From Candidatus Saccharimonadota bacterium (GTDB taxonomy: Bacteria; Patescibacteriota; Gracilibacteria; BD1-5; UBA6164), in the NCBI GenBank assembly GCA_004563595.2, contig CP042461.1:240001-272000 (forward strand): a stretch of DNA of 32,000 nucleotides. The letters run 5' to 3'. Below, one piece after another: positions 1 through 32,000 of the stretch. Each line of letters opens with the position of its first letter. Within the stretch, counting starts at the first letter, position 1. The notes beneath the pieces were generated by a model that had not been told where the DNA came from, did no database searches, and saw only the letters and a list, made by a program, of their open reading frames with translations. Both the position numbers and the translations under genes were made by a program.

Positions 1-582
1 GGAATTGGATGAGTACTTCTTGATATTCACTCTGTTCATATAATCAGAGATGATGAAGTGGTAGTTGAAGATGTTGAATATCAATTAAGAAAAGATGATC
101 ATATGCTTTTGGCTGGGCCAAATGGAATTTGAAAATCAACCCTTCTTGAAAAGATAGTGAATAGTGATGAAACAGGTTGTAGTCTCACAGAGGGAATAAA
201 AATTTGATACTATAGACAAGATTTCTCAAATTTAGATTTTGATCAAACTGTTTATGAATGTTTAAAAGAAGCTTGTGTAGATGATATTATAGAACAAGAT
301 ATGAGATCAAAAGCTGCATGATTCTTGATCAATGGAGAAATCATGAAAACAAGAATTTGAGATTTATCAGAATGACAAAAAGGACTCGTTGCATTTTGCA
401 GGCTTGTATTCTTACAACCTGGTATCTTGATCCTTGATGAACCAACGAATCATATCAACTTTAGGCATATTCCTATAATCGCAAAAGCACTTGATGCTTT
501 TGAGGGAGGGATGATCCTTGTTTCTCATGTAGATGAATTTGTATGGCAAATAAGAATTGATCAGTATTTGGATTTGAAATAG
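1..582 (+). CDS. ABC-F type ATPase, C-terminal nucleotide-binding domain (5' end cut by window)
   Basis: Frame 1 is open to TAG 580-582 with TGA=Gly. Walker A GPNGIGKSTLL (the Gly before Lys is TGA 130-132), signature-like LSEGQKG, Walker B ILILDEPTNH. Confidence 0.85.
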
Positions 583-620
583 GGGGATATTCATAGTAAG
601 AATGAAGAATTTAAAAAATT

Positions 621-660
621 AAAAGAGTATTTGATATGATATATCAAATACTCTTTTTTA
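621..660. terminator. Bidirectional intrinsic terminator between convergent genes
   Basis: Perfect 14-bp stem agagtatttgatat / atatcaaatactct with a 3-nt loop. A-run on the left, T-run on the right. Confidence 0.8.
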
Positions 661-691
661 AGGTATAATACCTTCTGTATTGTGTTAACAA

Positions 692-1057
692 TTATAGCCC
701 CAATTGTTGCCTTATACTATTATAACTATTACATCCTACTTCATTCATCGGTAGCATTATAGCATTCTCCTTTAAGTATGCTTTAATTTTCATATCAATT
801 AAGTTAGAAAATTTCATATTAGCAAAGCGATTTGCAATTTCTTTGTTAATTATTCTTGCGTCTAGAAGTTTTCGAACATCCAGTTCAAGAGAAAAAGCAC
901 TATCAGATTCAGAAATGGTGCATGTTAGTCTTTTCACTAGATCTATTTTTCTAATAGTTGCTAGGTTTTCAGAATAAGCTTTTCCTTGTTGAGGAATGGG
1001 TGGAGTTGTTGTTTCAGTAACAGTTACAGTATATATAATTCCTTGTTTGGGGTACAT
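692..1057 (-). CDS. Hypothetical protein (121 aa)
   Basis: Uninterrupted ORF ending in TAA. GAGGA lies about 12 nt upstream of the ATG. No motif recognised. Confidence 0.6.
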   Translation of the reverse strand: MYPKQGIIYTVTVTETTTPPIPQQGKAYSENLATIRKIDLVKRLTCTISESDSAFSLELDVRKLLDARIINKEIANRFANMKFSNLIDMKIKAYLKENAIMLPMNEVGCNSYNSIRQQLGL

Positions 1058-1206
1058 ATAATTTAATCCTCATTTTTGTTACATGCTTTTGTAGATTATA
1101 TATAGATGAGGAAAAGTCAATATTAGAGGAACAGCTTTTTAACTCTTTTATTAATTTTTGATTACATTACTATACTTTTTTGCACTTTAAACAAAAAGTG
1201 ATATAC

Positions 1207-1249
1207 TATTTATAGTTGACTGTTGATAGTCAATAGTCAACTATAAATA
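1207..1249. promoter_or_regulatory. Inverted repeat (15-bp perfect arms, 13-bp spacer), candidate operator upstream of the HTH-PRTase gene
   Basis: tatttatagttgact (1207-1221) and agtcaactataaata (1235-1249) are exact reverse complements. Ends 10 nt before ATG 1260. Contains a TTGACT hexamer. Confidence 0.5.
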
Positions 1250-1259
1250 ATAAAAAACG

Positions 1260-2237
1260 ATGAAAACAAATACAAGAAATAAAATATATGAATATATACA
1301 GGGAAATGCACCTGTAACGATCAAAAATATAGTTGAAGTTTTTGATATTTCAAAGCAAGCAATACATATTCATGTAATGAAACTTTTTAATGAGGATAAG
1401 ATATATAAAGTATGAAAGCCACCAAAAGTATATTATTTTGCAAATGATGAAATAATAGCTCATGAAGATTCAAAGCTAATACGCACAGATACTGTAATTG
1501 AAAATAATTTTGTATTTTTTGGAGCAGATTGAATCCTAAGATATTGAAACGAATGATTTGAGCTTTGGTGTAAAAAAAGAAATCTAGATATCCAAAAAGA
1601 ATCTGAAATTTATACAAAAACTTTTGAGAAATATAAAAAATATAAAAATACTAAGTGACTTATTGATTGAAAAGTAAAAATGAGAAATACTTTTGATAAG
1701 GTATTTCTAGATGAAGTGTATTATCTAGATTTTTATAGTATTGAAAAATATTGAAAGACAATGCTATGAAATTTGATGTTGTATTGAAAACAAACTTGAG
1801 AAAAAAAGTTAGCAGAAAAAATAATTGAAATTATAAAAGAGCCTATATTCAATGTAATACAAAATAAAAAGATAGATAGCTTCGCTTTTATTCCACCAAG
1901 TATAGACAGAAAAGTTCAACTTATGAGTTTACTGAGAAGTGGTTTGAATATCAAACTTCCAGAACTTAACCCTATTAAAATCTTCAAAGATACTCCGGTT
2001 CCACAGAAGTCTTTGAGTAAAAAGGAAGATAGAATTATAAATGCAAGAGATACTATTTATATAGTTGATAGAGATTTTAAAACTGATACTATTTTACTTA
2101 TTGATGATGCTATTTGAAGTTGAGCAACTCTCAATGAAACAGCAAAAAAAATAAAAGATTTGTGACTCGCAAAAAAGGTTATATGACTTGCTATAGTTTG
2201 AAGTTATAAGTGATTTGAAGTGATTAATGAAGTATAG
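1260..2237 (+). CDS. ComF-family / phosphoribosyltransferase-domain protein with N-terminal winged-helix-like region
   Basis: ATG 1260 to TAG 2235-2237 with many in-frame TGA. C-terminal PRTase motif LLIDDAIGSGATL, both Gly encoded by TGA (2115-2117, 2121-2123). Confidence 0.7.
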
Positions 2238-2332
2238 AAATACCTCAAGTAAATTTTATAAGATATTGCTTTGACTTCTTCCTAAAATTTTATAGAATTA
2301 TGCCACTATAAATTCTTAAATAAAAGTACAAA

Positions 2333-2785
2333 ATGAAATATATATATATTATAATGGTTACATTAATTTTAGCTTCATGTTCAAATAATGTAGTGGTAGA
2401 GGATAGCGAAGTAGTTGAAAAAACAACTTCTGATATAGACACTGAATTATTAGTATTAGATACGGAAGATACAGATAATTCTGAAACAGAATCAGAAGAA
2501 GGAAATATCGAAGCTGAAGAAGAGAATATAGAAGAAAAAAAAGTAGTAAAACTCAGTGCTAAATATAACAATCCTCAGCAAGAAGTTGATATGATGGTTA
2601 ATTATTCATTAGATGAAAATGATAAAATTAAAACAATAGAAGTAATAGCTTCAAATTGGGATTTATCAGATTTTAATACAGCTGCTCAAGTTGTAATCGG
2701 GAAAACTTTGAAAGAAGCAAGTGACGCCTCTATTGCGGGTGCTTCATTAACAACTGCTGCTTTTAATAATGCTCTTAAAAAGTAA
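2333..2785 (+). CDS. Lipoprotein with C-terminal FMN-binding (FMN_bind-like) domain, predicted ApbE substrate
   Basis: Signal peptide plus lipobox LILASC, then an acidic linker. C-terminal DASIAGASLTTAAFNNAL (2723-2755 core) matches the D-x-x-[ST]-G-A-[ST] flavinylation motif of NqrC/RnfG-type domains. Confidence 0.7.
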   Translation: MKYIYIIMVTLILASCSNNVVVEDSEVVEKTTSDIDTELLVLDTEDTDNSETESEEGNIEAEEENIEEKKVVKLSAKYNNPQQEVDMMVNYSLDENDKIKTIEVIASNWDLSDFNTAAQVVIGKTLKEASDASIAGASLTTAAFNNALKK

Positions 2786-2797
2786 TATACAACTTTT

Positions 2798-3649
2798 ATG
2801 AGATATTCTCAAGATCTTTTTTGATCGAGATTAAGTATTACAATTCACGCAGAGGATATAGATAAGAATATAGTAGATCATTGTTTTTCAGAAACTGAAA
2901 AATTTGAAAAAAAATACTCTCGATTTATAAAGTGAAATTATTTATATGAACTGAACAAAAATAAAAGCTCTCAAATAGACAGGGAGTTTTTATCAGTTAT
3001 AAATCTATGTAAAAAAGTTTCAGATATAACAGGGTGAATTTTTGATATCACTATACTTCCTTTACTTGAGAATATTGGATATTGAATAGAAAAAGATAAG
3101 CTCGAAGAAAATATTTGATATAAAAATATCGAAATAAATTGACAAAAAATTATTCTGAATAATGGAGCATCAATTGATATTTGAGCCGTTTGAAAATGAT
3201 ATATGGTTGATAAGATATATAATATTTTAGATACCCATTTTCAAAGTTTTATCATAGACTTTTGAGGAGATATTCGAATAAAATGAAAAGAAAATATCTT
3301 TTTAGAGGACCCAAATGATGATAAAAAAGTTATTTGAAGTATTGAACTTGATGATATATCAATTGCATCATCATCAGCTACGAAGAGAAAAACAAGTATA
3401 TGACACCATCTCATAAGTGCAAAAGAGAAGCAATCTCAAAATGATAAAATAGCAGTTTATGTGACACATAAACTCTCCAGCTTTTCTGATATTTTCTCTA
3501 CCGCACTATTTGTCTGCCCACTAGAAAAATCAATCGAAATATTAAATAAAATAGACTGACTTGAAGGACTTATTATAGCAAAAAATGGGGAAATATATAA
3601 AAGTAGAGGTTTTAATTGTAAATTACAGAGCATATGATCAAAGATGTAA
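2798..3649 (+). CDS. apbE: FAD:protein FMN transferase (ApbE family)
   Basis: ATG 2798 is 12 nt after the upstream stop. TAA at 3647-3649. Motifs FDITILPL, IGAVGKGYMVD, DFGGDIR, SIASSS with TGA=Gly. Confidence 0.8.
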
Positions 3650-5133
3650 AAGTGATTGAAGGATGTATTAGTTGTAGAAACTGTGAAACAGTTGCTCCTA
3701 CTACTTTTAAAGTTGCACCAAAATCTAAAGTTATTTCTGACAGCTTTGAAGGAAATGAAGCTGAGATATTGCAAGCGGAGTTAATGTGTCCTGTAAATGT
3801 TATAAAGGTAAATAAAAAGGGAGGATTTACTCTTTCTTTTAATGAAGCAGTTGTACAGAAAAAGAAGTTTCTTACATCTGATATTTTAGAGCTTACATTT
3901 TCAGCATCAAATTTTTCATTTAAACCAGGGCAATATATCTCATTACAAATGAACGATTGGAAATGAAAATTTTCTCGTTCATACTCAATTGCAAGCTATA
4001 ATAGTGGGATGTTTACTTTGACTGTAAAGCTTTTGAGTAAATGAAGGTGAGCAAGATTCTTAAGTTGTTTAAAAATTTGAAAAAAAATTAATTATCTAGG
4101 AGCTTTATGAAATTTTCACTTGAAAAATACTCCAGTTAAAAAGACATTAATAGCAACAGGGACCGGGTTAGCTCCTATGATCTCTATGCTTCAAAATATG
4201 CCAGAGAAAGTAGAAAAAAAGGTTATATATTGAGTGCGATTTGAAAAAGATGTATATTACAAAGAAATATTAGAGAAGTTTGCTAATACTCACGTAACCA
4301 TTCAAGTATCACAACCAGGGAATGATTTCACCTGAAATAAATGAAGAGTAACGGATTGTTTAGATGAAATTTCTTCTGACTCAGAGGTCTATATTTGTGG
4401 GAACCCAAATATGGTTGAATCAGTAAAAAAAGGGTTATTAGAAAGATGACATTCAGAGAACTTAATATTTAATGAAAGCTTCACAGTTTCAACAAATCAT
4501 CCAAGCTTATGAAGGGATATTTTTATAAATGGAAATATCCCATGAATTAATATTTTTTCTTGGCTGGTAATAATCATCTGATTATTTGTCATTCCAAGTT
4601 TATGGTATTCCCATGTTGTGAATAATGCTTTGTATGCTGATTTTTTATTTTTCTGAACATTTATGTCGTTTCTCTGGGACCTGAGTTGGTGGTCAGTTGT
4701 TTTTGTTATGTGAATCAGGCCTCTTTCACATTTGTTCCCCAAAATAGGACTGTTAAGAAAATTAACAAGTTTAAGAAAAGCATTTTGAATACTCTCATCA
4801 TCAATAATTATAACGGTACTCTTATGAAATTTTATACTTGATTCTTCAAATTTTGTAAAATATTTTTCGAGTACAAAATGGGAATTATACTATCCGATTA
4901 TTTGAAGAGTATCTGAAATAACATGATTGATACTTTTATTAACATCAAATAATATATCACAAAGAAAACTTTGAATCTGGTGGAAGAGAATTCAAAGAAG
5001 CTCATACCTCTATTTCATTAGTGGATGAATTATAGCTGCTCAGTATGCACCATTAAAAATATATCCTGCTATGGGAGTTGTGATTTTCTTATGGGTGTTA
5101 TCTGAGTGAGTTACCAGGTTTGGAAGGAACTAA
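3634..5133 (+). CDS. Fusion protein: ferredoxin domain + FNR-like FAD/NAD(P)H oxidoreductase + C-terminal multi-pass membrane domain (ferric-reductase/MsrQ-like?)
   Basis: ATG 3634 overlaps the apbE 3' end by 16 nt. CISCRNCETVAP...MCPVNVI (Fe-S motif). RSYSIAS, GTGLAPM and YICGNPNM (FNR motifs). About 200 aa of hydrophobic helices containing RKLGIWWKR. TAA at 5131-5133. Confidence 0.75.
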
Positions 5134-5145
5134 ATAGATTAATAT

Positions 5146-5194
5146 TAAAAAAAAAGACCAGTTTTACATTGCGGTAAAACTGGTCTTTTTTTTA
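5146..5194. terminator. Bidirectional intrinsic terminator
   Basis: 13-bp perfect stem agaccagttttac / gtaaaactggtct, 6-nt loop, flanked by an A-run and a T-run. Confidence 0.85.
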
Positions 5195-5202
5195 ATATTT
5201 TC

Positions 5203-5466
5203 TTAATTTTCTTCTATCATATGTGAGTCATCTCACATATCCATCATGTCATGTCACATATCTCATTCGCCACCCATCATTTTCATATGTTCTTCGATAG
5301 TCATATTCATTCTTGATGCAGCATTTTTCATATCTTTATATTCAGCTACAGTCATATTGTACTGTTCTGCTTGCTGAGTTTCTGTGAGTGGAGCATCTGA
5401 AGATCCACAAGATGCAAGTCATAGAGTTGCTATTAAAAGCAGACTTATTAATATTATTTTTTTCAT
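5203..5466 (-). CDS. Small Met/His-rich lipoprotein (87 aa), putative metal-binding accessory protein
   Basis: MKKIILISLLLIATLGLASC lipobox. C-terminus HMKMMGGEGDMGHDMMDMGDDSHM. Last gene of the RND operon. TAA at 5203-5205. Confidence 0.65.
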
Positions 5467-5527
5467 AAAAATTACAGTAAATTATTAAAATAACATGAGT
5501 TTTTATAAGTTTTCTTTCTTAGTAAGT

Positions 5528-8500
5528 TTAAAAATTAATTTTTCTTTCTCTCAAATAAGAGAATAGTATTGGTAAAACAAATAAAGTTAAAGCAATCGAT
5601 GTAATTAATCAACCTACAACAACTATTGCTAATGGTTTTTGTAACTCTGCACCCGTTCATGTACTCCATATCATTGGAAGCAATCATATGACAGAGGTAA
5701 ATGCTGTCATAAGTACTGGTCTCAGCCTTACCATGGCTCAATGAACTACGGATATATGTATTCATTCTTTTGTAATTACCGTAGTTTCAAAATCTTCTTT
5801 TTTAAGAGTTTTTTCATCCATAAGTGGTAATCAAAATTTTTCCCTAAAAGCATTTTCTAGATATAAGATCATAACAATTCCTGTCTCAACTGCATTTCAG
5901 AAAAGAGATATGAATCACACTGAAACAGCTACTGAGAAGTTAAATCAAGATATAAATAAAGCAATTACTCATCAGACTAAACTAAATGGAATACTTAGAG
6001 CAACTATTGCAACAAGTCATATATCTTTGTAAGCCAAAAATAGTATAAAAAGTATTATTAAAATAACCGTTGGAACTACTACTTTTAAAGTATTTTTAGC
6101 TCTCACTTGATTTTCATATTGGCCAGTCCATTCAATAAAATATCATTCTGGTAATTCTAAATTTTCATCAATATATTTTCTTCATTGTTCTACAAATGTT
6201 ACTAAATCAACTCCTCTAACATTCATTTGTACAGCTGATCTTATGACTCAATTTTCACTATTAATGGTAGCAGGTCAATTTTCTAATGATATATTAGCAA
6301 CTTGAGATAATGTAATATTTCAAGATTGACTTGGTATTTCTAAACTTTTTATATCATCTAAACTTTCTCTAAAATTATTTTTTAGTCTTAATTCAATACT
6401 ATATTTCTCTCTTCAAGAAATAGTGGTAGTAATGTTTTTTCAACCTACTCATACTGCAATCGTATCAAGGACATCTCATTTTCTTACACTATACTGGTTT
6501 AATTTTGTTTCATCTAAATCAATCTTTAAATATTTGAGTCATGTTGTTCTGATCGCTGTTGTTCAAAAACCTCCTGGAACATTTCAAAGAAGTTCTTCTG
6601 TCTTTATAGCCAACTCTTCTAGTTTTATAGGGTCATCTCAAAATATTTTGACTCATACTTGTGCTCTAATTCATGTAGAAAGCATATCAATTCTTCAGAT
6701 AATTGGTTGAGTAAATCAATTCCACAAATTATTGATTTTTATTTTACTATTCATCTCATTAATTATATCACTCTTAGTAATTCCTTCTCTCCACTCAGAT
6801 TTTGGTTTTAAAGTAATAATACTTTCTAACATAGCAAGGGGAGCTGGATCAGTAGCAGTAAGAGCTCTTCAAGCTTTTCATACTACTTTTTCTACTTCAG
6901 GTACTTCAGATATTATTCTATTTGATTCTATCAGTAAGTCTCTTGCTCTTCTGTCACTTACATCAGGAACAGTCATTGGCATATACATTATCGATCCTTC
7001 ATCAAGTGGAGGCATAAATTCTGAACCTATTTTGTTAAATAATCAAAATCAAATTATTAGAAGTATTCCACTTATTGAAAGAACTGTTTTTCTCTTTTTT
7101 AATGCATAAATAAGTATCGGTTCATAAACTTTTTGTAATATTCTCACAACTGGTATTTCATGATCTTTTTTCAACTTTCATTTCAGAAAAAATACACAAA
7201 GTACTGGAGCTAAGAATAAAGAGGAAAAGAGAGCTCAAAGCATTGCAAACATATTTGTAAATGCGAGTGGTGAAAATAATTTTCCTTCTTGTCATTCTAG
7301 TGCAAATATTGGTAGAAATGAAAGAATAATGATAAGTATTGCAAACATAAGAGGTCAAGCAACTTCTTTTGTTGATTCAGTAATTATTTTTGTTCTTTCT
7401 TTAAAATTTGAGTTTTCTTTTCAGAGGAGTTTATTATATGCATTCTCAGTTACTACAATAGCAGCATCTACCATTGTTCATATTGCAATTGCAATTCATC
7501 AGAGAGACATAATATTCGATGGAATATGAAACAACTTCATACATAAAAATGTAATAAGGATTCATACCACTAAAGAAACTGCTGTTATAAGAGAAGCTCA
7601 AAAATTCCATAAAAACAAAAACAAAATAACTAATGTAATTAAAAGCTCAGAGGTTAATATTGATTTAAGAGTTGCAATGGATTCATTTATTAAAGTTGTT
7701 CTATCATAAAAAGAAACAATCTTGACTCATTCAGGTAAACTTTTTTCTAGTTCGGTGATTTTTTTCTTAACACCTTCTATTATTTCAAGGGGGTTTTGTT
7801 TGTATCTCATAATAACTATACCTCACACTTTTTCTTCATCTTCATTTGCAAGTATTCATCTTCTAAACTCTGCTCATATTTTTATGTCTGCTATATCTCA
7901 GAGCTTAATTGGTACTCATGTAATATCTTTTATAAAAGTATTTTCTAAATCACTGAGTTCATCTATAAATCATATTCATTCAATTGCTATTTCACTTCAT
8001 CAAATATCAATAACTCTTCAAGAAACATTATTATTACCTTTACTAATAATACTTGATATTTCTTTTAAAGATATATTGTAATTAGATAATTTTAATGGAT
8101 CAATAATAATTTGAAAGTTCTTTTTAAATCATCAAATTGAAGCGACTTCTGCAATTCAAGGAACACTCTGTAATCATAATTTCACATAAAAATCTTGTAG
8201 AGTTCTCAGCTCAGTTAAATCATGGTTATCACTTTCTAGAGTATACATAAAAACTTGTCCTAATCATGTTGCATCAGGTCAAAGAATTGGTTTAATTCAA
8301 GGTGGTAAGTCAGATGAAATCAAACTTAATCTCTCATTTACTCTATCACGAGCAAAATATTCATCTACATTATCTTCAAAGATAACGGTCACCATGGATA
8401 TTCACAATTGACTCATAGCTCTTACATCTCTTACTCAAGCTAAACCTTGCATTCCAATTGTAATGGGATATGTTACCTGGTCTTCAATGTTTGTAGGAGT

Positions 8501-8695
8501 TTGTCATGGCCATCTTGTCATGACTATCACCTGATTTTCTGATAAATCGGGGAGAGCATCTATTGGTGTTTTATTAATGGCTACAACTGAAATAATAGAT
8601 ATTGTAATAAATATTATAACTGTTATGAATGCATTATTAATAAAATAATTAATTAATTTATTCAGCACTCCAGGAGTACTTGCTTCACTGCGCAT
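5528..8695 (-). CDS. Heavy-metal-efflux type RND permease (CusA/CzcA family), 1055 aa
   Basis: N-terminus ...[45 protein letters not shown]. Length is a multiple of 3 with C-terminus [19 protein letters not shown] at 5528-5530. Interior not checked codon by codon. Confidence 0.8.
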
Positions 8696-8701
8696 AATTG
8701 T

Positions 8702-10459
8702 TTATTTAATAAATATAGGCGTTGTAACAACTTTCAGTGTTTCATCAAAACTTCAAGTAACCAGTGAATATTCTCCGTCATCTGAAACAATATTTACATC
8801 ACGAATTCAAAGCTTTCAATTTTCTTTTTTGTAATATACAATTTTTCTTTCCACTTTGTTATAAACACTTGAACTAGGAATTTTAAATACTTCTTTTTTG
8901 GTTTCTAAGTTCACTCTTAGTGTTGATTTATTTGGAAGAGTTATATTTGCATCAACACGAGCTTGAACTGTGATACTAAAGGTCTCTTCATCTATTTCTG
9001 GTGAAATACGATAAATAGTTCAGGTAAAACTAGAATCAATCTTATCTCAGAGAGAAAAAACTATTTCTTTTCATATACCTAGATTTTTCACTACATTTTC
9101 TGGTACATAAAATTTAACCTCTTTTTTCGTAATTCTTGAAAGAGTTGTATCTACTCAAGTTAACCTAAAAGCTTCCATATTTGGAGATATTTTTTCTCAA
9201 ACTTCAATTCATCTCTTAGATATAACTCAACTAAAAGGAGAAATGATTTTATAATCTCATGATTTAATATATTCACTATTTAAATCTGCGTTTGCTACTG
9301 CTATTTCATTTTTTAAAGTAGTAATAGATATATTCTCATTTGCAATGAGTAGGTTTTTTGATTTCTTCAGAGTTTCGAGAGATGCTTTTAGTGTTTCAAG
9401 CTGTAAAGATGTATTTGTTTTTAATTTTGCTAATTCTAAAACCAAATTTTCAGTTTTTTCTTCTTCACTTTTTAATAAAATATTATAATTATTTATGGCA
9501 TCATCATAGCTTTCTTTTTTTTCTGAAAGCTCAGAGTTATATTGGTTTATGAGATTGATGTAAGAAGTAACTTGAGTCTCTGTTGTATCAACTGATATAA
9601 TAGTATTTTTTAAAACCTCTATAAGATTGTTATTTATGGAAGTGAGTTCATTATGTTTGTCTGAAGTGTTGAGACTTCATTTATCAGATTGAAAACTTAC
9701 CACTGTTTCAAGAAGACTATTTTTTAATCAACTATTTTTTGCTCAAAATATATCTGATAGATCATGAGTGTTTATTTTGTCATAATCAATCTCATCTTCA
9801 TTCCCAATATAAAAAATAGGGATAATATTATGAAAAACTTCTTCAGTTTTTATATTTAAGAGTTCTTCTTTTTGGAAAATATTATTTTTACTATTATATA
9901 TCTTTTCATTGAGAGAGGATATACTATTATTCTTAACCTCACCATCTGCTATTTGTTTTTTTAACTTGGTAATTTGAGAGTCAAAGCTTTTAATAGTTTC
10001 AGAGATTATGATTTCTTTTTCGTATATTTTAGCATCAATTTCAGATACTTTTGCATTTTTAACACTTTTTACATCACTTAATAGATTATATTTTGTTGAA
10101 ACAACCGTATCTTTGAGCTTAATTTTTGATTGTCACTCTCCTCATACTCATGGATTGAATAAGAGAGCAAGAGTGTCTCATGCTTTTACTTCATCTCATA
10201 TATCTACGAGAATATCTCTTACCAGAGCATCTCTTCTTGGGTAGATTGATGCTATGTCATTTGAAATAAATTCTCATTTAAAAGAATCATTTTTTGACGT
10301 TCTTTCAGGAAAAGTATACTCATATGTTTTTTTATTCTTTTTTTGATCAGTATTATTAACTATTCCATTCTCAGGAGTATTTGTTGATATAAATGCTCCT
10401 CCTCAAATCAGGAGAGATAACATGATTATAGTTGATAAAGCCCATTTACTTTTCTTCAT
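8702..10459 (-). CDS. Efflux adaptor / membrane-fusion protein (HlyD-like), 585 aa with a very long insert between the lipoyl half-motifs
   Basis: N-terminal membrane anchor. Lipoyl half-motifs VRDILVDIGDEVKAGDTLALL and IISPFSGVISKRGIEVGEKI are separated by about 300 aa of K/E/N/S-rich sequence. Stop is 6 nt before the RND start. Confidence 0.75.
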
Positions 10460-10553
10460 TGATAAAATTTAGGTAACTAAAAAAAACTTCCGTGTTATAG
10501 TTTTTAGACGCATAAATAAACCTGTATTTATCTATCTAAAATAAGGAAGTTCT

Positions 10554-10949
10554 TTAGTTATTATTCTTTATGATACCTGTTAGCAGGGCATATGTATTTT
10601 TTTCTGCTCCTCTTTCTGTTTTATATGGTGGAGATGTCAGTTTTTCTAAACAATTTTCTTTTAACTCCGTTTGAAATATTTCTAAAAAGCTATAATCAAT
10701 AATTTTTCATTTGAGTCCAGTTTCGTTATTTACAGCATGAGTATTTGAAATACTTGAAGCATCATTGAAAGGGTAAATACAACATTTATTTTGATTTTCG
10801 CTACATTTACTACTCATGCCAGCCATATCAGCTTGTTGCATTTCCATGATCATTTCTCATTCTCACACCATCAAATTTGCCATAGCTGTATTTGTATAGC
10901 TGATAGCAAAAATCGAAAGGATTATGAGGAACGAAACTAATTTTTTCAT
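10554..10949 (-). CDS. Secreted Met-rich small protein (131 aa)
   Basis: Signal peptide MKKLVSFLIILSIFAISYTNTAMA followed by NLMVGEGEMIMEMQQADMAGM. First gene of the RND operon. TAA at 10554-10556. Confidence 0.6.
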
Positions 10950-11137
10950 AAGAGTGATTTTTTAATTACTTATATATATGCTATTTTGAAATAATAAAAA
11001 GTCAATTCTTTTAAGAGTTTCTTTCTTTTTTCTATTCTGTAATAATTTTAATTACATTTGATAGAAGAGTGAAAATTATTATAATGAAAATACTTGCAAG
11101 AAGCAATTTGTATTATATTCGTATTACATTCATACTC

Positions 11138-12892
11138 ATGAAAAAACAATCATATCGGAGCATGCTTATTCCTTATCTTTTTCGATTTAAATGAAGAATC
11201 GTTCTTTCTCTTGGGCTTATTGTTGTTGGGAGACTTCTTTCTGTAGCAAATCCATATGTTATAAAAGAGTTGGTTGATGCGCTGGCTGAGAGTTCTAGCA
11301 TACCTATAGATGTGCAATATTTAATAATACTTGTATTCCTTTTCTTTTGATTTCGTTGGGGGATGGATATTTTAGGTGGAATGAAGGATTACCTCTTTGC
11401 GAAAGTAACGGTGAGTATAAAAAAACTCATTTCGCTTGATCTTTTTAGCCATCTTTTGAGTCTTCCCGTAGAATTTCACACCAATCAAGCAACTGGTGGA
11501 GTAGCTCGTAAGATTTCTAGAGGAACGAGTGCTTTGAGTACATTAAGTTTCTTTTTAACAGGAAGTATATTACCCGTTTTAATTGAAATAGGTTTTGTTA
11601 TAGGTGTTTTTATTACTTTATTTCCACCAATATTTAGTATTGTTTTTGCAATATTTGTCGTGGTATATGTAGCTTTTACTATTATTGTTACAAACCGTCG
11701 TCAGGAACTTCTCCTTGAAACAAATAAACGAGATGATCGAGGAAGTGAGCAATCAATTGATGCATTGATGAACTATGAAACTGTAAAATATTTTACAAAC
11801 GAAAAATTTGAGTTTAAGAGATATGAATCAACACTTGAAAAATGGTCTGATATTGCGATTACATCAATTAAGAAAGGAGCAAACCTTAATATGTGACAAG
11901 GGTTTATTCTTACTGCAGGACTCACAGCGCTGTTAGGACTTGCCGTTCGTGAATATCTGAATGGTACTGTAACGGTAGGTGACTTTGTACTGATCACAAC
12001 ATATCTGAATCGTATTGCTATTCCACTTTGATTTCTTGGTTCATTGTATAGAAGTCTCAAAGAGTCTTTTGCAAACCTCGATGCAATGTTTCAGCTATTA
12101 GAAGTTAAAAATGATGTTATAGACAAGCAAGGAGCAACGGATCTTGAAAATACTTCTGGGCATGTGGTATTGAGAGATGTAGAGTTCGGATATAATCCAA
12201 ATCGAACTATTATAAAGGGAGTGTCTATAGATATTCCTTCACAATCAAGTATTGCTTTTGTTGGAGCTTCAGGTTCAGGGAAATCAACTATTTCAAAACT
12301 ATTATTGAGATTTTATGATATTAATAGTGGTGAAATATCAATTGATGGAAATAATATACAAGACATCACACAAGCTTCACTCCGTAGAAATATTGGTGTA
12401 GTAGCACAAGATACTATTCTTTTTAATGAGACTATTTTTAATAATATTTGATACGGGAAAAATGATGCAAGCAAAGAAGAGGTGATAGCTGCTGCAAAAC
12501 TTGCTCATATTCATGACTTCATCATGGATTTACCTCAGTGATATGAAACACCAGTAGGAGAACGTGGAGTAAAACTTTCAGGAGGTGAAAAACAACGTGT
12601 CGCTATTGCTCGTATGCTCTTGAAAAATCCTCCAATTTTACTTTTTGATGAAGCAACTGCTTCTCTTGATACGAAATCAGAGAAAATGATTCAAGATGCT
12701 ATTAAGTCTATATCTCAAGAGGGAAGAACAACTATTGTTATAGCTCATCGTCTTTCTACAATTATTGATTTTGATAAGATAGTTGTTCTTGATCAAGGAA
12801 AGGTGATAGAAGAATGATCTCATACTGAATTACTTAAAACTTGTGGAGTCTATAAAAAGCTATGGAACTTACAAAAAGGAAGTCATACTTAA
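11138..12892 (+). CDS. ABC exporter, fused permease + ATPase, ATM1/HMT1-like
   Basis: [14 protein letters not shown] motif, Walker [38 protein letters not shown] (Gly of QGY is TGA 12539-12541), Walker [13 protein letters not shown]-like. In-frame ATG at 11084 is an alternative start. Confidence 0.85.
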
Positions 12893-12904
12893 ATTATTTA
12901 TAAA

Positions 12905-12937
12905 TAAAAAAAGCTTACATTTTGTAAGCTTTTTTTA
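12905..12937. terminator. Bidirectional intrinsic terminator
   Basis: aagcttaca ttt tgtaagctt hairpin with flanking A- and T-runs. Overlaps the stop of the minus-strand esterase gene. Confidence 0.75.
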
Positions 12938-14257
12938 CTTCACTATATCAATAAATTTATAAATTCACTTTGCTCATTGGATAGGCCGGCTATGGGGAGT
13001 GTTTCAATAGGTTGAGTATTCTGCACAAAACGCTACTGGGTTTCAATTACTACATTGATTCCAGATCTGACAGTTTAAACCAGATATGTTGATATTTTCT
13101 GCTGCTCAAGTACAGGTATTGATCTCCTTTCTGATTTTGAGAGCATTTTGCCCATCAGAATATGGGACTAGATTATCAGCTTTGTTGTGAAGTATTAGGC
13201 TGGCAACGGGTCAGTTACATTCAGACTTATATCATCCTCATGCCACTGCTGTCATAGTAGCAATTACGTCTCACCTAAGACATGAAAGTTTATTAGAAAA
13301 GTATGCTCCAAGAGAGTGTCATACTATGTGTACTTGACTCTTATCAATACAGAGCGAACTTGATACTTCTGATAACATAGCGTCAATGAAATCTATACTC
13401 TCAGCTTCATGCCAGGTGTATGGACCAGATCAAAGTCATGCGGGGTAGGCTGTAATGACTTCATTTGATGAGTTTTTTTCCCATTTTCCACCTCAGAGTC
13501 ACATATAGTCTCGAACCATAGTATTGCTGTTTGTTCTTCCATGCAAACCAATAACAAGAGGGTATGGCTTTGATGCATCATAATTTTTTGGAAGACTAAG
13601 CAGGTAGGACCTACTCTTATTATTGATAGATAAAAAATTTGTATCTTGAAGGTCTTGAGGACTTGTACATCCTAGACTATTGTAGTTGAGTACTTGTCCT
13701 TGTTGTAAACTTTGTATACGCGTAATAATTTGTGTTGCTTGTCCACGTTTAGCTTGGGTATTTATAGTATATGCATTTTTTGGGATAATTTTATTTTCAT
13801 GAGCAAACTCAATATATCTATCATACCATTGTTCTCACGTCTTTATTTCTGGAACCTCAATATCAAAAGTTTTCATAGTAAGGGCTAATACTTCTAGTAC
13901 TGATACATTTCCATTTGGTCTAAATGTTCCATCAGAGTATCCATGTGTGATATCATTTTTATGAGCATGACAAATATATTTTATATACCACCAATCTTTT
14001 TGTAGATCAGGAAAACATGAACCTCCTATATTCTCCTTGATTTCTGTTTTTGAACTATTGAGAATAATAGCGAGTATTTCAGCTCGAGTAATATTGTTGT
14101 TTGGATGAAAATTTCCATCATCAAAACCATTTACAATACCATCATTTTTGAGCTGTATAATAGATGATTGGTACCAAGAGTTTTCAATATCTGAAAAAGA
14201 TGATGCCTGTATAGGAAGGAATAGAAAAAGAAGTATGCTTGCGATAGTTTTCCTCAT
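12935..14257 (-). CDS. SLH-domain-anchored esterase (PHB-depolymerase/LpqC-like alpha/beta hydrolase)
   Basis: Signal peptide, then two to three SLH-like repeats (FSDIENSWY...GFDDGNFHPNNNITRAE; FPDLQKDWWY...GYSDGTFRPNGNVSVLE). Then LPKNYDASKPYPLVIGLHGRTNSN and nucleophile elbow VGHSLGA. TAA at 12935-12937. Confidence 0.7.
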
Positions 14258-14331
14258 AATAAAAGCATGAAAAAATAATGCTGTGAATCTACATATTATA
14301 TGAAAAATGAGAGGTTTTACAAGAGGGGGCT

Positions 14332-14688
14332 TTATGACTTATCTGTCCAGACACCATATTCGTTATTATTTGTGTCAGTAAAATGAAAACGAGATCCTCA
14401 GGGGAATGTGAATAAAGGCTTTATAATTGTACCTCCAGCTTTCTCAATTTTTGATTGAGTTGAGAGAATGTCATTACTAAAAAATACTATAAGACAAGCT
14501 CAATTTTTTGTACTTGTACATTGATCTGATTTATAGAATCATCCATTGATTCACTCGTTAGAAAAAGCAATGTAATCTGGTCAGAAATTTTCAAATGACC
14601 AATTAAAAACAGATTCAAAAAAACCTTTTGTTTTTTTGATATTTTGAGAAGGGAATTCTATATAATTTATTTTTTCGTGTACGTTCAT
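14332..14688 (-). CDS. VOC/glyoxalase-fold family protein (118 aa)
   Basis: INYIEFPSQNIKKTKGFFESVFNW...GGSRFHFTDTNNNEYGVW pattern typical of small glyoxalase-like proteins. TAA at 14332-14334. Confidence 0.6.
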
Positions 14689-14735
14689 GGTGGGAAATTT
14701 ATATGATATTACTTCTATTTATTATATTAATTTAA

Positions 14736-14830
14736 TAAAAAAGACAACTTTATTCAGGTGTTTGAGTGTGTCTTTTATAGGGGCTCAAGTTTTCATTTCA
14801 TATGGAGCTTGAGTAAGTGAAATCACTAAT
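14736..14830. repeat. Weak, most degenerate copy (Z) of the hairpin + tRNA-3'-end-like unit
   Basis: aaaaagacaac...gtgtgtctttt hairpin shares its 5' arm with the A/C/E hairpins. tatggagcttgagtaagtgaaatcactaat loosely resembles the repeat core. Confidence 0.3.
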
Positions 14831-15193
14831 AAAAAAGCCCCAATCGTTAGCAATGGGCATTTTCGGAGAGTGCTGCCATATATTCAGATGATCAACAAAA
14901 CGCATCTTTATATTTTCAGTTTCTCCTGAAAGATTTCTCTTTCTAAAGTGTTAGATGATGCCAAAACTATACTGTAAAGTTTTTGTATTAGGAGTATTCA
15001 CAATGGGCTTTCTCTATTATTACTAGTTACCCTTAATCCTTACGAAGTTTTGCTACATACAAATAACGAATAGATAACAGTGTATTTCTATTAAAAGTTA
15101 ACAATGAATATTGCTTTGTCATAATAGATATGATTAAAACTGAAGTTAATTTTTTTGAAAGTTGTATTTTGTGGTAGGTTCTAGGAAATAACA

Positions 15194-15229
15194 TTGACTT
15201 TCCAGAATATTTATATATAAATATTCTGG
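15194..15229 (+). promoter_or_regulatory. purB promoter (TTGACT-16-TATAAA) overlapped by a perfect 28-bp palindrome
   Basis: TTGACT at 15194-15199, TATAAA at 15216-15221. ccagaatatttatatataaatattctgg at 15202-15229 is self-complementary. AGAGGAG Shine-Dalgarno lies 10 nt before ATG 15263. Confidence 0.55.
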
Positions 15230-15262
15230 TCAAATTTCGTATACTAGAGGAGTGAAAGAATT

Positions 15263-16882
15263 ATGACTACATTAAATATTGTTGAAATGCTTGGTAGTAA
15301 TCATGAAGAAGCTACTACTTTTGCAAAAGAGATTATGGATTTATTTCCGAAAGATATTATACTTTCAGGTGTTCAGCAAGCTGAAATAATGGAACAAATT
15401 ATTCCATTACTTTCTAAAAAACTTCCCAATCTTAATGAATGGGAATCTGCTTTAAAAGGACGTTATTGTTCTCAAGAAGCAAAACTGTTGGCTGGTGAAA
15501 CATTTCGTTGGTCATGTGCTAGACGGGTTTGGCTTTCGACTTTGGAAACTCAAATAGAAATGGGGCTGTTACAAAAACCACCAAGTTCAGAAGCTATTCA
15601 AAAATTTAAGGATAAGCTCTTCGAGTTTGATTGGGATAAAATTCGTGAAATTGAACGTGAGTTAAAACATGATGTAAAAGCTCATATTACATATATTACG
15701 AAATATTTAGTTCCAGAATTAGGGCAAACTATTCATCTTGGAATGACTTCTGAAGATGCTGTTTCAAATGCTGAAATACTTCAGCAGGATGAATGGATGA
15801 TTCATGTATTAAGGACTTTAGGAACTGTCATCGATTCAGCTTTTAAGCAAATTCTTCGATATAAATCTCTTGCTATGCTTGGAGAAACACATCTACAACC
15901 TGCAGCAGCTGTCACTTTTGGAAAACGTCTCGCTGTTTGGACAGGGCCACTCATTGAAGATTTTCAAGATTTAAATCAGTTATTGGAAAGCAATTGTTTA
16001 AAAGGAGTTCGAGGTGCTACGGGGACTTATGAAGCACTTTTGAAAATGTATGGTGGAGATGATTCAGAAGGATTTATACAGGAGTTTGAATCCAAACTTT
16101 CTCAAAAACTTGGTAAATCTATTACAAAACTTGCTGTTGCTCAGACGGCTCCACGTTCTTGGGATATTAAAATTCTTGATATCTTATCACGTATTTGTAC
16201 TAATCTTGGAAAGATGGCAACAGATATACGTCATTTAGCAAGAACTGGGGAAATAGGAGAACCTCGTAAGAAAAATCAAGTTGGTTCATCAGCTATGCCT
16301 TGGAAGCAAAATCCTATGATGTTTGAACGGTTGAATTCACTTGGACGAATTGTTTCATATTTTGCTGCAATAGCTCATGAAACAGCTCGAACTCAGGGGC
16401 TCGAAAGAACCTTGGATGATTCTGCAGGAAGAAGGATTTACATGAATGAAGCATTTTTGTTAACAGATGCTTGTTTACGTCTTGCTGTAGAGCTTATGGA
16501 AGGTTTTAATGTTTTTGAATTTGTGATTGGGAAACGATTGGAACATATGCTTCCATTTCTGGTTACTGAAGATATTTTAGCTTCTGCTGTTAAGAAAGGG
16601 GATAATCGAGAAGATGTTCATGAATGGATTCAAGTTCATGCAAAAGCAGTTGTTTCTGATATGTCATCAGGAAAAATTCAACAAAATGATATATTGATTC
16701 GTTTAGAAAATGATGAGAAATCACCAGTTACGAATTTAGTAATACCATCGGATCTTGATCCTCACAATTATACTGGTGCATGTGACTATATATGTGCTCA
16801 GTTTAATATGAATTTTTCTGATGTTCTTCATCCATTAGAGGCTCTTGGAGGACCTCTGAAACTACAAAAATCGGAAGTGTAA
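15263..16882 (+). CDS. purB: Adenylosuccinate lyase (fumarate-lyase superfamily), 539 aa with an N-terminal extension
   Basis: Signature GSSAMPWKQNP, HLGMTSEDA, THLQPA. The only long ORF intact in the standard code. Strong SD. TAA stop. Confidence 0.9.
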   Translation: MTTLNIVEMLGSNHEEATTFAKEIMDLFPKDIILSGVQQAEIMEQIIPLLSKKLPNLNEWESALKGRYCSQEAKLLAGETFRWSCARRVWLSTLETQIEMGLLQKPPSSEAIQKFKDKLFEFDWDKIREIERELKHDVKAHITYITKYLVPELGQTIHLGMTSEDAVSNAEILQQDEWMIHVLRTLGTVIDSAFKQILRYKSLAMLGETHLQPAAAVTFGKRLAVWTGPLIEDFQDLNQLLESNCLKGVRGATGTYEALLKMYGGDDSEGFIQEFESKLSQKLGKSITKLAVAQTAPRSWDIKILDILSRICTNLGKMATDIRHLARTGEIGEPRKKNQVGSSAMPWKQNPMMFERLNSLGRIVSYFAAIAHETARTQGLERTLDDSAGRRIYMNEAFLLTDACLRLAVELMEGFNVFEFVIGKRLEHMLPFLVTEDILASAVKKGDNREDVHEWIQVHAKAVVSDMSSGKIQQNDILIRLENDEKSPVTNLVIPSDLDPHNYTGACDYICAQFNMNFSDVLHPLEALGGPLKLQKSEV

Positions 16883-16903
16883 CTTTTTCCACTTTCAATA
16901 ACC

Positions 16904-16990
16904 AAAAAAGGCAACTCATCATAGATGATGTTGTCTTTTTCTTTTAATTGTATTAAGTTTCACGAGTGTCGTGAATAGAATTAGAACTGA
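16904..16990. repeat. Repeat unit A: conserved terminator hairpin + tRNA-3'-end-like core
   Basis: aaaaaaggcaactcatcatagatgatgttgtctttttctttt then gtcgtgaatagaattagaactga. A second partial core cgtgaacagtagagaattga lies at 17062-17081. Confidence 0.7.
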
Positions 16991-17151
16991 CAACTTATAA
17001 ATCATTTGAATTTAAGAAAGAATCAATCACAAGTTATTAATCTATATTATCGGCCAATTACCGTGAACAGTAGAGAATTGATGTGAAAAATTAAATTTGT
17101 AAATAGTTAGTAAAGCTTTAGTATTCATTTACTTATAACTTACCATGTATA

Positions 17152-17955
17152 ATGAATAAAAAAAATATAATAATTTTCACTTTGTTTTTAGGGTTGTTCT
17201 TTTATGTATTTACAAATATTAACGAGGAACACCCAATAAATAATTATGATACGAGTTCAACACAAGAAAAGAAAATATTTAGTACATCTTTTGAAAGTGT
17301 TGATGATTTTAAATGATTTTATATTACTCCTCAATCATATAAAAATACAACATTTCATGAATTATCAGAATCGATTGTTCACTCTGGTAAGTTTTCGCAC
17401 AAAGCTTGGATAAAATGAGAGAATCCTACTTCAACGACTATGACTAATAATAATCATAGGGGATATCCAACGATACAATTTAATAAAACTGAATGAGGTA
17501 TATTAGAATCTCCTGTATATGTTACTTTTTGGGTGTGGTTAGATATGGACTTAAATACAAGTCATGATTGATGAGAAAATGACTGGTTTAGTTTTGCAAC
17601 TTTTACTGATGATGAATCAGATAGATGGAAAAGAACAGTACTCGTAAATTTGAGTCATGATTGATTTGTTCATTTAATGCATACAACAGATAGATGAGAA
17701 AAAGAGTATATTTTTCAAACATCATCTATAAAGTTTCCTCAAAAAGAATGGGTAGAGTTAAAAGTATATCTAGATTTTTCGGATAATTCTTATGCAAAAG
17801 TATGGCAGAATTGAGAACTCGTATCACATGCAAATATTTGAAATATAAAAAATAGATTAGCTCAAGCACACTTTGGAATGTATAGTCCACCAAAGATGAC
17901 ATCGGGGATTGTATATAATGATGACTTAAAGATAGAAATGGTTGATGGAGAGTAG
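17152..17955 (+). CDS. Secreted protein, polysaccharide-lyase / concanavalin-like fold suspected
   Basis: N-terminal anchor or signal. HRGYPTIQF, DWFSFATF, AHFGMYSPP patterns. Many TGA=Gly. TAG at 17953-17955. Function is a weak guess. Confidence 0.5.
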
Positions 17956-17957
17956 TA

Positions 17958-18008
17958 TTTTCTTTTATTTTCAAATTGGTAGAGGATAGCGAACAAGATT
18001 AGAACTGA
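17958..18008. repeat. Repeat unit B (T-run + spacer + core, no hairpin)
   Basis: ttttcttttattttcaaattggtagaggatagcgaacaagattagaactga. The ttattttcaaattggt flank is identical to the flank of the true tRNA-Pro 3' end. Confidence 0.7.
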
Positions 18009-18115
18009 AATTGAGGAGTTCGAAGGGGGATATTAGCTAAAAGTATAGTATTTTAGGCTCCTAATAGTTTATCCCTACTTTAAGGGAATAATTCTATAGT
18101 ATTATCAAAAATAAT

Positions 18116-18144
18116 TTGACTTTTCATCTTAAAAGTGTTAGTAT
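18116..18144 (+). promoter_or_regulatory. Promoter of the Fic gene (TTGACT-17-TAGTAT with TGn extension)
   Basis: TTGACT at 18116-18121, TAGTAT at 18139-18144, preceded by tgt. Confidence 0.5.
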
Positions 18145-18185
18145 ATGGGTACCTAAAATATAATTATATTTATATTATTTATATT

Positions 18186-19136
18186 ATGTATATTGAAAAA
18201 AAAGATTCTTGATTATTTTTAGCTAAAAAAGGATTTTGAAAGAAATTTCTAGTGAAAATAGAATGAGAGAAAATTACAAAAAATAATATTGTTCAGCTTA
18301 CAGAAAAAGAATGTAGGTTTATCTATGAATCACAAGGCTATAAAGATTTTTCTATAGACATTTATAATAATGACTTATTAGAAGATGTTGTATTTCGATC
18401 AAAGCTATTGAGTAATAACGTAGAGATTCTTTCGTGTATTCAAGAAAATAATATTATGGGTGATATAGAAATAGTTTGAACTTGATTACATATTCAAGCT
18501 TGGTTAGAATATGGTTTTCCAAAGAAGTTTATATATAATTCAAATAACATAGAAGGGAGCAGAATACCAGAAGAAGAGGTAGAAAGAATTATTGAAAATA
18601 AAAAATATAGGTATAAGGTAAAAAATGAAATATTAGAAGTTGAAAACTCAATTAAATCTTGGAGCTTTATAAAAAATGGCTTTCTCTTTAATGAATTAAA
18701 TATTAAAAAGTTATACCATATATTAACAAAAAACTTATTGCAAGAGACGTGAGAAAAATACCCAAGATGATTTAAAAAAGTTTCTAACATTGTAAATAAC
18801 AGTTTAACAACGTCTCCAGAAAATGTATCAACAGAAATTAATAGTCTTATTTATTCATACAAAGAAAATAAAAAAATAGTATTTCCATTACAGCTTGCAT
18901 TTGATTTTCATTTAAAATATGAACAAATTCATCCATTTGAAAATGGGAATGGAAGAACGGGAAGATTTATTATGAATAAAATATTATTACAAAATACCTT
19001 TTTTCCTATGATAGTATTTTCATCGAATAAGCAAGCATATTTTGATGCTATTGCATCATGTGAATCTAAAAATAAAAAGAAATATTATAAATTTATGCTA
19101 GAGCAGTATAAAAAGACATTGGATAAAATAAGCTAA
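18186..19136 (+). CDS. Fic-domain protein (class II, N-terminal inhibitory motif)
   Basis: Fic motif HPFENGNGRTGR (18930-18965). Upstream SNNIEGS matches the [ST]xxxE[GN] auto-inhibition motif. TAA at 19134-19136. Confidence 0.85.
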
Positions 19137-19145
19137 TCGAAAAAT

Positions 19146-19229
19146 CAAAAAAAGACAACTCATCGTAGATGAATTGTCTTTTTCTTTTCATTATTTAAAT
19201 GGTTGATAGTAGTGAACAATATTACTGCT
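19146..19229. repeat. Repeat unit C: conserved hairpin + degenerate core
   Basis: aaaaaagacaactcatcgtagatgaattgtctttttctttt then tggttgatagtagtgaacaatattactgcta. Lies between the convergent Fic and GNAT genes. Confidence 0.65.
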
Positions 19230-19230
19230 A

Positions 19231-19704
19231 TTATTTAAGAGGGTATTCTAACGTCAGAGTGTATTCCTTAAATCAATATTTTTTATATAACTTTATAACT
19301 TGTTCATTTGTAGCACTTGCTACTACTGAAATAGCTTCAACTTGTTGATTTGTAGACCATTTTTTAAATTTTGCATACAATTGAGAACCTAGTCAGTGAG
19401 AACGGTAATCTTCATCTACAAAAAAATTATATAGTTTTGCTATATGTGTTCATCATGTTCTCCATGATGATGATAAATGAATACCTCAGTAAATATATCA
19501 AACTGCTTTTTCACCATCCATTGCTAAATATATAATATTTTTATGATCTTCAATTCATTCTTTAAAAAAAACAGTTCATTTCTCACTATGACTCCGATCT
19601 ACATCTATACTTTTATCATAGTTATTATAGTCATCTAAGATTAACTTTTTACTTAACTTTTGAATCATGTTTAAGTGTTCTATTTTTGCAGTAATAATCT
19701 TCAT
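19231..19704 (-). CDS. GNAT-family N-acetyltransferase (157 aa)
   Basis: VDEDYRSHGLGSQLY (acetyl-CoA binding R/Q-x-x-G-x-G/A) and LYKKYGFKE motifs. TAA at 19231-19233. Confidence 0.75.
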
Positions 19705-19822
19705 AGCATACAATTAAAAAATATCGCTTAATACCATTAAACTTATTTATGTTTCAATTTCAATTTTATTTCCACTATAGCTTTGATATTCAAGTCTCTC
19801 AATGCTATAACTATAAACCATC

Positions 19823-19902
19823 AAAAAAAGCACAATAAATAAATTTATTATGCTTTTTTTTGTTTTTATCTGGTCGGATGTAGTGAACAGGATTAGAACT
19901 GA
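19823..19902. repeat. Repeat unit D: a different terminator hairpin + best-preserved tRNA-3'-end-like core
   Basis: gcacaataaat/atttattatgc hairpin with T-run, then tggtcggatgtagtgaacaggattagaactga. The first 8 nt tggtcgga are identical to the real tRNA-Pro 3' terminus. Confidence 0.7.
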
Positions 19903-19994
19903 GATTGAAAAAAATATAATTGAGGATAGTTTATTGTAAACAGATAATAAATATGGTAATATAGTACTATTATATAAATTCAAATTATTATTTC

Positions 19995-20345
19995 ATGGAA
20001 TACAATATTTTTAAATACGTGAGGCAAAAAGTACAAATCCATTCTTATATAAGATTTTTTTTGAGTATTTTTATGTTGCCTATCGCATTATTATTTATTA
20101 TTCTTCCAATATTTCCATTTTCACTTTTCGTTTGAGTATTTATTTTAATAGTTGCTATATTATTCCTTGTACCTGGATCAAAAATTAAATATGTTATTAA
20201 AATAAGGAAAAGTATTATATATCTATTTAGTAATATTAGGGAAAGAAGAATAATCAGACATAAAATTTATGATATCATTTCTCATATAAAATCAATTCTG
20301 CGCAAAAGAAAATCAAGAAAAAAAAGTTATATATTTAATATATAA
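19995..20345 (+). CDS. Small basic membrane protein (116 aa, two predicted TM helices)
   Basis: ATG 19995 to TAA 20343-20345. Hydrophobic FFLSIFMLPIALLFIILPIFPFSLFVGVFILIVAILFLV followed by a Lys/Arg-rich tail. Confidence 0.5.
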
Positions 20346-20347
20346 AA

Positions 20348-20391
20348 CAAAAAAGACAACTCATCAATGATTAAGTTGTCTTTTTCTTTTT
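20348..20391. terminator. Terminator hairpin E (founding copy of the repeated hairpin), downstream of tRNA-Pro
   Basis: aaaaaagacaactcatcaatgattaagttgtctttttcttttt. About 85-90% identical by eye to the hairpins in units A and C. Confidence 0.75.
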
Positions 20392-20401
20392 ATTTTCAAA
20401 T

Positions 20402-20478
20402 TGGTCGGAAATGTGAGACTCGAACTCACAACCCCACGCTCCCAAAGCGTGTGCGCTAGCCGATTGCGCCAATTTCCG
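20402..20478 (-). tRNA. tRNA-Pro (anticodon UGG)
   Basis: Reverse complement folds as a cloverleaf: CGGAAAT/ATTTCCG acceptor, anticodon loop TTTGGGA, T-arm GTGAG-TTCGAGT-CTCAC, encoded CCA. Confidence 0.9.
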
Positions 20479-20508
20479 AAATTGTTTTTATTGTTTTTTG
20501 TGTAAAAA

Positions 20509-20585
20509 TGGTGGGTGTACCTGGAGTTGAACCAGGGACCTCACGATTATCAGTCGTGCGCTCTAACCAACTGAGCTATACACCC
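20509..20585 (-). tRNA. tRNA-Ile (anticodon GAU)
   Basis: GGGTGTATAGCTCAGTTGGTTAGAGC..., anticodon loop CTGATAA, T-arm CCTGG-TTCAACT-CCAGG, encoded CCA. Confidence 0.9.
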
Positions 20586-20656
20586 GAAAAAATTTTAAAA
20601 AAGAGGCTAAAGTTTGTTAATATCAAGCTTTAACCACTTTTTGTGAAGTTTAGAAA

Positions 20657-20733
20657 TGGAGCGGGCAATGAGACTCGAACTCACAACCCTCTGCTTGGAA
20701 GGCAGATGCTCTAGCCAATTGAGCTATGCCCGC
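20657..20733 (-). tRNA. tRNA-Gly (anticodon UCC)
   Basis: GCGGGCA acceptor, anticodon loop CTTCCAA, discriminator U, encoded CCA. 77 nt canonical cloverleaf. Confidence 0.9.
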
Positions 20734-20763
20734 AAATATTTATTTCTTAAACTTGCGAGGCAT

Positions 20764-20791
20764 ATATTATGAAAAAAAAGGAGGAAGTCAA
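20764..20791 (-). promoter_or_regulatory. Promoter of the tRNA Gly-Ile-Pro operon
   Basis: On the minus strand: TTGACT (20786-20791), 16-nt spacer, TAATAT (20764-20769), about 30 nt upstream of the tRNA-Gly 5' end. Confidence 0.55.
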
Positions 20792-20808
20792 AGTTTTTTC
20801 TTACTTTT

Positions 20809-21678
20809 TTACTTTTTAAGAATATTTATAGTATCTTCCAATTCTTTTTGCTCTACTGATCATGATAATACGATGAATTCACCTGTTGTATTATTGATAA
20901 TAACACTTGAAGGAGTTGAATTTATTCAAAATTTTCTTCATTGCTCAAACTCTGTTTTTACAAGTTCTAAGTTGCTTTCATTACTGTAACAATCATCAAA
21001 GCTTTTTTCTTCTATGTTAAAGTCTTTTACAATTGTAGCTATATTTTCTAAATCATATCATTCACCACCTCATAGAGTATTTGAGAAAACAGAATCAATA
21101 TAGCTGAGATAATTTTCACCATTACTGAGTTTTTCAATACATTTTCAGGCAAGTGCTTCTTTTTCTGAATTTTTATGTATTGGGAGAGGGAAGTTCTTGA
21201 AGATATAGTTTACATCGTCATTAAACTCGTTTAGAGTACTATCTATTGTTCCATTATTGTGGTAACTAATACAATATGGACATTCAAGATCAGAAAATTC
21301 AATGAATGTGAGAAGAGCTCAAGAATTTCATTTGATATATGATCCTGACTTTAACTCTAAAAGATCTCTCCAATTGAGCATATTTGCTTGATTACTGACT
21401 TCTTTGATTGATTTTTGTCTGATATTATATATATGTTCAGGGTTTTCTTTTTTGAGCTGATGAATATATTTGACCATTTCTTCTTTTTGAAGCTCTTTTA
21501 GTATGGTATAGTTATCTTTTCCTCATATTTCTTTATATTCATTCTCCATAATTGTATTACTCACTTCTATGGATACTTGTTTACTGTAGAAGGCAATTGA
21601 CCATATAATTGAAAGAGTAGAAACAAGTATAGTTATAATAAGAAGAATATTTGTATCTATGTGGATATATTTTTTCAT
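20809..21678 (-). CDS. DsbA-family thiol:disulfide oxidoreductase, membrane-anchored
   Basis: N-terminal TM helix. LTFIEFSDLECPYCISYH thioredoxin-fold CPYC active site. TAA at 20809-20811. Confidence 0.8.
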
Positions 21679-21722
21679 ATTGGATATATTAACGTGTAAA
21701 AATTATAAATGTATCTTGGAAT

Positions 21723-22094
21723 TTATTCTCATTTCAGAATCTCAAGAGGCTGTTTCAGCTTTTCAGGAATTGGAGCATGTTTAATCATATATGTAATAGT
21801 ACAGTAAAATGTATTATTTAAATCATTAAAGAGATTGTTACTTGCCATAATACATCAATTTGATATCCCTATTTTGTATGGTTCGAGACTATTCACAAGT
21901 CGTGAATTTCAAGCCTCGAGATGTTTGACTCAGTCTATATCATACATATATCATCTATAATTACTTTCTTCTAGGTTATCAACATAATCTAATACACAAG
22001 CGTTTTCTCAAGGGGTACTGAGATAATATCGCAGGGTTGGGATTCATACCATGAGCATGAGTATAGCAGGATATATTATGAGTTTTGATTTCAT
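21723..22094 (-). CDS. Hypothetical membrane-anchored protein (123 aa)
   Basis: ATG 22094 with TGA=Gly reading to TAA 21723-21725. N-terminal hydrophobic segment. No motif recognised. Confidence 0.5.
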
Positions 22095-22219
22095 GGTTTT
22101 GTTTCACTAGGAATTACTACACTGTTTACACTTTGTTGTTCTTGTTTTCAATAACTGTATCAAAGAAAAAATGATATACAGATAAGAAAAGATGAGATGA
22201 TAATTTTGTAGTCTTTCAT
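22076..22219 (-). CDS. Possible small membrane/secreted peptide (47 aa)
   Basis: ATG 7 nt after the folD stop. Hydrophobic IIISSFLICISFFLG. Overlaps the next gene by 19 nt. Weak support. Confidence 0.3.
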
Positions 22220-22225
22220 GGATAA

Positions 22226-23053
22226 TTATTTTAATTGTTCTGCTTGCAAAGTATTACTCATGAGCATTGCTACTGTAAGTGCTCATACTCAGCCAGGAAC
22301 TGGAGTTATTGTATGTCATGCTTTTTCTATATTTTCAAAATCAGTATCTCAGTGTATTTTACCATCTATGACAGTAAATCATACATCTATAATAGTGCTT
22401 CATTTTTTGAGCATATTTTCTTTTAATAGCTGTGGTATTCATGTTGCTACAATAACGATATCAGATCTGAGGGTATGTTCACTCGTGTTTTTTGTTTTAC
22501 TATTACATGAAATGACAGTTGCTCACGCGTTCATGAGAAGTGCAACAAGAGGTTTTCAAACTATATTACTTTTTCCTATTACTGTAACGACTTTTCATTC
22601 TAAGTTTTCTCATATACTTTTAAAAATATTCATGATTCATGCAGGAGTACATGATACAAATCAAGAGGTGTCTCATATAAGAACTTTTCATACGTTTTCT
22701 GGATGAAAGCCATCGACATCTTTTTTCGGAGAAATAGATGCAATCAGTTTTTTTTCATTAATATGATTTGGAAGAGGAAGTTGAACCATATATCAACTAA
22801 TACTTTCGTTATTATTAAAATATTCAATTTGTGATAAAATCTCTTCTTCGGTTATATTATCTTTAAATATTTTTAACTCGAAGTTAATTCATAGGTATTC
22901 TGCCCATTTTTTCTTTTCATTAATATATCTCAAACTTGGGCTATTTTCTCATACAAGAATAACTCCTAAAGTCGGTTTTGTTTTCATTCAACTTACCTCT
23001 TTTTTTATTTCTTCATATATGTTTGATGCAATTTGTTTTCAGTCTATAATCAT
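22226..23053 (-). CDS. folD: Bifunctional methylenetetrahydrofolate dehydrogenase/cyclohydrolase
   Basis: [53 protein letters not shown]. By my count 20 of 25 Gly codons are TGA. Confidence 0.9.
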
Positions 23054-23173
23054 TGAAGTCTATTATTATTATTAAGTTTTACTGTATACAAAACTATTTA
23101 AAAAAGATTAAATTGCAAATTATAGATATTGGATATAATTTTTTTGACCTTATATTTTATAATTTTTCAACTC

Positions 23174-24172
23174 TTGAGTAATAGGATATTATGAATTCTT
23201 ATTTTGTTTCTATTTTTTATCACGTGATATATTTTTTATCAGTATTTTTTTGTGTATAAACTTGTAGAAATAAAAATTATATCAAATGTATGAGATTATA
23301 GAGTAGAACTACAGTCTGAAAAAATTCATAAAACATTTTCTTTTGAATGTCCTGAACAAGAGTGTTCTTTAAAAGAGATTTCACCTTTTGATTACAATAT
23401 TTCTGTTATAAAAGATGGATACCTCTTACATAATTCAGAACTTATTTTTGAATGAAGAGAGAAGGTAAGTTTAGAAGTAATCTTAGAAAAAGAAATTACT
23501 TTGGAAAAACAAGAGTTATCCGAAATTGTAGAATTAACAAAAATAGAAAAGATAGAGCAAATTAAGAAAAAAAGAGGATCATATGCTTTCTTTTCTTTTC
23601 AAGACGGAAGAGAATATTCTTTTCTTGAGAATAATGGAGTTTTAGATTTATATTTGGGAGAAAATAAAGTGGGATCTTTTGATATAGAAAAAAAGAAAGA
23701 TATTCTTTTACAAGAAGTGTCATGAAGTTCAGATTACATATATTTACAAATGGGAACGAATAAAAGCTTATATAACATAGTAAATAAGTCTCTGTATCCT
23801 ATATCTTTAAAAATTCCCGTTGTATATGTTAAAGAATGATGAAATAATTTTGAATTTTTAATGGTTACTGATAAGGGAACATTTATTTATTCAATACGAG
23901 ATAATAGCCTTAATTATTTCACATTTTTTCAAGACTTCGTGTATCTTGAGGATTCATACATTGGGATTATCAATTCTGATGAGAAAAAAAGGTTACAAAA
24001 TTTATGACTTGAAAAAGAAACTCAAAATTTGGTTATTTCATATAATCCAAAAACAAAAGAAAGAAAAATATTATTTAGGACCTTTTTAGATATTTTAAAA
24101 GTTGTGAAAGAGTGAGAAAATATTATTCTAATAGATGATGATGGAGGGGAATATAAGTTAGAAAATTTTTAA
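23174..24172 (+). CDS. Hypothetical protein with N-terminal signal-anchor. Start uncertain (TTG 23174; frame open from 23126; GTG 23252 is an alternative)
   Basis: No in-frame ATG near the 5' end. MSNRILGILILFLFFITGYIFYQYFF-like anchor, then about 300 aa with no recognised motif. TAA at 24170-24172. Candidate TTGCAA/TATAAT promoter at 23113-23139. Confidence 0.5.
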
Positions 24173-24204
24173 AATATTCTTCATGTATATGCTATAAAAT
24201 TCTG

Positions 24205-24232
24205 TTGACTTCAATGTTGAAAAAAATATAAT
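24205..24232 (+). promoter_or_regulatory. Near-consensus sigma70-type promoter of the pilin-like gene
   Basis: TTGACT (24205-24210), 16-nt spacer, TATAAT (24227-24232), 30 nt before ATG 24263. Confidence 0.65.
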
Positions 24233-24262
24233 TTCCTACATTATCCTCCTTAATTGTATTTT

Positions 24263-25816
24263 ATGCAACAGACAAAAAACAAAGCTTTTACTTTGGTAGA
24301 ATTAATAGTTGTAATTACTATACTCGTTATTCTTTGAACGATAGCTTTTATCTCACTCCAATGATATAGTAAACACGCAAGAAATAGTGCAAGAATTTCA
24401 GATATAAAAAATACTGAAAAAGTACTTGAGTTTTTTGCTTTAAAAACAGGAAAATATCCGTTTCCATGAAACTCAGTAGATGTAACGGCATCATGAGGGA
24501 CCGTTACATTATGGAAGACATGAGAAATGAATGCTGATGTACAAAGACAAGTTGAAAGACTTTCTAAGCTTCCACTTGATCCAAAAACAGGGGAAACTAT
24601 GAAATATGCAACGACATTAAGTAGGAAAGAATATGAATTAAAGTATGATTTTGAACTTGCACAAAATAGTATTACAACTACTAGTTATGCAGAATCAACT
24701 TCACCATACGTGAAATGAAGTTATAATTGATTGTATCTATTAGCAGATAATGCTACGTATTACTGAGTTCCATGACTTCATACATCTTCAGCAATACTTG
24801 ACCTTGCAGTAGATTTTTCATTAAATGATAAAATATTAAATTTTCAAGTATCTCCATTGAGTTATTCATGAGTGACTCTTAACTCATCTAATCTCGAAGC
24901 AAATTACCTGAATTTTTGACTGGCACTTAAGACTGCTTATGAAGGCGAATCTGAACTGAATTATGGACTTTATTTAAAGGTAACAGAGCTTGATGATGCA
25001 ACTGCAGAAAATTTTGCAAAAAGTATTACTTCATGAAAGACTGTACAAAGTGTAAGTGAACCAGAAGAGGAAGTAGTAGTAGTAGTAGTAGTAGTAGTCT
25101 TACCATGATGGAGGGGGCAAGATACTAATTGTGATATTGATGATATTACAATTGGATCACAAGTATGGGCATGATGTAACTCTACGTTGTGAACTGGGGT
25201 TGAGTGGTGAAAACAAGATAATTGAAGTGATGGGACTATAAATCTTTGTTATGATTATGATGGAAATGTTGTTGCTACATGTGCTATATGAGATGCACTT
25301 ATGGCAAGTAACGTAAAGGCTAATGCATGGTTTACTGGAACAAATACAAATTCAGATACTGCAGTAGATAATATATGGTGAAAATTTTATAGCTGGGATA
25401 ATTTAGATACTGATAATGACAACGATATAGATGCTGATGACACAAACTTAGTTTGTGGACAAGGATATCATGTTCCAAGTGATGCGGAATGGGAGATCCT
25501 TGAAACTACTCTAAATGGATGAACAAATTGTAGAAATACTGTAGATTGATGGTTATGTGACGGTTTATGATGGAGTTGATATAATGCTAAAACAACTTGA
25601 AATAATCTTATCCAAGCATTGTGACTTCCTCTTGCTGGCTTCCGTAATACTGATGGGGCTACATTTAGCCATAGAGGGAATCATGCTTATATATGGTTAA
25701 GCACACTAGATGGGGCTTCTGCATATTTTAGAAGCTTCCGTTGGAATCTTTCTCTCGTTTTGCGTAGTACCTATGGTAAGTCATATGGGTTTTCAGTTCG
25801 TTGTATCAAAGATTAA
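24263..25816 (+). CDS. Type IV pilin-like N-terminus fused to a FISUMP (Fibrobacter succinogenes major paralogous) type C-terminal domain
   Basis: MQQTKNKAFTLVELIVVITILVIL prepilin-type leader and hydrophobic helix. C-terminal CGQGYHVPSDAEWEILE ... LPLAGFRN ... YGFSVRCIKD. TAA at 25814-25816. Confidence 0.75.
25073..25096 (+). repeat. (GTA)8 trinucleotide microsatellite inside the pilin-like gene
   Basis: Eight perfect GTA units followed by GTC, in frame, encoding nine consecutive Val between the N-terminal region and the FISUMP domain. Confidence 0.95.
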
Positions 25817-25829
25817 TAACACTAAATAA

Positions 25830-25952
25830 ATGACCACAAATATAAGCATTCATACATTCCTAAACGATGCAGAGGAGCAATTAATAAGAGTATTCAATGA
25901 AGAAGAAAATTATGATGATATGGAAATGATATTATTTTTTCATCAATCATAA
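25830..25952 (+). CDS. Possible acidic 40-aa peptide
   Basis: ATG is 14 nt after the pilin-like stop. Ends just before the terminator. No motif. Weak support. Confidence 0.25.
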   Translation: MTTNISIHTFLNDAEEQLIRVFNEEENYDDMEMILFFHQS

Positions 25953-25954
25953 AA

Positions 25955-25990
25955 CAAAAAAAGAGACACGATATATCGTGTCTCTTTTTA
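25955..25990. terminator. Bidirectional intrinsic terminator
   Basis: 24-nt perfect palindrome agagacacgatatatcgtgtctct flanked by A- and T-runs. Confidence 0.85.
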
Positions 25991-28426
25991 CATCACTCAA
26001 ATTCTATATTCTATTTCTTTACTTACAAATGCTTTATCTCTTCCATATTTCAGTCTAGATAGTTCTGTAAATGCTTTTGATAGTTTTGGATCTCATGTTT
26101 CCAGATAAGGATTTACAGGAATAATTGAGAAAGGAGTGGTTGGTTGATTATCAACTGATAATTTCATCACTGCTTTAAATTTATCCATATTTACCAGGTC
26201 TTGATTTGAAAAAGTTGGAGCATAGTATTTTTCCATGAACTCTCAATCTTCTGGTCAGATTTTGTAACTCATAATACTTCATACATTCCCGAAAATTGCT
26301 TGTTTGAGATTTAGGTTTGATTTTGTAAGCGCATCAGATTTTTCTAATTGTCAGAGATATTGATGGGCTAGAACCATTCACAGACGGTATTTTCTGGCCT
26401 CTGATAGGATTGATTCTATACTTGGAGTTATATAGTTCTGAAATTCATCAATATACATAAAGAAGTCACTTCTTTCTTCTTTTTCAAGATTTTGTCTTCT
26501 CATGGCCGCAATTTGTATCTTACTTACCAATATCAATCAAAGAAGTTCTGAGTTCAAATCTCACAGGATTCATTTACTCAAGTTTACCATAAGAACTTTT
26601 TTATTTTGCATGATATCATAGATGTCAAAACTACTTGTTGTTTGACCGATGATATTTCTCATCATGGTATTGGTTATGAATCAACCAAATTTTGCAGAGA
26701 AATATGGGATCATTTCTTGTTTTTCTTTTTCTCCCATACTCGCATATGTTTGCTCCCACCATGCTTTTACGATAGGATTTTTTATTTGTGTGACGCGAGA
26801 TTTTTGAAATTCTTTATCTGTAAAGAGTCTTACTATATCTGTAATTGCTCAACCTCATTGGAATTCCATGAGAGCAAGGACTCAGTTTCTGAAGTAATCT
26901 TGAAGCCTTGGACCAAAGATCTCGTTTCAGAATAGCTTGATCATTATATTCAGTGCATCAGCCGCAACAAGGTCCATTTCTTCTGGAGAATTACATTCAA
27001 GAAGATTCAGTCCCATAGGTCTATCTGTATCAGAAGGATCAAAAAGGATCACATCATCAGCTCTTTCTCTTGGGATAAATGGGATGAGGTCTTTCACTAA
27101 ATCTCCATGTGGATCAATGACAGCCATTCATTCTCCGTTTGCGAGATCTTGCCTTCCCATAACTTGCATGATACTTGATTTTCAGGTTCCGGTTTGTCAG
27201 ATTACATAAAAATGCCTAAATCTATCTTCTGTTTTTATTTTGATTTCTTTTTTTATACCTCTATATATATTGTGTCAGAGAAGAAGTCATTCTTTTGGTA
27301 TATCATTTGGAGCTTTTACGATTTTGAAGTTTTGCCACTTTATCTCTGGAGTTTTATTATATTTGATGTGAGGTAAGTGAAATAGAGAAGCCAACTCTTC
27401 TGTATTTAAAATCATTTTTTTCAAATAAAATGGTTTTTTAAAATATCTATAGATATAGTTTTTTATGAGAATCTTTTTCTTGTGATTCAGGGTAGAAGAA
27501 AATTTATTAAAGTCTGGATAAGAGAACTGTGAAAAAGCAGAGACTATATTAGTAAGCTCTGTATCAACCATATGACTATCATTTCATGTTGCAATAACTC
27601 TGATAATGACTTCAAAACCTGTCTTATCTCATTTTTCATCTACTGTCTTTGCTCTTTCTTGTGTGAGTGCTGATGTTTCACCTTCATTATTTGTTGGGGT
27701 TGAATCTTCGTCAGTAGAAGAGAATATCACTCCGAGTATCCATATTATAAGCTTAAAAGGATTCAAACTCATTCAGGCCTTCTTTCATTTCATCATGCTG
27801 CTTGATACCTTTGTACAATCTGATTGCCAATCATCATCTATTGGTTTGAGGACGATTTGTATAGCTGCTGACTCATCTTCTTCTAGCTTTGAAAATGCAT
27901 TGGTTATATTATTTATCGGATCTGATTCAAGTTTTTGATACGTTTTAATAGGGTAGAAAAATGCTTTTGCAGCATTGAGGTAGGTTCCTTTGTGATACTT
28001 TCTATTTTTAAAGATATTCACTTCTGTTGTTTCTTCTATAATAGCATCTGAAAAGAATCAGTTGATTTGTTTTTCTACAAGGTGTTTATAGTTTTTTGGG
28101 ATAACAACAAAGAAAAGTATTTCTCATTTGTGAGCGATGTATTCAAAACTGAGAATATCTTGTCAGAGTATTTTTTTTAATATTTTTCCTGAGTAGATAC
28201 TTTTCAGAGATGAAAATAACTGTTCCATAATAGAGATCATTTCTTTGAAATCTTTTGCTGTATCTTGCTTCTCATCAAGATCACTTGTTTTTTTTGGAAG
28301 GGTAACTTTGAGAAAAGTGAGCTTTAGGGTCCTTTTAAAATCCTCTTTTTTTCTCAGAAGTTTTAAAGAAATAAATCATATAATATATATGATTATGAGA
28401 GATATAATTATTACTTGATAGTCCAT
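25988..28426 (-). CDS. Membrane-anchored VirD4/TraD/TraG-like P-loop ATPase (coupling-protein family), 812 aa
   Basis: N-terminal TM helix plus about 330 aa of unknown sequence. Walker A FYVIGQTGTGKSS (two of its Gly are TGA at 27197-27199 and 27182-27184), VIDPHGDL, Walker B FFMYIDEFQ, ARKYRLGMVLAHQYLGQL. TAA at 25988-25990. Confidence 0.8.
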
Positions 28427-28579
28427 TACTTTTTTTTATATCGAATACTTAGCTGAGTATATCATTATTTGATAATAAATGAAGTTTTATATTGAAAAAC
28501 TTGATAAATGAGTTGAAAAGTACAAAAAAAAAGGTATAAAAATCATAGTGAAAATTTCTATTTAAAAAATAATATAAAC

Positions 28580-29029
28580 ATGTCTAAAATAATTCTTCTT
28601 GAATCAATTCGTTCAATGCAAAATGTGGGAGCTATTTTTAGGAACTCAGATGGTGCCTGATTTGAAAAGGTTATTTTAACGGGGCATACTCCATGTCCAC
28701 CGAGAAATGATATTAGTAAAACTGCGCTTGGAGCACAGAATTTTATAGATTGGGAGTATTATGCGGATGTAAAAGAAGTAATAAAAAAATTAAAAAATGA
28801 TGGATATAAAATCTACTCTGTTGAGCTAGATGAGAGGAGTGTAGATTATACAGAACTTTTTCATGAATCAGAAGAAAAGGTTGTTTTAATTATGTGAAAC
28901 GAAATCAATGGAGTCAGTAAAGAATTGTTAGACTTATCTGATAAAATAATTATTATACCAATGAGATGAAAAAAGGAGTCACTAAACGTATCAGTGGCTG
29001 CTTGAATCGTAATGTATGCTGTCAGTTAA
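28580..29029 (+). CDS. SpoU/TrmH-family RNA 2'-O-methyltransferase (149 aa)
   Basis: NVGAIFRNSDGAGF, VLIMGNEINGVS, IPMRGKKESLNVSVAAGIVMY motifs. TAA at 29027-29029. Confidence 0.8.
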
Positions 29030-29144
29030 TACCTAAATAAAATTGGTTTTTCCATTTTTAGAAAACGGTTTTAAGTGTTAGATTACTAATTTCATGTTTT
29101 ATTACCGCTCTAAAAGTGGAAAAACCAATTTTATTTAGGTATTA
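29027..29144. repeat. 118-bp inverted repeat (about 40-bp arms, 36-nt loop): long terminator hairpin or MITE-like insertion
   Basis: taatacctaaataaaattggtttttcca is 28 nt perfectly mirrored, with weaker pairing continuing to ...cgg/ccg.... Flanked by TA/TA and followed by a T-run. Confidence 0.8.
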
Positions 29145-29156
29145 ATTTTTCCGAAG

Positions 29157-30983
29157 ATGTTAAAAAAACTTATTCTATTACTTCTCTGTTTCCTACTGTC
29201 TTTTTGAGCGAGTTTTGCTTGAGAGGTGAAAGTAGAAAATATTTTTTCGGATATAGGTACAAATTATAAATATCTAGAAGATCTACAGACCTTGTATGAT
29301 AAGTGAATCATTACTCCAGATTCAAGTGGGAAATTTAACCCATATCAATTATTAACTCGTGAAGAATTTGTATGAATCTTAACGGAAGTAAGTTGTAAAA
29401 AATGTATTAAACCATATACCGTTCAGGAATTGGTGGATACATATTCTGGGAAAGATGTTTATTTTGATATTAATGAACAAAACAAGTATTTTTATTGTAT
29501 TGCAGATGCAAATGATAATTGATATGTAAGTTGATACCATCCATGAACTACTTGTGATAATGGAACAAATAAAGAATGAGAGAGGCCATTCTGTCCACAA
29601 AATAATATCACTTTAGAAGAGTCCATAGCAGTTGTCCTGAGATCATCGAATATATTATCAAACAGTGAGGCAGAAGCTATCAGAATTGAGATAGCAAATG
29701 GATTAATAACTGAAAGTATTGCAGATGATGTATTTCCAATAAATGGAGATGGAAGTGTGAATTCATTTTACCCAGATCTCAGAAAAGCATTAGAGTATGA
29801 AGTCGTGAGTTATGATACATCATGAAATGAAAAGATTTTTAAATTATTAGAAAAAACAAACGGTAAAATTAGACCAAAAAAGCATATCACAAAAGAAGAG
29901 TTTTTACATATAGCATTTGTAGCTCTTCAAGCAAATAGTTGTATTGATATACAAAGAAACACATTGGCCCTTGAGATGAACATTTATGATCAAACTTGTT
30001 CTCAGTGAGACACCAGTTGTGAACTATCATCTCTGAGTAATACAAATAACACTTATGATTTCACATCTGAGATTTGATGAGTATGTGATGCAGGGATCAG
30101 CAGCCAATGATACATTTGGAGGTTTTATAATGAAACTACTGGAGAAGAGATAAAAAAATATTGAGAGTACCTTGATAATTATAGATTTCTGAGTTCTTGA
30201 ACTTGGAAAGTGTTTTTAAGGGTAGTTGATAACTGTGGGAATACTTGAGAAGTTTATAATATGTTGAGTATTGGACTCGATAATCAAGATAATAATACAT
30301 GAGCTGAGAATAACACATGATCAGGTAGTGATATATGATCAGATAATAATTCGTTAAATGTAACGATAGATGTGAATCCTATATTCTGACCTGGTCCATT
30401 AAATATAGATTTAGAATGATTGGTGTCATGATGAGAATGACCATATTCATATGAATGGAATTATTGAGATGGAGGTGGCTGATTTGGAGAAAATGTAAAT
30501 TATATTTTCATAAATGAATGATCATATACCGTTATATTACAAGTAACTGATAAGGATTGAAAAATTTGATATGCCAGTGTTTGAATTCTTGTAAAAGATT
30601 TAGGAGATATAAATACCGATAGTGATGGTGATGGAGTCAGTGATATTTTAGATAGTTGTCCACTTATCAACTGAGCACAAGAAAATAATGGTTGTCCAAT
30701 CTTGGATACCATTTGTCAAAGTGATTCAAACTGTTCTTCTGGTTACTATTGTAAAGAGAGTAATAATAGCAAAAATATATGCGTTCCTAAAGAGGTTTCA
30801 AATAGTTGTGTTTATGATTGATGAACAACGTTTTTCTGAAATGCTGTTTGTAATAGCTGTCCTTGTGGAAATTTCTTAGACTTCAATGCTTCATTGAGAA
30901 ATTGTGATGTCATATTTCCAGCGATCACATCAAAGGATGGAACAGAAATCTACAGTAAATGAAAGAACTATTTAATAAAATAA
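29157..30983 (+). CDS. Secreted cell-surface protein: SLH-like repeat(s), PKD-like domain(s), thrombospondin-type-3 Ca-binding repeat, Cys-rich C-terminus
   Basis: Signal peptide. FSDIGTNYKYLEDLQTLYDKGIITPDSSGKFNPYQLLTREEF (SLH). PYSYEWNYGDGG...YTVILQVTDKDG (PKD). DSDGDGVSDILDSCP (TSP3). TAA at 30981-30983. Confidence 0.75.
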
Positions 30984-31010
30984 AAAAGATTCCTAATGGA
31001 ATCTTTTTTA
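30983..31010. terminator. Bidirectional intrinsic terminator
   Basis: aagattcc taat ggaatctt hairpin with flanking A- and T-runs. Confidence 0.75.
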
Positions 31011-31721
31011 TTTTCTAAAACTTTCTAATATTTCATGAGCAATTTGTTTTCAACCGAGTCAAAATGCAAGTCCTCAAGCGATAGTCAGCATTGATATGAA
31101 TCATACAAGAATAGTATTTATGATAAATGTATCAACTATTTTTGTATAGTTTAACACAAGCATAAGCGTAAAAAATAGGATTATTATTTTTGCACCACTG
31201 GCAATGATTCTACTTGTTTTTTGTTTGGTTAGGCTGAGAGTGTGATAGACAACATCATACACAAAGTTTGCAAATCTAATACCAAAGAATCAGATGATAA
31301 CTCAGATGAAAAGGCTCGGGAGGTATGCGAGTAAGTCTCATAGAAATACTTCTACTTCTTTGATTCAGATTACAATGATGGCAAACCTGAAGAATGCTAG
31401 GAATATATAGTATGAAATAGATCTTGCCGCGATTTCGTCTATTTTTACCTTTTGGCTGAGTTTTTTAGGAGCTGTTTTTTCTGACTCTTTTTTATCTTTA
31501 TCATGCTCTTCATCAAACTTGAGGGTGATTCTATCAATAATATCTAGTATATTAAATTTTTTGAAGAGATATTTTACAAATTTATGGATCGCAATTGATA
31601 TAAGGACTCAAAAGGCAAGTATGATCAGGGCTCATATAAATTTTGGGAGATAGAGCTCTATATTTCAGAGTATTACGGTGTAGAGGTTGTTTATTATTTT
31701 GTCTATATCAAAGTTAAACAT
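31008..31721 (-). CDS. Membrane protein with conserved TM-helix repeats (mechanosensitive-channel-related family)
   Basis: ATG 31721 to TAA 31008-31010 with TGA=Gly. Repeated hydrophobic helices ending ...LTIAGGLAFGLGGKQIAHEILESFRK. Confidence 0.6.
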
Positions 31722-31790
31722 AAGTATTTTCTTGAAAATATTAAGGTATATATACAGGATACCACAAAATCAAAAAAAGCAAAAATAAAT

Positions 31791-31818
31791 TTGACTAAAA
31801 ATCAATATTTCATATACT
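31791..31818 (+). promoter_or_regulatory. Promoter of the tRNA(UCA) gene
   Basis: TTGACT (31791-31796), 16-nt spacer, TATACT (31813-31818), about 56 nt upstream of the tRNA. Confidence 0.5.
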
Positions 31819-31874
31819 CACATCTGCAAATATTTGAGTGATTGCGTGTCGTTTTTACCAAAATATCTGTCTGA

Positions 31875-31953
31875 GCGAGGGTAACATAAAAGAGTGAGTG
31901 TACTAAGGCTTCAACCCTTGGGTGTGCGAGTTCAAACCTCGTCCCTCGCTCCA
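31875..31953 (+). tRNA. tRNA-Gly with anticodon UCA (the UGA decoder of genetic code 25)
   Basis: Acceptor GCGAGGG/CCCTCGC (G1:C72, C2:G71, G3:C70), discriminator U73, encoded CCA. Anticodon stem TAAGG/CCTTG with loop CTTCAAC (TCA at 31911-31913). T-arm GCGAG-TTCAAAC-CTCGT. The D region is atypical. Confidence 0.75.
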
Positions 31954-31976
31954 ATAAAAAATTTAAATCAAAAAAG

Positions 31977-32000
31977 CCTCTATTTAATTAAAAATAGAGG
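31977..32000. terminator. Terminator hairpin after tRNA(UCA), truncated by the window end
   Basis: cctctattt aattaa aaatagagg, a 9-bp stem. The T-run would lie beyond the window. Confidence 0.5.

Follow-up and report, generated by a model that had tools for sequence, protein, structure and literature searches.

A probable flavin-based membrane redox module of CPR bacteria, with an MsrQ-like domain without heme histidines and an ApbE without export signal

The closest described counterparts of the locus reported here are the 'MsrQ-like' flavinylation-associated systems (Meheust et al. 2021, eLife, PMC8238504; Huang et al. 2024, mSystems, PMC11334425), whose gene clusters likewise combine apbE with an FMN_bind protein and a six-helix protein of the FRD/MsrQ family fused to PF00175, and in which electrons are proposed to flow from NAD(P)H through the membrane domain to an extracytosolic flavin. 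These systems are defined by a match to PF01794, have two predicted heme sites with highly conserved histidines on TM3 and TM5, carry their NAD-binding domain at the C-terminus, and are mainly actinobacterial, the survey having kept only components that bear signal peptides. In contrast, the membrane domain of our third gene, g3, fails PF01794, its family is without these heme sites and histidines, its [4Fe-4S] ferredoxin (Fer4) and FNR domains are N-terminal, and the module occurs in CPR hosts with an ApbE that has no signal peptide. Because PF01794 misses the g3-type domain, the published survey's criterion would not class the module as MsrQ-like.

Other systems share individual parts with this locus. 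The nearest non-FRD relatives of g3 (P0110 and P0111, 33-34% identity over Fer4-FNR) have the same N-terminal Fer4-FNR module and a C-terminal membrane domain, as in PepSY-like systems; in these relatives, however, the module is fused to PepSY_TM, a di-heme cytochrome, instead of an FRD-like domain, and P0111 adjoins a gene for a DUF2271 acceptor instead of FMN_bind (PepSY_TM and DUF2271 are both published flavinylation-associated components). The ApbE associated with such a locus (L039) is a lipoprotein, unlike our second gene product, g2. E. coli MsrQ (YedZ), NOX and STEAP share the six-helix FRD fold and NOX also has an attached cytoplasmic FNR-type dehydrogenase, but its domain order is reversed relative to g3, which has the extra [4Fe-4S] domain, and the partners of these proteins are MsrP, O2 or metal rather than a predicted flavinylated lipoprotein. 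Within CPR, the Vamp_33_45-type FRD-rubredoxin-FNR proteins of Absconditabacteria/Gracilibacteria similarly join an FRD, an iron-sulfur-type carrier and an FNR in one membrane protein, which was proposed to be a novel membrane electron/PMF system of organisms without a respiratory chain (Moreira et al. 2021, PMC8080830). We found that such proteins (P0113-P0120) are paralogues of g3 in the same lineage; unlike g3, this type keeps all three histidines, is ordered TM, rubredoxin, FNR, and adjoins neither apbE nor FMN_bind. Finally, Listeria EET (PplA/FmnB/Ndh2/EetAB) and NqrC/RnfG also pair an ApbE-family enzyme with an FMN_bind acceptor, in Listeria a lipoprotein outside a monoderm cell. Their membrane crossing relies on quinone with EetAB, or on the Nqr/Rnf complex, with no FRD-like domain; in these systems FmnB/ApbE is exported as a lipoprotein and the motif is a canonical D-x-x-S-G-A-T, in contrast to g2 and the lipoprotein g1.

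The window, the whole 32,000-nt stretch of DNA that we analysed, uses UGA as a sense codon, as judged by ORF statistics and by alignment to standard-code homologues. Open reading frames of at least 100 aa sum to 0.20 of the stretch length under table 11 compared with 1.16 under table 4/25, and table 11, which breaks every gene into fragments, was rejected. UGA positions align mostly with Gly in the homologues (48-55%) and Trp is outside the top five residues, so the code is table 25, in agreement with the initial annotation. For related loci, the code was assigned by the in-frame TGA count inside matched domains; assignment by ORF-length ratio was rejected, as it wrongly called many standard-code loci table 25.

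Read in this code, g1 (2333-2785), g2 (2798-3649) and g3 (3634-5133) follow each other on the plus strand with a 12-nt gap and a 16-nt overlap, reproducing exactly the coordinates first proposed, and they form one operon that ends at a terminator. The terminator was originally placed at 5146; the strong hairpin is indeed present, with a 20-pair stem (5 G-C pairs) and a 6-nt loop by both terminator scan and direct reading, but it spans 5148..5193 (+) and position 5146 is the start of an A-tract. Flanked by A8 before and T8 after, it is potentially bidirectional. A sigma-70-like promoter-like site (TTGACT-16-TAGAAT, 2271..2298, +) lies 35 nt upstream of g1 with 10/12 matches in a consensus scan, a consensus match only, in an AT-rich region where 38 such sites were found and 30 are expected by shuffle. 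g1 and g2 share a frame (start-to-start 465 nt), and their fusion by stop-codon readthrough was rejected as a coincidence because the frame relation is not kept in related loci L001 and L002 (424 and 427 nt). We also rejected a functional tie to the neighbouring CusA/CzcA efflux operon, since the two operons are convergent and their pairing is not syntenic in other genomes.

The 499-aa product of g3 (A9Q91_01225; 3634..5133, +) is a fusion of a [4Fe-4S] ferredoxin, an FNR and a six-helix FRD/MsrQ-like membrane domain, in agreement with the ferredoxin, FNR-type and multi-helix membrane domains that the initial annotation had read from it; it is 100% identical to the NCBI protein and was modelled by AF2 with a mean pLDDT of 88.7. 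The single-cluster ferredoxin (Fer4_13, PF13370, 34.3 bits; aa 10-59, 3661..3810, +) carries the cluster residues Cys11, Cys14, Cys17 and Cys52-Pro53 (CxxCxxC...CP), which are invariant in 91 homologues. It is followed by an FNR module (3850..4431, +) made up of FAD_binding_6 (aa 73-162, 37 bits) and NAD_binding_1 (aa 172-266, 61.5 bits), with the motifs R115-x-Y-S118, G-T-G-L-A-P (176-181) and C255-G-N-P; R115, Y117, S118, T175, T177, P181 and C255 are invariant across homologues. This module dominates the Foldseek search with the full-length model, whose top matches are Cbr1, NqrF and BenC-type reductases (E ~1e-17), and the search is therefore uninformative on the membrane domain.

The membrane domain covers aa 305-497 (4546..5124, +; helices from AF2). 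It has no Pfam match even at E <= 10, including to Ferric_reduct (PF01794), the profile originally suggested for it. PF01794 does match 7/25 of its relatives (best E 6.8e-5; P0108 scores 25.4 bits, below the 28-bit cutoff), and the family profile gave noise matches only against PDB sequences. By hhalign, the family aligns to E. coli MsrQ and PF01794 proteins with 98.2% probability (E 4e-14) over 126 columns, and both share R..LG on TM3 and TS....(R)KLG..WK on a cytoplasmic loop, identifying it as homologous to MsrQ/ferric-reductase domains. The mean K+R content of its loops is 4.2 and 5.1 for those predicted to be inner vs 0.2, 1.0 and 0.4 for the outer ones, so by the positive-inside rule g3 is predicted to be anchored N-in; the [4Fe-4S] and FAD/NAD(P)H domains would therefore face the cytoplasm, on the opposite side of the membrane from the lipoprotein.

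The MsrQ residues H91, H151 and H164 correspond to V395 (4816-4818), Q454 (4993-4995) and I467 (5032-5034, all +) in g3, so that all three heme-associated histidines are replaced. A histidine occupies these columns in 3, 1 and 2 of 78 family members, compared with 8/9 reference FRDs, and the heme-associated histidines are missing in about 75/78 relatives, with a median of one histidine per domain and none conserved. In published flavinylation-associated membrane cytochromes these histidines are, in every case, the most conserved residues. The initial annotation had proposed a self-contained route across the membrane, and the competent wire that it assumed is thus in doubt. The outer-site positions vary across the family (395 is F/N/I and 467 is Y/I/V), which leaves no visible candidate for a conserved cofactor ligand on the outer side. 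Relatives from Peribacteria/Peregrinibacteria keep the His ligands, and in one relative locus (L034) the ApbE is likewise signal-less; this points to an origin in a heme-type system.

Could the domain nevertheless be, as the route in the initial annotation would imply, a classical heme-dependent MsrQ-like conduit, with scavenged heme b held by non-His ligands (e.g. Met359, Tyr458/460, Tyr467 or Lys451) and the FNR wired to extracytosolic FMN as in the actinobacterial systems? The homology to MsrQ/FRD is consistent with this, and the FRD-rubredoxin-FNR proteins that Gracilibacteria encode do carry the histidines, which makes it plausible that the lineage uses heme; M359 is conserved in 68/78 and Y458 in 78/78 members, and position 467 is most often Tyr (38/78). 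However, the three histidines, the most conserved residues in all characterised relatives, are replaced together in about 75/78 members, and no one residue has consistently taken their place at 395 or 467. Y458 and M359 lie at or near the cytoplasmic face, Y458 is also found in heme-type FRDs, and the genome paper (Sieber et al.) contains 0 occurrences of heme. We consider heme on substitute ligands very improbable.

What the family does conserve is of two kinds. Almost all shared invariant residues sit at the cytoplasmic face, where the domain keeps R381, T437-S438-N439, W450-K451 and Y458. In addition, there is a family-specific carboxylate at mid-membrane depth, E/D428 (75/78; codon 4915-4917, +), together with a Ser cluster, S388/S390, of which S388 is found in 76/78. 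That the buried E/D428 and S388 are nearly invariant speaks against decay and for an intramembrane site that has kept a function. Such a site could belong to a redox-driven ion translocator, in which E/D428, S388/S390 and Q454 would form a H+ or Na+ site and NAD(P)H/ferredoxin-driven electron flow would energise the membrane and so drive the F-type ATP synthase, whose presence is otherwise unexplained. The genome paper reports an ATP synthase with no known source of proton motive force, and a similar idea was proposed for the related Vampirococcus FRD-rubredoxin-FNR protein (PMC8080830). Against this, FRD-family proteins are not known to pump ions, we found no homology to known ion-coupled redox pumps, an electron acceptor would still be needed, and the proposal is purely inferential; we regard it as improbable.

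The second gene, g2 (2798..3649, +), encodes a 283-aa ApbE-family FAD:protein FMN transferase (PF02424, 141.2 bits, cutoff 25.6), as originally assigned. The match covers profile positions 1-264 of 266 from residue 8 (HMM envelope from residue 2), and the D.G..KG, N.GGD, A.S, HH and D...T motifs are kept relative to E. coli ApbE/Ftp. The protein has no signal peptide, lipobox or TM segment and no hydrophobic segment before the catalytic domain; the ~40 N-terminal residues of E. coli ApbE, which contain its signal and lipobox, have no counterpart. The precedents cited in the initial annotation, NqrC/RnfG and PplA/FmnB, use an exported ApbE. The wider family resembles g2, with an ApbE without signal peptide in about 55/63 related loci. 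Known cytosolic ApbEs modify cytosolic targets only, and an apbE mutant was not rescued by a cytosolic ApbE (review). The ApbE for Klebsiella pneumoniae fumarate reductase maturation, like g2, has no signal peptide, but its target is a soluble cytoplasmic enzyme, whereas the sole recognisable acceptor here is the exported lipoprotein g1. The g2 enzyme is, in other words, unexported although its presumed target is exported.

The product of g1 (A9Q91_01215; 2333..2785, +) is a 150-aa lipoprotein. Its signal peptide and lipobox (LASC, Cys16) are followed by a linker of low complexity and acidic character (aa ~17-68), and its C-terminal part (aa ~69-150) is a divergent FMN_bind domain. The match of g1 to the Pfam FMN_bind profile (PF04205) reaches 15.6 bits, and 19.0 bits when the domain is taken alone, both below the gathering cutoff of 22, and a word-indexed homologue search returned 4 and then 28 close relatives without any Pfam annotation. 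At the level of the family, 12/26 members match PF04205 (best E 1.7e-6), and an exhaustive search with the family profile reached 867 proteins, including canonical multi-FMN_bind proteins; of 10 multi-repeat matches tested, seven are PF04205 proteins (172-361 bits) and an eighth scores 32 bits. We infer from these profile comparisons that the g1 family is very probably a real, divergent branch of FMN_bind. The earlier assignment as an FMN_bind lipoprotein therefore stands for the family profile, while g1 itself is below the Pfam cutoff and its flavinylation motif is non-canonical.

The candidate acceptor is Ser138, whose codon we verified as TCA at 2744..2746 (+), the position given initially; it is the predicted FMN phosphoester acceptor in I-A-G-A-S-L-T, with the sequence context ...DASIAGASLTTAAFNNALKK. 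Compared with the canonical D-x-x-[S/T]-G-A-[S/T], the g1 motif D-A-S-I-A-G-A-S keeps G-A-S but has a non-canonical Ala at position -3, and its Asp, at -7, lies a residue further upstream than in the canonical motif. The family consensus is [SA]-G-[GAS]-S, in which no Asp is conserved. ApbE enzymes reportedly accept 7-residue motifs as sufficient substrates and Ser as acceptor, with a minor effect of an Asp to Ala change (review). Ser138 is invariant in 26/26 and 30/30 family members, and the only invariant columns of the family are the lipobox Cys16, G136 and S138. In the AF2 model, the C-terminal domain (pLDDT 80-94) has the order b-b-b-a-a-a, and Ser138 lies where the last helix starts. Foldseek with this model gave nothing in the PDB at E <= 1e-3 (RnfG ranks 37 and 44, E ~0.5), and family profiles of the full length or the C-terminal domain gave only signal-peptide, annexin or other noise matches against PDB sequences. 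Judging from conservation, Ser138 may carry covalent FMN.

The module is not peculiar to one genome but belongs to a CPR-wide family with several architectures. The His-less TM domain is found in Gracilibacteria, Saccharibacteria, Paceibacterota and other CPR lineages, with apbE in the locus for 55/67 TM genes and directly upstream of the TM gene in 49. Synteny of the complete trio of g1-like gene, apbE and fusion held in 19/30 evaluable related fusion loci; apbE was present in 22/30, and 8/30 had no apbE or g1 nearby. g1-like genes are missing from split-type loci, and a strict D-x-x-[STA]-G-[AGS]-[ST] scan of the neighbours in those loci found no acceptor. The universally conserved core is apbE plus the TM gene. 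A literature search for ApbE together with Patescibacteria found nothing.

This core, along with the loss of all heme-associated histidines, the variable outer site and the concentration of nearly all shared invariant residues at the cytoplasmic face, would also suit a protein through which no electrons cross. The His-less FRD-like domain would then anchor the protein in the membrane or offer a docking platform, with a conserved site at its cytoplasmic face; Fer4-FNR would act as a membrane-bound ferredoxin:NAD(P)+ oxidoreductase, as the genome paper proposes, and g1 would be an accessory flavin-binding or scavenging lipoprotein. The cytoplasmic ApbE would flavinylate a cytoplasm-accessible target, possibly the TM protein, since it is the sole partner adjoining apbE in all architectures. 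The ApbE without export signal agrees with this, given that known cytosolic ApbEs serve cytosolic targets, as do the absence of g1-like genes from split-type loci and the name 'membrane-bound ferredoxin reductase' given to the protein by Sieber et al. However, what is conserved in the g1 family, whose gene directly precedes apbE, is precisely the Cys for lipidation and the G-x-S acceptor site, and no Ser or Thr in the TM family fits [S/T]-G-A-[S/T]; the closest, L-S388-A-S390, is within a helix, and T437/S438 are also conserved in heme-type FRDs without an ApbE link. Furthermore, a near-invariant buried carboxylate is not expected in a mere anchor, and homologous systems, both PepSY and MsrQ-like, have been proposed to act as conduits across the membrane. 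We judge a module without electron crossing to be unlikely.

With a membrane part that has no heme-binding histidines and an ApbE that has no export signal, the module represents a known system for electron export in an undescribed form, widespread in the ultra-small CPR bacteria, and it is most likely an NAD(P)H-fed, flavin-based membrane redox module. Our preferred reading, to which we give a probability of roughly 45%, is that g1-g2-g3 belongs to the 'MsrQ-like' ApbE-associated flavoprotein systems as a CPR-specific variant, and that it delivers electrons to a surface flavin heme-independently. NAD(P)H would reduce FAD, and the [4Fe-4S] cluster would then relay the electrons to a cofactor that the membrane domain holds on its cytoplasmic side. 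This cofactor is most likely a flavin, because E. coli MsrQ is annotated as a flavocytochrome (its RefSeq name is 'membrane-bound flavocytochrome'). From there a heme-independent route would lead to the FMN held covalently on Ser138 of g1, which would in turn reduce an external acceptor. ApbE would add the FMN to the C-terminal motif from the cytoplasmic side, before or during export of g1. The membrane-crossing step is the weakest link of this route.

A broader version of the preferred reading is possible, if somewhat doubtful: CPR, and possibly some epibiotic predators, may carry a heme-free, flavin-only transmembrane redox machine on the ferric-reductase/MsrQ scaffold. The hemes would have been replaced by a flavin at the cytoplasmic-face site plus the mid-membrane polar site (E/D428, S388/S390, Q454), or by a covalently flavinylated partner that fills the pocket of the former outer heme. 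The cytoplasmic ApbE would modify C-terminal acceptor motifs before export, in FMN_bind lipoproteins in Gracilibacteria and in '...RRTRAS' tails in Saccharibacteria and Parcubacteria.

CPR/Patescibacteria have been described as organisms without electron-transport chains that yet keep an ATP synthase (Sieber et al.; PMC8080830); for this organism, the expectation of the initial annotation that it has no respiratory chain agrees with the genome paper (Sieber et al.). A survey found flavinylation systems to be 'strikingly underrepresented' in CPR, and discarded components without a signal peptide (PMC8238504). Since a signal-less ApbE would be dropped by that survey and PF01794 misses its membrane partner, our results suggest that this underrepresentation is partly a detection artefact. 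Even if no electrons cross, a cytoplasmic ApbE and a membrane protein form a conserved pair in many CPR phyla. Heme-free transmembrane transfer, if real, would be a novel mechanism on a scaffold that has been studied in great depth (NOX, STEAP, MsrQ), and the three genes would provide a clonable target for studying redox exchange between episymbiont and host. A flavin-only machine, if it exists, could be the main membrane redox device of organisms without respiratory chains; it might pass reducing power on to a host or to O2, or it might energise the membrane. CPR/Patescibacteria account for a large part of bacterial diversity, and the module bears on how they manage reducing equivalents and energise their membranes.

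The three-gene operon was found in the window as described in the initial annotation, with each feature in its place. The lipoprotein gene (g1, 2333-2785, +) is separated by a 12-nt gap from apbE (g2, 2798-3649, +), which overlaps by 16 nt the gene for a fusion of a ferredoxin domain, a FAD/NAD(P)H module (FNR) and a membrane (TM) domain (g3, 3634-5133, +). The TAA stop of g3 is followed by a 20-pair hairpin with A8 and T8 flanks (5148-5193), Ser138 of g1 is encoded by the TCA codon at 2744-2746, and g1 is preceded, at a distance of 35 nt, by a TTGACT-16-TAGAAT site. The g3 product is 100% identical to A9Q91_01225 of Candidatus Gracilibacteria bacterium 28_42_T64, and g1 is A9Q91_01215. With table 11 the genes are shattered and ORFs of at least 100 aa sum to 0.20 of the window length, compared to 1.16 with UGA as sense, and the UGA codons of the window align mainly with Gly (48-55%) in standard-code homologues, indicating that table 25 is correct; Trp is outside the five residues most commonly aligned to them. 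Many public Gracilibacteria protein entries carry Trp at genomic UGA (P0014, P0027, P0062, P0122-P0146 and others), for example 'ATWTWLAP' for the GTG motif and 'IAWSS' for IAGSS. Table 4, and not table 25, seems to have been used to translate these entries, to the detriment of profile searches and Pfam annotation for Gracilibacteria. We also noted that g1 and g2 share a reading frame (2333-2800; start-to-start 465 nt, with TAA plus 12 nt between). Stop-codon readthrough fusing the lipoprotein to ApbE was rejected, and because this frame relation is not kept in the related loci L001 or L002, it is probably a coincidence.

As a single sequence, g1 falls short of the FMN_bind Pfam profile to which its C-terminus had been assigned (15.6-19.0 bits, cutoff 22). 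We gathered 26 relatives from syntenic loci and by searching databases; each combines a lipobox and an acidic low-complexity linker with a domain of ~80 aa whose end reads [SA]-G-[GAS]-S-[LI]-x-[ST]-x-A-F. Cys16, Gly136 and Ser138 are the only invariant columns, Ser138 is also invariant in a second set (n=30), and FMN_bind is the sole recurring Pfam family (12/26, best E 1.7e-6). With the g1 C-domain profile, hmmsearch was run exhaustively against 1.84 billion representatives and gave 867 matches (E <= 1e-3), among them long proteins with 3-8 tandem matches; ten of these long proteins were scanned, of which seven are canonical multi-FMN_bind proteins (PF04205, 172-361 bits) and one more scored 32 bits. 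Because the profile reaches these canonical proteins, g1 is, on the evidence of sequence, a genuine but divergent FMN_bind domain. The AF2 model of this domain (pLDDT 80-94) has a b-b-b-a-a-a order with Ser138 opening the last helix; Foldseek with this model reached RnfG at E ~0.5 only, and sequence-profile searches of the PDB with the g1 family gave nothing informative. Compared to D-x-x-[S/T]-G-A-[S/T], the family motif has no Asp at -6, has Ala or Ser at -3 and always has Ser as the acceptor; a 2025 ApbE review reports that Asp to Ala substitution has a minor effect, that Ser is accepted and that seven residues are enough for flavinylation. In one locus from Gracilibacteria, a further g1-like ORF, which is truncated, lies directly upstream of the normal one (L010:16-210), with 'TGTEEQ' in place of the G-x-S acceptor motif, possibly a non-flavinylatable paralogue or a pseudogene.

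The g2 product is an ApbE (Pfam, 141 bits), as annotated, and keeps the catalytic and metal-binding motifs in alignment with E. coli ApbE/Ftp. The first ~40 residues of the E. coli protein (signal peptide, lipobox and linker) have no counterpart in g2, whose ApbE domain begins at residue 2-8 with no hydrophobic segment before it. The same is true of about 55 of the 63 apbE genes that adjoin this kind of TM domain, and the only clear lipoprotein-type ApbE belongs to a PepSY-type Lentisphaerales locus. The 2025 review describes secreted lipoproteins as the typical form of ApbE and notes that complementation failed with a cytosolically expressed ApbE and that the known cytosolic ApbEs modify cytosolic substrates. 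There is thus a conflict between a cytoplasmic transferase and an exported acceptor, and the simplest reconciliation would be that the C-terminal motif of g1 is modified before or during export. The signal-less ApbE also bears on another explanation, in which there is no transmembrane transfer, the TM domain is an anchor and ApbE acts on a target at the cytoplasmic face; set beside the invariant Ser138 of the g1 lipoproteins, we consider this unlikely.

Pfam confirmed the cytoplasmic modules proposed for g3 (Fer4_13, 34 bits; FAD_binding_6, 37 bits; NAD_binding_1, 61.5 bits). In 91 homologues there is no variation at the four Cys of the CxxCxxC...CP ferredoxin domain or at FNR residues R115, Y117, S118, T175, T177, P181 and C255. 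In the PDB, the g3 AF2 model (pLDDT 88.7) is matched best by cytochrome b5 reductase, NqrF and BenC-type reductases (E ~1e-17). The C-terminal membrane domain, six helices at residues 305-497 in the AF2 model, matched no Pfam family even at E <= 10, including Ferric_reduct, the profile suggested for it. However, profile-profile comparison of the TM family with E. coli MsrQ and PF01794-positive proteins gave a probability of 98.2% (E 4e-14, 126 columns), which on sequence grounds places the domain in the ferric-reductase/MsrQ superfamily. Among 78 family members, the predicted inner loops contain on average 4.2 and 5.1 Lys+Arg and the outer loops 0.2, 1.0 and 0.4. The TM domain is therefore N-in and Fer4-FNR cytoplasmic, with the lipoprotein outside, in agreement with the proposed route across the membrane.

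The profile-profile alignment equates the heme-associated H91, H151 and H164 of E. coli MsrQ with V395, Q454 and I467 of g3. Most family members have F, N or I at column 395 (His in 3/78) and Y, I or V at column 467 (His in 2/78), and column 454 is Gln in 77/78, whereas His occupies all three positions in 8 of 9 reference ferric-reductase domains (FRDs). The g3 family thus departs from the flavinylation-associated PepSY-like, MsrQ-like, DUF4405 and FezC cytochromes, in which the heme-binding His are reported to be the most conserved residues. The whole TM domain has a median of one His. Heme could be held through non-His ligands, which we judge highly improbable. The family and heme-type FRDs have in common R381, G385, W416, L434, T437, S438, N439, W450, K451 and Y458, all except W416 on the cytoplasmic face or close to that side. 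The gains specific to the family comprise R362 (78/78), D366, S390, Y460 and F461, together with S388 (76/78; Met in most heme-type references) and a mid-membrane E/D428 (75/78) that is hydrophobic in heme-type FRDs. This acidic position could serve an ion-coupled redox device, which we also judge improbable.

Scanning species-representative genomes with the g3 alignment gave 80 loci, for which we assigned the genetic code from in-frame TGA counts and searched ORFs with iterated component profiles. Linkage of apbE to the TM gene is strong across CPR: for 67 full-length TM genes whose upstream sequence extends over 1 kb or more, apbE is in the locus in 55 and directly upstream in 49. The operon of g1-like gene, apbE and Fer4-FNR-TM fusion (architecture A) occurs in Gracilibacteria and one Absconditabacteria-labelled MAG; 30 evaluable fusions are accompanied by apbE in 22 cases and a g1-like gene in 19, and eight fusions have no partner gene in the locus neighbourhood. 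Five Gracilibacteria loci combine a g1-like gene and apbE with a stand-alone TM (B), 22 loci from Saccharibacteria, Paceibacterota, Kaiserbacteria, Parcubacteria and Minisyncoccia have apbE, TM and a separate 233-aa FNR (C), and Moraniibacteriota and MAGs labelled Bdellovibrionales or Micavibrio have apbE and TM only (D). The Peribacteria/Peregrinibacteria members L034 and L036 keep the His ligands, which suggests a heme-type ancestor; the L034 ApbE is also signal-less. The His-less TM gene is also present in MAGs with epibiotic/predatory Proteobacteria-type labels (Bdellovibrionales, L059, L064 and L065; Micavibrio, L082), and in L059 and L082 apbE adjoins it. Horizontal transfer between epibionts might account for these occurrences, as might mis-binning.

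Saccharibacteria and Parcubacteria loci of the split type have, 5-10 nt upstream of apbE, an ORF for a protein of 115-140 aa (L050:1104-1490, L060:4556-4945, L070:4520-4939, L081:4565-4942; also L051, L071 and L079). Its N-terminal 'M(K/R)KDT(K/R)xF' and hydrophobic segment are followed by a long linker rich in Pro, Val and Ala, and its extreme C-terminus is conserved as '...KKSRRTRAS' or '...TTRAS'. Further such ORFs are L003:2548-3171 and one in L034 ending 10 nt before apbE at 858, and the Peregrinibacteria/Peribacteria equivalents end in '...TNTRTS' and '...SRRSRRS'. Because 'T-R-A-S' resembles the S-G-A-[ST] flavinylation core, ApbE may use this protein as an alternative acceptor that bears a C-terminal tag.

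The module resembles MsrQ-like and PepSY-like flavinylation systems, but two defining features, the heme ligands and an exported ApbE, are absent and the domain order is reversed. Outside the FRD proteins, the nearest relatives of g3 have this Fer4-FNR module joined to a PepSY_TM domain and are encoded beside a DUF2271 gene, a published flavinylation-associated arrangement. A survey that found flavinylation strikingly underrepresented in CPR defined MsrQ-like systems by PF01794 and dropped any component that had neither a signal peptide nor a lipidation site (Meheust et al. 2021, PMC8238504). PF01794 is sub-threshold or absent in the TM family (7/25 members match, best E 6.8e-5), ApbE is signal-less and g1 has no precomputed Pfam domain, and this suggests why the module was missed; our literature search found no paper pairing 'ApbE' and 'Patescibacteria'. 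Gracilibacteria ('Altimarinota') also have an FRD-rubredoxin-FNR protein of the Vamp_33_45 type (Vampirococcus, PMC8080830) with all three heme-associated His kept (P0113 and P0120; L087:4001-5518, L088:4001-5554). Its context of a GlnS-type tRNA synthetase, two small ORFs and YceG is conserved, with no apbE or FMN_bind beside the gene in either locus.

An RND system of the heavy-metal type (5528-10949, -) is transcribed convergently towards the operon; its genes encode a CusA/CzcA-family pump (5528-8695, -; TIGR00914, 1038 bits), a membrane-fusion protein resembling CusB/HlyD (8702-10459, -) and a small, Met-rich secreted protein (10554-10949, -; 'MIMEMQQADMAGM'). In the window we saw no gene for an outer-membrane factor to go with it. 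We take the organism to be a monoderm. The pairing with the flavinylation operon is not syntenic in relatives, so the RND system is probably unrelated to the module. Elsewhere in the window are further genes of the envelope/host-interaction kind, encoding a membrane-anchored DsbA/thioredoxin-like protein (20809-21678, -), a type IV pilin-like protein that contains nine consecutive Val (24254-25816, +), a TrwB/VirD4-like coupling ATPase (25988-28426, -), two SLH-domain surface proteins, one with PKD domains (12935-14257, -; 29157-30983, +), and a Fic-domain protein (18135-19136, +).

The module itself therefore stands as first described, and the accompanying interpretation, a route from cytoplasmic NAD(P)H to a surface flavoprotein, holds only in part, with the heme ligands lost and ApbE signal-less. 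We give roughly 75% to the view that g1, g2 and g3 make up a single membrane redox unit linked to flavinylation. Within such a unit, NAD(P)H would reduce FAD, and electrons would pass to the [4Fe-4S] cluster and on to a cofactor at the conserved site on the cytoplasmic face, where a flavin is plausible because E. coli MsrQ is annotated as a flavocytochrome. From there a non-heme route would lead to the FMN on Ser138 of g1, outside the cell, and on to some final acceptor; for this complete scheme the odds are a little short of even. We suggest, tentatively and as a rather doubtful proposition, that the module may represent a heme-free solution to transmembrane electron transfer that is widespread in CPR.
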